DNA of 64,000 nucleotides from a virus, in IMG/VR virus record IMGVR_UViG_3300046804_006785, one strand, 5' to 3'. Position 1 is the stretch's first letter; each line of letters begins with the position of its first letter. This document shows positions 1 through 64,000 of this stretch, in pieces. A program made the position numbers and the translations under genes. The notes beneath the pieces are model-generated. The model was given only the letters and a program-made list of their open reading frames with translations, ran no database searches and had not been told where the DNA came from.

Positions 1-1644
1 ATGTCATTGATGCGTCCTAAGTACCGTGCTACTCATCGTCAAGCTAGTATTCAAGCTGGCTATAGTTTAGCTTTTGTTGAAGCTGACTTAGAAATGACTG
101 CTAAAGCTTTATTAGAAAAACTTCGTGGACTTCGTGAAGCTGAATCTCAAGAAGCATTTTTAGCAAGTCTTACACAAAAGCAAGCTAATCGTCTTTTAAG
201 CGTTCTGAGTTATGAAGATTACGAAAAGTTTGGACATCTTATTGATGGTGGTGCTAGTTTTAATAAGTTTATCTCAGCTAGTGTGTCAGAAGAAGCTCAA
301 CTAGAAGATAATGCGGAATATGAACCCGTAGTTCAAACTAGTACAGACGTGGTACAGGATAAACCACAGCAACAATATACTAGGACTGACAATATCCCTA
401 GAGAAGATAAGTATGCGCCATTTAGACAAGCTGGTTTAGACATTATTAAACAAGCGGGTTCACCTGGTAAATCTAAGGCGTTGATAGCTCCTAGTCGTAC
501 AGGTAAGACTACCGTAGTTTATTTCATGCTTGAGGAAACTATTAAATTAGTGGGAGAAGAAAACCTGACTTGTTATGTATGGCACGGTAAAGGTATCGAG
601 CCTGTACATCCTAGTGTTCCTAGAGAAAACCACTTTAAACTGGATTCTAATAGCTACGGTTTAGAGTCCTTAGATCAAGTTTGGGCAGAATATAAACTGC
701 GTGGTGAATTATTGGAACAAGGTCATCGTAATTTTGCACCAATAATTCTCATTATTACTGATTGGCAATCTATCAAAGATGAGTTGTCTGATGTAGATAA
801 AAAGAAGTTTGATACAGCTAAAACTAGAATTAGAACTTTAGCAAATAACGGTGCAGCGTTGGGTACTACAGTGTGGCTAGATACACAATCGGCTGTTGTG
901 GAAGATTGGGGACTAGGATCATCCGGTATCCGTGACAACTTTGATATTTTTGCTTTAGCTAGAATAGGTGTAGATAATGGTGGACAACCTATAGGCGATA
1001 CAAAATGTATTACTAAGGTTATCAGCAATAATTATCTAGTTCCCAGTGAGCGCGATCGCACTAAAGCCACAGAAGATTATCATTTCCTCTTAGATGGTTT
1101 AGACTCTGGTAAAATCAAATCTTCTGTAATTATGTCTACTGCGGGTAAAGTTCGGTTAGGTATTACACCTATGTTTGAACGTAAAGCTTTACAGTTTGCT
1201 AATACGGCTAAACCTGAATCTAAACCTACAGATATTTGGGATGAACCTGAAGATCCTCAACCTGTGGAACAGCCTAAGAAAGTCGAGTTTGTCAACAACG
1301 AACCAAAGGAAATTTCGCTTAAACAGAAAGTAGAATTACTGGTTAAATCTGGTAAAAACTATAAAGATATTTGCGCTACTTTATGGGGTAACAGACCACT
1401 AGAAGAAATTGCGCCAATGTTAGGTGGTGTCTGCCGCTTAGATAATATTAATATTTTATCTGAGTGTGCAAGTTATCTACTGGGTGTTTTACGCGGTCTA
1501 GGCTGGGTAGACGTTACCAGCTATAATTTTTATCATCTTATTGATAAGGAATTAGCTGATTTCCAGATTAGCGAAGGACTAGAAGAGTTAAGATTGCTTG
1601 AATTTATCCAAGTAGATGGCACTAATGTTAGGGCGTTATATTAA
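1..1644 (+). CDS. P-loop ATPase, FtsK/HerA/VirD4-like (may be 5'-truncated by the window edge)
   Basis: Walker A-like APSRTGKTT, Walker B-like IILIITDWQ, downstream LDTQS motif. Confidence 0.55.
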   Translation: MSLMRPKYRATHRQASIQAGYSLAFVEADLEMTAKALLEKLRGLREAESQEAFLASLTQKQANRLLSVLSYEDYEKFGHLIDGGASFNKFISASVSEEAQLEDNAEYEPVVQTSTDVVQDKPQQQYTRTDNIPREDKYAPFRQAGLDIIKQAGSPGKSKALIAPSRTGKTTVVYFMLEETIKLVGEENLTCYVWHGKGIEPVHPSVPRENHFKLDSNSYGLESLDQVWAEYKLRGELLEQGHRNFAPIILIITDWQSIKDELSDVDKKKFDTAKTRIRTLANNGAALGTTVWLDTQSAVVEDWGLGSSGIRDNFDIFALARIGVDNGGQPIGDTKCITKVISNNYLVPSERDRTKATEDYHFLLDGLDSGKIKSSVIMSTAGKVRLGITPMFERKALQFANTAKPESKPTDIWDEPEDPQPVEQPKKVEFVNNEPKEISLKQKVELLVKSGKNYKDICATLWGNRPLEEIAPMLGGVCRLDNINILSECASYLLGVLRGLGWVDVTSYNFYHLIDKELADFQISEGLEELRLLEFIQVDGTNVRALY

Positions 1645-1687
1645 CATAGTGTTATACTCATAATGTTTGAATTGATTTCTGTTCACG

Positions 1688-1730
1688 CCTCTAATACTGA
1701 TGATGTAGCATATCAGTATTAGAGGTTTTT
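1688..1730. terminator. Intrinsic terminator between convergent genes
   Basis: CCTCTAATACTGAT...ATCAGTATTAGAGG stem followed by a T run. Confidence 0.75.
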
Positions 1731-2284
1731 TAATGTTCTGTTAAATACTGTTTAATTAGCTTAGTTAACTCTAAGAAGGCATCGCCTGATAACTGTTCCC
1801 TACTAGATAAATCCATCAAGATTTTTCCTAAAGTTTCCACAGTGATCGCGGATAAATCCACAATAATCGGGTATTGATTTTTTAAAATTAACTGTTCTGT
1901 TTTAGCGTTAAACTTCCAAAAAGCTGATAAATCCATAATGATTTGATGTTTGTTAAATATCTTTATATCCCGATTAAGCAAACTTGGTTTTTGTATTTTA
2001 TGGCAGATGCTAAAACTATCATCAGGTTCTTTGTGTACTAATGTTTCTAGTACAGAGAATAAATTACTGCGAGTAACTTTGATTTTATGCTTTTGTGCTA
2101 TGAGTCCATAGATTTCTCGCGCTACACTACCAATATGCCCGTCTTCATAGCCTAGAATTTCTGCTATTTCCGAGTAAGTCTTACCCTCTTCTAAGTGCTT
2201 TAGTATTTGTTTATCTAAGGTAGAAAGAATTTTACCGCGTATATTGTGGGATAAGGTATCTAGTAGTTTTATGTGTTTGTCCAT
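1730..2284 (-). CDS. LuxR-like HTH transcriptional regulator
   Basis: LDKQILKHLEEGKTYSEIAEILGYEDGHI helix-turn-helix. Confidence 0.65.
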   Translation of the reverse strand: MDKHIKLLDTLSHNIRGKILSTLDKQILKHLEEGKTYSEIAEILGYEDGHIGSVAREIYGLIAQKHKIKVTRSNLFSVLETLVHKEPDDSFSICHKIQKPSLLNRDIKIFNKHQIIMDLSAFWKFNAKTEQLILKNQYPIIVDLSAITVETLGKILMDLSSREQLSGDAFLELTKLIKQYLTEH

Positions 2285-2602
2285 CTGTCAGCACTGAATT
2301 AGTAAAAATATTTTACTGTATTTTGTATTATTTCATGTCTTAAAAACTACTTATAAATTGCATACTTTATATAGACTCCTAAACCTACTAGGAGTCTTTT
2401 TTATTCCCAATTCCCTATACTAACACCGTCCTTATAATACAGCCTAAAATATGTCAAGCGTATTTTTATATATCATTTGTATAAACTAAAATATTGTGCT
2501 AGATTAATAGCATGACCCATCAAACAGATGAGACGGTAGCACGTCTCAAATGTTTTATATCGGATGGGAGTCACCTTAACTTATTAAATCCACAAGGTAA
2601 CT

Positions 2603-3415
2603 ATGCCAATTGTACAACATGATTTTAACGGAACACCAATCTCTCAGACAGCCGATGATACTTTGATAGGTAATACATTAGTACCTAAAGGCTATACAAA
2701 CCTAACTGAAATGTGTAAAACTAAGAACAAAAAATTAGGACATTATTTGAGTTTAAAAACTACGCAAGAATATATTACAGCCCTTGAGAAAAACCTGAAA
2801 GTGGATATCGCTATTCCGGTATCCCCTATGGTTATTATCATTCAGGGTTCTTTTGCGGGTATAAGCACTTTTCAGGGAACTTGGGGACATATCGAAGTAG
2901 CTATGGATTTAGCCAAGTGGATTGATGTTGAATGTCGCATTTGGGCTAACCGAGTTTTGGTGAAAGTTGTTCAAGGTGATGTTAAAGCCTTAACACCTGA
3001 AGCAGAATTAGCCATGAAAAAGTTGACCGATCTATGGGAACAGATTCGGCAACATGGGAAAGAAACCCGTCGGACTCTAACCGACGCTATTGCTGCTTAC
3101 TTCAAAAGACATCCTGAATTAACTGAAACTTACAAAAGCGATGTTTGGTGGATGGCTACTAACGCAATGTATAACATTGTATTCGGTTTAGACGCAATGG
3201 AGTTAGAAAAGTTCTTAAATTGTGCGCGTCATAAATCTAGAGATTTTCTAGATCAAAAATGTCTTATGGCAATTGATCGGGCTGAAGCGGGAATTTGCCA
3301 ATTAATAGACAACCGGGATATAGAACCATGTGACGCTGTTTTTCAGTATCGGGATTTCTTTGGCGTAACACAGATGTTCCCAAATAAAAAATTAGTTCCC
3401 GTTGATTTTAATTAA
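2603..3415 (+). CDS. KilA-N domain protein
   Basis: GYTNLTEMCK...QGTWGHIEVAMDLAKWID, typical KilA-N motifs. Confidence 0.85.
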   Translation: MPIVQHDFNGTPISQTADDTLIGNTLVPKGYTNLTEMCKTKNKKLGHYLSLKTTQEYITALEKNLKVDIAIPVSPMVIIIQGSFAGISTFQGTWGHIEVAMDLAKWIDVECRIWANRVLVKVVQGDVKALTPEAELAMKKLTDLWEQIRQHGKETRRTLTDAIAAYFKRHPELTETYKSDVWWMATNAMYNIVFGLDAMELEKFLNCARHKSRDFLDQKCLMAIDRAEAGICQLIDNRDIEPCDAVFQYRDFFGVTQMFPNKKLVPVDFN

Positions 3416-3424
3416 ATAACAACA

Positions 3425-3454
3425 AACCCCTAGCAGCAAGTGTTAGGGGTTTTT
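3425..3454. terminator. Bidirectional intrinsic terminator, closing the mini-array transcript on the minus strand
   Basis: AAACCCCTAGCA...TGTTAGGGGTTTTT. Confidence 0.7.
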
Positions 3455-3460
3455 AGGATG

Positions 3461-3634
3461 TTATAAGCACTTAGCTAGGAACAATTTATCAGTTTCAATC
3501 CGTTTCAATCCGTTTCAATCCAACTCACACGAAAGTGAGTATTTACTGTGATCAACGCTTACAAGCATTTAGCTAGGAATAGCTTATCAGATCGTTCTAG
3601 TTTCAATCCAACTCCCTATTAAGGGAGTATTTAT
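3461..3634 (-). CRISPR. CRISPR-like mini-array: two 35-nt hairpin repeats (3600-3634, 3512-3546), two extra GGATTGAAAC copies (3492-3511) and two spacer-like segments
   Basis: Minus strand ATAAATACTCCCTTAATAGGGAGTTGGATTGAAAC and GTAAATACTCACTTTCGTGTGAGTTGGATTGAAAC; stems co-vary; both end in ATTGAAAC. Confidence 0.65.
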
Positions 3635-3649
3635 ATTTGTCTCAGTCTC

Positions 3650-4321
3650 TTATAAGCACTTAGACAAAAACAATTTATCAGATCGTTCTAGTCCGCAGCT
3701 ATACGCATCAAGCATCACACTTTCTAGCAGTTCTGCCGCATAGATTAGTTTCTGCTTCCAATCGTCCCTAAAAACTATGTCTTTAGGAATATTCATGGTT
3801 ATTTTACCATGTGCTACTATTTTATCAAATGAAGATAGCACACAAGATATATTTTCAGCAACATCAAAGTATCCGTTATGTTGTTGTGGTATTGTTCCGG
3901 CGGCAGTTGATCTAGTAGGTTGAGGGTCATCATGAAATAAGTAGTCATCTATAGGGATGTCTTCTACTTGAGCCTCCATATATTCAATCAGTTCAGCCTG
4001 TGCTTGTTGTGGCACATCTGAAATCTGATATCCCTGGAGATTACAAAACCGTTCAGCCTGTGCGTAAGTGGCTGTTCTGTGGATTAACACCCCTTTAACC
4101 ACGATGATGTATGGTTGAGTTAACCCATCTAGGCTGTCATCATCGTAGTCAATAATGGCAACTTCTTTTTCAACTTGCTTAGGTTGTGGCTGATGAGCCA
4201 GAATTTCTGTAATGCAATCGGCTTTACTACGACGTTTAGCACAACCGATTTGATCACAGATTTTCCATAGTTGATTACGGGTTTTGTGGGATAGTTGCTT
4301 TTCAGAGTAGAAGTATGTCAT
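3650..4321 (-). CDS. Hypothetical protein with N-terminal Rho-N/SAP-like helical motif
   Basis: LSHKTRNQLWKICDQIG...KADCITEIL; own promoter at about 4398-4427. Confidence 0.5.
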   Translation of the reverse strand: MTYFYSEKQLSHKTRNQLWKICDQIGCAKRRSKADCITEILAHQPQPKQVEKEVAIIDYDDDSLDGLTQPYIIVVKGVLIHRTATYAQAERFCNLQGYQISDVPQQAQAELIEYMEAQVEDIPIDDYLFHDDPQPTRSTAAGTIPQQHNGYFDVAENISCVLSSFDKIVAHGKITMNIPKDIVFRDDWKQKLIYAAELLESVMLDAYSCGLERSDKLFLSKCL

Positions 4322-4397
4322 TATTAATTAAACCTTTAATAGAGGTCTTAGGAAGTCGCTTGTTTTCCAGACGTGGCGACTTCCTTTGTATGATTAA

Positions 4398-4427
4398 AAT
4401 ATAAACTATATAGTTTACAGTTGTCAA
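4398..4427 (-). promoter_or_regulatory. Sigma70-type promoter containing a perfect 16-bp palindromic operator (4402-4417)
   Basis: TTGACA at 4422-4427 (minus); TAAACTATATAGTTTA palindrome between the divergent genes, next to an XRE regulator. Confidence 0.65.
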
Positions 4428-4473
4428 GTAATAAGCTAAGATTTTAATAAATTTAATTTGGAGTCACTTACTG

Positions 4474-4719
4474 ATGCCCGTGAAAGTTAGAAAAATCACA
4501 AAAACAGAAATAGATGTACCTAATCTACCTGAGCAAATAGCACAAGCAAGATTACAGTCTGGTAAGTCTGTTAAAGAGGTTTGTGAAGCAACTGAAATCA
4601 GTAGAACCTTTTGGAATAGGCTGATATCCGGCAAAGAAGAAGCAATAGCCTACCCTACAATCCAAAAATTTGAAAGATTTTTTGGCATTGACTTTGGTAT
4701 TAGATTTGAGGAAGACTAA
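4474..4719 (+). CDS. XRE/Cro-family HTH regulator
   Basis: IAQARLQSGKSVKEVCEATEISRTFWNRLISG. Confidence 0.85.
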   Translation: MPVKVRKITKTEIDVPNLPEQIAQARLQSGKSVKEVCEATEISRTFWNRLISGKEEAIAYPTIQKFERFFGIDFGIRFEED

Positions 4720-4745
4720 GTATAATCACAGTGGCAAATAAAGCA

Positions 4746-4779
4746 AAAAAGCCAGGATTAATAATAGTCCTGGCTTTTT
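4746..4779. terminator. Bidirectional terminator
   Basis: AAAAAGCCAGGA...TCCTGGCTTTTT. Confidence 0.75.
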
Positions 4780-4793
4780 AATATTTATTTTTT

Positions 4794-5510
4794 TTAACGC
4801 CAAACAAACACAGTCGTTTTGTCTGCCTGGACTTCCCTGAACTCTTCCTGCCAATACTCAACAGGGAAGTAAGCTAGGAAATCGTAAAACTCATACCGAG
4901 TCAATAACCCTGGATAAGACGGACTTTCTAGCTCATCATGATCAATGCAGTCAAAGTGTATGGGAGTCATTGACTGAGCATTTTCACTCATCCCTAGTTC
5001 TTCCCTTAACGCTCTTTCAGCCGCAATAGCGGGATCTTCATCAATGGTCATTTTCTCTGACAATCTATCGAACCCTCGTTTACGGATGCGACCGTCTTTA
5101 AACTCCTGACGGTCTTCATAAAGTGTCAGTTCCTTATCTAGGCAGATCACCTTAACCCTTGCTACTTTTAAGCAGCGTATAGGCTTATTATCTTCCCATA
5201 TTATTTGGGATTCGCCATTGCTTATCTCATTCCGTAGCGACTGGTAACTTTTAGCTTGACCATGCCCATATTTTTCTAAAGGCAAAACGTTTTTTAAGTC
5301 CTTCACTTTTTTGATCTCAACTTTATAGCCCAAACAATTCAAAGTCTGGTTAATTTTTACCCATGTTTCAGGGTCTTTTTTCATCCACTTTGATAAACGG
5401 TGGTGAACCGTGTCCAGACTTTCTTTTGTCTGGAGTGCTATTTTTTGAGCAGCATCATAGGTGCTGTTGTAGCTGCTCAATATCTTTTTAAGAGTGTGGG
5501 ATAGGGTCAT
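4794..5510 (-). CDS. HTH-like N-terminus fused to NUDIX hydrolase domain
   Basis: Nudix-box-like EKMTIDEDPAIAAERALREELG; N-terminal helical DNA-binding-like segment. Confidence 0.65.
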   Translation of the reverse strand: MTLSHTLKKILSSYNSTYDAAQKIALQTKESLDTVHHRLSKWMKKDPETWVKINQTLNCLGYKVEIKKVKDLKNVLPLEKYGHGQAKSYQSLRNEISNGESQIIWEDNKPIRCLKVARVKVICLDKELTLYEDRQEFKDGRIRKRGFDRLSEKMTIDEDPAIAAERALREELGMSENAQSMTPIHFDCIDHDELESPSYPGLLTRYEFYDFLAYFPVEYWQEEFREVQADKTTVFVWR

Positions 5511-6022
5511 TAAATTACCCCATACTCTAAGGCTGCTTTGATCACGTTAAAAGAATCAGCAGGTGCTAACTGTTTTAACTTCCCACCACTACGGGGGATG
5601 AGTAGCGCGGTAGGCTGGGAATAGATATGGCATAACGCCTTGATAGGCTGCCATTCTTTACCAGTGGAGTCTTCTAGACTCCAGAAATATTCCCCTGTTT
5701 CACCTTGGGCAATGTCTAATTTTTCGGACTTCACCCATTTAAAACCGTTCTGTCTAAGGACTTCGTTCATATCAGAACGAGTCTCTTTTTGTTTTCTATA
5801 TCCGTTCTTAGCGGATAAACCCGATCCGCGAACCACATTAGCCGCGAATTTAGCTAATACGTCCTCAACTTGATTGATCATTTTACTTTCCAATTTTTCT
5901 AGTTTTCCTTCTAAGATGATAAGAGAGTCAATGAAATACTTTACACCTTTTGCAATCTCGCGCAAACAGGCAGCTATTTGGTTTTTGATAGTGCGAATTT
6001 TGTAAGATAATGTAGTAGTCAT
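5510..6022 (-). CDS. Hypothetical early protein (shares N-terminus with 37176..37799)
   Basis: ORF with own promoter; KIRTIKNQIAACLREIA N-terminus. Confidence 0.7.
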   Translation of the reverse strand: MTTTLSYKIRTIKNQIAACLREIAKGVKYFIDSLIILEGKLEKLESKMINQVEDVLAKFAANVVRGSGLSAKNGYRKQKETRSDMNEVLRQNGFKWVKSEKLDIAQGETGEYFWSLEDSTGKEWQPIKALCHIYSQPTALLIPRSGGKLKQLAPADSFNVIKAALEYGVI

Positions 6023-6052
6023 TGTTTTATCTCTTGCTCTCTTATGTAATCC

Positions 6053-6081
6053 ACTATAGATAATTTTCTCTATAATGTCAA
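6053..6081 (-). promoter_or_regulatory. Near-consensus sigma70 promoter, family A
   Basis: TTGACA-17 nt-TATAGT; near-identical copies at 6874-6902 and 7395-7423. Confidence 0.8.
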
Positions 6082-6106
6082 GTAGTTTTATAAAATAATT
6101 TTTACA

Positions 6107-6140
6107 AAAAAAAATCCCTAGTTGTTAGCTAGGGAATTTT
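6107..6140 (-). terminator. Intrinsic terminator (duplicated at about 6930-6960)
   Basis: A-run plus TCCCTAGTTGTTAGCTAGGGA stem-loop present twice. Confidence 0.75.
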
Positions 6141-6147
6141 ATTAGTC

Positions 6148-6843
6148 TTAAAAATATCCTTTATCACTCCAAGAACCTATACCAACATCCCCAACGGAAC
6201 CACTGCGTTTAGGAAGAATCTCATCTACATATTCTTGTTCCCAAACTTCTAGTCTGTCAGGAAATATCCGATAGATTTCTTGCTTGTAATGCTTCCTGGT
6301 GACAAGGATTTTTCCATCCTCACCTAAGTCTCGCCAAAATGACTCAACTTTTAGAACTTTTTCAAAGAAAGTATAGGATGCAGTGTAGAAGTTCTCAGGT
6401 TCTACCTTCTTCCCGTTTTCCCAATAATGATCATTAAGATCATAAGCTTGTCCATCCCATTTGGGCTGAACTTTTTTTAACTCTTTATAGGCAGCCAGCC
6501 TATTAAAGATTTTTACTTCTGGTTTTGGTGGCAGTTCTTGTAGCTCAAGCAGTTGAGTTACTTGAATTACTTTTTTTTCTACTACGAAATTTTTTATTTC
6601 TGCAATACCCTCTGCGGGTAATGCAGAAATATCTAGACCTAAAACCCTCGCTTGGAAGGCATTATATATTATATGTGTATCTGAAATTCCCCAATGGAAA
6701 ACTTCTTTAGCTTCCCACCCATCAATTTCTATATATTTTTGGTTAGTTTTTGCGCTTTCATTTAGCGCATTAATTCTCCGACATTTTTGCTCCCAAGCAG
6801 TGAGAGCGTCAAAATCTAATTTAATCGTTTTGGTTAGTTTCAT
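6148..6843 (-). CDS. Hypothetical early protein
   Basis: 231-aa ORF bracketed by a family A promoter and a terminator. Confidence 0.7.
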   Translation of the reverse strand: MKLTKTIKLDFDALTAWEQKCRRINALNESAKTNQKYIEIDGWEAKEVFHWGISDTHIIYNAFQARVLGLDISALPAEGIAEIKNFVVEKKVIQVTQLLELQELPPKPEVKIFNRLAAYKELKKVQPKWDGQAYDLNDHYWENGKKVEPENFYTASYTFFEKVLKVESFWRDLGEDGKILVTRKHYKQEIYRIFPDRLEVWEQEYVDEILPKRSGSVGDVGIGSWSDKGYF

Positions 6844-6873
6844 TTTGTTTTTTTTTGTTTCTTAACTTCTTAT

Positions 6874-6902
6874 ACTATAGAGTAATTTCTCCATAATGTC
6901 AA
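6874..6902 (-). promoter_or_regulatory. Sigma70 promoter, family A
   Basis: TTGACA-17-TATAGT. Confidence 0.8.
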
Positions 6903-6964
6903 CTACTTTTATAAAATAATTTTAAAGATAAAAAAATCCCTAGTTGTTAGCTAGGGATTCTCAA

Positions 6965-7174
6965 TTATAGATACATAATGCCGTCTTTGAAAAAGATTTC
7001 AGTTACCTGGAGGGTATATCGGGTAAAGTTTTTATCCGCGTACGCATCATTTCCATCTAAAAAGCCCTGATCCACGCCTTTTTGATAAGCGTGTTTTTCA
7101 GATTTAGCAAGCACAATGCATTTGCATTCATGCTTGCCATGATAATCCTGTTTTTCAACTAAGTAATATTGCAT
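6965..7174 (-). CDS. Small hypothetical protein
   Basis: 69-aa ORF with AGGAG RBS. Confidence 0.7.
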   Translation of the reverse strand: MQYYLVEKQDYHGKHECKCIVLAKSEKHAYQKGVDQGFLDGNDAYADKNFTRYTLQVTEIFFKDGIMYL

Positions 7175-7185
7175 TTTTTTCTCCT

Positions 7186-7362
7186 TTATAGGTATTCAAA
7201 GCTCACGACACCTTGCCCACCGTGTGCTTCACGAAAAGAAATCTTTTCCGAGATGTTTAATTCCTTTTCAACAATCTTTTCGGCAACAACATGATTGCCA
7301 ATGTGTAGATATACTTTGATTTTTTTGTTGTTGTTGCTTAAATTCCAGTTTAAGTAATTCAT
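7186..7362 (-). CDS. Small hypothetical protein (58 aa, not in ORF track)
   Basis: MNYLNWNLSNNNKKIKVYLHIG...SFEYL*; GAGG RBS; directly downstream of a family A promoter. Confidence 0.7.
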   Translation of the reverse strand: MNYLNWNLSNNNKKIKVYLHIGNHVVAEKIVEKELNISEKISFREAHGGQGVVSFEYL

Positions 7363-7394
7363 TTTTGGTTTCCTCTGTTTCCTTAACTCTCTAT

Positions 7395-7423
7395 ACTATA
7401 GATTAATTTCTCTATAATGTCAA
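7395..7423 (-). promoter_or_regulatory. Sigma70 promoter, family A
   Basis: TTGACA-17-TATAGT. Confidence 0.8.
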
Positions 7424-7490
7424 TACCTAAAATAAAAATATTTTTTATACAAAAAAACCCGCCATTGCTGACGGGCTACTCTTAGCTTAA

Positions 7491-7799
7491 CTACACGCTG
7501 TAATTGAACGTGTTCTCATCATAAGTATCTACTTGCTGCCACTCGATCATTTGGAAACAGTTAGCGCGGCGTTCTGCAAGTATCAAAGCCTTTCTAATGT
7601 CTTTGTGCCTTAGTTTTGGATTATGCACATTTGATCCATTAATTAGAACTTGGTACTTGCCATTTTCCCAAATAACCCCGGCTGTACCATTAAATAGTCG
7701 CGCTTCAAAAGCGTGATTGTCATGTTGATGAAATGTAGTATTTTCATCATTGAAAATACCTAGAGATAAAACTTGGTTTTGAAATTCTTGTAGTGTCAT
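7491..7799 (-). CDS. Hypothetical protein
   Basis: 102-aa ORF with AAGGAG RBS and a terminator at about 7451-7477. Confidence 0.7.
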   Translation of the reverse strand: MTLQEFQNQVLSLGIFNDENTTFHQHDNHAFEARLFNGTAGVIWENGKYQVLINGSNVHNPKLRHKDIRKALILAERRANCFQMIEWQQVDTYDENTFNYSV

Positions 7800-7979
7800 A
7801 AGTTACTCCTTTATGATGTTTTCCCCTTCGTAGGGGATAAATGCGGTCGCTAGGTATATAATCATGCGGCTTATTTCTTACTAAAATCTATGCGTGTTTG
7901 TTGTCAACCGCTAGAGTACAAGTAACTTTTGCTGCTTATACTCTAGCGGATGCGGAACTCTTTAGTTCCGCGATTGTGA

Positions 7980-8771
7980 CTACTCATCTTTTATGTAAGA
8001 GATTAAGTCGTTTGAAAACACGACTTGATAATCTATGTCAAACGACAGATATTCCTCACCTTCGTCTTCACCCCAAAAATTTAACTGTGATTTCCAGTAC
8101 CACTTAGAATGGTGATCTAACTTGTAAGCTAATAACTCAGGCGGCTCTTCTTGCATAAGAGCATAAGGAAATGGTGTATCTGTAGTTATTTCATGAGCAA
8201 CGTAACGATTTACTTCCCCCCATGAAAGGGAATAAACATATTTATACTCATTTGAAGTTATAACTTCAAATGAGATATTATCTTTTTTAAACGATTTATT
8301 AATTTTTTCAAGCATATTTTCTCTAACTGGAAATGCTTGAACTACGGACAATTTTTCATTAGTAGCTGAATAGAAATACATATTACGTCTTGTATTAGCT
8401 AAAGACATATAACCTTTAGCTCTAACAAAAACTAAAGGAGAATCGTTTAATTTTTCAGATTCTTGCTGTTGTGCAAGAAAATTATCATTGTCAAATTTTT
8501 CTTCAGCCTCTCTATATTCTCTTTCAATATTAGTTTCCCAATACCCTGTTTGTTTTTCATTCAAAAGACGTTCATACCAAGTGTTGTCCGGTAACACTTC
8601 AGAAGTTACCAATTCTTTTTTAATGTCTTTAATCATTAATTTCGCTTTTTTAAAACCTGTTTTCATATTATTCTTCCTTTTCTTAACTTGCCTCATCAGT
8701 ACCCAAGTGGTAATCTTGGATATACGGGATTGCTCCCGTTTCGGCTTAATCTCTACCACGTTGGTAGTCAT
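7980..8771 (-). CDS. Hypothetical protein
   Basis: 263-aa ORF overlapping the upstream gene. Confidence 0.65.
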   Translation of the reverse strand: MTTNVVEIKPKREQSRISKITTWVLMRQVKKRKNNMKTGFKKAKLMIKDIKKELVTSEVLPDNTWYERLLNEKQTGYWETNIEREYREAEEKFDNDNFLAQQQESEKLNDSPLVFVRAKGYMSLANTRRNMYFYSATNEKLSVVQAFPVRENMLEKINKSFKKDNISFEVITSNEYKYVYSLSWGEVNRYVAHEITTDTPFPYALMQEEPPELLAYKLDHHSKWYWKSQLNFWGEDEGEEYLSFDIDYQVVFSNDLISYIKDE

Positions 8772-9108
8772 TTGAACTACCTAGTGATGGTGTAGACCTT
8801 CCTGACATTCTTGGGTTGTATCTAGCTAAGGCTGAAAGTAGTGAATATAGAAATTCATCAGATTCAGATTGATCTGAGTTTCCTAACTCATTTACTTCAT
8901 AATTCATAGACATATAAAGTGAATCTTCGCCATTTTCTTGAATTTTTGCTTCATGACCTAGTTGTTCTGGTTCAAACCATGTTTTATCAATTGTGCAGTT
9001 ATTCCACTGCACGTTTAATGACAAATATCTTTCATTGCATACTGGATATTTAGTTAAATCAGCAATAACTTGATTAAAGTGTTTAGATGGAATTTGTACT
9101 AATGTCAT
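8746..9108 (-). CDS. Hypothetical protein
   Basis: 120-aa ORF, AAGGAG RBS, promoter TTGACA-17-TATAGT at 9154-9182. Confidence 0.7.
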   Translation of the reverse strand: MTLVQIPSKHFNQVIADLTKYPVCNERYLSLNVQWNNCTIDKTWFEPEQLGHEAKIQENGEDSLYMSMNYEVNELGNSDQSESDEFLYSLLSALARYNPRMSGRSTPSLGSSNDYQRGRD

Positions 9109-9432
9109 AACCTTTGTCTCCTTGTGGTTTTTCTTGTTTACCTTATGTTTATAACTATAACAGCTATTAAAATTAATGTCAAGCGTTTTTTAAAATAAAT
9201 TTTTGACTTCCTTAAAATAGCTGTCAGACACCCAGCACAGATTTAATATATTCGGTAAAATAGCGTCAAGCAATACCCTCTCATGCGAATGAGGAAAAAT
9301 AAGCAAATAAAAAACCACACCTATAGCCAATGTGGTTTTTAATACAGTCTATAATCCTTCCGTCATGATATCAGCAATGTCTTGTGCTATATCTGCTAAG
9401 TCTACTTCGGCAACCTGGTAAGCGATCAAACT

Positions 9433-9834
9433 TTAAAAAATCTTAATTAGTGCCTTTTTAGCGTTTTTAGTATGTTTTGATATTCGCTCCATTATTTGAC
9501 GTGCATCAGTTTGAGGTTCATAACTTTCACACTTAAGATAATTCTTAGGCAAAATTATATACATTAGAGGAAAAGCATATACCATTGCAGGTATATGGTG
9601 AAAGATCGTCTCCTTTCCTAGATGTTCACTGAAATTTGTTTCTACGAACAAGTTAATATCTTCTAAAATATTAAATGTCTGTTTCTTTTCAATTTTTGTT
9701 ATAGATTCGGAAGAGTTTATAAACTCCACAGCGATAACGTCTATTAGGTAGTCTCCTCTGATTATGGAGACATGAGCATTAGTTAAGTTAATGATTTCTT
9801 GATGAAACTCTTTAAGATATTGTTCTATTTTCAT
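9433..9834 (-). CDS. Hypothetical protein
   Basis: 133-aa ORF; promoter-like CTGACA-17-TATATT at 9856-9884. Confidence 0.6.
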   Translation of the reverse strand: MKIEQYLKEFHQEIINLTNAHVSIIRGDYLIDVIAVEFINSSESITKIEKKQTFNILEDINLFVETNFSEHLGKETIFHHIPAMVYAFPLMYIILPKNYLKCESYEPQTDARQIMERISKHTKNAKKALIKIF

Positions 9835-9947
9835 GTTAAGCCTTTGTTTTTTTTAAATATAACAGATATTAAAACTAATGTCAGGTATTCTATAAAGTAA
9901 GTTTAATATATATCTAAATCGCTCACCGGATTGGCAAGCGATCACAC

Positions 9948-10901
9948 CTAAGAATTTTCTAAATATTCCCCTAACTTTGCAAAACAAATTTTGCCCAACC
10001 GTCTTAATGTGCATAACTTAAACTCTTGGTTGGTTGCTTTTGCGATTAAGATAGCACAACAACCAAATAGTTGATAAAACTTGACTTCTGAAATTATTGT
10101 AGCCTCTTCAGGTATCTGTACATTAGCTTTTAGTGCATCTAAAGTTGATTGTCCTGGATATTCTAAAACTGCTAAGATTTCCAGGACTAAATAATCAACC
10201 GCCCAAGCATAAGTAGCTTTATGGCTGCTTTCAAAGTCTAATATAAATGCAGCAACAGAATAATTATGATCCTGAATAGTTGTCTCTGATGTGATTTTAG
10301 GATTAGTTGCTAAAAAGTTTTCAAACTTAGTTATGATCTCATTGTTAATATTAAGTTTGTCTTCTTTAGGTACTGGTAACTTACCACCCCTATTATAAAT
10401 CTCACCATATTTCTCATCTAAGTAATCAGCTATCATAAAAAAACATTCCTCACCTAGTGTGGTAATCATGTTTAATTTAGCTTTTTTGTTGATATCAAAT
10501 TTATGGGAAATGTTACCGTAAATATTCCCATAAATAAAAAATCCGACTACACTGAAAAACTTTTTTAGACTTACTGTAGACTCTAAGATATTTCCAGTGT
10601 AAAGACTCTCACCTGTGATAGCTTCCCACAGTGTGATTTTTTCATGCTTTTGTTGGGTGGCGTGGGGATGACCAAACCATCTAAGTAACTGCTCTAAAAA
10701 GTAAGAACATTCCAGGCGTTGCACTTGTCTATTATCATCAGGAAATGCAAACTTAAATAAATCATACTCAAAATAAGTTGATGATTTGACTCTATAAGTA
10801 TGCCTAATAATTATAAAATTATCACAGGGTTTATGTTTAAGCATACTTTGGATGTGTGCAACGCCTAACTGTAATTCCGCTTTTTCTAAGTTGATGTTCA
10901 T
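9948..10901 (-). CDS. Hypothetical protein
   Basis: 317-aa ORF translationally coupled to the upstream gene. Confidence 0.65.
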   Translation of the reverse strand: MNINLEKAELQLGVAHIQSMLKHKPCDNFIIIRHTYRVKSSTYFEYDLFKFAFPDDNRQVQRLECSYFLEQLLRWFGHPHATQQKHEKITLWEAITGESLYTGNILESTVSLKKFFSVVGFFIYGNIYGNISHKFDINKKAKLNMITTLGEECFFMIADYLDEKYGEIYNRGGKLPVPKEDKLNINNEIITKFENFLATNPKITSETTIQDHNYSVAAFILDFESSHKATYAWAVDYLVLEILAVLEYPGQSTLDALKANVQIPEEATIISEVKFYQLFGCCAILIAKATNQEFKLCTLRRLGKICFAKLGEYLENS

Positions 10902-11446
10902 TATTTTTTCTTAGTAGTTTTTGTTGGTTTTGCAGTCATAGCTAATCTGGCAAATTGAGCCAGCATATAACTTTCAGCTAAGTTATCCGAAGCTTCTTTT
11001 GTTCCATCACGTTTGTTAGTCCAGGCATTATCAGGAATTACTAAACCCATGTTTAGGGCTGTAATAACGGACTTCTTTTTATTGGCATCAAGTCCAAAAG
11101 GTTTTTTCCAAACTTGTACATCAATACTTGCTATTTCTATTGTTGGTTCAGCTTGGATTTGGGCTATTAAATTTAGACAAGATCCGAAAGTCTGTATACC
11201 TTTCGCGCCTTTGTAAGTGTTGTTGGTTGCACTACTTGAACTTCTAACTTTTTCGGCAACCATGATAATTTTAGGAAACTTTCTTAACTCATCCATGACT
11301 GCACAAATGTTAATCATGGAGTTGCCATAATCCTTAAGTTTGATTAGTGGTAACTTAAATAATAATTCTGTGCCACCATCTTTATTTAAAATTACGATCC
11401 AACTATCTTGTACCTGTGAATCAAAGCCACCATAAAATGTGTCCAT
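10901..11446 (-). CDS. RuvC-like Holliday junction resolvase (phage type)
   Basis: N-terminal YGGFD strand, MVAEKV, VQVWKKPFGL, DNLAESYMLA (RuvC-type acidic residues). Confidence 0.65.
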   Translation of the reverse strand: MDTFYGGFDSQVQDSWIVILNKDGGTELLFKLPLIKLKDYGNSMINICAVMDELRKFPKIIMVAEKVRSSSSATNNTYKGAKGIQTFGSCLNLIAQIQAEPTIEIASIDVQVWKKPFGLDANKKKSVITALNMGLVIPDNAWTNKRDGTKEASDNLAESYMLAQFARLAMTAKPTKTTKKK

Positions 11447-11562
11447 GTTGTTTTATATGAAAAGATAAAATAATAGTAGCATTATTATATTGATTGTACA
11501 AATACAAAAAAAAACCGCAAGTATTAAAACTTACGGTTAGAAAGACTAATTGGAAGATTTTG

Positions 11563-12633
11563 TTAAAAAGCGGATGCTAATTGCTTAACGTCAATTGTTG
11601 CGGAGTCTGCTGCTAATAACTGTGGCAGTCTAAAGTTTATGTACTTTTGACCTGCATCAAGGTTGGTGAAAACTCTACCTTTAGGACTGTAGCCATTGGC
11701 TACTTTTTCTATTGCTTCTAAGGTCATTAACGCTTTTCCGCCCATACCTTTGCCAGCAATGGCTAATAGTGGACTTGCACCATCACCCATGTTAATAATA
11801 GCTTTACCAAAGAATGACCCTTTAGAAGCGGTCACGAAATATACGGATTTATCCGTCAAGGATACTGCACGGAATTTCCAGTTTTGGATTCTGGCTTTTT
11901 CTCCCGAATCTTTTTTGGTTATTTCCTTGTCTTCCCATTCTATCTGAGAGATTTCGTAAGCACCCAAGGGTAACTCTTTCAGTTGAGCATATTGGAACGC
12001 TTCACCAACTTTGCCCACGTAAGGTGAAGACACTATAGCTTTATAAAGGTCTTCTAGTTCGCCATTGGAACTATTGAAAATTTCAACAAGCTTTTGCTGC
12101 GCGTTTTCATGATCGCGGCTGTAAGATAAAATGAATGACAACATTTTGCTGTTGTCTTTAGCTCGGACAATCTTAGTTGGGTCTTTTTCGCTGGGTTTAG
12201 CGGAATTAAGGTTAAATGTGAATCCTGCAAAGTGTTTAACGGACTTATCCGCTTGTTGAACCTCAAAGACTGAATCTTCTATAGAACAGCTTACGCTTTC
12301 CATGACTTCATACACAGAAGCTAAATCTAGTTTCCAATCTCCCAAAATGAAATATAGCTGATTGTTTCCATCAGCATCTTTGTCTACTTTAAAGCTAGGA
12401 GAAAGTGCATACTTGACCTGCATCTCCTTATCTAAGGCAAATTTCAGGACTTCTACATCGTCTTGAATTTTGAAAATGTCTGCTAAAGCTACAATACTAG
12501 CTGCACCTAAACCGGGTGCTGTTTTTAAATCAGCTAATTTCAACCCATAAATGCCAGGCTTAAAACTATTGTAATCAAAATTGTCAAAAAGAATAGTGTC
12601 GTAGTCGCGGAATGTTTCAGAAGAGAGTAACAT
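11563..12633 (-). CDS. Hypothetical protein in the DNA metabolism block (own promoter at 12725-12753)
   Basis: 356-aa ORF; TTGACA-17-TATTAT upstream. Confidence 0.65.
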   Translation of the reverse strand: MLLSSETFRDYDTILFDNFDYNSFKPGIYGLKLADLKTAPGLGAASIVALADIFKIQDDVEVLKFALDKEMQVKYALSPSFKVDKDADGNNQLYFILGDWKLDLASVYEVMESVSCSIEDSVFEVQQADKSVKHFAGFTFNLNSAKPSEKDPTKIVRAKDNSKMLSFILSYSRDHENAQQKLVEIFNSSNGELEDLYKAIVSSPYVGKVGEAFQYAQLKELPLGAYEISQIEWEDKEITKKDSGEKARIQNWKFRAVSLTDKSVYFVTASKGSFFGKAIINMGDGASPLLAIAGKGMGGKALMTLEAIEKVANGYSPKGRVFTNLDAGQKYINFRLPQLLAADSATIDVKQLASAF

Positions 12634-12783
12634 AGTTTTTGGCTTTGATTTTAGGAAATGATTAATGATTTGGGAAAAAGGTTTTTGATTTAATATGTGG
12701 ATAATTGTTTTATCCCATATTTTTATAATAGCCGCCTTATTTTATAATGTCAAGTAAAATACTCGACTTTCTATAAAATATTT

Positions 12784-14988
12784 TTAGGCTACTTGACGGA
12801 TTTTGGTGTTCTCTTTCATGTATCTATCGTTAAACTCTATACACAGTATACCAAACTCAGCACTTAGTTCTCTAAATACATCTTTATTAGATCCTTCTTT
12901 TTTGGTATACTTTGACCATAGGAAATGGCGATATTTTAAATAGTTGCCATACGTAGGATTTTCCCCAAAAATTGCGTGTTTTTTCCAATCCTTACCTATT
13001 TCTACATCCTCATACATTTTACGCATCTGCATATATGCCCAGCCTGGAGCATATTCCTTCACTAACACACCAATTTTAAGCAGATTGCGGTAGATATCCC
13101 GTTGACTTAAACCACCACTGCTAGATATCTCTAAGAATTTAATACCCTCGGTTGATTGGTTTTCTGCCATTTCTCGCAGTTTTTTCAATGCACGATCCGC
13201 AGCTTTGATTGTTTCACCATCCCGTAAGAATTTACTGGCTACGCCTTCAAAATGTTGGATCTGGGAATACACTACGTGATTATGTAAATTAAGCGTTTCA
13301 GCTAGTTCTACCAGTTTGTATGTTTGCAGTTGTAGTTTTTCTATGGGTAACGGGTCATTTTTAAATACAAAACCACTGATTGCGCTTTTAAGCGATACTA
13401 AACATCTGTTTAAATCTAATTTTTGGGTTTGATCCTTAATTGGTAATTTATTGCACTGGTCTGTTATTTGTTGATGATGCGCTTGTAACTCTTTTAAAAG
13501 TTCATCATCAATGTTAAAATATCCTTCACTATTCGCCCAAGCTAATAGGCGTTGTGTTAATTCGTCTAATTCCTCTTCTGCTGTTTTTTCCTTAGCTTTT
13601 GGTAATTCCTCGCCACAAATGTAGCAATTTTTCATTGCACGTCCGTTTACTGTTCCGCAATGCTCACAGATTTTGCCATCTTTAGGTGTTGGAATAATAC
13701 ATTTAGGATCTGTTAGATCCCATGTTGTGATCATGTCTGGTAAGGCATCAGCAAAGTACGGATTTGAGCATAAGTCAAATACATTACAATGCGTCTTACC
13801 AGTTTTAGTAGATGGTCTTAAACCACGTCCAAATATTTGTATGAACAGAGCGTACCCTGCCATACTAAATGTTCTTAATAGAACGATATTTTCAACACTT
13901 GGTTCATCGAATCCAATGGCTAGACAGGTGACTGTAAACAGAATTGCTTTCCGTTCTCTAAACTTGCTAAAAGCAGCTACTCTATCCTCTAAAGATGTTT
14001 TGTCACAAACTAGGATAAGCTCTCTATTTATGCCAACTTCTTGCATTTTATCCCTAAAATAATCCATATACTTTAAGGCTATTTTTTGCTTACTAAAAAA
14101 GAAAATAGTCTGCTCATCAAATACAGATTTTATCTGCTTACCACTATCTAAATGTGCAGTCGGATTATGCAAATATTCCCAAGAATCACTAGGACTAAAC
14201 ATTTTATCCAGGATAGCTAATTCTTCAGCCTCACTAAAGTCTGTTGATCTTAATGCTTGTTTCCTTTCTAATACTCCCAACGGATAATAAAAATAAGGAC
14301 AATTAAAACCCGTTTCTATTAATTCCTTAGTCGTCACTACTTGATAGTGTTTGACCCCTTGGGGATATTCTGCACCATCACCTCGCCAAGGTGTCGCTGT
14401 TAGCAATACTTCGTTAGCTTCTTTATTGTGCTTATACTCAGATAGTTTTGATTGTAATTCCCGTCTGAAATAGGACAGATGGGACTCATCAAAAAAGATA
14501 ATCTTAAATGGTAAATCTGGGAATCCTCTAAACTCTATTGTTTGCGCCATAGCTACAACTACCTTGATGTTTGAGTAGTCTTTAGTGGTAGGTTTACCAC
14601 CAGCGTAGTAAGCTATTTCAGATTTAGGAAAATGTTTTAATTTGCAATACTGCTCATATTGTTCTTTAACTGATTGAATGTATGGGTTTTTACCTTCGGG
14701 GTCTTGAGCAATGACCATTTCATACATTTTTTTAGTCCCTTTAAATCCTTTACAGATCAAGGTAGTCACAAATTGATCTAGTAAAGATGTATAAGGAACT
14801 ATGATCAAACTTTTGTAATCATTTTGGTGGAGTAGCCAGCTAATTTGTGCTGCGATCACAGTCTTACCTGCACCGCACCCAGCGATTAAACTTGCTCTTT
14901 TATGTGGTGTTTGTCCCCAAAATACTTCTGAACAATGATCAATAGCTTGATCTTGATAGCCTCTTGTTTGTAGTGTTAATTGTGTCAT
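12784..14988 (-). CDS. SF2 DEAD/DEAH-box helicase with Zn ribbon (RadD/UvsW-like)
   Basis: AGCGAGKT, DESH, TATP, GFDEP, QIFGRGLR, CEHC...CYIC. Confidence 0.9.
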   Translation of the reverse strand: MTQLTLQTRGYQDQAIDHCSEVFWGQTPHKRASLIAGCGAGKTVIAAQISWLLHQNDYKSLIIVPYTSLLDQFVTTLICKGFKGTKKMYEMVIAQDPEGKNPYIQSVKEQYEQYCKLKHFPKSEIAYYAGGKPTTKDYSNIKVVVAMAQTIEFRGFPDLPFKIIFFDESHLSYFRRELQSKLSEYKHNKEANEVLLTATPWRGDGAEYPQGVKHYQVVTTKELIETGFNCPYFYYPLGVLERKQALRSTDFSEAEELAILDKMFSPSDSWEYLHNPTAHLDSGKQIKSVFDEQTIFFFSKQKIALKYMDYFRDKMQEVGINRELILVCDKTSLEDRVAAFSKFRERKAILFTVTCLAIGFDEPSVENIVLLRTFSMAGYALFIQIFGRGLRPSTKTGKTHCNVFDLCSNPYFADALPDMITTWDLTDPKCIIPTPKDGKICEHCGTVNGRAMKNCYICGEELPKAKEKTAEEELDELTQRLLAWANSEGYFNIDDELLKELQAHHQQITDQCNKLPIKDQTQKLDLNRCLVSLKSAISGFVFKNDPLPIEKLQLQTYKLVELAETLNLHNHVVYSQIQHFEGVASKFLRDGETIKAADRALKKLREMAENQSTEGIKFLEISSSGGLSQRDIYRNLLKIGVLVKEYAPGWAYMQMRKMYEDVEIGKDWKKHAIFGENPTYGNYLKYRHFLWSKYTKKEGSNKDVFRELSAEFGILCIEFNDRYMKENTKIRQVA

Positions 14989-15007
14989 TTTATCTTTTTA
15001 TCCTTTA

Positions 15008-15994
15008 TTAGTCTGTACATGAACATGAATCTTGAATTTCAGTAGCTTGTAGTTCTCTTTTATTTGTTGAAAATCTTTCATAGATGGGTATATCACTAAA
15101 TGTCCTATTTAACTCAATCTCTTTCCAATGCCACCAAAAAAACCTAGCTGGGTTTTCTTTAAACTGCTTTTCTAATTCTTCTGCACGGTGAAAAAAACAG
15201 TAGTCGCAATTACTAATTTCCGGAAAACAAAATTCAGGATGTTTTTGCCAATAATCTAAAATATCTTGTTTTACAATCCTATCTGTGTAAAGTGGAAACT
15301 GTTTGAACCGCCAATCAGCAGATTTTAACCATCTATGTTTACCTTTGAAACGTCCCTCAATATCACATCTGTGAGAAAATTCTATAGGTTCACAACCACC
15401 AGAATTAGACCAATCCAATCCTTTAGTTTCTTTACTGTACTTTGCTCCTAAATTTTTAAAAACTCGTTGACTCTCATCAAACCTAAAACCTATATTCATC
15501 TCTACGGGAGTTCTAATAGAGAGAGAGTTATCAGAGTTTAGTACAGGATTTAACAGGTTAAAGTAGCAGTATTCAAATATAGGTTTTAGCTTCATTTCTA
15601 CTGTACAGAACCTAGTTCTTCTATTTGGTAAGGCAGGATAGCTGTCTATTATTTGATCAAAAGTTTTATTAGATGCTACAAATTTTATTTCTTTACCTAA
15701 CTTTTGCTCTAGGAGTAGTACAGATTTTAAAGTATTATCTAACTCTCTAGATGCTACAAAATGTGGTATCCGGTTTTGCATCTCTCTGATTAATCCTTTA
15801 TCTTTGGGAACGGCAAAAGGATCATCGGTAAGAACCACAGCAAATAAGTTTATATCGGTTGGGTAGTGCAAAGCCATATAAGCTGATGTCCTGCCACCAC
15901 TAATACTAGAAACAGTTTGATTTGCTAAACCTTTAGTGTTAGATAGTATTTGATCTGCCTGTTGTTCATTAGTTTGTAATGTTAATTGCGTCAT
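15008..15994 (-). CDS. PAPS reductase-family (PP-loop) protein with Cys clusters
   Basis: SISGGRTSAYM PP-loop, RFCTVEMK, IGFRFDE, SNCDYCF. Confidence 0.8.
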   Translation of the reverse strand: MTQLTLQTNEQQADQILSNTKGLANQTVSSISGGRTSAYMALHYPTDINLFAVVLTDDPFAVPKDKGLIREMQNRIPHFVASRELDNTLKSVLLLEQKLGKEIKFVASNKTFDQIIDSYPALPNRRTRFCTVEMKLKPIFEYCYFNLLNPVLNSDNSLSIRTPVEMNIGFRFDESQRVFKNLGAKYSKETKGLDWSNSGGCEPIEFSHRCDIEGRFKGKHRWLKSADWRFKQFPLYTDRIVKQDILDYWQKHPEFCFPEISNCDYCFFHRAEELEKQFKENPARFFWWHWKEIELNRTFSDIPIYERFSTNKRELQATEIQDSCSCTD

Positions 15995-15995
15995 T

Positions 15996-16271
15996 TTATT
16001 TCATTCCTAAGATTACATAATCTTTATCTAATCCAAACTGACCACCTTCTAAAATGTAGGTGATCTTTGCTGTGTGTGTTCTGCCTGTTGTTAGATAATG
16101 TTTTGTCTGATTAATAGGATCTAACTCAAAATTAATCTCATCAACTTCAATCAAATTAAGCGTGTCGCCTACTTTATAATCACGATCATTCTTACGAAGT
16201 TCAAAAGTTTTATTACCTGCTAATACTTCTATGAAATAGCAAAACCAGGTTTTTAAATTATGTGTTGTCAT
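15996..16271 (-). CDS. DUF3850 / ASCH-PUA domain protein
   Basis: HNLKTW..YF..VLAGNKTFELRKNDRDYKVGDTL. Confidence 0.85.
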   Translation of the reverse strand: MTTHNLKTWFCYFIEVLAGNKTFELRKNDRDYKVGDTLNLIEVDEINFELDPINQTKHYLTTGRTHTAKITYILEGGQFGLDKDYVILGMK

Positions 16272-16510
16272 TAATTACCTCTTAAAATTTCTATTGCTTC
16301 TAACATTGTTATCTTGTCTGCTTTTAATTTGTCCCTAACTTTATTAGCTAGGGATCTATTTGTAGTTGAACCTAAACATTTTCCGTAGTGTTCGCCAGGC
16401 TCAACTACAAAAATATTTATTCTGTTATCGTAGCCTTGGGACTGTGTTGTAACTCTCATTTTAGGTTTTGTGGTAGTCAAACTCATCTTTAATTGCTTCA
16501 TAAATGTCAA
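16271..16510 (-). CDS. Hypothetical protein (start uncertain)
   Basis: Small coupled ORF in operon. Confidence 0.5.
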   Translation of the reverse strand: MTFMKQLKMSLTTTKPKMRVTTQSQGYDNRINIFVVEPGEHYGKCLGSTTNRSLANKVRDKLKADKITMLEAIEILRGN

Positions 16511-16742
16511 AATATTCCTGTGTCGTTAGTTCCCTTTGCAAATTATTTCTACAATCTGAAAAGCATATTGATAAGAAAAACAGAAAAAATTCTTTATTCC
16601 AAACTTTTGTATGATTCAATGATGAAAAACTTGGGACTAGCGTGGTAAGCATCACGAAGTCATAAAAAGACAATTTATTATCTAAATCCAAGTCACTGTT
16701 TAGATAATATTGGTAAATAGGCATAAAAGGATTATCTTGCAT
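16461..16742 (-). CDS. Hypothetical protein
   Basis: 93-aa ORF in operon. Confidence 0.55.
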   Translation of the reverse strand: MQDNPFMPIYQYYLNSDLDLDNKLSFYDFVMLTTLVPSFSSLNHTKVWNKEFFLFFLSICFSDCRNNLQRELTTQEYFDIYEAIKDEFDYHKT

Positions 16743-16757
16743 TGTTTTTTTTCCTAA

Positions 16758-18167
16758 TTAAAAAACGTTGATTCTAAATCTTGCACGACTTACAGCTACA
16801 AAATTCGTTCTAGTCCTATCATCATAGTTAAAATGTTTTGAAATATTAGTCCAATTCTCGTAAGCTGTATCCACTGATTGTCCTTGAGAACCATAACCTG
16901 TAATAGCGTAACAGTACCTTACAGGGTCTATTATTTGCTCAAACTTAGTTAGTCTAGTCAAAGCCTTAAACCACTCAGTTGATCTATAGCCATAAGTTTC
17001 ACTAGCTTCTTTTATAGATCCTTTTAATCTATCCTGCTTATCTTTAAAAGCTATCCTGCAGTCCTTGTCAATTAGATTAATAGAATTTTTTAATCTACTA
17101 TCATCATCAGGATCAGAAACTATAGTTTCCCATATTTTCCACTCTATACCATCATCGTCTTCTCTTATTTGGAACTTTGATGAATGAACAACTAACTGTG
17201 TGGCAGTAGGGTAAATAATCATATCTTTACCTTTACCATCTAATCTTTTAACTGATCCTGTTGTTATTAATAATTCCCCAGGTGTTGCTGATTCATACTC
17301 ACCATAGGGAATAACCAAATTACGGACAATATTATTTATACGATCAACTTCTGGATTAGTCCAACAAACACAACGGGTATAGTCCCATTTTTGAGTTTGT
17401 ATCATCCGATCTACTTGACGGGCAAAACTCTCTATTCCTTCTTTTTGAGAGTAGACAAAATAACCATGACCATAATTATTTTCAGGTACAGATTTAGGAA
17501 ATAAAGTCAATGGATTAAAAGCTTTATCTTTATTTTTTACTGCGGCTAAACTTGCAGATATTACTTTATAGATATAACTATCTTCTGAATATCTTTCAGT
17601 TTTAGTTAGCTCTTTAAAATTATTACCTACCAATGATAATGCGTGAATTGCTTTTTCCCCTACAGGTGCTAGTTGCCATTGATCCATTAGAATCAAAATT
17701 TTAGCTGTGGTTTTGATTTCATCATCTAATGCTTTCCAATTAGATGAGGACACCATTGACCCCTCATCTACAATAACTAGATCATAAGTATGTAATGGTT
17801 TCTCTTTTTCACCATCATTGGAAAACAGATCATCCCCACTAGTTACAAACTGCTGATTACCATTAGCATCTACTATAGGTGCTAAACCTAAAGCACTTGC
17901 AATAGTTTGTATATTGCTTTGTCCATCAAAGGCTTTTTTTAATGTCTTACAAGCAGAGTTCGTTGGAGCTAATACACCAATATTCTTAGCAAGCCTCGCA
18001 CGTTTTATACTTTCTACTGCATACTTAGCCGTGAATGTTTTCCCCGTTCCTGCTGTACCGTAACAGCCAATGTAGCGATTACGTTGATTCATTGCGTTTA
18101 CAATAAACTCTACCATCTCCTCCTGTTGCCAGTTGAGACGGATGCCTTGATCTAATGCAGCTACCAT
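16758..18167 (-). CDS. SF1 helicase, RecD/Dda-like
   Basis: GTAGTGKT, LAPTNSA, IVDEGSM, DQWQLAPV, YAITGYGSQGQS, VAVSRAR. Confidence 0.9.
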   Translation of the reverse strand: MVAALDQGIRLNWQQEEMVEFIVNAMNQRNRYIGCYGTAGTGKTFTAKYAVESIKRARLAKNIGVLAPTNSACKTLKKAFDGQSNIQTIASALGLAPIVDANGNQQFVTSGDDLFSNDGEKEKPLHTYDLVIVDEGSMVSSSNWKALDDEIKTTAKILILMDQWQLAPVGEKAIHALSLVGNNFKELTKTERYSEDSYIYKVISASLAAVKNKDKAFNPLTLFPKSVPENNYGHGYFVYSQKEGIESFARQVDRMIQTQKWDYTRCVCWTNPEVDRINNIVRNLVIPYGEYESATPGELLITTGSVKRLDGKGKDMIIYPTATQLVVHSSKFQIREDDDGIEWKIWETIVSDPDDDSRLKNSINLIDKDCRIAFKDKQDRLKGSIKEASETYGYRSTEWFKALTRLTKFEQIIDPVRYCYAITGYGSQGQSVDTAYENWTNISKHFNYDDRTRTNFVAVSRARFRINVF

Positions 18168-18200
18168 CAGTTTACTCCTAAAATATTTAATCTATTTTAC

Positions 18201-18240
18201 TTGACATTTTATTATAATACTACTATTATTTTAAAGTCAA
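18201..18240. promoter_or_regulatory. Overlapping divergent sigma70 promoters
   Basis: Plus TTGACA(18201)-17-TATTAT; minus TTGACT(18240)-18-TATAAT. Confidence 0.6.
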
Positions 18241-18264
18241 CATCAAACAAGGACATATTTTATC

Positions 18265-28052: not shown

Positions 28053-28730
28053 ATGACACAAACACAATTAGAACCACAACAAACTGACTTAGAAGATTCT
28101 GTTTTTATTCCCAGTTTTTCCATTAAAAAACTTGGTAAAGTGCTGTTAGGTGATCACAACAATCTACCAGATACACCAGGTATTTATTTTGCAATTGATT
28201 CGGCTAATCGTGTCTGGTATGTTGGCATCTCCACATCTAGCCTAAGACAACGCCACGCTAAACACGAAAAGCTAGAAGATTTTAAAACCAGCAAAGTACA
28301 GCATATAGCCTATTTTGTATGGAATGATGAACAGGATCTACATGAGTGGGAACTAGGATACATTCAAAAGTTTGATCCGCCACTAAATATGAACCACACC
28401 AAGAAAGATTTACCACAAATTGATCTAGGCTATAGTGAGGAGCATTTCATTAGCAGATACAGGGAAATTAAGGAACAGTTAGCACTATTAGAACAGGAAA
28501 TGGAAGAGTTAAAACCAAATCTGGTTACTCTCTTAGAAGCTAACGGTGGTAAACTTGCAGATAAGGTTTTAGGGTTCACAGGGTACACTCAAAGTAGAAA
28601 GTCGTGGCAGTATTCACCTGACCTTGAAGCTAGGAAAGAAGCTATTAAGCAGTTACAAAAACAGGAAGAAGAGTCAGGTATAGCAACTGTAAGATCAATC
28701 ACTACTTACCCTGTTTTTAGATTTAGATAA
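28053..28730 (+). CDS. GIY-YIG nuclease with C-terminal coiled coil
   Basis: LPDTPGIYF...WYVGISTSSLRQRH...E..YIQKFDPPLN. Confidence 0.85.
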   Translation: MTQTQLEPQQTDLEDSVFIPSFSIKKLGKVLLGDHNNLPDTPGIYFAIDSANRVWYVGISTSSLRQRHAKHEKLEDFKTSKVQHIAYFVWNDEQDLHEWELGYIQKFDPPLNMNHTKKDLPQIDLGYSEEHFISRYREIKEQLALLEQEMEELKPNLVTLLEANGGKLADKVLGFTGYTQSRKSWQYSPDLEARKEAIKQLQKQEEESGIATVRSITTYPVFRFR

Positions 28731-28794
28731 TAAAAAATAAACCTGCTTAGTGTTTAAGCAGGTTTTCGCATAAAATCTTATAATGCAACATTAC

Positions 28795-29232
28795 TCAATC
28801 TAACAAATAATGATTAAAACCATGTTCTTTCACTCGCTGTACAAGCTTCAAAAGAGATTCTCTATGTTTACTACACATTGCATCAACTGATGCAGCCGTG
28901 CCGTACATCAAATAGGCATATTGCGCTTTTCTTTCTTCCAGGCTTGATGTTTCCCTATTAATACTGTTAAACCTTACTGCTAGGTATTCTTCTATGGTGT
29001 ATTGAGAAAACATAGTACACGCTATCATCCCGTCCCGTCTTATTTGTCCTCTGCTTTTTCTAGTGTAAACTGCGTCGTCTTCTTCATTTTGAAAAAAGCG
29101 AGATAACAATGATTCGTACTGTATAAATTGTTCTTCTGTAGGGATAAACAGATCAACTTCTGCTTTACTAGGTGAACTGTTTAAAAGTATTGACGCTGTT
29201 ATGGTCAAGGCAATAGTAGCTATATTTTTCAT
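28795..29232 (-). CDS. Secreted hypothetical protein (DUF732-like)
   Basis: Signal peptide MKNIATIALTITASILLNSSPSKA; G..AC...A....C pattern. Confidence 0.55.
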   Translation of the reverse strand: MKNIATIALTITASILLNSSPSKAEVDLFIPTEEQFIQYESLLSRFFQNEEDDAVYTRKSRGQIRRDGMIACTMFSQYTIEEYLAVRFNSINRETSSLEERKAQYAYLMYGTAASVDAMCSKHRESLLKLVQRVKEHGFNHYLLD

Positions 29233-29462
29233 GATGTGTCCTTTGTCTTGTACTGTTGGATAGTATCATAATCTCTAGTGTAGTGACAATTACTAATTAA
29301 ACTAGTTAATGACTAAAAATGATAAGTAGTTTTTATATGTATTTTATCAGGTTAATTAGCTGTTTTTTAGTTGGTACAGAAAATGTTTTATGGAATTTTG
29401 AAGGAGTACATATTATTGTGTGTTATATTAAATAAAATAATCAAAAAAAATTCTATATTAAA

Positions 29463-29651
29463 ATGCTAGAAATTGCTCATTTAACTAGAGTGCATAGACA
29501 GGAAACTCCTACAGAAGCTTTAGACCGTTTAGGCTGGTTTGAGCTAGAGTATAACCATGATTTAAAAGGAAAACATTTTGCATATAGGACTAAAGAATCT
29601 GTAATACCTGAAGAGTTAATATTATTAAATCCTGAAAATATCTACACTTAG
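29463..29651 (+). CDS. Small hypothetical protein
   Basis: 62-aa ATG ORF. Confidence 0.45.
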   Translation: MLEIAHLTRVHRQETPTEALDRLGWFELEYNHDLKGKHFAYRTKESVIPEELILLNPENIYT

Positions 29652-30033
29652 GATGATAATTACCCTAAATGGTTGCCTTTTTATATTCCTGTAGACTGCA
29701 AGGATTTAGAAAGTATAGAATTAGATTTCCCAGGTATTGTTATATATAAAAACCATGACTGTTCATTTAAGTATTCTATAGGAGTTAGAACAGACTTCTA
29801 TAGTTCTGATTTTATGATAATATGTATTGGAATTCTCCTCTATATATCAGCAATACCTAACATTATAATTCTTGCTTTAGCGAGTAGAATTATTAGGATT
29901 ATCTGGCTATTAGCAAGGTGCCAAATATTACAGAAAAAACCGCTTTTATACTGGAACTCACTAGAGGATTGTACAATTAGTGATTTCTTATTTAGTATTT
30001 TTAGCTAATTATGGAAAGCTTAGATATTTACTA

Positions 30034-30246
30034 ATGTTAAAAACACCGCAAAAACTATTTTTTTTAGAATCAATTTGTTGGCAGACAGAGAATGTCTATC
30101 GGTTCACTCCAGAAGAAATGTTAAGTCGCTATGAACGCGGTTGGAGATACCGCAATCTATTTAATAATCTTGATGGTGAAGAACTAGCTTTTTTAAAAAC
30201 CCTTGCTATACAGTATAAATCTTGGTTATCCTGTGACCTTGTTTAA
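30034..30246 (+). CDS. Small protein resembling cyanobacterial partners of AbiEii-type nucleotidyltransferase toxins
   Basis: LESICWQ...FTPEEMLSRYERGWRY...EELAFLKTLA.QYKSWL; family recognised from memory; true start probably ATG 30034. Confidence 0.5.
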   Translation: MLKTPQKLFFLESICWQTENVYRFTPEEMLSRYERGWRYRNLFNNLDGEELAFLKTLAIQYKSWLSCDLV

Positions 30247-30282
30247 ATGACAAGCTGACTGTTAATATTTAGCCAAATAATT

Positions 30283-30405
30283 ATGAAAACTCTAAAAGAC
30301 AAGATTGCGGAGCTTCCCATAGAAGATCAAATTAAGATACACAACCGCGCTGCAAGATTGATTGAGATGGAATTACGACGTGCTTTAAAGTTTAGAAAAT
30401 TATGA
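30283..30405 (+). pseudogene. Truncated XRE antitoxin-like N-terminus (40 aa)
   Basis: MKTLKDKIAELPIEDQIKIHNRAARLIEMELRR resembles XRE antitoxin leaders but stops before any HTH. Confidence 0.4.
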
Positions 30406-30533
30406 CGTATTAACCAATAAGTTACTATTTTATCATCTGTAAAATGTATTATTGACTTGTGACAATAAACCGATTATACTATGCTATGCTAGTTAAAACA
30501 GTTTAATTAAGGATAGAACAAGGATACAAAGAC

Positions 30534-31811
30534 ATGAATATACCTTTGAAAGTAACAGACATTATTGGTACAAAAGATAGAGTAGTGAAAGCTAATGAAG
30601 ACTTAGCAAAATTGACATGGAAACCTGAAATCATACAAACTAAAGACGGTCGTATTCTCAAATTTAGATATAAAAGTTTTTCAACATTTGTAGAAAATGG
30701 TGGTAAAACAACGACAGAAATTAGGTTAAGTGCAAAACAGCTACTTTGCCTTCTTGGAGGCACATCCGACTACCAGACCTGGAATTTACCGCTTGAGTCA
30801 AATGTAAGAAGGCCGTCAGAAAATAATGTAGTAAAAAGCATAATTAATAATCTGAAAAACACTAGCACAGAATATACGTTCCCAACACCTATCTATATGT
30901 CATGCACAAATGTATGGCAAGAAGGTACTTACTTATGTATTTTATTAACAGATAGAGAAGGAATTCCTGATGGAATATTAGATGGTGGTCATAGAATACT
31001 TGGTATAAAATTAGCTGATGAGAGAGACGTAGACTTATCTAATGTCTATATCTGTTTGCGTATTTTTACAGGATTTTCTAGTCAAGAAATAACGCAAACA
31101 GCAATAGCTTTAAATACTTCTAAGCACGTAAGACACACAAGTATAAATAATTATTTTAATCTTTACGAGCCTATAAAAATTCTACTGAAAGACCAAACCA
31201 TTTCTTTTTTTGAGGGAGATCCATCAGCACCAAAAGATGTTTATTGTAGTGTATCAAGAATAATATCGTTACTTAAATGCTTGGACACTGATTACCATCC
31301 GAGGAATCAATCCCAAGGGAGAAATGAGAAAAGGCATCCAATCACATCTTTATCTATTGTTGGAAACTTTGATAGACTACCGCCTTTTCTTGAGAAATAT
31401 AAGCACTTATTAAAACCTGCTGTTGATTTACAAAATGAGATAGCTTTGGAACTTGATAAGAGGTACGTTAAAGCGTGCCAATCAGGAGAAAATATACCTT
31501 ATGTGACTAGCCCTAGAAACAAAAAATATACTCAGATACCTTCTGGAGCTACTTTAAGTTGTAAGCTACCTGCTGCAATTTATATATTTCCCATAGTATC
31601 CGCCTTTAAAGTTTTTCTGGATAAAGAAAACAAATGGACAATTAATTTTGAAAAATTACACAAGAGGATCGTACGTAAGTTAGTAACTAAGATGATTGAA
31701 ATACTTAGACACAGTAAATATCAAGGGCTTGCAGAAAATACTAACGTAAGAAATCCTAAAATTTGGGACATGGTTTGGGATGAAGCTACTAAAATGTATA
31801 ACCTAATGTAA
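30534..31811 (+). CDS. AIPR-family protein
   Basis: SNVRRP, GILDGGHR, IALNTSKHV; promoter TTGACT-17-TATACT at 30452-30480. Confidence 0.75.
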   Translation: MNIPLKVTDIIGTKDRVVKANEDLAKLTWKPEIIQTKDGRILKFRYKSFSTFVENGGKTTTEIRLSAKQLLCLLGGTSDYQTWNLPLESNVRRPSENNVVKSIINNLKNTSTEYTFPTPIYMSCTNVWQEGTYLCILLTDREGIPDGILDGGHRILGIKLADERDVDLSNVYICLRIFTGFSSQEITQTAIALNTSKHVRHTSINNYFNLYEPIKILLKDQTISFFEGDPSAPKDVYCSVSRIISLLKCLDTDYHPRNQSQGRNEKRHPITSLSIVGNFDRLPPFLEKYKHLLKPAVDLQNEIALELDKRYVKACQSGENIPYVTSPRNKKYTQIPSGATLSCKLPAAIYIFPIVSAFKVFLDKENKWTINFEKLHKRIVRKLVTKMIEILRHSKYQGLAENTNVRNPKIWDMVWDEATKMYNLM

Positions 31812-31971
31812 GAAACCTTTAAAAGCATAATAATCAATGTAATCCCGCTTAAATACCTAAGCGGGTTTTTTGTCATCTTAAAAAAGTTTACTAAAAATTA
31901 CAAAATTTTTTTATTCATACACAGTAAGGGTTTCGAGATTTACCCACATCACGCAAACCCGCATTACAGAG

Positions 31972-31992
31972 TTTTCCACAGGTTTTTCCACA
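31972..31992 (+). promoter_or_regulatory. Tandem DnaA boxes upstream of the replicase
   Basis: TTTTCCACA at 31972-31980 and 31984-31992 match TTWTNCACA. Confidence 0.6.
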
Positions 31993-32205
31993 GGCTTAAA
32001 ATATTTGGCTGTGATACCTTGGAAAAACCCCATTAAGGTGCAACAGCCATGAAACACTGGATTTATAAGTATTTAATTATACTATTTTACAATCTGTCTT
32101 ACGCTATTTTACAAAAATATAAAAAAAATACCACCCATTTCTCGCTAATGGATGGTAGAATATGTTTAGAAAAAATTAGTGTATTATCAATGAGGATATT
32201 ATAAC

Positions 32206-35200
32206 ATGAATATTTTAAATAAAACAACTGAAAATACAGAATTTTTAGAAAATATTGAACTAGTCCTCAGTTATTTTACAGGACTACCTATAGAAACATT
32301 TTTAAAGAAGTATAACTTCATGCTACGTACTGGTAGTGGTTACTCTGTCTTTAAGGATGGTAAGAAAGTCTTTAAAGAGGCGTATCATAACTATTACTAC
32401 CACGCTCCAGAAGGTAGACAGGACGTAAAGGATTATTACTTAGCTAAAGATTTGTCCGCTAGACAAAAAGCACAAGCTGAAGCGGAAAAGGAAGCTAAAG
32501 AATTTGGGAAGCCTTTAAAAAAAAATCCTATAGATAATGATAATCATATCTATGGCGAAGACCATCTATATCGGTGGCTACGGAATAAAAGACATGAGGG
32601 TTTATTTGTCTATTTCTTACCTAATAGTATTGATGCAGGCTGTACTGCTGATGAAATAGACAATTTTGGTGGTAAGTGCCGGGCAATGCGGATTGAAAAC
32701 GATGACCTCGCACCAGTAGCAATTAAATCTGAGTATTTTGCACAGTTAGGACTACCTGAACCATCTATAAAATTATTTTCCGGTGGTAAATCTCCACACT
32801 TCCTCTTTACCTTCCTTTCAGATGTAGATGGTGAATTACCTGGTTTTGAATGGGAACGGGTAGCAGAAATTAACGCCCAACTGTTACGGAACTCAGGTCA
32901 TGACGGCTATGAAAAAACTATTGATAATCTCATTAAAGATGCTAAAACTCTATTAATACGCTTACCTGGTTTTGAGCATCAGAAAACCCGTAAAGAATCT
33001 AAGATTTTAGAGATTAGCAACATTTGGGATATCAACGAATTAGAGGCAGAAGTCAACAAACTTCCAAAACTAGGTAACTACAAATTACAAACAAAAGACT
33101 TCACACCGGACACCTATCCCGGTGGCGTTCAAGCTTTTGAAACTATCCTTTCCTCTGAGTGGAAACAACGCTTTCACCCATACGAATCCTATGCTGACTA
33201 CAAAGCCAGACTAGCTGCTAAGGCAGAAGAGGATAAGGCCAGAATCGAAGCTAACAAGGCAGAACGTGAAAAGCAATTACAAGGCTTGTCACCAAAAGAA
33301 ATCAAACGTCGTGCAGAATCAATCAAAGGTGAGATTGTTTCCTTACTACAGTTTGTAGATTACGCTGTTAAGCAACACGTTGAAAATGGTACTCCCGACG
33401 GTACAGGTCGCTCTCACAAAGTGGCTAAGTACGTCGCTAAGTCTTTACTTGAGGCGCAATACTTGGTTAGTGGTTCACCATTACGCGCTAAAGAGTCAGC
33501 AGAAGAGTTATTTAGACAATGGGTAGATAAGACTTTTAACTCCAGTGAGAATGATTTAATCAAAAAGGTTTGGACTACTTTTACTAGTTTTGAGAAAGGT
33601 ACAAATGTACCCCATGCCCGCCATGTTGATAAGTTTGAATCCTATTTGACTTCCCGACAAGAGACTAAAATTGGTGAGGACGCGATCGCTCATCTCAAAC
33701 ACAACCGTACTATTACTAACTTGATTGAAGAGGCTGTACGTGGACTCAAACAAAAACCACAACAGCTTACTTTTGCAGATTTGCCTTTGCTCTATAGTGC
33801 ATCTGAGAACGGATGGAACAACACCATCACTTTCTTAATTGAAAATAAATCTATTTATATAACAACTTGTCCTACTCATGCTCTAGCTATACTGAATACG
33901 GGTATACCTGGTGTGTGCTATGTGAATAAGGAAACATCTGCTGTAAATCTGCATTTATTGGCAGAATACGCTTGTGAGAATGGATTTACTTTTAACTTTA
34001 CGCCTAACGCTCCAGGAACAGATAGAATGTTGGCAGAAAACTTACGCGCTGGGTATTATTCTCAAGTTGCGCGTAATTTACTAAGAAAAAATAATAAGGA
34101 TACCAAGATTAAAGACTACAAACCTACTGTAGTTGTGATTGATGAGAAAGGTATTGAATGGTCGGCTCATTATTACTGGGTACGTGTTCCACAAGTAATT
34201 ACCCCCAAGATGCTGGGTAATCGTAAGAATAAAGAAGCTTTATTATATGGTCACGCTGCTAATCGTAAATGGTTTAGTGATGTTGTCAAAGAATGTGAAT
34301 CAACAGCTAAGAACCGCAAGCTAGTGGCGTTTGTGTCTGAAATGGGTACTGGTAAAACTGAGGTTTTAGCTAACCAGGTAAAAGCTTGGACTGAAGGTAA
34401 AGGTCAATTATTGGCCATTGCTCACCGTGAGCAATTAACCCGACAAGCGGCTAAACGGTTAAATATTGTTGACTACAAAGCACCACATTATAAGAGTGCT
34501 TCTGAGAAATATGAAGCGGCTAAAAAACAAGGTTTAGCTATCACTATCAATACTCTGTGTCAAGGTACGAATGAACAGGGTTATTTACCTGACTTTAAAA
34601 TTGACGATTGGAAAGACGCAACACTAGTCATTGATGAAACAGAGTCTTTTGTAAAATACTTAATTGAATCAGGCACTATTGCAGAAAATAGACAAAAGGC
34701 TATTACTGCTTTAAAAGCATTGGTAGTTGCTATCTATAAAGCAGGTGGCAGAATTATATTAGCTGATGCCAATTTAAGAGTATCAACTATTAATATGTTT
34801 CAGCGTTGGTGCAGTGGTGATGATTATGATGCAGAAGCAACCAAGGCCAAATACAACTGCTATGTGATCCTTAACTCTTATTGCAAGTTTAAAGAGGAAG
34901 GTCGCAAAGCAATATTTACTGATGCCCGCGATGGATTGAACAGCGAAGTTAACCGTCGTTTAGCAGCTAAAGACAGCACACATAAGGCTTTGTTTTTTGC
35001 TGACGTTAAACAATCATCTTCTAAGTATTATTGGGCAACTCAAGGTTTTGGTAATTATCTCCGTGACCTAAAATTAGGACGGATTTTAGATGCTGATACC
35101 CGTCAATTTAGCGATGACCCAGATCATCATATTGTAGATAATCTTCATGCCGTCATTAGTGCGTGCTGTAAAGGTGTGATATTTGTATCTCCAGTAATTG

Positions 35201-36636
35201 ATTCTGGTACTGACTGGAATAATTTAGGTCTTGACTGTGTATACGGTGTATACATGGGTATCATGGGTATAGATAACACACTACAACAATTAGAACGGGT
35301 TCGGGATAATGTAGTTCGTTTTATTTGGGCTGCACGTCGGTCATCTATGGGCATGACTAAAGGTGATATTACCAATATTGAAAAGAACTTTGAGGAAGTA
35401 AGACGCAGTTATGATGGCTCTAAGGCTGCATTAATGCAGACTTGGGCTGATATGAAAGTATTACAGCATAGTGAAATTGAGGCTCGTATAGCTGCACAGT
35501 TCCCAGATTTAGATAAGAATATTCTAGCTTGGTGGCAAGATTCTTTAGAGGAAAGTTTCTATGCGGCTCAAGAGTTCCGTATTAATTTAAAAGCACGGAT
35601 GCAAGAAAAAGGCTACACAATTGAGCATCAAGACTTTGAATCAGATGCAGAGTTTATTGCTACTTTGCAAGAATATGGTGAAGCGCAAAAAGAAAAGAAA
35701 CTTGTAGAAATTGCTAATGCCGATCTAGCCTTATTGGATTCTATTGAAAAGAATCAAGATACCATGCCTAAAGATACCGCACGGGCTAAAGATTTGAAAG
35801 GTATTCTTTATTCCTTGGGTGTGAAAGTAGAAGGTGGGTACGGTTGGTGCAATGGGTACAATGAAGATGAAAAACTGGAGTTAGTCCGCAGGACATTGGG
35901 CAAACGTTCTAAGACACGCCGGAAGTTAGTTTATGGCTTTAGCTTCCGATGTGCGATGACTAATGGCCAAGAGGATATTGCCAAAATTATCTATATGGCT
36001 GAAGAGTTCCGCAACATGATCAACTCTTCTAGTAGGTCAATCAAAGATACTCCTATGAGTATGAAAGCTGGTATTGATTTTATGATCAATACTATGGATA
36101 TCAAAGGGCTTGCTTCTGTATTACTTCAGGAAGCTAGTAAGCGCGGAAAATTGGATAATGGTAGACCTGTAATGTTTTTCCACAACCGGATGCCAATTAT
36201 TATTAAGACTAATAAGGTATTGGTAGAAAACCGCGCCTATGTCAAAAAAACCTTTGGGTTTGATGTAGATGTCCGTCCAGATATGGCAGCTACAAACATT
36301 TCCAAGTTCTTTACTTGCATTGGTTGGAACGTTGAGAAAGGTAGAAATCGTGAGGCTGGTGCAGGTAAAGCAGCTAACGGTAATGCACCTCTCAATAACT
36401 ACACCATCACTGAGGATCAATTAACGCTCAGAGTTTGGACTGGCTGGGTAGCACAATATGAGAATAGAGATGAGGGAATGTTCAGCTACTTCTATAATCC
36501 TAGTGGCGATGAAGGTGGCGATGCCCTATGGAAGGCTCATCTAGGAATTGCTACCGAAACCACAGATAAACAGGTCAGCAAACCAGTCTTTCAACAACTA
36601 CAACAGCACAGGCAACTGGCGTTCCTAACAGTCTAA
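32206..36636 (+). CDS. Replication protein: RepB-like primase fused to SF2 origin-binding helicase (CyRepA1-like)
   Basis: Primase motifs IENDD, FSGGKSPHF, RLPGF; helicase motifs SEMGTGKT, IAHREQL, LVIDETES, ADANL, SPVIDSG, QQLERVR. Confidence 0.8.
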   Translation: MNILNKTTENTEFLENIELVLSYFTGLPIETFLKKYNFMLRTGSGYSVFKDGKKVFKEAYHNYYYHAPEGRQDVKDYYLAKDLSARQKAQAEAEKEAKEFGKPLKKNPIDNDNHIYGEDHLYRWLRNKRHEGLFVYFLPNSIDAGCTADEIDNFGGKCRAMRIENDDLAPVAIKSEYFAQLGLPEPSIKLFSGGKSPHFLFTFLSDVDGELPGFEWERVAEINAQLLRNSGHDGYEKTIDNLIKDAKTLLIRLPGFEHQKTRKESKILEISNIWDINELEAEVNKLPKLGNYKLQTKDFTPDTYPGGVQAFETILSSEWKQRFHPYESYADYKARLAAKAEEDKARIEANKAEREKQLQGLSPKEIKRRAESIKGEIVSLLQFVDYAVKQHVENGTPDGTGRSHKVAKYVAKSLLEAQYLVSGSPLRAKESAEELFRQWVDKTFNSSENDLIKKVWTTFTSFEKGTNVPHARHVDKFESYLTSRQETKIGEDAIAHLKHNRTITNLIEEAVRGLKQKPQQLTFADLPLLYSASENGWNNTITFLIENKSIYITTCPTHALAILNTGIPGVCYVNKETSAVNLHLLAEYACENGFTFNFTPNAPGTDRMLAENLRAGYYSQVARNLLRKNNKDTKIKDYKPTVVVIDEKGIEWSAHYYWVRVPQVITPKMLGNRKNKEALLYGHAANRKWFSDVVKECESTAKNRKLVAFVSEMGTGKTEVLANQVKAWTEGKGQLLAIAHREQLTRQAAKRLNIVDYKAPHYKSASEKYEAAKKQGLAITINTLCQGTNEQGYLPDFKIDDWKDATLVIDETESFVKYLIESGTIAENRQKAITALKALVVAIYKAGGRIILADANLRVSTINMFQRWCSGDDYDAEATKAKYNCYVILNSYCKFKEEGRKAIFTDARDGLNSEVNRRLAAKDSTHKALFFADVKQSSSKYYWATQGFGNYLRDLKLGRILDADTRQFSDDPDHHIVDNLHAVISACCKGVIFVSPVIDSGTDWNNLGLDCVYGVYMGIMGIDNTLQQLERVRDNVVRFIWAARRSSMGMTKGDITNIEKNFEEVRRSYDGSKAALMQTWADMKVLQHSEIEARIAAQFPDLDKNILAWWQDSLEESFYAAQEFRINLKARMQEKGYTIEHQDFESDAEFIATLQEYGEAQKEKKLVEIANADLALLDSIEKNQDTMPKDTARAKDLKGILYSLGVKVEGGYGWCNGYNEDEKLELVRRTLGKRSKTRRKLVYGFSFRCAMTNGQEDIAKIIYMAEEFRNMINSSSRSIKDTPMSMKAGIDFMINTMDIKGLASVLLQEASKRGKLDNGRPVMFFHNRMPIIIKTNKVLVENRAYVKKTFGFDVDVRPDMAATNISKFFTCIGWNVEKGRNREAGAGKAANGNAPLNNYTITEDQLTLRVWTGWVAQYENRDEGMFSYFYNPSGDEGGDALWKAHLGIATETTDKQVSKPVFQQLQQHRQLAFLTV

Positions 36637-36948
36637 AATCAATAAAACAATCTAGACTACCAACCGGGCATCAAACCCCGGTTATAACCGTTTGTAGGTA
36701 TTTTGTAAATTTTGGGTAATTTGGGAACAATTTTGTCTATTTTGTGTAAATTTGCTACTATTTTGATTAATACGCTTATATAGCTTAATATATAAATGTA
36801 ACATAACTAATAATGCTTATGTAGTTTAGTGGTTAGATCGTTGATTTGGGTAGTTTGGAATGGTGAGCGATCGCTCCTAAGATGAAATCTTAGCTATTTA
36901 CTAGAATCTTTTAAAACTTGAAAGCCTTATATATCAATACTTTTAAAG

Positions 36949-36997
36949 GTGATCCAAAGTTCGTAAAATTCTATATCTATTACGAATATTGGATCAC
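36949..36997. repeat. Imperfect inverted repeat in AT-rich region downstream of rep (origin candidate)
   Basis: GTGATCCAAAGTTCGTAA ... TTACGAATATTGGATCAC. Confidence 0.55.
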
Positions 36998-37115
36998 TCT
37001 GAAATCTTTACATAGCAACAGGCCTGATTTTATGAGTCCTGGAGGCAAAGTTGTAAATAGACCTATGAATGTTTGTCTTTACGTACAAGTATAAAAAATA
37101 TTTTTAAATTAAGTA

Positions 37116-37144
37116 TTGACTTATTTTTCTATATACCCTAATAT
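37116..37144 (+). promoter_or_regulatory. Sigma70 promoter, family B (about 55-bp block repeated at about 38534-38587)
   Basis: TTTTAAATTAAGTATTGACTTATTTYTCTATATACCCTAATA present twice. Confidence 0.75.
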
Positions 37145-37175
37145 AGAAATATAGAAGAACAGGAGAATAAAACAA

Positions 37176-37799
37176 ATGACAGCTACACTTTCTTTCAAAA
37201 TCCGTACAATCAAAAACCAGATCGCTGCTTGTTTACGGGAAATTGCTAGAGGTGTTAAGTCATTTATTGATCGCCTGGTTGTTTTAGAAAGCAAACTAGA
37301 TGACTTAGAAAAGGCAAAACAAGTGGAAAAATACATTGAATTGTCCACCTACAGAAGCGCGGGCGTAAATGCCTATTTAGTGGAAGAGGGAAAAGACCAT
37401 ACACACAATATGTATGGAACTCCTATTGATGAAGAAAACCAGCAACGCGCTTACAGATCAAAATCTCACACTGTTAAGGTAAGAATAGATAATTTATCCG
37501 ATGGTATCTACCGCTTTGTAGAAGCAGGTGGTAGTACAGGTAAAAAAGTTGTGAAAGGTTGGTTAAAAATTGTCGGTGGTGAAATCATTGAAGAGTCGGA
37601 TAATCTTGCTTCTTTGATTGTTGGTAATGCTGCAGCAAACCTTCCAGAATTAGAAGGCAGTCAAAAGCAAATAGCCTGGGCTGTTCAAATCCGTGAAAAA
37701 GCTATTGCTAAATTCAAAAAATTAGGCAACGACGTTCCTAATGTTTTGAATCAGACTACTGATGCTAAATGGTTTATTGAAAATAGAAGTTCTTTATAA
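37176..37799 (+). CDS. Hypothetical early protein
   Basis: AGGAG RBS; N-terminus shared with 5510..6022; C-terminal LEGSQKQIAWA..IR motif. Confidence 0.75.
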   Translation: MTATLSFKIRTIKNQIAACLREIARGVKSFIDRLVVLESKLDDLEKAKQVEKYIELSTYRSAGVNAYLVEEGKDHTHNMYGTPIDEENQQRAYRSKSHTVKVRIDNLSDGIYRFVEAGGSTGKKVVKGWLKIVGGEIIEESDNLASLIVGNAAANLPELEGSQKQIAWAVQIREKAIAKFKKLGNDVPNVLNQTTDAKWFIENRSSL

Positions 37800-37987
37800 T
37801 GCTACAGCACAACTATGACCGTGACGGCTATCACAGATTAATTAGCCATCTCACAAATCAAAAAATAGAAACTACAGCAGACATCAGAAAACTTTCTTGC
37901 CTTCCTGATGAACTAAGAAAGTCCGATTTACGCAGACTTGAAGATTTAAGCGCAATTGTACAATTTTTGGAAGAACACAATGGTTAG
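37799..37987 (+). CDS. Small hypothetical protein
   Basis: TAATG-coupled 62-aa ORF. Confidence 0.6.
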   Translation: MLQHNYDRDGYHRLISHLTNQKIETTADIRKLSCLPDELRKSDLRRLEDLSAIVQFLEEHNG

Positions 37988-38495
37988 CTACAAAACCGAA
38001 GTATATACAGCTACTAAAGCATATACATCGCATCGTAACTTATCAGCAAACGAGTTAGTAGGGATTGACGATGCAAACTATGACAATATACCCAATGTTT
38101 TAAAAACAGAACTGGGAACAATTGATATTTCCAATCAACGCGACGGTTTCATTCCTAGTCTGGAAGCCTATGAAAACCCTGGTGATCTATGGTCACATAG
38201 CAAAAGAACTGATTGGTACACTCACATACTGACAGGCGTTAAAGTAAAAAAAGACGTAGTTAAGTCTCCAGATTACGATAAACCTGACGGTAATGGTAGC
38301 TGCACCACAATTTTAATTGTTAAAATTCCATTACCAGATGGACGTGGGAAGAATCCAAACAGCCACAACAACAGGGTTTCTTTAGGGTTGTCAAAGGATA
38401 TTAAACTCACTGAAGACCAGTGGAAAGTCGTGGAACGCTTAGGACACGGCAAAGGATACTCTGAGGGTATCCGTAACCTGTTGAAAAATGTATAA
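37980..38495 (+). CDS. Hypothetical protein with C-terminal ribbon-helix-helix-like DNA-binding motif
   Basis: KDIKLTEDQWKVVERLG.GKGYSEGIRNLL; start probably ATG 37980. Confidence 0.55.
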   Translation: MVSYKTEVYTATKAYTSHRNLSANELVGIDDANYDNIPNVLKTELGTIDISNQRDGFIPSLEAYENPGDLWSHSKRTDWYTHILTGVKVKKDVVKSPDYDKPDGNGSCTTILIVKIPLPDGRGKNPNSHNNRVSLGLSKDIKLTEDQWKVVERLGHGKGYSEGIRNLLKNV

Positions 38496-38615
38496 CTATA
38501 AACAGCTAGTAAAATTAGTTACTAGCTTTTTTATTTTAAATTAAGTATTGACTTATTTCTCTATATACCCTAATAGAGAAATATAGAGAATAAACAAAAC
38601 AACAGGTGAGACGAC

Positions 38616-39134
38616 ATGACAGTTCTAACATTCGGAAAATATAAAGGATCTGACCTATCTGAAGTCCCCAAAGATTATCTAGAATGGGGTGTTAGCAAAC
38701 TAGACTCTTCTAAGTGGCGCAAAGAGTTTCAAAATGAGCTAGACCGTCGCAAAAATGAAACTCAACATCTGCTTAATACCGATCCTGATAAATTGTTTGG
38801 AAAGCTAGAAAGGGAAGCTTTACGCAGCATCCATCAAGAAATGGAAGGTCATGAACATGAGTATGATAGAGTAGATATATACACTGAAGCGGAAAACCGA
38901 GCTAATTCAAAATTAAAAGCTTTGCAAGCAGATAAAGCATTGAAAGAATTAAAAATTCAATATGCTGGCTTATTAGGGATTGATTTAAAAATGATGGACA
39001 AGATGGAGCAGACTTATCATTGTGAACAGTTAGGTCGCAGTAATTTTCAGACTGAAAGTAAGTATAAGCTGGCTATGGAGTATTTTAAAAAGAAAGACGC
39101 GCTGTTGGAGGTTGCCATTACTCTTTATTTTTAA
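38616..39134 (+). CDS. Protein with N-terminal DUF3820-like motif
   Basis: LTFGKYKGSDLSEVPKDYLEW. Confidence 0.7.
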   Translation: MTVLTFGKYKGSDLSEVPKDYLEWGVSKLDSSKWRKEFQNELDRRKNETQHLLNTDPDKLFGKLEREALRSIHQEMEGHEHEYDRVDIYTEAENRANSKLKALQADKALKELKIQYAGLLGIDLKMMDKMEQTYHCEQLGRSNFQTESKYKLAMEYFKKKDALLEVAITLYF

Positions 39135-39298
39135 AACGTGGACTAGGTTTAAGCAGACAAGCCACTTAAACACACGGTATGAAACCGACGTTTATCCACT
39201 TGTGTATTCTATCCTATTTTAGAGTCTTAATAGTATAATATTACTATTGAGACTTTTTTATGTTTTAATATAAAATACTATATAGGAGATAACATAAA

Positions 39299-39853
39299 AT
39301 GAGATGGGATAAATTACCTAAACCCTGGACTAAAGAGCAATGCCGTCGTCGGTATGTTGAAAGTGAAGAGCCTATAGGCATTAGAGACTTAGCTAATGCG
39401 TGTGGATATAATAAAGCAACTGTTGAGGTTTGGGTACGTCAAGACCTTTGGGTTGAGCAGCGAAAACGATATCAAGAGGATTTAAAAAAAGCTGTTCAGC
39501 AAAAGACCATAGAAAAAACATCTGACAAGATATCAGATGAGTTATCACAGATCGTCACTGAGAATTATCAAGTTCAACGACTAGCTAGAAACTATGTTGC
39601 CAAATTAATTGAGGCACGGGCAAAGCAACTAGAAGAGGATCTACAGTTACCTGTTGAGGAAAGGAAAAAAGCAGTTTCTAAACATAACGCATCTGAAATA
39701 AATCAATTGACACAAGCGTTAACAAAACTGACTAACGCCATTAATGAAGGTAGAGGGATTAGATACTTCATTGATATGAACGCTGCGGCTGATAAACTCA
39801 CAAGAGAAGGTTATGAGATTATAGATCCCAAGTCTGTTAGTAATGATGAGTAA
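39299..39853 (+). CDS. Probable terminase small subunit (N-terminal HTH)
   Basis: RRRYVE...IRDLANACG...TVEVWVRQDLW..QR HTH plus coiled coil; upstream of ParB-MTase and TerL. Confidence 0.55.
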   Translation: MRWDKLPKPWTKEQCRRRYVESEEPIGIRDLANACGYNKATVEVWVRQDLWVEQRKRYQEDLKKAVQQKTIEKTSDKISDELSQIVTENYQVQRLARNYVAKLIEARAKQLEEDLQLPVEERKKAVSKHNASEINQLTQALTKLTNAINEGRGIRYFIDMNAAADKLTREGYEIIDPKSVSNDE

Positions 39854-39910
39854 AAAAGTCTTTGTGTATCAACTATGTTACAGTAAAACAAGTCTAGCAA
39901 TGTAAACAAT

Positions 39911-41602
39911 ATGCCTAAGCAACAACCAGGTTGGGTAAAGTCCACAACTACAAAGAATCAATTAACAGTTACATGGCGAGATCCCAAGGAACTTATCATG
40001 TATGCTAAGAACAGTAAACTACACCCGCCAGAACAAATACAACAAATTGCCAATTCTATTACTGAGTTTGGATTCTTAGATCCTATTGCCATAGATGAGA
40101 ATGGTGAAATATTAGAAGGTCATGGGAGATACTTAGCTGCGGTTGATATCTTAAATCTCAAATCTGTTCCTACATTTCAGGTATTAGGACTAACTGAAGA
40201 ACAAAAGATAGCTTATCGTGTAGCACATAATAAGCTAACAATGAATACAGACTTTGATCCTGATTTGTTAAAGATAGACATGGACTTTCTAAATGAAATG
40301 TCCTTTGATCTGACATTAACAGGGTTTGATAGTGGGGATTTGAGTAGCTATTTATCGTTAGAAAATACAGAATATGAAAAACCTGAAAAGCAAGAAAATA
40401 CTATAATTGATGATGCTACAGATAAAGAGAATACAGAAGAATTATTAGAAGAAGTTGTAGAAAATAAGATTGTTTCGCGTGTAAAGTTGGGTGAGATTTG
40501 GCAACTGGGACGACATTTTATATGTTGTGGTGATTCTACTATTGAAAGTAATGTTAAGGCTTTATTGGGTGACAACTTAGCAGTTTTAGTTCATGCAGAT
40601 CCGCCTTATGGCATGGGTAAAGAAAAAGATGGCGTAATGAATGACAACTTATACGGAGATAAGTTAGATAACTTTCAAATGCTATGGATTAAAGCTTGCC
40701 GGAAAAAAGTAGAAGATAACGGTAGCTTTTATATTTGGGGAAACGCTGAAGACCTGTGGCGTTTATGGTATTCAGGTGGGTTAAAAAATAGCGAACGGTT
40801 AACTTTTAGGAATCAGATTATATGGGATAAAAAACACGGACAAGGGATGCTTTCAGAAGATTTTAGGATGTATCCAACAGTAACAGAACATTGTTTGTTT
40901 TTTATGCTTGGTGAGCAGGGTTTTAGAAATAATGCTGATAATTATTGGGACGGGTGGGAGTCTATTAGAGTTTATTTATATTCTGAGTGTGAAAAAGCAA
41001 AAATCAAGTCAAAGCTATTTCATCAGATATTAGGAGTGGTATCTACTGGCGGCGGAATGTATTCGCATCATATATCTGCTACAGGCAGTCAGTGGATGTT
41101 TATAACAGAAGAAAATTATATAAAACTTCAATCCTACTGCCAACAAAATAAAATAAATGCCTTCAAGCGGGAATATGATGACCTAAAACGGGAATATGAT
41201 GACCTAAAACGGGAATGGTACGCCACTCGCGCATACTTTAACAACACTCATGACAACATGACAGACGTATGGGAATATCCCAGGGTCAAAGGTGAAGAAA
41301 GATGGGGTCACGCTACACCTAAACCCGTAGATATGATTGAACGGATTTATAAAAGCAGTTCACCTGACAACGCGGTTATTTATTCTCCATTTCTTGGGTC
41401 TGGTACTGATGTTATAGCAGCGCAAAAGATGGAGGGCGATCGCACAGTATACGGATTTGAACTCAGTTCAGACTACTGTGAAGTAATCATACAACGGTTT
41501 GAAAAGTTAACAGGTATTGAAGCAAAGCTAGTAGGTAAACTTCCCACAGCACCAAAGGATGACACAAAATCAAATGATAGTTTAGACTCACTAGGTTTCT
41601 AA
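39911..41602 (+). CDS. ParB-like N-terminal domain fused to N6/N4 DNA methyltransferase
   Basis: IANSITEFGF.DPI...ILEGHGR (ParB); DPPY, HATPKP, PFLGSGT (beta-class MTase); 21-bp tandem repeat KREYDDL at 41165-41216. Confidence 0.9.
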   Translation: MPKQQPGWVKSTTTKNQLTVTWRDPKELIMYAKNSKLHPPEQIQQIANSITEFGFLDPIAIDENGEILEGHGRYLAAVDILNLKSVPTFQVLGLTEEQKIAYRVAHNKLTMNTDFDPDLLKIDMDFLNEMSFDLTLTGFDSGDLSSYLSLENTEYEKPEKQENTIIDDATDKENTEELLEEVVENKIVSRVKLGEIWQLGRHFICCGDSTIESNVKALLGDNLAVLVHADPPYGMGKEKDGVMNDNLYGDKLDNFQMLWIKACRKKVEDNGSFYIWGNAEDLWRLWYSGGLKNSERLTFRNQIIWDKKHGQGMLSEDFRMYPTVTEHCLFFMLGEQGFRNNADNYWDGWESIRVYLYSECEKAKIKSKLFHQILGVVSTGGGMYSHHISATGSQWMFITEENYIKLQSYCQQNKINAFKREYDDLKREYDDLKREWYATRAYFNNTHDNMTDVWEYPRVKGEERWGHATPKPVDMIERIYKSSSPDNAVIYSPFLGSGTDVIAAQKMEGDRTVYGFELSSDYCEVIIQRFEKLTGIEAKLVGKLPTAPKDDTKSNDSLDSLGF

Positions 41603-41660
41603 AACAAAACAACCGCTTAAACATTACTCTAAGCGGTTGTTATTATATTTATATACTTTC

Positions 41661-41936
41661 TTACTCATCATTTACATCTGCATTTTCTTGGTAATACATC
41701 TCCAGTTCCAATTTATTGATCAATACTTTTATAGATTCAATATCAATACTAGCTATTCCTACCTCGTTCATAGCCCCTATGGACTCTGTAAAGATAGATA
41801 ACCCTGACATCAGTTCTGAGATATTCTTAGCGTCTTTAGACCTTCCAGACTGCTTATAGATATCCTGGGCTTGACTGATAAACGCTACCTGTTGGACTAG
41901 GATAACTTGCATATAATCATCTAAAGTTTTAGTCAT
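41661..41936 (-). CDS. Hypothetical protein
   Basis: Likely start MTKTLDDY at 41936; hairpin terminators on both sides. Confidence 0.55.
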   Translation of the reverse strand: MTKTLDDYMQVILVQQVAFISQAQDIYKQSGRSKDAKNISELMSGLSIFTESIGAMNEVGIASIDIESIKVLINKLELEMYYQENADVNDE

Positions 41937-42060
41937 ATATTTAGTCCTATAGCATTTAACACCACTATAGCATATTATGAATACTAAGTATTTGTGATAT
42001 GGATACAAAAAACCGCCTAAGCTTGAGCTTAAGCGGTTATTTTTTTATTAAGTTATATTA

Positions 42061-42312
42061 TTAGGAAACTACAAACTTTCTTGGTGGTCTTTTTAGAGTA
42101 ACCATCTCTGACCTGTAATTGTTTATTAAAGGTTTCCAATTTATTGGAGTTATTGCATCTTTAGCTACTTTTGAACGTCTTGAAAAATCTACATAATCTG
42201 TTCTTAGTTGATCGGCTGCAAATCTTACGAGACTTTCTGAATCCCAAGATTCGACTCTAGTAATATCTATTGTAATCTTTTGGCTGTCTGTTGTTTTAAA
42301 AGTGATATACAT
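42061..42312 (-). CDS. Small hypothetical protein (family C cassette)
   Basis: AAGGAG RBS; promoter TTGACT-17-TATATT at 42342-42370. Confidence 0.7.
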   Translation of the reverse strand: MYITFKTTDSQKITIDITRVESWDSESLVRFAADQLRTDYVDFSRRSKVAKDAITPINWKPLINNYRSEMVTLKRPPRKFVVS

Positions 42313-42482
42313 TGTTTTTTTGCTCCTTTGCTTATGTCATAAATATAGTCTATCCACAAATAAAAGTCAATACTTAATTTAAAATATTTTATGCGTCACT
42401 TCCTATACCCGTATGATTGACAGAGAAAATTGGATAGACTATATAATATAGTGATAAACAAGATGACTAGGAGATTTTCACT

Positions 42483-42656
42483 ATGGCTTATGATCCTGAA
42501 GCCCAAGCCAAATACAACGCCACCGAAAAGGGTAAAGCCCGTAAGCGTAAGTGGCAACAGAATATGACTGAAGAGCAAAAGGCAAAAAAACGACTTGCCA
42601 ATAGGGAACACATGAGGCGTAAACGCGCTGAAGCTAAAGAACAAGAACAAGAATAA
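42483..42656 (+). CDS. Small basic helical protein (57 aa, not in ORF track), possible DNA-binding regulator
   Basis: MAYDPEAQAKYNATEKGKARKRKWQQ...RRKRAEAKEQEQE*; AGGAG RBS, TTGACA promoter at 42417, terminator 42661-42688. Confidence 0.75.
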   Translation: MAYDPEAQAKYNATEKGKARKRKWQQNMTEEQKAKKRLANREHMRRKRAEAKEQEQE

Positions 42657-42726
42657 AGCTAAAACCCTTGTAACTCAAGGGTTTTTTTATTTTAAGAAAA
42701 TATTTTAAATTATTTTAGAAAAACAG

Positions 42727-42755
42727 TTGACTTTTATTTGTGGATAGACTATAGT
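42727..42755 (+). promoter_or_regulatory. Sigma70 promoter, family C (GGATAGACTATA core)
   Basis: TTGACT-17-TATAGT; related copies at 42342-42370 (minus), 42417-42447, 43284-43312. Confidence 0.8.
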
Positions 42756-42799
42756 AATTACATAAGGATAAAACAACAAAGCAACGGAGAATAAAACAG

Positions 42800-43213
42800 A
42801 TGGCTACTAAATTAAATGAAGTTAACCACCAAAAAGAAATTAGCAAGGCAATAAAAATTATAGAAAGTTACGAAAAGCAGGCACAAGGTGATGATGTTGT
42901 AAAAAGTTTTGAAGGAACTATCCCCTGGTATGAAAGACAAGCCTTAGATTACTTTTTTGATCACTGTAAATATGACAACGGGGTCTGGAAAGCAAACTTT
43001 AGAACCGGGTCTTATATATCAAACCAAAACCGGGTTCAAATAAGCTTTTTTATCAGCGATAAGAGAGTAGTAGAAGATTTAATGACGGAAGCTGGTTTTT
43101 TACCAGCAGAAATCGCTGCCATAATTGAACAATTTAAGGATAAGGACAACCTGAAGCCCCTTGGGGTTTTGTTGGAAAACAAGATGTTCACGCCGGACAG
43201 CATTGTTTTTTAA
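42800..43213 (+). CDS. Hypothetical protein (family C cassette)
   Basis: GGAG RBS, promoter, and terminator 43219-43246. Confidence 0.75.
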   Translation: MATKLNEVNHQKEISKAIKIIESYEKQAQGDDVVKSFEGTIPWYERQALDYFFDHCKYDNGVWKANFRTGSYISNQNRVQISFFISDKRVVEDLMTEAGFLPAEIAAIIEQFKDKDNLKPLGVLLENKMFTPDSIVF

Positions 43214-43357
43214 GCCTGAAACCCTGATTAATTCAGGGTTTTTTTTACTTTAAAAAATATTTTAAATTATTTTGAAAAACCTATTGACAAATTAGTGGAT
43301 AGACTATATAGTAATTACATAAGGTTAAAACAACAAAGCGACGGAGAGTAAAAACAG

Positions 43358-43486
43358 ATGGATAACTATATAATTCATAAGACCTACATGGGATATGTAG
43401 CAGAAAGCAAAGATTTCAATAACTATCATCTTTTAATGGCAAAGACTCTAGAAGGTCAGGCAAGAATGTCACCATTGCAAAAATGA
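43358..43486 (+). CDS. Small ORF (42 aa, not in ORF track), possibly a truncated cassette gene
   Basis: Follows a near-exact copy of the promoter and leader of 42800..43213. Confidence 0.45.
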   Translation: MDNYIIHKTYMGYVAESKDFNNYHLLMAKTLEGQARMSPLQK

Positions 43487-43537
43487 TTTAGAAAATATTT
43501 TATATACTAAAATAAAACCAGTATTTTAATCTCTAAA

Positions 43538-45025
43538 ATGACCTTATCCTTTGGCAAGCTTAACCCTAAGAATATAAAAAAAATTAAAAAAGCCACTATA
43601 GATAATCAGATGGTAGACACATCTGATTTTGAGGTCAATCTTCCTGCACCGTCACCTGGAGCGCAGGAAATGTTCTATAACACGCCCGCTGATGTGTGCA
43701 TATATGGTGGAGCCGCAGGCAGTGGCAAGAGTTTTTCAATGCTCTTAAAAGCGTCTAAATTCTTAAAAGTGCCAGGTTACGGTTCTGTTATTCTAAGACG
43801 GACTCGACCTGAGATAACTAACGAAGGCGGGTTATGGGATGAATCAAGAAATTTATATAAACTAATACCAAAAGCCCAAGCTAGGGAATATCAACTAGAC
43901 TGGGTTTTTCCTACTGGTAGTGCTATTAGTTTTGGACACGCTCAATATGAAAAAGATGTTGAGGATAAATATCCAGGTTCACAGATATGTCATCTTGGCT
44001 TTGACGAGTTAACAAAATTTACAGAGCGTCAATTCTGGTTTTTGTTCTCACGGAATAGATCAACCTGTGGCGTTAGACCTCGTATTGATGCAACCTGTAA
44101 CCCTGATGCCGATTCATGGGTAGCAAAGTTAGTAGCTTGGTACATTGATCAAGATACTGGCTACCCTATCGAAGAAAGATCGGGAGTCTTGAGGTATTTT
44201 TACCGGATCAATGGTGAGATTCATTGGGGTGATACAGAACAGGAATTAATGGATCAATTTCCAGACTTGGCGGCGATCGCACCACCTAAAAGTTTTACTT
44301 TTATCAAGGGGACTGTATATGATAACCCGCATCTATTAGAATCTAATCCTCAATATCTGCAAAACCTTTTATCGTTGCATCCTGTAGAAATGGAGCGACT
44401 ATTAAAAGGTAACTGGAAAATTAAATATGAAGCGGGAACTATATTTAATCGCCATTGGTTTGAAGTGGTTAACTCTGTTCCGGCTGGTGGACAAACTGTG
44501 GCTTTTTGGGACTTTGCCGCTACGTCGTCGGCTACAGCGTCAAAAAGTAGTTTCTACAGTGTACGGACTAAAATCAAGCTATACCAAGGCATCTATTATG
44601 TTCTTGATTGTTTTTGGGAACAGGTATCAGCGGATGACGGAGATAATTCAGTTTGGAAAATTGCCCAGCAAGATGGAACTGCTTGTAAGGTGCGCTGGGA
44701 ATTAGAAGGTGGTAGTGCTGGCAAACGTTACGAGTCATCGCTCAAACGTCAGTTAGTAGGTTTTGACGCTAGGGGTGTTAAGCCGTTAGGTGATAAGGTT
44801 ACACGCGCTATGCCTTTAGCTATTGCTGCTAAAGATGGAAAGGTGAAACTATTTAGAGGCGCGTGGAACGATCAATTTTTAGCGGCGTTACATGAATTTG
44901 ATGGTAGCAAAAAACCCCTAACTAACGATATTGTAGATAGTGCCGATGGTGCTTTTGGTGAGTTACAAGAATCTACTCCGCGTAGTAGTTTTGTTGGTGG
45001 TAAGATTCATAATCCATTTAGTTAA
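43538..45025 (+). CDS. terL: Terminase large subunit
   Basis: GGAAGSGKS, LRRT, FDELT, ATCNP, DNPHL, WDFAA, DIVDSADGA. Confidence 0.95.
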   Translation: MTLSFGKLNPKNIKKIKKATIDNQMVDTSDFEVNLPAPSPGAQEMFYNTPADVCIYGGAAGSGKSFSMLLKASKFLKVPGYGSVILRRTRPEITNEGGLWDESRNLYKLIPKAQAREYQLDWVFPTGSAISFGHAQYEKDVEDKYPGSQICHLGFDELTKFTERQFWFLFSRNRSTCGVRPRIDATCNPDADSWVAKLVAWYIDQDTGYPIEERSGVLRYFYRINGEIHWGDTEQELMDQFPDLAAIAPPKSFTFIKGTVYDNPHLLESNPQYLQNLLSLHPVEMERLLKGNWKIKYEAGTIFNRHWFEVVNSVPAGGQTVAFWDFAATSSATASKSSFYSVRTKIKLYQGIYYVLDCFWEQVSADDGDNSVWKIAQQDGTACKVRWELEGGSAGKRYESSLKRQLVGFDARGVKPLGDKVTRAMPLAIAAKDGKVKLFRGAWNDQFLAALHEFDGSKKPLTNDIVDSADGAFGELQESTPRSSFVGGKIHNPFS

Positions 45026-45030
45026 ACTTG

Positions 45031-46434
45031 TTAAAGTTTATTATCATAGGCTGAATGTGTCCTTCCCATTGGCAGATTTGGTGATATAGCAGATCCGTAA
45101 AGTCGGGCTGTTGTTGAATTGTGAGGGACTGTAAATACGCGCCTATCTGCAATCAAAATACCACCAGCAAAAGCACCACTACCAGGATAAGTGACACTAG
45201 GTGTAGTAGTTGCATCTGACATAGAGCCATATATTCTTGCTGTAGTAGAGTTGAAAGGAATAAGAAACACTTGTCCATCTGGTAATAACACGCCACTTGC
45301 AAAAGCACCATTACCAGGATATGTAGAGTTAGATGTGATTAGTGTATTAATTGATGGATCGTATATCATCGCGCTTGTAGCATTGAACGGTACACAGAAT
45401 ACTCGACCATCTGGTAATAATACACCACCAATAAAAGCGTTATTGCCTGGATAAGTACCCGTAGGGGTAATTACTGTATTTGCTAAAGGATCATAAATTC
45501 TTGCTGTAGTAGAGTTGTGTGGTACACAGAATACCCTTCCATCTAGCATCAATACACCACCAGCAAAAGCAGCGTTTCCTGGATAAGTACCATTAGGTGT
45601 AATTAATGTGTTAGCCGTTGGATCGTATATTCTTGCTGTAGTGGATCTAAATGGTACACAGAAAACTCTACCATCTGGCAGCAACACACCACCATAGAAA
45701 GATTGACCACCTGGATAAGTGCCGTTAGGTGTAGTTAATGTGTCAGTAGAGGCGTTGTATATTCTAGCTGTAGTAGAGTTGAAAGGAATAAGAAATACCC
45801 GACCATCAGGCAACAAAACACCACCAGAAAAAGCATCATTCCCAGGATAAGTACCGCTAGGAGTGGTCAGCGTGTTAGTAGATGGGTTAAATATTCTAGC
45901 TGTTGTTGATTTAAACGGAATACAAAATACTCTATTGTCTGATAACAATACACCACCATAGAAAGCGTTACTGCCAGGGTAAGTACCATTAGGTGTAGTT
46001 AATGTATCAGTTATAGCACCGTAATTGAATTGCCGAACATCAATAAATTTAGCAGTTGGTGCTAGTGGGAAGTAGCGGAAGTCTAAAGTATCATCTTCTG
46101 TAAAACTAGGCCGGAAAACTTGAACTAAACTTAGGTCTAATGTGAATACTTCTATATTCTGACAAGTCCATTTAAAAGACTCACAGCAATATAATGCACC
46201 GTTAAAAATTATGGGTTGTCCTAAGTTAGTGGTAAGAAAATTATCTATCTCTATGTATTCTGTAAACTTAGTCACTACTAATGATAGTGCCTGTGTTTTG
46301 GCAACTTGGTTAATTTGGTTTCTGTTGCCTTTCTCATCTACACCACCATAGTAATTTTGAGTTAGATATGAAGATTCAAAGCTGAGAGCATTTTCCCAGC
46401 TTAGTTTAAGGGAATTAGGGGCAGTAGCAAACAT
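45031..46434 (-). CDS. Minor tail-like N-terminal domain fused to about seven 43-aa Kelch-like repeats (putative beta-propeller receptor-binding protein)
   Basis: Repeat unit TTARIY.P...TL.TP.GTYPG..AF.GGVLLPDGRVFC.PFNS (129-bp DNA period). Confidence 0.65.
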   Translation of the reverse strand: MFATAPNSLKLSWENALSFESSYLTQNYYGGVDEKGNRNQINQVAKTQALSLVVTKFTEYIEIDNFLTTNLGQPIIFNGALYCCESFKWTCQNIEVFTLDLSLVQVFRPSFTEDDTLDFRYFPLAPTAKFIDVRQFNYGAITDTLTTPNGTYPGSNAFYGGVLLSDNRVFCIPFKSTTARIFNPSTNTLTTPSGTYPGNDAFSGGVLLPDGRVFLIPFNSTTARIYNASTDTLTTPNGTYPGGQSFYGGVLLPDGRVFCVPFRSTTARIYDPTANTLITPNGTYPGNAAFAGGVLMLDGRVFCVPHNSTTARIYDPLANTVITPTGTYPGNNAFIGGVLLPDGRVFCVPFNATSAMIYDPSINTLITSNSTYPGNGAFASGVLLPDGQVFLIPFNSTTARIYGSMSDATTTPSVTYPGSGAFAGGILIADRRVFTVPHNSTTARLYGSAISPNLPMGRTHSAYDNKL

Positions 46435-46435
46435 A

Positions 46436-46699
46436 TTATTTAGGGAGAATTTGATTTATAGGTACATCTAATGCACGAGCGATCGCTTCAATTTCGCTAT
46501 AGGCAATTGATTGTCTTCTAGACTCGCGATGTTGAAATAAGTTTTCAATAGCAGATATGACTTCTACAGTTTTTCCTACTTTAGAGGCTAACTGTTTCCT
46601 AGACATATTTTTTTGTTCTCTACAGATAAAAATGTGTATTCCTATCTTTTCTTCTGCTGTGAGATTATCATAGACATTGGCATCAGCAATAATAGTCAT
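46436..46699 (-). CDS. XRE-family HTH regulator
   Basis: REQKNMSRKQLASKVGKTVEVISAIEN...IEAIARALDV. Confidence 0.85.
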   Translation of the reverse strand: MTIIADANVYDNLTAEEKIGIHIFICREQKNMSRKQLASKVGKTVEVISAIENLFQHRESRRQSIAYSEIEAIARALDVPINQILPK

Positions 46700-46837
46700 A
46701 TTTTAAATTGTAACTCCATTGATTATTATACATGAGTATTGGTGAAAATCGCGGTTATTAGTGGTTTTCACTAATACTGATACAAAGATATATATTATTG
46801 TTGCTAGTATGGTTGTAGTTATAAAAATTTTCACTTT

Positions 46838-48034
46838 ATGGCTACAAAAAATAAATCGTTATTAACTAAATTTTTATCTACAGATTTACAATTGAACCGT
46901 GAAGAAAGAACTGTTGGTTTTTCCTTTACTTCTAAAAGTAATATCTGTGAAAGATATAGTTACTCAGAACTTCCAGATGGCGCGAGCGTTATCTTTGATG
47001 AGTACCTATCCCATGATCCTGAAGCTTGGGATCTAACTAGAGTTACTAACAATGCCTGTCCTTTCCTTAAAAATCATGCTCGCGGTCAGAAAATCGGCAT
47101 TATTAAGAATGTATCTTTAGATGGTGAGAAAGGTACTTGCATAACAAAGTTATCTAAAAATGCTTTAGCCGATCAATTCATATCTGATATTGAAGATGGA
47201 ACTTGCGGCGGGATTAGCTTTGGCTACATGGTAGAAGAATACAAGGTTATTACACCTGCTGAATATTCTATTGATGATGATGGCTATAGAAAGCTAACTA
47301 AAAAAGCACTTTTAGAAGCCACAAAAATAGTTTTATTTGAAATTTCATCTGAAGACATACCCGCAGATCCAACTGTTGGCTATGGTAAATCTTTTGTTGA
47401 ATTAGACAATGTAACTATTGATGGAAACCCTAATTTTTATCCACAATTACAAGAAAAAACCATGAATCAACCTGATACTAAGTCTCTAGAGTTAGAGTTA
47501 GCCTCTACTAAGTCTGCATTATCAGAGGCTGATAATCTTAATGCTTCCCTAAAATCTAAACAGGAAGTTTTAATTAGTGAAAATAGCAACCTGCAAGCTA
47601 AACAACAAATCCTAGTTAGCGAAAATGGTAAGTTAGCTGAACAAGTTAAACAGTTTGAATGGCTCTTAGAACAAAAAGCTGAAATCATTTCTAATTTTGA
47701 GAAAAAAGAATTAGTAGCTAGTCGTTACTATGATTTACGTCAAAAAGCAGAAGATTTAGTATCTCAAGCTAAATTGTCCGGTAGTGAGTTCAATGAATTA
47801 TTCTCTACTGTTCCCAGTGAGGATATTGAGATTCATACTAAGTCTCAAACCGACAAACTTGGTTATATTGATTTTCACTTAAGTTTGATTGAAAAACGAG
47901 CTAAACCGCTAATCAATCTTGAACAATCTATTAAAGAACCAGTTTCTAATCCTGGACAAATTGATTTTAAACAGATTGAATCCCATGCAGCGGAACTGCT
48001 TAAAACTGTAAATCAATCACCTATCTTTATGTAA
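46838..48034 (+). CDS. Prohead protease with C-terminal scaffold coiled coil
   Basis: PFLKNH...KIG, GISFGYMV, FEISSEDIPADPTVG (HK97-type protease). Confidence 0.85.
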   Translation: MATKNKSLLTKFLSTDLQLNREERTVGFSFTSKSNICERYSYSELPDGASVIFDEYLSHDPEAWDLTRVTNNACPFLKNHARGQKIGIIKNVSLDGEKGTCITKLSKNALADQFISDIEDGTCGGISFGYMVEEYKVITPAEYSIDDDGYRKLTKKALLEATKIVLFEISSEDIPADPTVGYGKSFVELDNVTIDGNPNFYPQLQEKTMNQPDTKSLELELASTKSALSEADNLNASLKSKQEVLISENSNLQAKQQILVSENGKLAEQVKQFEWLLEQKAEIISNFEKKELVASRYYDLRQKAEDLVSQAKLSGSEFNELFSTVPSEDIEIHTKSQTDKLGYIDFHLSLIEKRAKPLINLEQSIKEPVSNPGQIDFKQIESHAAELLKTVNQSPIFM

Positions 48035-48045
48035 GGTTATAAAAA

Positions 48046-48978
48046 ATGAGACACGAAACCTACGTTTACGATGACGAGTTATCTGGTTTTTTACCTGTAC
48101 TAGCTAGATCCGAAGCTATTGCTACTCGCTACCAATCTTTAGATTCTGATTATGTCACTGGTAAAGAGGGTGCTATTAGAAAACTGGTCAAGATTTTCGC
48201 CCCTGGTTTTTTTGCTGGTAGTATTCCTGGTTCTTCAAAAGCTCGGATTTTACCACGCATGACAACTGTTGCTGCCACTGCTGCTAGTGGTACAAGTGTT
48301 ACATTTAAATCTGGTACTGCGGGTATTTTTATACCTGGCGATGTCCTCTCTATTATTCCTCCAACTGCACGAGTTAACGTTGCTTCTGCTAGTGGCGGTT
48401 GGGCTGCGGGTGATACTGTCACATTAACTATCAATGGACAAGCTTTAGTCTATACCGTCGTTAGTGGTGATAATGGCGGATCTTTGACCGCAACTAACGC
48501 CAATGTAGCTAATAAGCTAATCGTAGCCATCAATGCTAATCCTTATCTATCTAGTTTAGTTAGTGGTTTAGCTATAGCTGGTTCTGGCACTAGCACAGAT
48601 ATTGTTTTGTGGGCTAAAGATTTTACCAGTGTATATAGTTTAGCTGCGGCTGATACTGCTACTAATGGTACTGTTACTGCTTCGGCTGCTAATCTTGCAC
48701 CAAATACCGTAGTGGGAACTATCTCTGCTGTTAATACTGCTACTGATGTAGTTACTATTAGCGCGGCGGCTGTGTCTGTTCCTTCTGGTATGCCTTTAGG
48801 TGTTTCTACAAGTTTACCTGATAATTTAGGTATGCTTTCCCCATCTATTCCCATTGACTTGTTATACAGAGAGAGTCAAAATTTCGGTTTATACATAGAT
48901 ACCGACGTTTATCTAAACCGACTTCCCTACATAGATGGTCAATTGACTGCGTTGTATTCTCAAATCAATTTAGTTTAG
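48046..48978 (+). CDS. Head decoration / capsid-associated protein
   Basis: Between protease and major capsid gene; A/T/G/S-rich beta insertion; C-terminal VYLNRLP. Confidence 0.6.
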   Translation: MRHETYVYDDELSGFLPVLARSEAIATRYQSLDSDYVTGKEGAIRKLVKIFAPGFFAGSIPGSSKARILPRMTTVAATAASGTSVTFKSGTAGIFIPGDVLSIIPPTARVNVASASGGWAAGDTVTLTINGQALVYTVVSGDNGGSLTATNANVANKLIVAINANPYLSSLVSGLAIAGSGTSTDIVLWAKDFTSVYSLAAADTATNGTVTASAANLAPNTVVGTISAVNTATDVVTISAAAVSVPSGMPLGVSTSLPDNLGMLSPSIPIDLLYRESQNFGLYIDTDVYLNRLPYIDGQLTALYSQINLV

Positions 48979-48991
48979 GTGGTGCTAAAAG

Positions 48992-50152
48992 ATGCCTTCA
49001 ATTATTGAATTAGTAAACAATCAACCTGGTGTAGTTCAGCGTGCTATTGACTTGCAGCTTTCTACAGTCTCCAGTACAGGCGAGGTCTACCGCGACGGTT
49101 ATCCTGACCCCGCATTAAATCGCTTCTTTCCTTTTGTCCAATATTCAGATCCTATCCTTGCGTTATTAAAGTTGCGTTCCTATACCCCTACTGTGGGTTA
49201 TGTAGTGGCAACTGATGGCGACATTCCTAAAGATAGCGAGCGCATCACTGTTACTCAAGAAACCTTTGGTAACTTTAAACTAGCTAAATCTCGCTTAATC
49301 ACTGAAGAAGATTTTATTGTTGCTCGTCAAGCTGAACAATTGGCTTTGACTGGTAATGGTCAAGCTGCCGAAGCTATTCGCAATATGTTCTTAGCTGTTC
49401 CGGCAATGCTTACCCAATCTCTGATTAACTTGCATACTGTAATGTCTTTACAGGTTGCTTGTACAGGTGCTTGTAATTATGCTGATCCTGTGTCAGGTAT
49501 TACAGCTAATCTTAGCTACATTGGCCAAATTCCTCAAAACAACTTAGCAACTGCTTTGACAGGTTCAGCAGTATGGAGTAATTGGGTAACAGCTAACGGT
49601 ATCAACGATATTGTTAACCACATGAACGATTACTACAACAACCTGAAAAAGTTCCCTCCGTTTATTGTCATGTCTCGTAAAACAGCTAACGACCTACGGA
49701 ATCAGAACAGCACTAAGGCAATTGTGGCTCGTAATACTGGCGTGTTAATGGAAGTTGGTGCGCCTGACGCTGCTGCTGTTGGTCAATTACCTCCTCCATC
49801 TTTAGAGGCTGTGAGTGATGCAATTAACAAGCGTTTGATCGCTGGCGGTGGTCAGTATGGAACTACTCAGATCATCGTATCTGATGCTTTCTACTACCAA
49901 CGTGGTGCTACTGTGTCCGGCACTCAAACCCTTCCTTATATTCCTGCTAATCACTATTTCTTTGCTACCGATAACTATATTGAACGGGCAATTGTACCTA
50001 CTGCGTCTAATAACTTTGCAGGTGGTTTAGTTACAACTACCGAAATAGTTAGTAAAGAACCACCCCAAGAAAAAATTACCGTAGCAGGTCGTGGATTTCC
50101 CTTAGTACCAGATCCTCGGTTTATCGGTGCAAGAAAAGTGGAAGTAGCTTAG
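48992..50152 (+). CDS. Major capsid protein (lambda gpE-like)
   Basis: 386 aa after protease/decoration; RFFP, AVWSN..TANGINDI, IVMSRKT, GFPLVPDP. Confidence 0.8.
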   Translation: MPSIIELVNNQPGVVQRAIDLQLSTVSSTGEVYRDGYPDPALNRFFPFVQYSDPILALLKLRSYTPTVGYVVATDGDIPKDSERITVTQETFGNFKLAKSRLITEEDFIVARQAEQLALTGNGQAAEAIRNMFLAVPAMLTQSLINLHTVMSLQVACTGACNYADPVSGITANLSYIGQIPQNNLATALTGSAVWSNWVTANGINDIVNHMNDYYNNLKKFPPFIVMSRKTANDLRNQNSTKAIVARNTGVLMEVGAPDAAAVGQLPPPSLEAVSDAINKRLIAGGGQYGTTQIIVSDAFYYQRGATVSGTQTLPYIPANHYFFATDNYIERAIVPTASNNFAGGLVTTTEIVSKEPPQEKITVAGRGFPLVPDPRFIGARKVEVA

Positions 50153-50562
50153 TGCTGTGACCATCGGATCTTGTTAGTGCCTGTTGTTCCAGTGATGGAA
50201 GTTCCTTTTGTAAAAGATGCCCTTTCATCACTGGAATAAGTAACTATTTTTAAGAGTCGTTGGTATTCTAAACCGTATTTGCTCAAAGCGTAACTATTGT
50301 CGGATAACTGTTGTAATTCTACCCTGTAAGAATCATCTTCTACTTCTAAAATTCTTAATGTTCCTGCCGTGTAGTCGCTGTTTTCACTAGGTTTAGTAAT
50401 GGAGATTTTATGAGCTATTAGTAACTCGGTTGCTGTGTTTTTTAAAGTTCCCCAATTATAAATATTTATTTCTGACAGAACGTCAGTCATAAATAAATCA
50501 AACTTAGTTTCCTCACCTGCAAATTCTGGATATTTAACAATAAAATCAGCAAAGTAAATCAT
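50149..50562 (-). CDS. Head-tail adaptor (DUF4054-like), inverted relative to operon
   Basis: DFIVKYPEF...WG....ATELLIAHKI...LSKYGLEYQRL. Confidence 0.75.
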   Translation of the reverse strand: MIYFADFIVKYPEFAGEETKFDLFMTDVLSEINIYNWGTLKNTATELLIAHKISITKPSENSDYTAGTLRILEVEDDSYRVELQQLSDNSYALSKYGLEYQRLLKIVTYSSDERASFTKGTSITGTTGTNKIRWSQH

Positions 50563-50986
50563 GATAGAGTCCTATGTTTCCCAAACTATTGGTTATGTGA
50601 ATAAGCCGCATTTTGCGACTAATTTAATCTTAACTTTTAAAGTGGGTGGCGGACAATTTATTGAGGATGCTGTGGGTAATTTAGTTGAAAGTTCTACTAA
50701 TGTTGTAGTGACAGCAACGGTAAGCAATGACTCTCAACCTAGCGTTATTCCTGAAGTGGCAGAAATAGGACAGCAAGTTATGCGACTTAAAGGCAGATTA
50801 ACTTCAGAGTTACCTCCAGAAATCAGTTACGAGTCTATAGCAACGGGAGTTTTAACTGATGCTCAAGGAATGGAAACCATAGGGATATGGCGATTCAGAC
50901 CTGTTGCTCAGAACCGGATCACTAATTATTTAATAGCTAGAAATAAATATATTGAAGGTACTTTAACAATAGCTAGTAAGGTGTAA
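50561..50986 (+). CDS. Head closure-like virion protein
   Basis: Size and position; EDAVGNLV motif. Confidence 0.5.
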   Translation: MIESYVSQTIGYVNKPHFATNLILTFKVGGGQFIEDAVGNLVESSTNVVVTATVSNDSQPSVIPEVAEIGQQVMRLKGRLTSELPPEISYESIATGVLTDAQGMETIGIWRFRPVAQNRITNYLIARNKYIEGTLTIASKV

Positions 50987-50990
50987 AGAA

Positions 50991-51386
50991 ATGGTAGAAG
51001 TTAACTGGAATCAAATTAATATTCCTAAAAAACTTAAGGCAATTCATTCTTGGAATACACCTTATGCTGCTATGGTTCATGAGGGTACAACTTCTGTTAA
51101 TGGTAATGTAAAACCTGCCCGACCTTGGGTAGATGTAGCTATCAAAGAATATGATTTTTTAGAAAATTATGCTGATGGTTTTTCCCAATCTGAAAGCTTC
51201 AAAGAGGCATTTTTAAAAATGTCCGAAGGATTTGGAGAAAACTGTCAATTAAATATTAGCGATACTAGGTGGCAATGGCCGCGCACTACTGTTAGAAAAA
51301 GTGGTGCTGTTGTTGATTCTCCTCGAGATATCGTTGATACGGGTGCGTTGAAAAATTCTTATCAGGTGCAGTATGAAAGTAGCTGA
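50991..51386 (+). CDS. Neck/tail completion protein (HK97 gp10-like)
   Basis: TPYAAMVHEG...PARPW; PRDIVDTGALKNS. Confidence 0.7.
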   Translation: MVEVNWNQINIPKKLKAIHSWNTPYAAMVHEGTTSVNGNVKPARPWVDVAIKEYDFLENYADGFSQSESFKEAFLKMSEGFGENCQLNISDTRWQWPRTTVRKSGAVVDSPRDIVDTGALKNSYQVQYESS

Positions 51387-51741
51387 TTTAAGAAGAATTT
51401 TAACCACTTTGTTAGCTACGGAGCTAGGTGTTTACTCAAATGGAACTCCCTCTGTTTGGGTTTATGGTAGTTCTTCTCAACCGCCTTCATCTAGTAACGG
51501 GCTTGAATGTTTGATTAAAGAAACTCCCGATACTGTAGCTATGGCTACTAGTGCCGGGTATAAGTACAAACCACAATTATGGGAAGTGACTTTAAGGAAT
51601 TGGGCTAAAAACTCTAATTTACCTCTAGCAGTTTCCAAAATTGAAAAACGTTTTAATGTGACTCGCTATACCCATCTTCCGGCAGCGTCTGACACTTTAG
51701 AACAAAGCAGAATCCTCATTTTTGACCCTATTGTAATTTAA
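51373..51741 (+). CDS. Tail terminator-like protein
   Basis: Size and position before tail tube genes. Confidence 0.5.
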   Translation: MKVADLRRILTTLLATELGVYSNGTPSVWVYGSSSQPPSSSNGLECLIKETPDTVAMATSAGYKYKPQLWEVTLRNWAKNSNLPLAVSKIEKRFNVTRYTHLPAASDTLEQSRILIFDPIVI

Positions 51742-51745
51742 TGTT

Positions 51746-52357
51746 ATGCCCATCACTTTAGATTTTAGTCGTCCAAAATCTGTTACTACAAACTCAACTA
51801 ACGCGGTTATCAATGCGGGTACTGCGGTAGAAGTTGATACAGGTTCAGAAGAGTCTTACTTTTTGCCTTTCACCCATGCGTCTATTACTCCTAGCGCGTT
51901 TAATGTAGCTGGTTGTAACTTAGTAGCAAGTAACACCACTATTACCACTACTACTGCTGATGGCTTTGCGTCTGTGCGAGTGGGTGATGTTGTCACTGTT
52001 AATGCTGGTGGCGGTACTATTTCTGCTAACACTGTAACTGCTGTTAATAGCACAACTTCTATTACTTTAAGCGTTGCGCCTTCTGCTAGTAGTTCATCTG
52101 CTAATAGCACTACCCTAACAATTACACCTCCCGCTATTACACCTACTACTTGGGGTATTCGCTTAACTTATGTCAGGTCTGGCTCTGTGGTTTCTATTCG
52201 TCCTACTTTGTTTCTTTATGACGGTAGTTTGAATGGTGCGGCAGGTACGGCGGCTAATGCTACCGCTGTTATTAACTTGGTTGATGCTCAGGGTAACTCG
52301 CCTAGCGTTGATCTGGATGCTTTTTATAGCAATATTCGCGTAGCTAGAACTGCTTAA
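51746..52357 (+). CDS. Virion structural protein (T/S/A-rich)
   Basis: Beta-rich composition; position in tail operon. Confidence 0.5.
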   Translation: MPITLDFSRPKSVTTNSTNAVINAGTAVEVDTGSEESYFLPFTHASITPSAFNVAGCNLVASNTTITTTTADGFASVRVGDVVTVNAGGGTISANTVTAVNSTTSITLSVAPSASSSSANSTTLTITPPAITPTTWGIRLTYVRSGSVVSIRPTLFLYDGSLNGAAGTAANATAVINLVDAQGNSPSVDLDAFYSNIRVARTA

Positions 52358-52398
52358 TCTCTTTAATTTTGTTTAATCTCAAATAGGATTTTTAAATT

Positions 52399-53157
52399 AT
52401 GGCTATTGCTAATCGTCCCGTACAAACTGTCATTCTTCAAAACTATACTTTAGATTTGAAGTTGCTACCAGAGAATACTCGTAGTGTCACTACAGCAACT
52501 ATTACCGCCCCATCTGGTGCTGCTGAAAGTGCTACTACTCTTAATGTAGTCACTACCGCAGGTGTTAACTACACAATTGCGGCTGGTACATCTTTAAATT
52601 TTGCTGCTCCTTCTAACCCTCTTAGCAGACAACAGGTATTAGTGTTAGCTAACGCGACTTTGAACGGTACAAGTACCGTAACTCTTAGCATTGCTCCTTT
52701 ATTAGACCCCATTGTTGCTAACTCTACATCTCGCTTAGTGCAAGATATGTTCCCACTATTGGGAATTACTAGCTTTGGGTTACAGCCTTCTCCTACTGTT
52801 GTGGATACTACACACTCTCAATCCGGTTCAGGTACTAGTTCTGCTATTATCCGTTCTAAGCGGGAAATATCTGTAGAAGGTATTGAATATGTAGGTGATA
52901 TTGCTTTAGAACAATTCATCAAACGTACACACTTCGATCCTGTGTACATGAACCGTGAATTGTACGCTATTGCTACCTATCCTAACGGATCTAGATTTGA
53001 AGGGGCTGCTAAGTCTACCGCTTTAAACTTGACAGGTACACCAATGGAAGTAATGAAGTATACCTTTACTTTAGAGTTCCAAGACGATTGGATTTGGACT
53101 CCTGCCTACTACGCTAGTGGCGGTTTATCTAATGGTTTCCCCAACTATAACCTCTAA
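52399..53157 (+). CDS. Major tail (tube) protein
   Basis: LLGITSFGLQPSPTVVDTT...EISVEG...FEGAA...KYTFTLEF; precedes chaperones and tape measure. Confidence 0.7.
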   Translation: MAIANRPVQTVILQNYTLDLKLLPENTRSVTTATITAPSGAAESATTLNVVTTAGVNYTIAAGTSLNFAAPSNPLSRQQVLVLANATLNGTSTVTLSIAPLLDPIVANSTSRLVQDMFPLLGITSFGLQPSPTVVDTTHSQSGSGTSSAIIRSKREISVEGIEYVGDIALEQFIKRTHFDPVYMNRELYAIATYPNGSRFEGAAKSTALNLTGTPMEVMKYTFTLEFQDDWIWTPAYYASGGLSNGFPNYNL

Positions 53158-53399
53158 TGAAAGTTTTGAAAGATAGTACAGGTTTACTGGCTGTCTTAAT
53201 TAACTGCCGCATTACGCAAGATAGGTTGTTATGTGGTGCGGCAGTTTTTAGGGGTGGTTTATCTGGAGAAATTATTGTTTCTAATGACAAATCTACCTAC
53301 AAAATTAAAATCCCTGATTCAGTTCAGACGGTGGCAACCTATCAAGTTTTTGCAGACTCAGATGATAATTTGGAGATTGAATATGCGTCCAGTAATTAA
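53157..53399 (+). CDS. Small hypothetical tail-operon protein
   Basis: TAATG-coupled 80-aa ORF. Confidence 0.6.
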   Translation: MKVLKDSTGLLAVLINCRITQDRLLCGAAVFRGGLSGEIIVSNDKSTYKIKIPDSVQTVATYQVFADSDDNLEIEYASSN

Positions 53400-54216
53400 T
53401 AAAAAGCCAAGATACGAAATTGTTCCAGTTGGTGATGATCTATCAGGAATTATCTATTTAGAAAAGCGTGGATCTTTGACTGTTGGCGAAGCTAGTGCTG
53501 TGGATATGATTGATGCTAAACGTCAAAAAGCAGCAATTATTGCTTCTAAATTAGTTAAAAAAATCTCCGTTGATCGTGGTGTAACCATTGCTGAGGCTCA
53601 AGAATTATTATCCCCTACTCGCAACGCTGATAGTGGTGTTGAGGTTGATAATTCTGCTGTAATCTATGATTACATTGAGGATTTTACTGAGTTAAATTCT
53701 TTAAGTGCCATTGATAGTGCTTCTGTTTCTATTGCTATAGCTACTTTATTAATTCAAAAACGGGTAGCTTTTCCTGTGGAATTATTAGCACCTGTAGCAT
53801 TTAATTCTACTCAGATTAAAATTGCGCCTGTTAACTTTTATCTGAAGGATAAACAGGTAATTAAATTTGGTGATTGCTTAGTAGTTGTTAACGGTAATCA
53901 TGAACCTGCTAATGAGCAAGATTATCTGAATATTAATGTTCTACCTGTGTCTGAAAATCTGGAAGCTGTAACTGGTTTCTTGTACAACAAAGCTGAGAAA
54001 AAATATCAGGTTGGTACTGAAGATTGGACAGAAGAAGATACCAAGGGCTGCAGTAATGAATTTGTTTCAGCTATCTACAAGTTCTATGAAAATGAACGCA
54101 GTCGTTGGCAAGTAGAAGCACCTGTAACTAATGCGGCTGTCCAGGGGGAGCAACAGCAACCAGTCCAATTGACTGGAGTAGCATCTACTGGCGAATCCAG
54201 TCCTATAGGATATTAG
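53383..54216 (+). CDS. Tail assembly chaperone (gpG-like)
   Basis: ATG 53383 with GGAG RBS; between tail tube and tape measure; slippery G GGG GAG at 54144-54150. Confidence 0.7.
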   Translation: MRPVINKKPRYEIVPVGDDLSGIIYLEKRGSLTVGEASAVDMIDAKRQKAAIIASKLVKKISVDRGVTIAEAQELLSPTRNADSGVEVDNSAVIYDYIEDFTELNSLSAIDSASVSIAIATLLIQKRVAFPVELLAPVAFNSTQIKIAPVNFYLKDKQVIKFGDCLVVVNGNHEPANEQDYLNINVLPVSENLEAVTGFLYNKAEKKYQVGTEDWTEEDTKGCSNEFVSAIYKFYENERSRWQVEAPVTNAAVQGEQQQPVQLTGVASTGESSPIGY

Positions 54217-54542
54217 ACCCTAGATTTGCTGATTGGGATACCTTTCTCGATCAGCCTATTCATATAGTTTTTGAGTGCATTGAGGCACTTGAAAAGAACA
54301 GGAAAGAGCAGTCAAACATTGAGGCAAGGGTTCACGCTATCGGATGGTCTGGACTGTTTAACGGGTTCAAAAAAGAAACAGATCCGAGTATTGATTTTGT
54401 GGACTTGTTGCCCTTTGCAGACGAAATTAAAGAGAATAATCGGAAAGTCAGTGAACGGACAGAAGCGATTATTTCTGAATTAATTAAAACTAATGGTTTG
54501 TCTGCTCCTGTTCTGTCCGCGTTGAGTCTGCTATTACCTTGA
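54132..54542 (+). CDS. -1 frame extension of tail chaperone (gpT-like; no ATG, not in ORF track)
   Basis: Open frame ...IDWSSIYWRIQSYRILDPRF...DLLPF...LLLP* reached by -1 slip. Confidence 0.75.
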   Translation, partial: CGCPGGATATSPIDWSSIYWRIQSYRILDPRFADWDTFLDQPIHIVFECIEALEKNRKEQSNIEARVHAIGWSGLFNGFKKETDPSIDFVDLLPFADEIKENNRKVSERTEAIISELIKTNGLSAPVLSALSLLLP

Positions 54543-54604
54543 TTGTAAATTACGAATTTTAATTACGAATTTACAATCTTTTTTTATAAGAGGAGATTTT
54601 TATT

Positions 54605-57600
54605 ATGAATTTAGGTGAGTTAATTGTTGAATTGTGTGCTGATACTGCACAATTAGAAAAATCTCTAGAACAGGCTAAAAAGAAAGCCTATGAAGCGGCT
54701 GCAAGTATTGAAAAAAGTTTTGATAAAATTAATTTAGAAATTAATGTTGACGATGATAGTTTAGCTGACTTAAATAAACATCTAAATCTTAAAGTACAAC
54801 ACCTTAAAGAAGTTAATAAATATTTTAATAATAATCCGATTGTTGTTAATGTTGACGACGATCAACTTGTTGATCTTAATAAACACTTACATACTAAAGT
54901 ACAGCACCTTAAAGAAGTTAATAAATACTTTAATAGTAATCCTATAACTGTTAATACTGATGTTACTAAATTAGATGAGTTAGAACAAAGATTGGGTAAT
55001 TTATCTAGTAAAACTATTACCATAACCGTTGAATCTGATTTAAGTAAGCAATTAGAAAAAAGTTTAACTGATGCTGTTCAAAGTGCTGTAAGAGATGCTG
55101 TAAGTGAACAGTCAGCTACATCTCAACAACAGTCACAAAGAGAAAGCGCGCCATCTAATAGACCTCAACGAGTTGATGTAGTTGCTAGTCCTATGCGGTC
55201 TATTGTTGATGGACTTTTTGAAGGCGTTGGGAAGAAACTTACTAAGGGACTTGATCGCAGTATTGAAGATGCTGTTGGTGTAAATATGGACACCATGACC
55301 AGAATATCCGGTAATATGTTATTGCGCTATTTTGGTGTAGGTAAAAAAGCACAATCAGATCCTAAGAATGAACAAAAACGCGTTGAAACTATTGTTAAAG
55401 ACGGTGTATCTGCTTTTATAAGAAGTCATGATGGTAAAACTGGAAAGGGAGGTACAGGAAGGGGTAGAACTGCTAGACCATCAGGAGATGATGATCTTGG
55501 TGTAGATTTTGACAGCGTTAGCAGAATTGCTAGTAATAGCACATTAAGATATTTTGGTGTTGGTAAAAAAGCACAATCAGATCCAAAAAATCAACAAGCT
55601 AAGTTAAAGGCAATTATTGAGGATGCGATTAGAGAATATTCAGGACGGGATATAGGACAGGATAATTCTGGAGTTATTTCCAGAACATTTTCGGAAATAA
55701 ATACGGCATTTTCTGACAGTATTAATATTAGTGTTGAGAGTATTGCTCAAAGGGCTAAATTAGCGACTATTAGGCAAGTTAGAAAATCCGCCAGTTCAGT
55801 TACTCAAAACTCATCATCAGGTGTTCAAAATGCTGTAAGTGGTTTTTTTGATGCAGCTGAAAGTGGTGAAAGCGGAGCAATTACTAAATATATTGGACAA
55901 GGTTTAGCATCACAATCTAAAAAGACAGTAGAAGCTGTTTTTTCTAAAATATTTCCTAATGTGTCTTCTAGTATTAAAGGTTTATTAGGAACGGGATTAC
56001 CAAATCAAACGTCTGCACCTGTTGTTAAATCTTCCTCAGATACACTTAGAGAAGCAGCTACAGACTTAAAAAACGCTGCTAAAGCTTTAAGTGAAGCTAC
56101 CATAAATTTAGGATCTGCAACTAATACAGTCAAATCTTTACCAAGTAATAAGGCTACGGATTCATCTGTAATTAACACTACTTTAAATGATTCATTGCCT
56201 TTACCTAAGCAGCTACCAGCTAAGGAAAATAAAGTACCATTACCACTTCCAGCTAAAAAACGGGAATTAGAGCCAATTCCTGTTAATATTCCTGAGCAAA
56301 TTAAGCCACTTTTCCAAACAATTCAATCTGAAATAGTTAAAAATATTGATATATCCCAAGGCTATAAAGATGCTACGGCAGCCGAAAATAAATTAATACC
56401 TTTACCTCCTGTTTCTTCTGATAAAACAGCTAATACAAAAAAATATGCTCAGACTTCCTTAGATGAGATTGATAAAGCATTAACATCTATTAAAAAATAT
56501 TTTGCAGATGAATATAAGAGAATACAAGCAAAAGTTAAACAAGCTACCACAGTAGGTACGCATGAAGAAATTAAATCAGCAAGAGCTGAAGTTACTACTT
56601 TTGTGAAAAAGTCTAGAGAAGCAGTCGCTACTGTTGATAGGTTCGTAAAAACAGGTGAGGACGCTGGCTTTAGCAAAGATATTAATAGTGAATTGAGTGC
56701 AATTCATAGTAAAGGTAAAGCACCTATAGCTAGAAATGCTAGTAGTGCAGAAAAACTCGAAGGCAAGTTAAATCTTGCAGATAAAAAATTATTTGATCAG
56801 CAATTAAAGGGTTATACAGAGTTAGCAACTGTATATGGAGTAGAGATCCCTAGAGGTTTGCAAAACGGGATTAAACATGGTGCTGGCGGGGTATCTGATG
56901 CCGCCCGTGTTATGCTCGATGACTTTATTAAAGTAGTCCAAACCAAAATGCAGATCCAGTCACCATCTTGGTTGATGTTTGAGATGGGTCTAATGATAAC
57001 TTCGGGTTTGTTTTTAGGAATGCAAAAAGGTAATAGCAAGGTTGCTCAAGGTGCAAGACAGATAGTATCAACTGTAACTGATATTGTAGGTGCAGTAAAA
57101 ACCTTTGCTGACCCAGCTCTTGGTGCAGCTAGTGTAATACCTGGACTTACATCAATTAGCACGTATGGAAGTGCTGGTCTAAGTGCTACGGATACGGGAT
57201 TGAAAATACTAGGTAAGGTTGGAGAACGTCATGCAGCAAACCCTAGTGAAACTTTATTTCAGTCTGTAGGTGGGTCTGCTAAAGATTTTGTAAATAGCAT
57301 TGTTGCTGATAAAACTTTGACTACACCTAGAGCGGCTTTTGATCACACTATAAATATTGCTAAAGCTGGCGCGTTAGGTCTTGGTGCTAATCCGATGACT
57401 GTCAGTGCCGTTGATGCTGCTCAAGCTGGTATGACCGCGTTATTAAGAAATAGTGCTATTACTAAAGCTGTTACTCAAGCTCATGGACAAACTAAGGCGA
57501 AGTTACAAGCTGATACTTCCCTTGATTATATGTCTACGTTTAAGAGTGTTTTAAATGACAATTTGAAAGACCTTAAACTCAGTAAGAGTGAAATAGTAAG

Positions 57601-60600
57601 AGCCATTAGCAGTGTCATGAAGGTTGTACCTACAGGTTTAGGTACTGGTGCAAATTCTAATTTTGCAACTGCTGGTTATGGTGTTGATGCTGTTGTTGAT
57701 ACTTTGTCTGTACCTTTAGATTTATATAGAAAATCTAAATCTAAATCTAAATCTAAAGTTGGTCAGGGTTTACCAGTGAAAGATGCTATAGCTTCTAGTG
57801 TTGCAGATTATGGCGCACCTCAAGGAATAGCTAATGTTGTGGGGTCACTCGGTGCAAAACTTCACTCACCCTTAAATAATTTCATTAAGATCGGTAAACA
57901 GACTAACGAAGGTTTGAGCCAAGGTATATTAAGCACGGTTGCCTTATCTTCTAAAGCTATAAATACTACTGGTGACGCTATTCAAAATCAGATTAAACAA
58001 AACATGGGTATTAGTTCACCTTCAAAGGTGATGATTGCCTTGGGTGTAATGATTGCGTCAGGTCTGGCTATTGGTATTAAACAGGGTGCTGTTGACGTAT
58101 CAGGTGCTAGTAAGTTTTTGACTAATGAAGTTGATAAGATTGAATACACAATTGATAAAACATTAGCGTTAGCTTATTTAAGCTTGCCTCAGAAATTTAG
58201 AAATAAAATTGATTCTTTAGCTTTTAATTACCAATTACATAAACCAGATGTAGCTAAAGAAGTAGCTAATAAATCAAGTGCTGTAGGTGAATCTTTTAAA
58301 GGAATAGGCGAATCAGATCAATCTAACAATCCTTTAGTCGGTTTATTGTCAGCAATTAAAAAAGATTTTGGTAATAACACTGTTTTAGGTAATTTATTTA
58401 ATAGTGTCAAATCTGCATTTAGCAAAGGCGGAAGTTTAAAAGACATTGGTATTAATTTAATAACCTCTTTTGGGCAAGGATTCTTGTCTGCAAATGGTGG
58501 CGTTTTAGGGATAGTTACTAAGTTTGCTACAGGTATATTATCTACAATTAAAAGAATATTTGGGATTGCATCCCCATCAAAAGTTATGCTAGAAATGGGT
58601 CTAGATTTTGGTGAGGGTTTTGAAGATGGTGCTGTAGCTGCTTTAGTCTTAGCTAACAAGAGAATTGCTGATTTAATGGTTAAAACAGTTAATGAAAGTA
58701 AGACAGCCACAGAATCTCAAAAAGCTCTTGTAGCTAACTATGCGGCTAATATAGACGCATATCATCAAACAATTTCTAAAGGTTACAGAGAAGGTAAGTA
58801 TAACAAATCAAAGGATCTTAATGTTGCTCAAGATTTAGCAGACGGTGTAAGAGAAGGTAAATCAATGGCGGTCGACCTTGGCTTGCCTAATGTTAAAACA
58901 AACATATCAAGTATATTACAACAGTCTAAGCGAGCTGTTAATTCTCTACCTGAAGACTATGAAGCACAGAATGTCAAAAATAATCTTGCAACAACTGGAG
59001 GAAAAAACTCAGATGTGCTTGCGAGACAGAAAAAATTGTATGCAAACATACGTAGACTCAGATTACAAGCTCCCTCTCAGTCCTCTTCTATAGGAACAGA
59101 TGCTAGTGAATTAGCTAGACTACAACAGGAATTAACTCAGGCACGAAAAGACTCACTAAATAGCGATGCTTCAGTTAGATTAAAAGAGTCAAAGCGTTTA
59201 TTTGATATGTATAGCTTACAGTTTAATAATCTGAACGAAGCTAAACAAAAAGCAGAAAGTGAATTATTATTACCTTCTAAGGGCTTAGCTCGTTTATTTA
59301 ATACAGGTAAAAGAAAACAAAAACAACAGGAAATTGCAGACTATACACAAGGAATAGAATTAGTACAAGCAAAATTAAAAGAAGCTTCTGAAAACTACCA
59401 GAAAGAACGGCAGTTAAACGAACAAAACAGAGAAAATCTTAAAAGAGCATCAGAAGCTTTTTACGCGCAATACAATAAAGTTCCATTAATACCAACAACG
59501 TCAGAACCCTTTGCTCCTATAACTGGAGCATCAAAAACCGTACGGAGATTAGTAAGAAAGAGTAAACAACACCAAATACCAGATCCTCAGAACAGTCCAG
59601 TACAGGAGACATTAACTAATTTAGCTAGTACAGTTCAGCAAACTCAGCAAACAAGACCTCACTTATCAACTAGAACACAAGCTACACAGCCCTACCCACC
59701 CATACGTATTAACTTAAATGCGTTAATGGCTGGTAATATGTCTCGGTTATTTGATCGTTATTCACAAATTCCAGATCCTTGGTCTACTGCTCCTGGAAGC
59801 GGTGTAATCAATTTCCCAGCACCACAAATACCTCAGCCAAATACAACTTCACAATTAGGTCAGTTTATTGTATACCACGCTAGATCATGGCCACAGTCTA
59901 CCACTATAAACCAACCATTTAATCCTTCTCCTAGACCTGTACCTCCTGTACCTCCTGTACCTCCAGTACCTCCTAGACCTGTACCTCCTGTACCTCCAGT
60001 ACCTCCTAGACCTGTACCTCCATCACCTCCATCACCTCCATCACCGCCCACACCGCCCATACCTCCAGTACCGCCCACACCCCCTATACCTCCAGTACCA
60101 CCCACACCGCCCATACCTCCAGTACCGCCCACACCCCCTATACCTCCAGTACCACCAACAATGATGAGTCAGTATTTGAGTCTGGGTAAAGACTTAATTA
60201 CTAATCTATTTACTGCTGTTGGTGATAGTGTTCGTCAAAGCACACTTTCTGGTTATGCTTCATTAGGTCAGGTGATGCGTAATGCTGTAAACGCTGCCTT
60301 ATTCTCCCTTGCTGATACTTTGAAACAACCGCTCTATCAAGGTTTGTTGTCTCAAAGTCGCTCTATAATGCCTTGGTTTATGAAGTTCATACCCAAGACA
60401 TTACAACTTGTACCAATGCTGAAACCATTGATACCTGTACTGGGCGGCTTAACTTTAGGGTTGGGTAATGCAATTATCAAAAATTTACTTAATAATGATG
60501 TCTTAAAACCAGGTGGGTTCTTAACAAAATTATTAAGTTCTGTTACCAGAATAGATTTATCTTCTTTATCTGGACAGAAAACACACGGGATAATAGGTGG

Positions 60601-63600
60601 AATATCTCGAATGTTAAACCCCATTCCTAGTATGTTCCCTCTACCTCCAGTTGCAGGTGTAGGTATGGGCGGATCAATGCTAGGTATGTTTGGAATGTTT
60701 ATGAATACCTTTGGTGGTATCTTAGGGTTGGATCAATCATTAAGATCAAATCCAAGAAACCAAGCTCCTACTGTTGAAAGGGTCTTACAAGAACAAACGG
60801 CAGCTAATCGCAAAAAAGCAGGATTAGGTAATGCTAAAGGTACTAAAGCTAGTCAACAATTAATTGAGAATTTAGGTAATACTGCCATAGATAGTGTTTT
60901 AGAAAATCTCAATATTCCTATGATTCCTACTTCTGTTATACAAGGGTTAACAGGGAATAAACTAAAACAACAATCAGGAACAATTGTAGAGGTTATTAAC
61001 TCTCTTGGTGTTCAAAGAAGCAGGACTGAGCAATTATTAGAAAGAACTGTTAAATCAGGTCGTACAAATGTTAGCAAAAGAACAGAGATACTAACTAAGC
61101 AAGCATTGAAAGAGCGCGGTATAGACGCAAAAACTCGCGACTCTATGACTACAGATGAGTTAGCAAGAGCTAGACAGAATATTATTGGCAAACCACTGGC
61201 ACTGACTGATAATGAACGAAAATTAATGTTAGCTATGGGTAATGTTCAAGATTCTGGAATACCTCTTAGTCCTAAGCAAGCTCAAAGATTAGATATACTC
61301 ACTGCCAAAGTTTTAAAAGAACGCGGTCAGATTAAGGATTTTCAAAAAATTAGGCAAGCTGGTGGGTTAGATACTTTCCGTCAAGATTTAGTTAATAATC
61401 CACGCACGGGCAAATTTGTTGGCAGACTTACAGAAGCTTATGCTGGTAATGATCAAGAGGCTATGAAGGGATTGCTGTTAGAAGGCTTGAGAAAAGCTGG
61501 TATGTCTTCACAGCAACTTAAAAACATAGATCCTAAACTTTTAGATACGGCTACTGCGGGTTTGATGGCATCCTTAACTGGCTTGCAAGCTAAGTTTAAG
61601 GAGAAGGGCTTTGATATGGGTAAATCCATAGCCCAAGGTTTTAAAGACTCTGTACGTAATCTTGCTAATGCTAAGGATGACCTGGAATATAATGCTAAAA
61701 AAGCACTAGGTCAAGCTAATTTTGGCGATGCCGTTGGTGTCATCTTTAAGCGCATGAGTCGGGGTACTGTAGCTACCCAGGATCAATTTAAGGAAATGTA
61801 CAACCAGATGGGATCTGGTGTGAAAAAAGTTCTGTTTAGCGATCCAAAAAAAGCTGACGCAACTTTCCCGAATGTGTTGCAATTTATGGGGTCTATTGCT
61901 GCAACTTTAGCACCTGTAACATCTTTGTTTGCTTCCTTAAGTCCCTTATTCTTACCTCTAGCTCCGATTATTGGTGGTATAGGTGCGGCTGTGAGTATGG
62001 TTTCACCTCATGTAGCTAAACTCATGGATGGTATTCAGCGAGTAGAAATATTACAAAGAAGGTTTACTTTCTTAGGCGGATCTAAAGCAGGTGGCGAAGC
62101 AGAATTTAAGTATGCCAAAGACATTGCTAATAAAATGAATGTCCCCTCTGAAACTGCGGCTAATGCTTATTCTCAGTTAGCTATAGCAGCCAAGGATAGT
62201 AAGATGGAAGGACAAGGTGTCAAAGATTTGTTTGAAGGTATTACAGCATCTCTAAGCACGTTAGGTATTGGTGGTCACGATGCAAGTTTAGTCTTCATGG
62301 CTTATACGCAAATCCTGGCTAAAGGTAAGCTGTCAATGGAAGAATTAAGACAGCAATTGGGTGAGAAATTCCCGCCAGCTATGGGTGTATTTGCTAAGGC
62401 TATGGGTGTGTCAGTACCAGAAATGAACGCTCTCATCTCGTCTGGTAGTGTTTTATCTCAAGATATCTTACCTAAAGTTGCTAAAGTACTCAAACAAGAT
62501 TATGGTAATTCGGCTGCTAGTCAAGCGGGTGGGCTAGTAGTTGCATTAAATAAACTAGGTAATGTGGGTTTTGAGATAACCACAATCTTTACTGATAAGT
62601 TAGGCGGAACTCTAGGTTTCTTTGTTAGTACTTTTGCTGATGGCTTATCTTTGTTCAGTAAGAGTCTTGGAGCGTTAATACCTTTAGGTCAATCTTTTGC
62701 CATTGGTTTTGCTGCCACTATAGGTATCGGGTTAACAGTAATCATGACTAAGTTTAAACCCTTGGTTACTTTACTTGGATCTTTGCAAAACCTATTGATG
62801 GCAACTTTTTCAGTTGTAGCTACTAACATGATGCCGATGATTATTGGTGTCACTGCTGATGTTGCTGATAATTGGTTAGGTGCTGAAAAAGACATGATCG
62901 CTAACATGAAAGATGGTATCACCAATATGGTTGTTGCCACTTTTAGCACTATAGACTCGGTTATGCGATCTATGAGTGATGGCAATGTCAGCTTCTCATC
63001 TATGTTTGGCAGCTTAGTACAAGGTGCTGAACAAGCAGGTAATATGATTGACTGGCTTAAAGGTGTGTTTAGTGGGTTCTTTAAAGTCATACCTCCAGGA
63101 TTCATTGAACTACTAGCAATGGTGTTCATGTTTGAACAAGGTGCAGGGCTAATGACAATGGCTTTAGCTCCTGCTTTTAAAGGATTCTTCGGCGCATTAA
63201 CTGGGATGCTTGGCGGCGCAGCTAAAGCCTTTGTAGGTGTCATGACCTCAATGAAGGTTGCTAGTGAGTTAATGATGACTTCTATGGGTGCAGCTATAAC
63301 CGCTAGTGAAGCAAGAATTAAAATCTTCTCAGCTACTTTAGGATTTTTGAGAACTGCGTTAACTCATATAGGTGTCGCTTTTGCCATATTAATGTTTTCT
63401 AAAGGTGACTTTAGCAATCCTATGGGTGATTCACTCAAGGAAGCAACTAAGGAACTCAATAATGGTTTGACTGAGATTAGAGCCAATGTTCAAAAAACGG
63501 CGGACTCCTTTGATAAAGCAACTAACAATGTTAAAAAGTTAGGCGGATCACTAGCTGACACATTACCTTCTAAAGGCGTACAGCTTGACATTAGAAGCTT

Positions 63601-64000
63601 CTGGGGTGGTGGTGACTTTAAATGGGATGATGCAGTTAAGGCAAGAAATAAAGGTCAAGCTAATCCAGTAATGGATTTTCTTGGTGTAGGTGCTTTAGGT
63701 GCTGCTGGTGCTGGTGCTGCGTATGCTGCTGGTGTAGGTTTAGCTTCGGCTACTACTGCGGCTTCTATGGCTGCGTCTGCCGCTACGGTTTCCAATGCTG
63801 CTTTGCTTGCTTCAGGCGCATCCGGTCCACTTATGGCAATCCCTCTGATGGGTAAGCTTGCTATGGCAGTAGCCCCCGCAGTAGCGGCTTTTGCTCCTGT
63901 TGTATTAGCTGTTGCTGGTTTGGCTGCAGCTATAACATTAGCCACTAAGGCTCTCGACTTATTTGCTCCTAAACTGACAAAAAAACAAAAAGAATTTCTT
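54605..64000 (+). CDS. Tape measure protein (>3100 codons, runs off window; absent from ORF track)
   Basis: MNLGELIVELCADTAQLE start with AGGAG RBS; repeated I.SPS motifs; same frame AYTQILAKGKLSMEELRQQLGEKFP at about 62300 (frame checked at several points, not every codon). Confidence 0.9.
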   Translation, partial: MNLGELIVELCADTAQLEKSLEQAKKKAYEAAASIEKSFDKINLEINVDDDSLADLNKHLNLKVQHLKEVNKYFNNNPIVVNVDDDQLVDLNKHLHTKVQHLKEVNKYFNSNPITVNTDVTKLDELEQRLGNLSSKTITITVESDLSKQLEKSLTDAVQSAVRDAVSEQSATSQQQSQRESAPSNRPQRVDVVASPMRSIVDGLFEGVGKKLTKGLDRSIEDAVGVNMDTMTRISGNMLLRYFGVGKKAQSDPKNEQKRVETIVKDGVSAFIRSHDGKTGKGGTGRGRTARPSGDDDLGVDFDSVSRIASNSTLRYFGVGKKAQSDPKNQQAKLKAIIEDAIREYSGRDIGQDNSGVISRTFSEINTAFSDSINISVESIAQRAKLATIRQVRKSASSVTQNSSSGVQNAVSGFFDAAESGESGAITKYIGQGLASQSKKTVEAVFSKIFPNVSSSIKGLLGTGLPNQTSAPVVKSSSDTLREAATDLKNAAKALSEATINLGSATNTVKSLPSNKATDSSVINTTLNDSLPLPKQLPAKENKVPLPLPAKKRELEPIPVNIPEQIKPLFQTIQSEIVKNIDISQGYKDATAAENKLIPLPPVSSDKTANTKKYAQTSLDEIDKALTSIKKYFADEYKRIQAKVKQATTVGTHEEIKSARAEVTTFVKKSREAVATVDRFVKTGEDAGFSKDINSELSAIHSKGKAPIARNASSAEKLEGKLNLADKKLFDQQLKGYTELATVYGVEIPRGLQNGIKHGAGGVSDAARVMLDDFIKVVQTKMQIQSPSWLMFEMGLMITSGLFLGMQKGNSKVAQGARQIVSTVTDIVGAVKTFADPALGAASVIPGLTSISTYGSAGLSATDTGLKILGKVGERHAANPSETLFQSVGGSAKDFVNSIVADKTLTTPRAAFDHTINIAKAGALGLGANPMTVSAVDAAQAGMTALLRNSAITKAVTQAHGQTKAKLQADTSLDYMSTFKSVLNDNLKDLKLSKSEIVRAISSVMKVVPTGLGTGANSNFATAGYGVDAVVDTLSVPLDLYRKSKSKSKSKVGQGLPVKDAIASSVADYGAPQGIANVVGSLGAKLHSPLNNFIKIGKQTNEGLSQGILSTVALSSKAINTTGDAIQNQIKQNMGISSPSKVMIALGVMIASGLAIGIKQGAVDVSGASKFLTNEVDKIEYTIDKTLALAYLSLPQKFRNKIDSLAFNYQLHKPDVAKEVANKSSAVGESFKGIGESDQSNNPLVGLLSAIKKDFGNNTVLGNLFNSVKSAFSKGGSLKDIGINLITSFGQGFLSANGGVLGIVTKFATGILSTIKRIFGIASPSKVMLEMGLDFGEGFEDGAVAALVLANKRIADLMVKTVNESKTATESQKALVANYAANIDAYHQTISKGYREGKYNKSKDLNVAQDLADGVREGKSMAVDLGLPNVKTNISSILQQSKRAVNSLPEDYEAQNVKNNLATTGGKNSDVLARQKKLYANIRRLRLQAPSQSSSIGTDASELARLQQELTQARKDSLNSDASVRLKESKRLFDMYSLQFNNLNEAKQKAESELLLPSKGLARLFNTGKRKQKQQEIADYTQGIELVQAKLKEASENYQKERQLNEQNRENLKRASEAFYAQYNKVPLIPTTSEPFAPITGASKTVRRLVRKSKQHQIPDPQNSPVQETLTNLASTVQQTQQTRPHLSTRTQATQPYPPIRINLNALMAGNMSRLFDRYSQIPDPWSTAPGSGVINFPAPQIPQPNTTSQLGQFIVYHARSWPQSTTINQPFNPSPRPVPPVPPVPPVPPRPVPPVPPVPPRPVPPSPPSPPSPPTPPIPPVPPTPPIPPVPPTPPIPPVPPTPPIPPVPPTMMSQYLSLGKDLITNLFTAVGDSVRQSTLSGYASLGQVMRNAVNAALFSLADTLKQPLYQGLLSQSRSIMPWFMKFIPKTLQLVPMLKPLIPVLGGLTLGLGNAIIKNLLNNDVLKPGGFLTKLLSSVTRIDLSSLSGQKTHGIIGGISRMLNPIPSMFPLPPVAGVGMGGSMLGMFGMFMNTFGGILGLDQSLRSNPRNQAPTVERVLQEQTAANRKKAGLGNAKGTKASQQLIENLGNTAIDSVLENLNIPMIPTSVIQGLTGNKLKQQSGTIVEVINSLGVQRSRTEQLLERTVKSGRTNVSKRTEILTKQALKERGIDAKTRDSMTTDELARARQNIIGKPLALTDNERKLMLAMGNVQDSGIPLSPKQAQRLDILTAKVLKERGQIKDFQKIRQAGGLDTFRQDLVNNPRTGKFVGRLTEAYAGNDQEAMKGLLLEGLRKAGMSSQQLKNIDPKLLDTATAGLMASLTGLQAKFKEKGFDMGKSIAQGFKDSVRNLANAKDDLEYNAKKALGQANFGDAVGVIFKRMSRGTVATQDQFKEMYNQMGSGVKKVLFSDPKKADATFPNVLQFMGSIAATLAPVTSLFASLSPLFLPLAPIIGGIGAAVSMVSPHVAKLMDGIQRVEILQRRFTFLGGSKAGGEAEFKYAKDIANKMNVPSETAANAYSQLAIAAKDSKMEGQGVKDLFEGITASLSTLGIGGHDASLVFMAYTQILAKGKLSMEELRQQLGEKFPPAMGVFAKAMGVSVPEMNALISSGSVLSQDILPKVAKVLKQDYGNSAASQAGGLVVALNKLGNVGFEITTIFTDKLGGTLGFFVSTFADGLSLFSKSLGALIPLGQSFAIGFAATIGIGLTVIMTKFKPLVTLLGSLQNLLMATFSVVATNMMPMIIGVTADVADNWLGAEKDMIANMKDGITNMVVATFSTIDSVMRSMSDGNVSFSSMFGSLVQGAEQAGNMIDWLKGVFSGFFKVIPPGFIELLAMVFMFEQGAGLMTMALAPAFKGFFGALTGMLGGAAKAFVGVMTSMKVASELMMTSMGAAITASEARIKIFSATLGFLRTALTHIGVAFAILMFSKGDFSNPMGDSLKEATKELNNGLTEIRANVQKTADSFDKATNNVKKLGGSLADTLPSKGVQLDIRSFWGGGDFKWDDAVKARNKGQANPVMDFLGVGALGAAGAGAAYAAGVGLASATTAASMAASAATVSNAALLASGASGPLMAIPLMGKLAMAVAPAVAAFAPVVLAVAGLAAAITLATKALDLFAPKLTKKQKEFL
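59923..60160 (+). repeat. Proline-rich tandem repeats inside the tape measure gene
   Basis: CCTCCWGTA and CCGCCCACACCCCCTATACCTCCAGTA units encoding PPV/PPT/PPI/PPS. Confidence 0.9.

Follow-up and report, generated by a model that had tools for sequence, protein, structure and literature searches.

Type I-C family CRISPR repeats joined to copies of a neighbouring gene's end in a phage of bloom cyanobacteria

The window analysed here, 64 kb in length and with a G+C content of about 36%, is phage DNA, as its genes for a large terminase (TerL), KilA-N, helicases and a methylase show; this agrees with the phage-borne origin assumed in the preliminary description. The locus of interest occupies its minus strand from position 4427 down to 3424 (Table 1). 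It comprises a gene for a protein of 223 aa (ORF223) and, between the stop codon of this gene and its terminator, two CRISPR-like hairpin units, each followed by a further copy of the gene's own 3' end. The promoter of ORF223 would presumably drive the repeats as well as the gene, and the product of the small divergent gene on the plus strand is probably a regulator. The 30 homologues of ORF223 (48-91% identity) end in FLSKCL or FLAKCL. Comparison with Pfam assigns ORF223 to no family, a search of IMG/VR with it found no relative, and its structure model (pLDDT 65, pTM 0.30) has no fold match at E <= 0.001, so that an anti-CRISPR protein is neither supported nor opposed.

Table 1. Features of the repeat locus and of the empty site of a second insertion (window coordinates).
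Feature	Position	Strand	Remarks
Small divergent gene	4474..4719	+	HTH domains (HTH_3/HTH_31, some weak) in the counterparts of relatives
Sigma-70-like promoter of the 223-aa gene	4398..4427	-	TTGACA, 18 nt, TATATT; 11 of 12 consensus positions
Early gene, 223 aa (ORF223)	3650..4321	-	Highly mosaic among relatives
Copy A: working 3' end of the 223-aa gene, last 13 codons and stop	3650..3691	-	Part of cassette 1; identical end, tail 1 and repeat 1 form a displaced unit in L127
Tail 1, 13 nt, stop codon to repeat 1	3637..3649	-	Accompanies repeat 1 in L127 too
Repeat 1, 37-nt CRISPR repeat of the type I-C family	3600..3636	-	Covariance model 60 bits
Copy B: displaced gene end, 41 nt including stop, in spacer position of repeat 1	3559..3599	-	Part of cassette 2; best natural matches 31/35 (L131, L270, L275)
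Tail 2, 10 nt, stop of copy B to repeat 2	3549..3558	-	Also precedes the repeat-2 type in L127 and L270/L271
Repeat 2, 37-nt variant with compensatory stem change	3512..3548	-	Covariance model 49 bits
Two extra tandem copies of GGATTGAAAC (last 10 nt of the repeat)	3492..3511	-	
Copy C: remnant of the original gene end, 31 nt	3461..3491	-	Equals the gene end in use in L275 at 31/31 positions
Original terminator hairpin of the 223-aa gene	3424..3452	-	Same terminator after the stop in array-less relatives
Empty site of the second insertion, end of ORF 11563..12633	11563..11586	-	Filled in L129

The two repeats start 88 nt apart and enclose 51 nt; repeat 2 is followed by 20 nt of duplicated handle, the 31 nt of copy C and then the terminator. 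The preliminary description had reported two minus-strand hairpin units with a compensatory stem change, and both the predicted folds and the pair counts agree with it, except that the units measure 37 nt and not 35 nt. Its match counts also hold when recounted: the working gene end is identical to copy B at 33/42 positions, with 8 of the 9 differences synonymous, and to copy C at 27/31. Copies B and C differ from each other at five positions, all of them synonymous. The same arrangement recurs in the independent assemblies L118, L130 and L148, and partly in L119 and L149; hence an artefact of assembly can be dismissed. Scans of the window for Rfam families and tRNAs gave no match, nor did a BLASTN comparison of positions 2500-6500 with phage and plasmid collections.

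Judged by sequence and fold, both units are genuine CRISPR repeats of the type I-C family, which bears out their earlier designation as CRISPR-like. A scan of IMG/VR with the last 15 nt of the units led to arrays on two related phage contigs, G001 and G002 (IMG/VR 3300042503_001836 and _002860; 118.5 and 111.7 kb), whose 37-nt array repeat is identical to repeat 1 at 36/37 positions. These long arrays, of 21 and 31 units, flank genes for Cas7/Csd2, Cas5c, Cas8c and Cas3; in comparison with NCBIfam, Cas7/Csd2 (E 1e-83), Cas5c and the Cas3 HD domain score above the cut-off and Cas8c below it. No cas1, cas2 or cas4 lies between the cas genes and the arrays. Both contigs are close relatives of the window phage, with TerL identical at 97% of amino acids and about 32 kb (31.8-64 kb of the window) at 82-97% nucleotide identity; upstream of the window, pol, a recJ-like gene and dnaX are 94-98% identical at the protein level. 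Because the exact sequence GGATTGAAAC occurs four times in the 64 kb, each time at this locus, and because repeat 1 is nearly that of arrays beside cas genes, the locus is not a product of chance. The covariance model finds only these two repeat units in the window.

Repeats 1 and 2 are both predicted to fold into a stem of 6-7 bp followed by an 11-nt single-stranded 3' end. Among 16 repeat variants the stem is kept by paired changes (compensatory C-G to A-U); many positions differ, and the last 10-12 nt are conserved with the exception of one G in L127. In type I-C systems the 5' handle is 11 nt long and is cut by Cas5c, so the family assignment replaces the processing 8 nt from the repeat end that had been expected earlier and that would suit a Cas6 handle. 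The real arrays of this repeat family have spacers of 29-45 nt, and in G001 (23533-23651, L137) one spacer of 41 nt stands twice running, as spacer, repeat and identical spacer.

The comparison with repeats of a cyanobacterial host, proposed in the preliminary description, turns out favourably in part. The nearest cellular match to the phage Cas7 is from Dolichospermum (70%), the likely host genus, on whose chromosome the cas3 / cas5-cas8c-cas7 layout is that of the phage. The type I-C array there has a repeat of the same length, 37 nt, with the same stem-loop layout and the same last 10 nt, while the stem sequence differs. In the chromosome of Dolichospermum sp. BR01 (L289 5355-11800), a type I-C locus with the gene order of the phage has no adjoining cas1, cas2 or cas4 and is followed by an array of about nine repeats. 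Across 401 sampled cyanobacterial genomes, a 14-mer of the repeat's 3' end gave single matches and no array; a 15-mer of the repeat, which is a poor pattern, gave single chance matches and no array among the matches listed for genome contigs. The 60-odd spacers of G001 and G002 have no protospacer in the window, its extensions, the relatives or the phage collection, and therefore yield no PAM for the phage system; the eight spacers of the Dolichospermum I-C array have no match in the same DNA either. Neither the window nor about 31 kb upstream of it, in all about 95 kb of this phage, was found to contain I-C cas genes. The one contig that extends to about 30 kb upstream carries an intact KilA-N gene there.

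How gene ends came to lie behind the repeats can be read from the states of this site in related phages. Empty sites, in which the stop codon of the gene is directly followed by the terminator, are present in L120-126, L129, L131, L275 and L276, and this terminator is the one that stands behind copy C in the window. Copy C itself is, letter for letter, the working gene end of the array-less L275. In L270 and L271, the gene end is followed by tail 2, a unit of the repeat-2 type and then 147 nt of gene 3' end; this piece, an intact frame of 48 codons from another natural haplotype, ends in the copy-C allele and the terminator. In the window, cassette 1, made up of copy A, tail 1 and repeat 1, stands ahead of cassette 2, which joins copy B to tail 2 and repeat 2, and copy C comes last. 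L127 contains the same two cassettes in reverse order: cassette 2 comes first, with 12 more nt of the gene behind it, and cassette 1 follows, from which the two extra handle copies lead on to copy C and the terminator. The pair of extra handle copies thus precedes copy C in both genomes, in L127 behind the other repeat type. The displaced pieces measure 31, 41, 53 and 147 nt in different genomes, and five independent junctions, one of them at another gene, lie exactly at the repeat's last base.

This series of sites with no, one and two cassettes identifies the segments in spacer position as displaced ends of the resident gene. Every inserted cassette brings in a replacement for the gene end, complete with stop codon, to which a short tail and a single repeat are attached. 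Successive insertions of this kind into the last 30-150 nt of the 223-aa gene built the mini-array, and after each of them the resident end stood immediately behind the repeat, in spacer position. Accordingly, the earlier view that the segments are acquired spacers, from which the phage's own gene copy has escaped by silent changes, gives way to what the preliminary description had mentioned as the alternative, namely repeated small insertions that duplicated the gene end. The synonymous differences are evidently natural alleles of a mosaic gene and not the result of later recoding. The expectation that relatives carry the spacer-type alleles within intact genes is confirmed, both by the allele of copy C in L275 (31/31) and by L120-L126, whose genes match the first guide of L127 at 35/35 positions.

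The same layout is found at a second gene. In L129, one canonical repeat lies between the stop codon of the homologue of ORF 11563..12633 and a 24-nt copy of its end, and the two gene-end copies differ at two positions, both of them third codon positions. Other repeats stand alone. In G001 (7160-7196, L136), a solitary canonical repeat takes the place of about 100 codons of an acetyltransferase gene, of which the first 23 codons are kept and followed by a stop; the window phage retains the whole gene (127 aa). A solitary variant repeat in L308 (9274-9310, about 17.6 kb before the window start) is followed by 40 nt that are 40/40 identical to G001, where this DNA lies about 250 nt further on, with one additional spacer, one repeat and about 170 nt in between. 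Another solitary variant repeat, in L148 (14817-14853, about 2.5 kb before the window start), stands about 70 nt after a gene for 210 aa and is followed by about 20 nt and a terminator, without a plausible guide; at the corresponding position G001 carries a pair of repeats, separated by 9 nt, and an extra handle copy. Taken together, the repeats of this phage group sit at joints of rearranged DNA, and on the 3' side each joint coincides with the last base of the repeat. A further sign that the site downstream of ORF223 is an insertion hotspot comes from three contigs (L272-L274), in which a TnpB/IS605 OrfB-like gene lies 28 nt past the ORF223 homologue in the place of the terminator.

What is more challenging is the question of function. 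We tentatively propose, with somewhat less than even confidence, that the units make guide RNAs directed against relatives without the insertion, and we regard a guide function as plausible on present comparisons. The strong gene promoter would transcribe through the repeats as far as the old terminator, and a Cas5c-type enzyme, supplied by a co-infecting relative with a type I-C system or by the host, would cut the repeats 11 nt from their end. In the resulting crRNA-like products, the guide would correspond to the allele of relatives without the insertion. The carrier itself would be safe, since it uses another allele as its working gene end and its old end is flanked by the repeat and not by a PAM. 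Such a device would bring about allele exclusion between closely related phages and might spread by recombination in a homing-like manner. As to its origin, a unit downstream of the gene may have acquired a spacer from a relative's copy of that gene, nearby sites being favoured by primed adaptation, and an unequal crossover may then have taken place between the acquired spacer and the relative's gene. This route would explain the exact junctions between repeat and gene, displaced ends of any length, the allelic differences and stacking in either order; the deletion joints could have come about in the same way.

Candidate targets exist in the population, in keeping with the established role of viral mini-arrays against close relatives. 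The first guide of L127 has its perfect match in seven array-less contigs, the guide formed by copy C matches L275 at 35/36 positions, the guide of L129 matches the window at 32/35, and the flank of the solitary repeat of G001, which has an I-C effector, matches the window phage at 34/37, against 40/40 in the reverse case (L308). From these guides the gene of the carrier itself differs at 7-8 positions. However, the match between guide and relative follows from the way the structure originated, and it is therefore not independent evidence of selection for targeting. For repeat 1, the best match of the guide among the sampled relatives is 31/35, and the 20 nt of duplicated handle before copy C would destroy the seed pairing of that guide. 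The inserts between repeats, 51 nt in the window and 66 nt in L127, are over-long in comparison with the 29-45 nt of real arrays. The search for I-C cas genes in the window and the 31 kb upstream, which found none, likewise speaks against guides.

The PAM of type I-C systems is TTC. None of the would-be protospacers in un-inserted alleles has it; the 5' trinucleotides are GAC/GCT, ATC, CTT, GTT and GTT. A type I-D PAM, GTN, was considered and discarded: it fits two of the five junction flanks (GTT, GTT), and the repeats adjoin I-C genes. With the flanks GTA (the window-phage match of the G001 repeat) and CTC (the G001 match of the window-phage repeat) added, the fit is three of seven, which is suggestive at most. 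Measured against a CRISPR array, the locus thus shares its repeat with I-C arrays and has the stem-loop and the 11-nt 3' end, and it lacks regular spacing, the usual spacer length and the TTC PAM known for the type. Measured against a mini-array, it has one or two spacers on a virus without adjacent cas genes, with none of the I-C type found in the 64-kb window, and these spacers match close relatives and mismatch the carrier, again as a consequence of the structure's origin.

An extension of the guide proposal, which we consider improbable as it stands, is that the cassettes represent a natural form of RNA-guided homing element in phages. By bringing in a repeat and a replacement end, an insertion would turn the resident end into a guide against all relatives with an empty site; these relatives would be cut with Cas proteins borrowed from the host or from a co-infecting phage, and repair from the carrier would copy the cassette into them. 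The opposite stacking in the window and in L127 could then be the trace of two elements that invaded each other's carriers. There is a resemblance to the intron-less homing of phage homing-endonuclease genes, where likewise the recognition site is lost through the insertion itself, relatives keep a recognizable empty site, flanking coding sequence of the donor allele is included and competing elements stack. Unlike in that process, recognition here would depend on an RNA guide and borrowed Cas proteins instead of an encoded nuclease, and cleavage and conversion are putative.

Among the rival explanations, a decoy is somewhat unlikely in our judgment and the one to be taken most seriously. The co-transcribed repeats would act as an RNA anti-CRISPR (Racr) and soak up the I-C proteins Cas5c, Cas7 and Cas8c of the host or of a rival phage, and the gene-end copies would be by-products of repeat capture and movement by recombination. 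There is a close precedent in RacrIC1, an I-C repeat mimic that lies 11 nt downstream of acrIC5, is co-transcribed with it, and belongs to a phage without matching cas genes nearby (Camara-Wilpert et al. 2023, PMC10651486). The succession of gene, repeat and terminator is the same at our locus, where co-transcription is probable, the unit of copy C carries a tripled handle, and this phage has more solitary repeats without a plausible guide, such as the one about 2.5 kb before the window. The distribution of cas genes also suits a decoy: relatives of this phage and its likely host genus possess I-C genes, and the search through about 95 kb of the phage itself found none. On the other hand, a Racr has no other repeat within about 100 bp (PMC10651486); the repeats here start 88 nt apart with a 51-nt insert between them, which makes them a mini-array and not a solitary repeat by the criteria of that study. 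Further differences from RacrIC1 are the gene-end copies in spacer position and an upstream gene without similarity to known Acr proteins, as it has no family or fold match. Similar solitary units are found even in G001, which itself bears an I-C effector, and a decoy gives no reason for the exact and constant junction of the gene-end copy with the last base of the repeat.

It is also conceivable, if unlikely, that the repeats are recombination scars without present function, left by joints between phage and CRISPR array or between phages at repeats, and that, located in a 3' untranslated region, they do no harm and are therefore retained. Consistent with this are repeats at joints of both signs, with duplications at two genes and the deletion of about 100 acetyltransferase codons in G001, as well as flanks without a common PAM and displaced ends of arbitrary length. 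Mere scars, however, would not be expected to differ as widely as these variants do and yet to keep their stem by paired changes and their last 10-12 nt, the one G in L127 excepted; nor does the recurrence of the cassettes across several samples and arrangements favour this explanation.

A very improbable reading links the repeats to a type IV-B-like module of the window phage itself, for which they would provide guide or scaffold RNAs. On the plus strand of the window (21155-25250), matches to Csf2 (E 6e-8), Csf3 (3e-10), a CysH-like PAPS-reductase domain (6e-16) and Csf1 (6e-9) lie next to one another, with all three csf matches below the curated cut-offs. This array-less module is the only Cas effector found so far in this phage, and type IV-B systems lack an array and a processing enzyme, their natural RNA being unknown (PMC8175902). 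The reading is weakened by five module-bearing IMG/VR relatives, one of them complete at 95 kb, that do not contain the 12-nt 3' end of the repeat. Csf2 homologues at 63-87% identity occur on 16 IMG/VR phage contigs, with no such repeat within 10 kb of csf2. In G001 the repeat family is associated with I-C genes, and G001 and G002 have the type I-C system in place of the IV-B-like module. A crRNA-like regulatory RNA of the CreA type was rejected, the matches being to the 3' end of the adjoining gene and not to the promoter of a cas, toxin or defence gene.

In its relation to known systems, the locus adds a new structural variant to the virus-borne mini-arrays and solitary repeats. Its anatomy is solid, and the guide function remains the preferred interpretation at the strength given above. 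Viral mini-arrays have been found to target nearby genes of close relatives, a proximity that the authors left unexplained (Medvedeva et al. 2019, PMC6858448); mini-arrays against close relatives are also reviewed in PMC11656645, and both articles cite a survey of virus-borne mini-arrays by Faure et al. (2019). The present locus shares with those of Medvedeva et al. the one or two spacers, the absence of adjoining cas genes, repeats of a cognate system, spacers that match relatives instead of the carrier, and targets near the array. It differs from them in that it has no leader, its units lie within the 3' untranslated region of a gene, its segments are displaced ends of the adjoining gene (31-147 nt), and there is no consistent PAM. 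Moreover, identical repeats have so far been found only in related phages that carry the effector and were not found in the 401 sampled cyanobacterial genomes. With the I-C arrays of G001 and G002 the locus has the 37-nt repeat, the stem-loop and the 3' end in common, and unlike them it has neither cas genes alongside nor regular spacing, and segments that exceed 29-45 nt.

The relatives provide a natural series: sites that are empty, that contain one cassette or that contain two in either order, the same layout at a second gene and, elsewhere, a deletion joint. With such a series at this locus, the origin of the proximity between array and target becomes testable. It shows that a spacer can simply be the displaced end of the neighbouring gene, joined exactly to the repeat; any repeat that lands in a phage genome would then at once encode a potential guide against relatives without it. 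The comparison also reveals that closely related phages of bloom cyanobacteria carry alternative CRISPR modules: some possess a complete type I-C effector with long arrays, whereas the window phage has a IV-B-like module and scattered repeats.

Two minor observations concern the same phages. An internally repetitive ORF of 467 aa (window 45031-46434, minus strand) resembles, at about 70% nucleotide similarity, several stretches of the IMG/VR contig L014, which terminates in a leader and one repeat of the same I-C family. The TerL gene of the window (43538-45025) matches G001 (94057-96768) at 97% in two parts, residues 1-69 and 50-495, which are separated by about 2.1 kb in G001 and lie there in one open frame of 911 aa; this split suggests an intein or inserted domain that is absent from the window.
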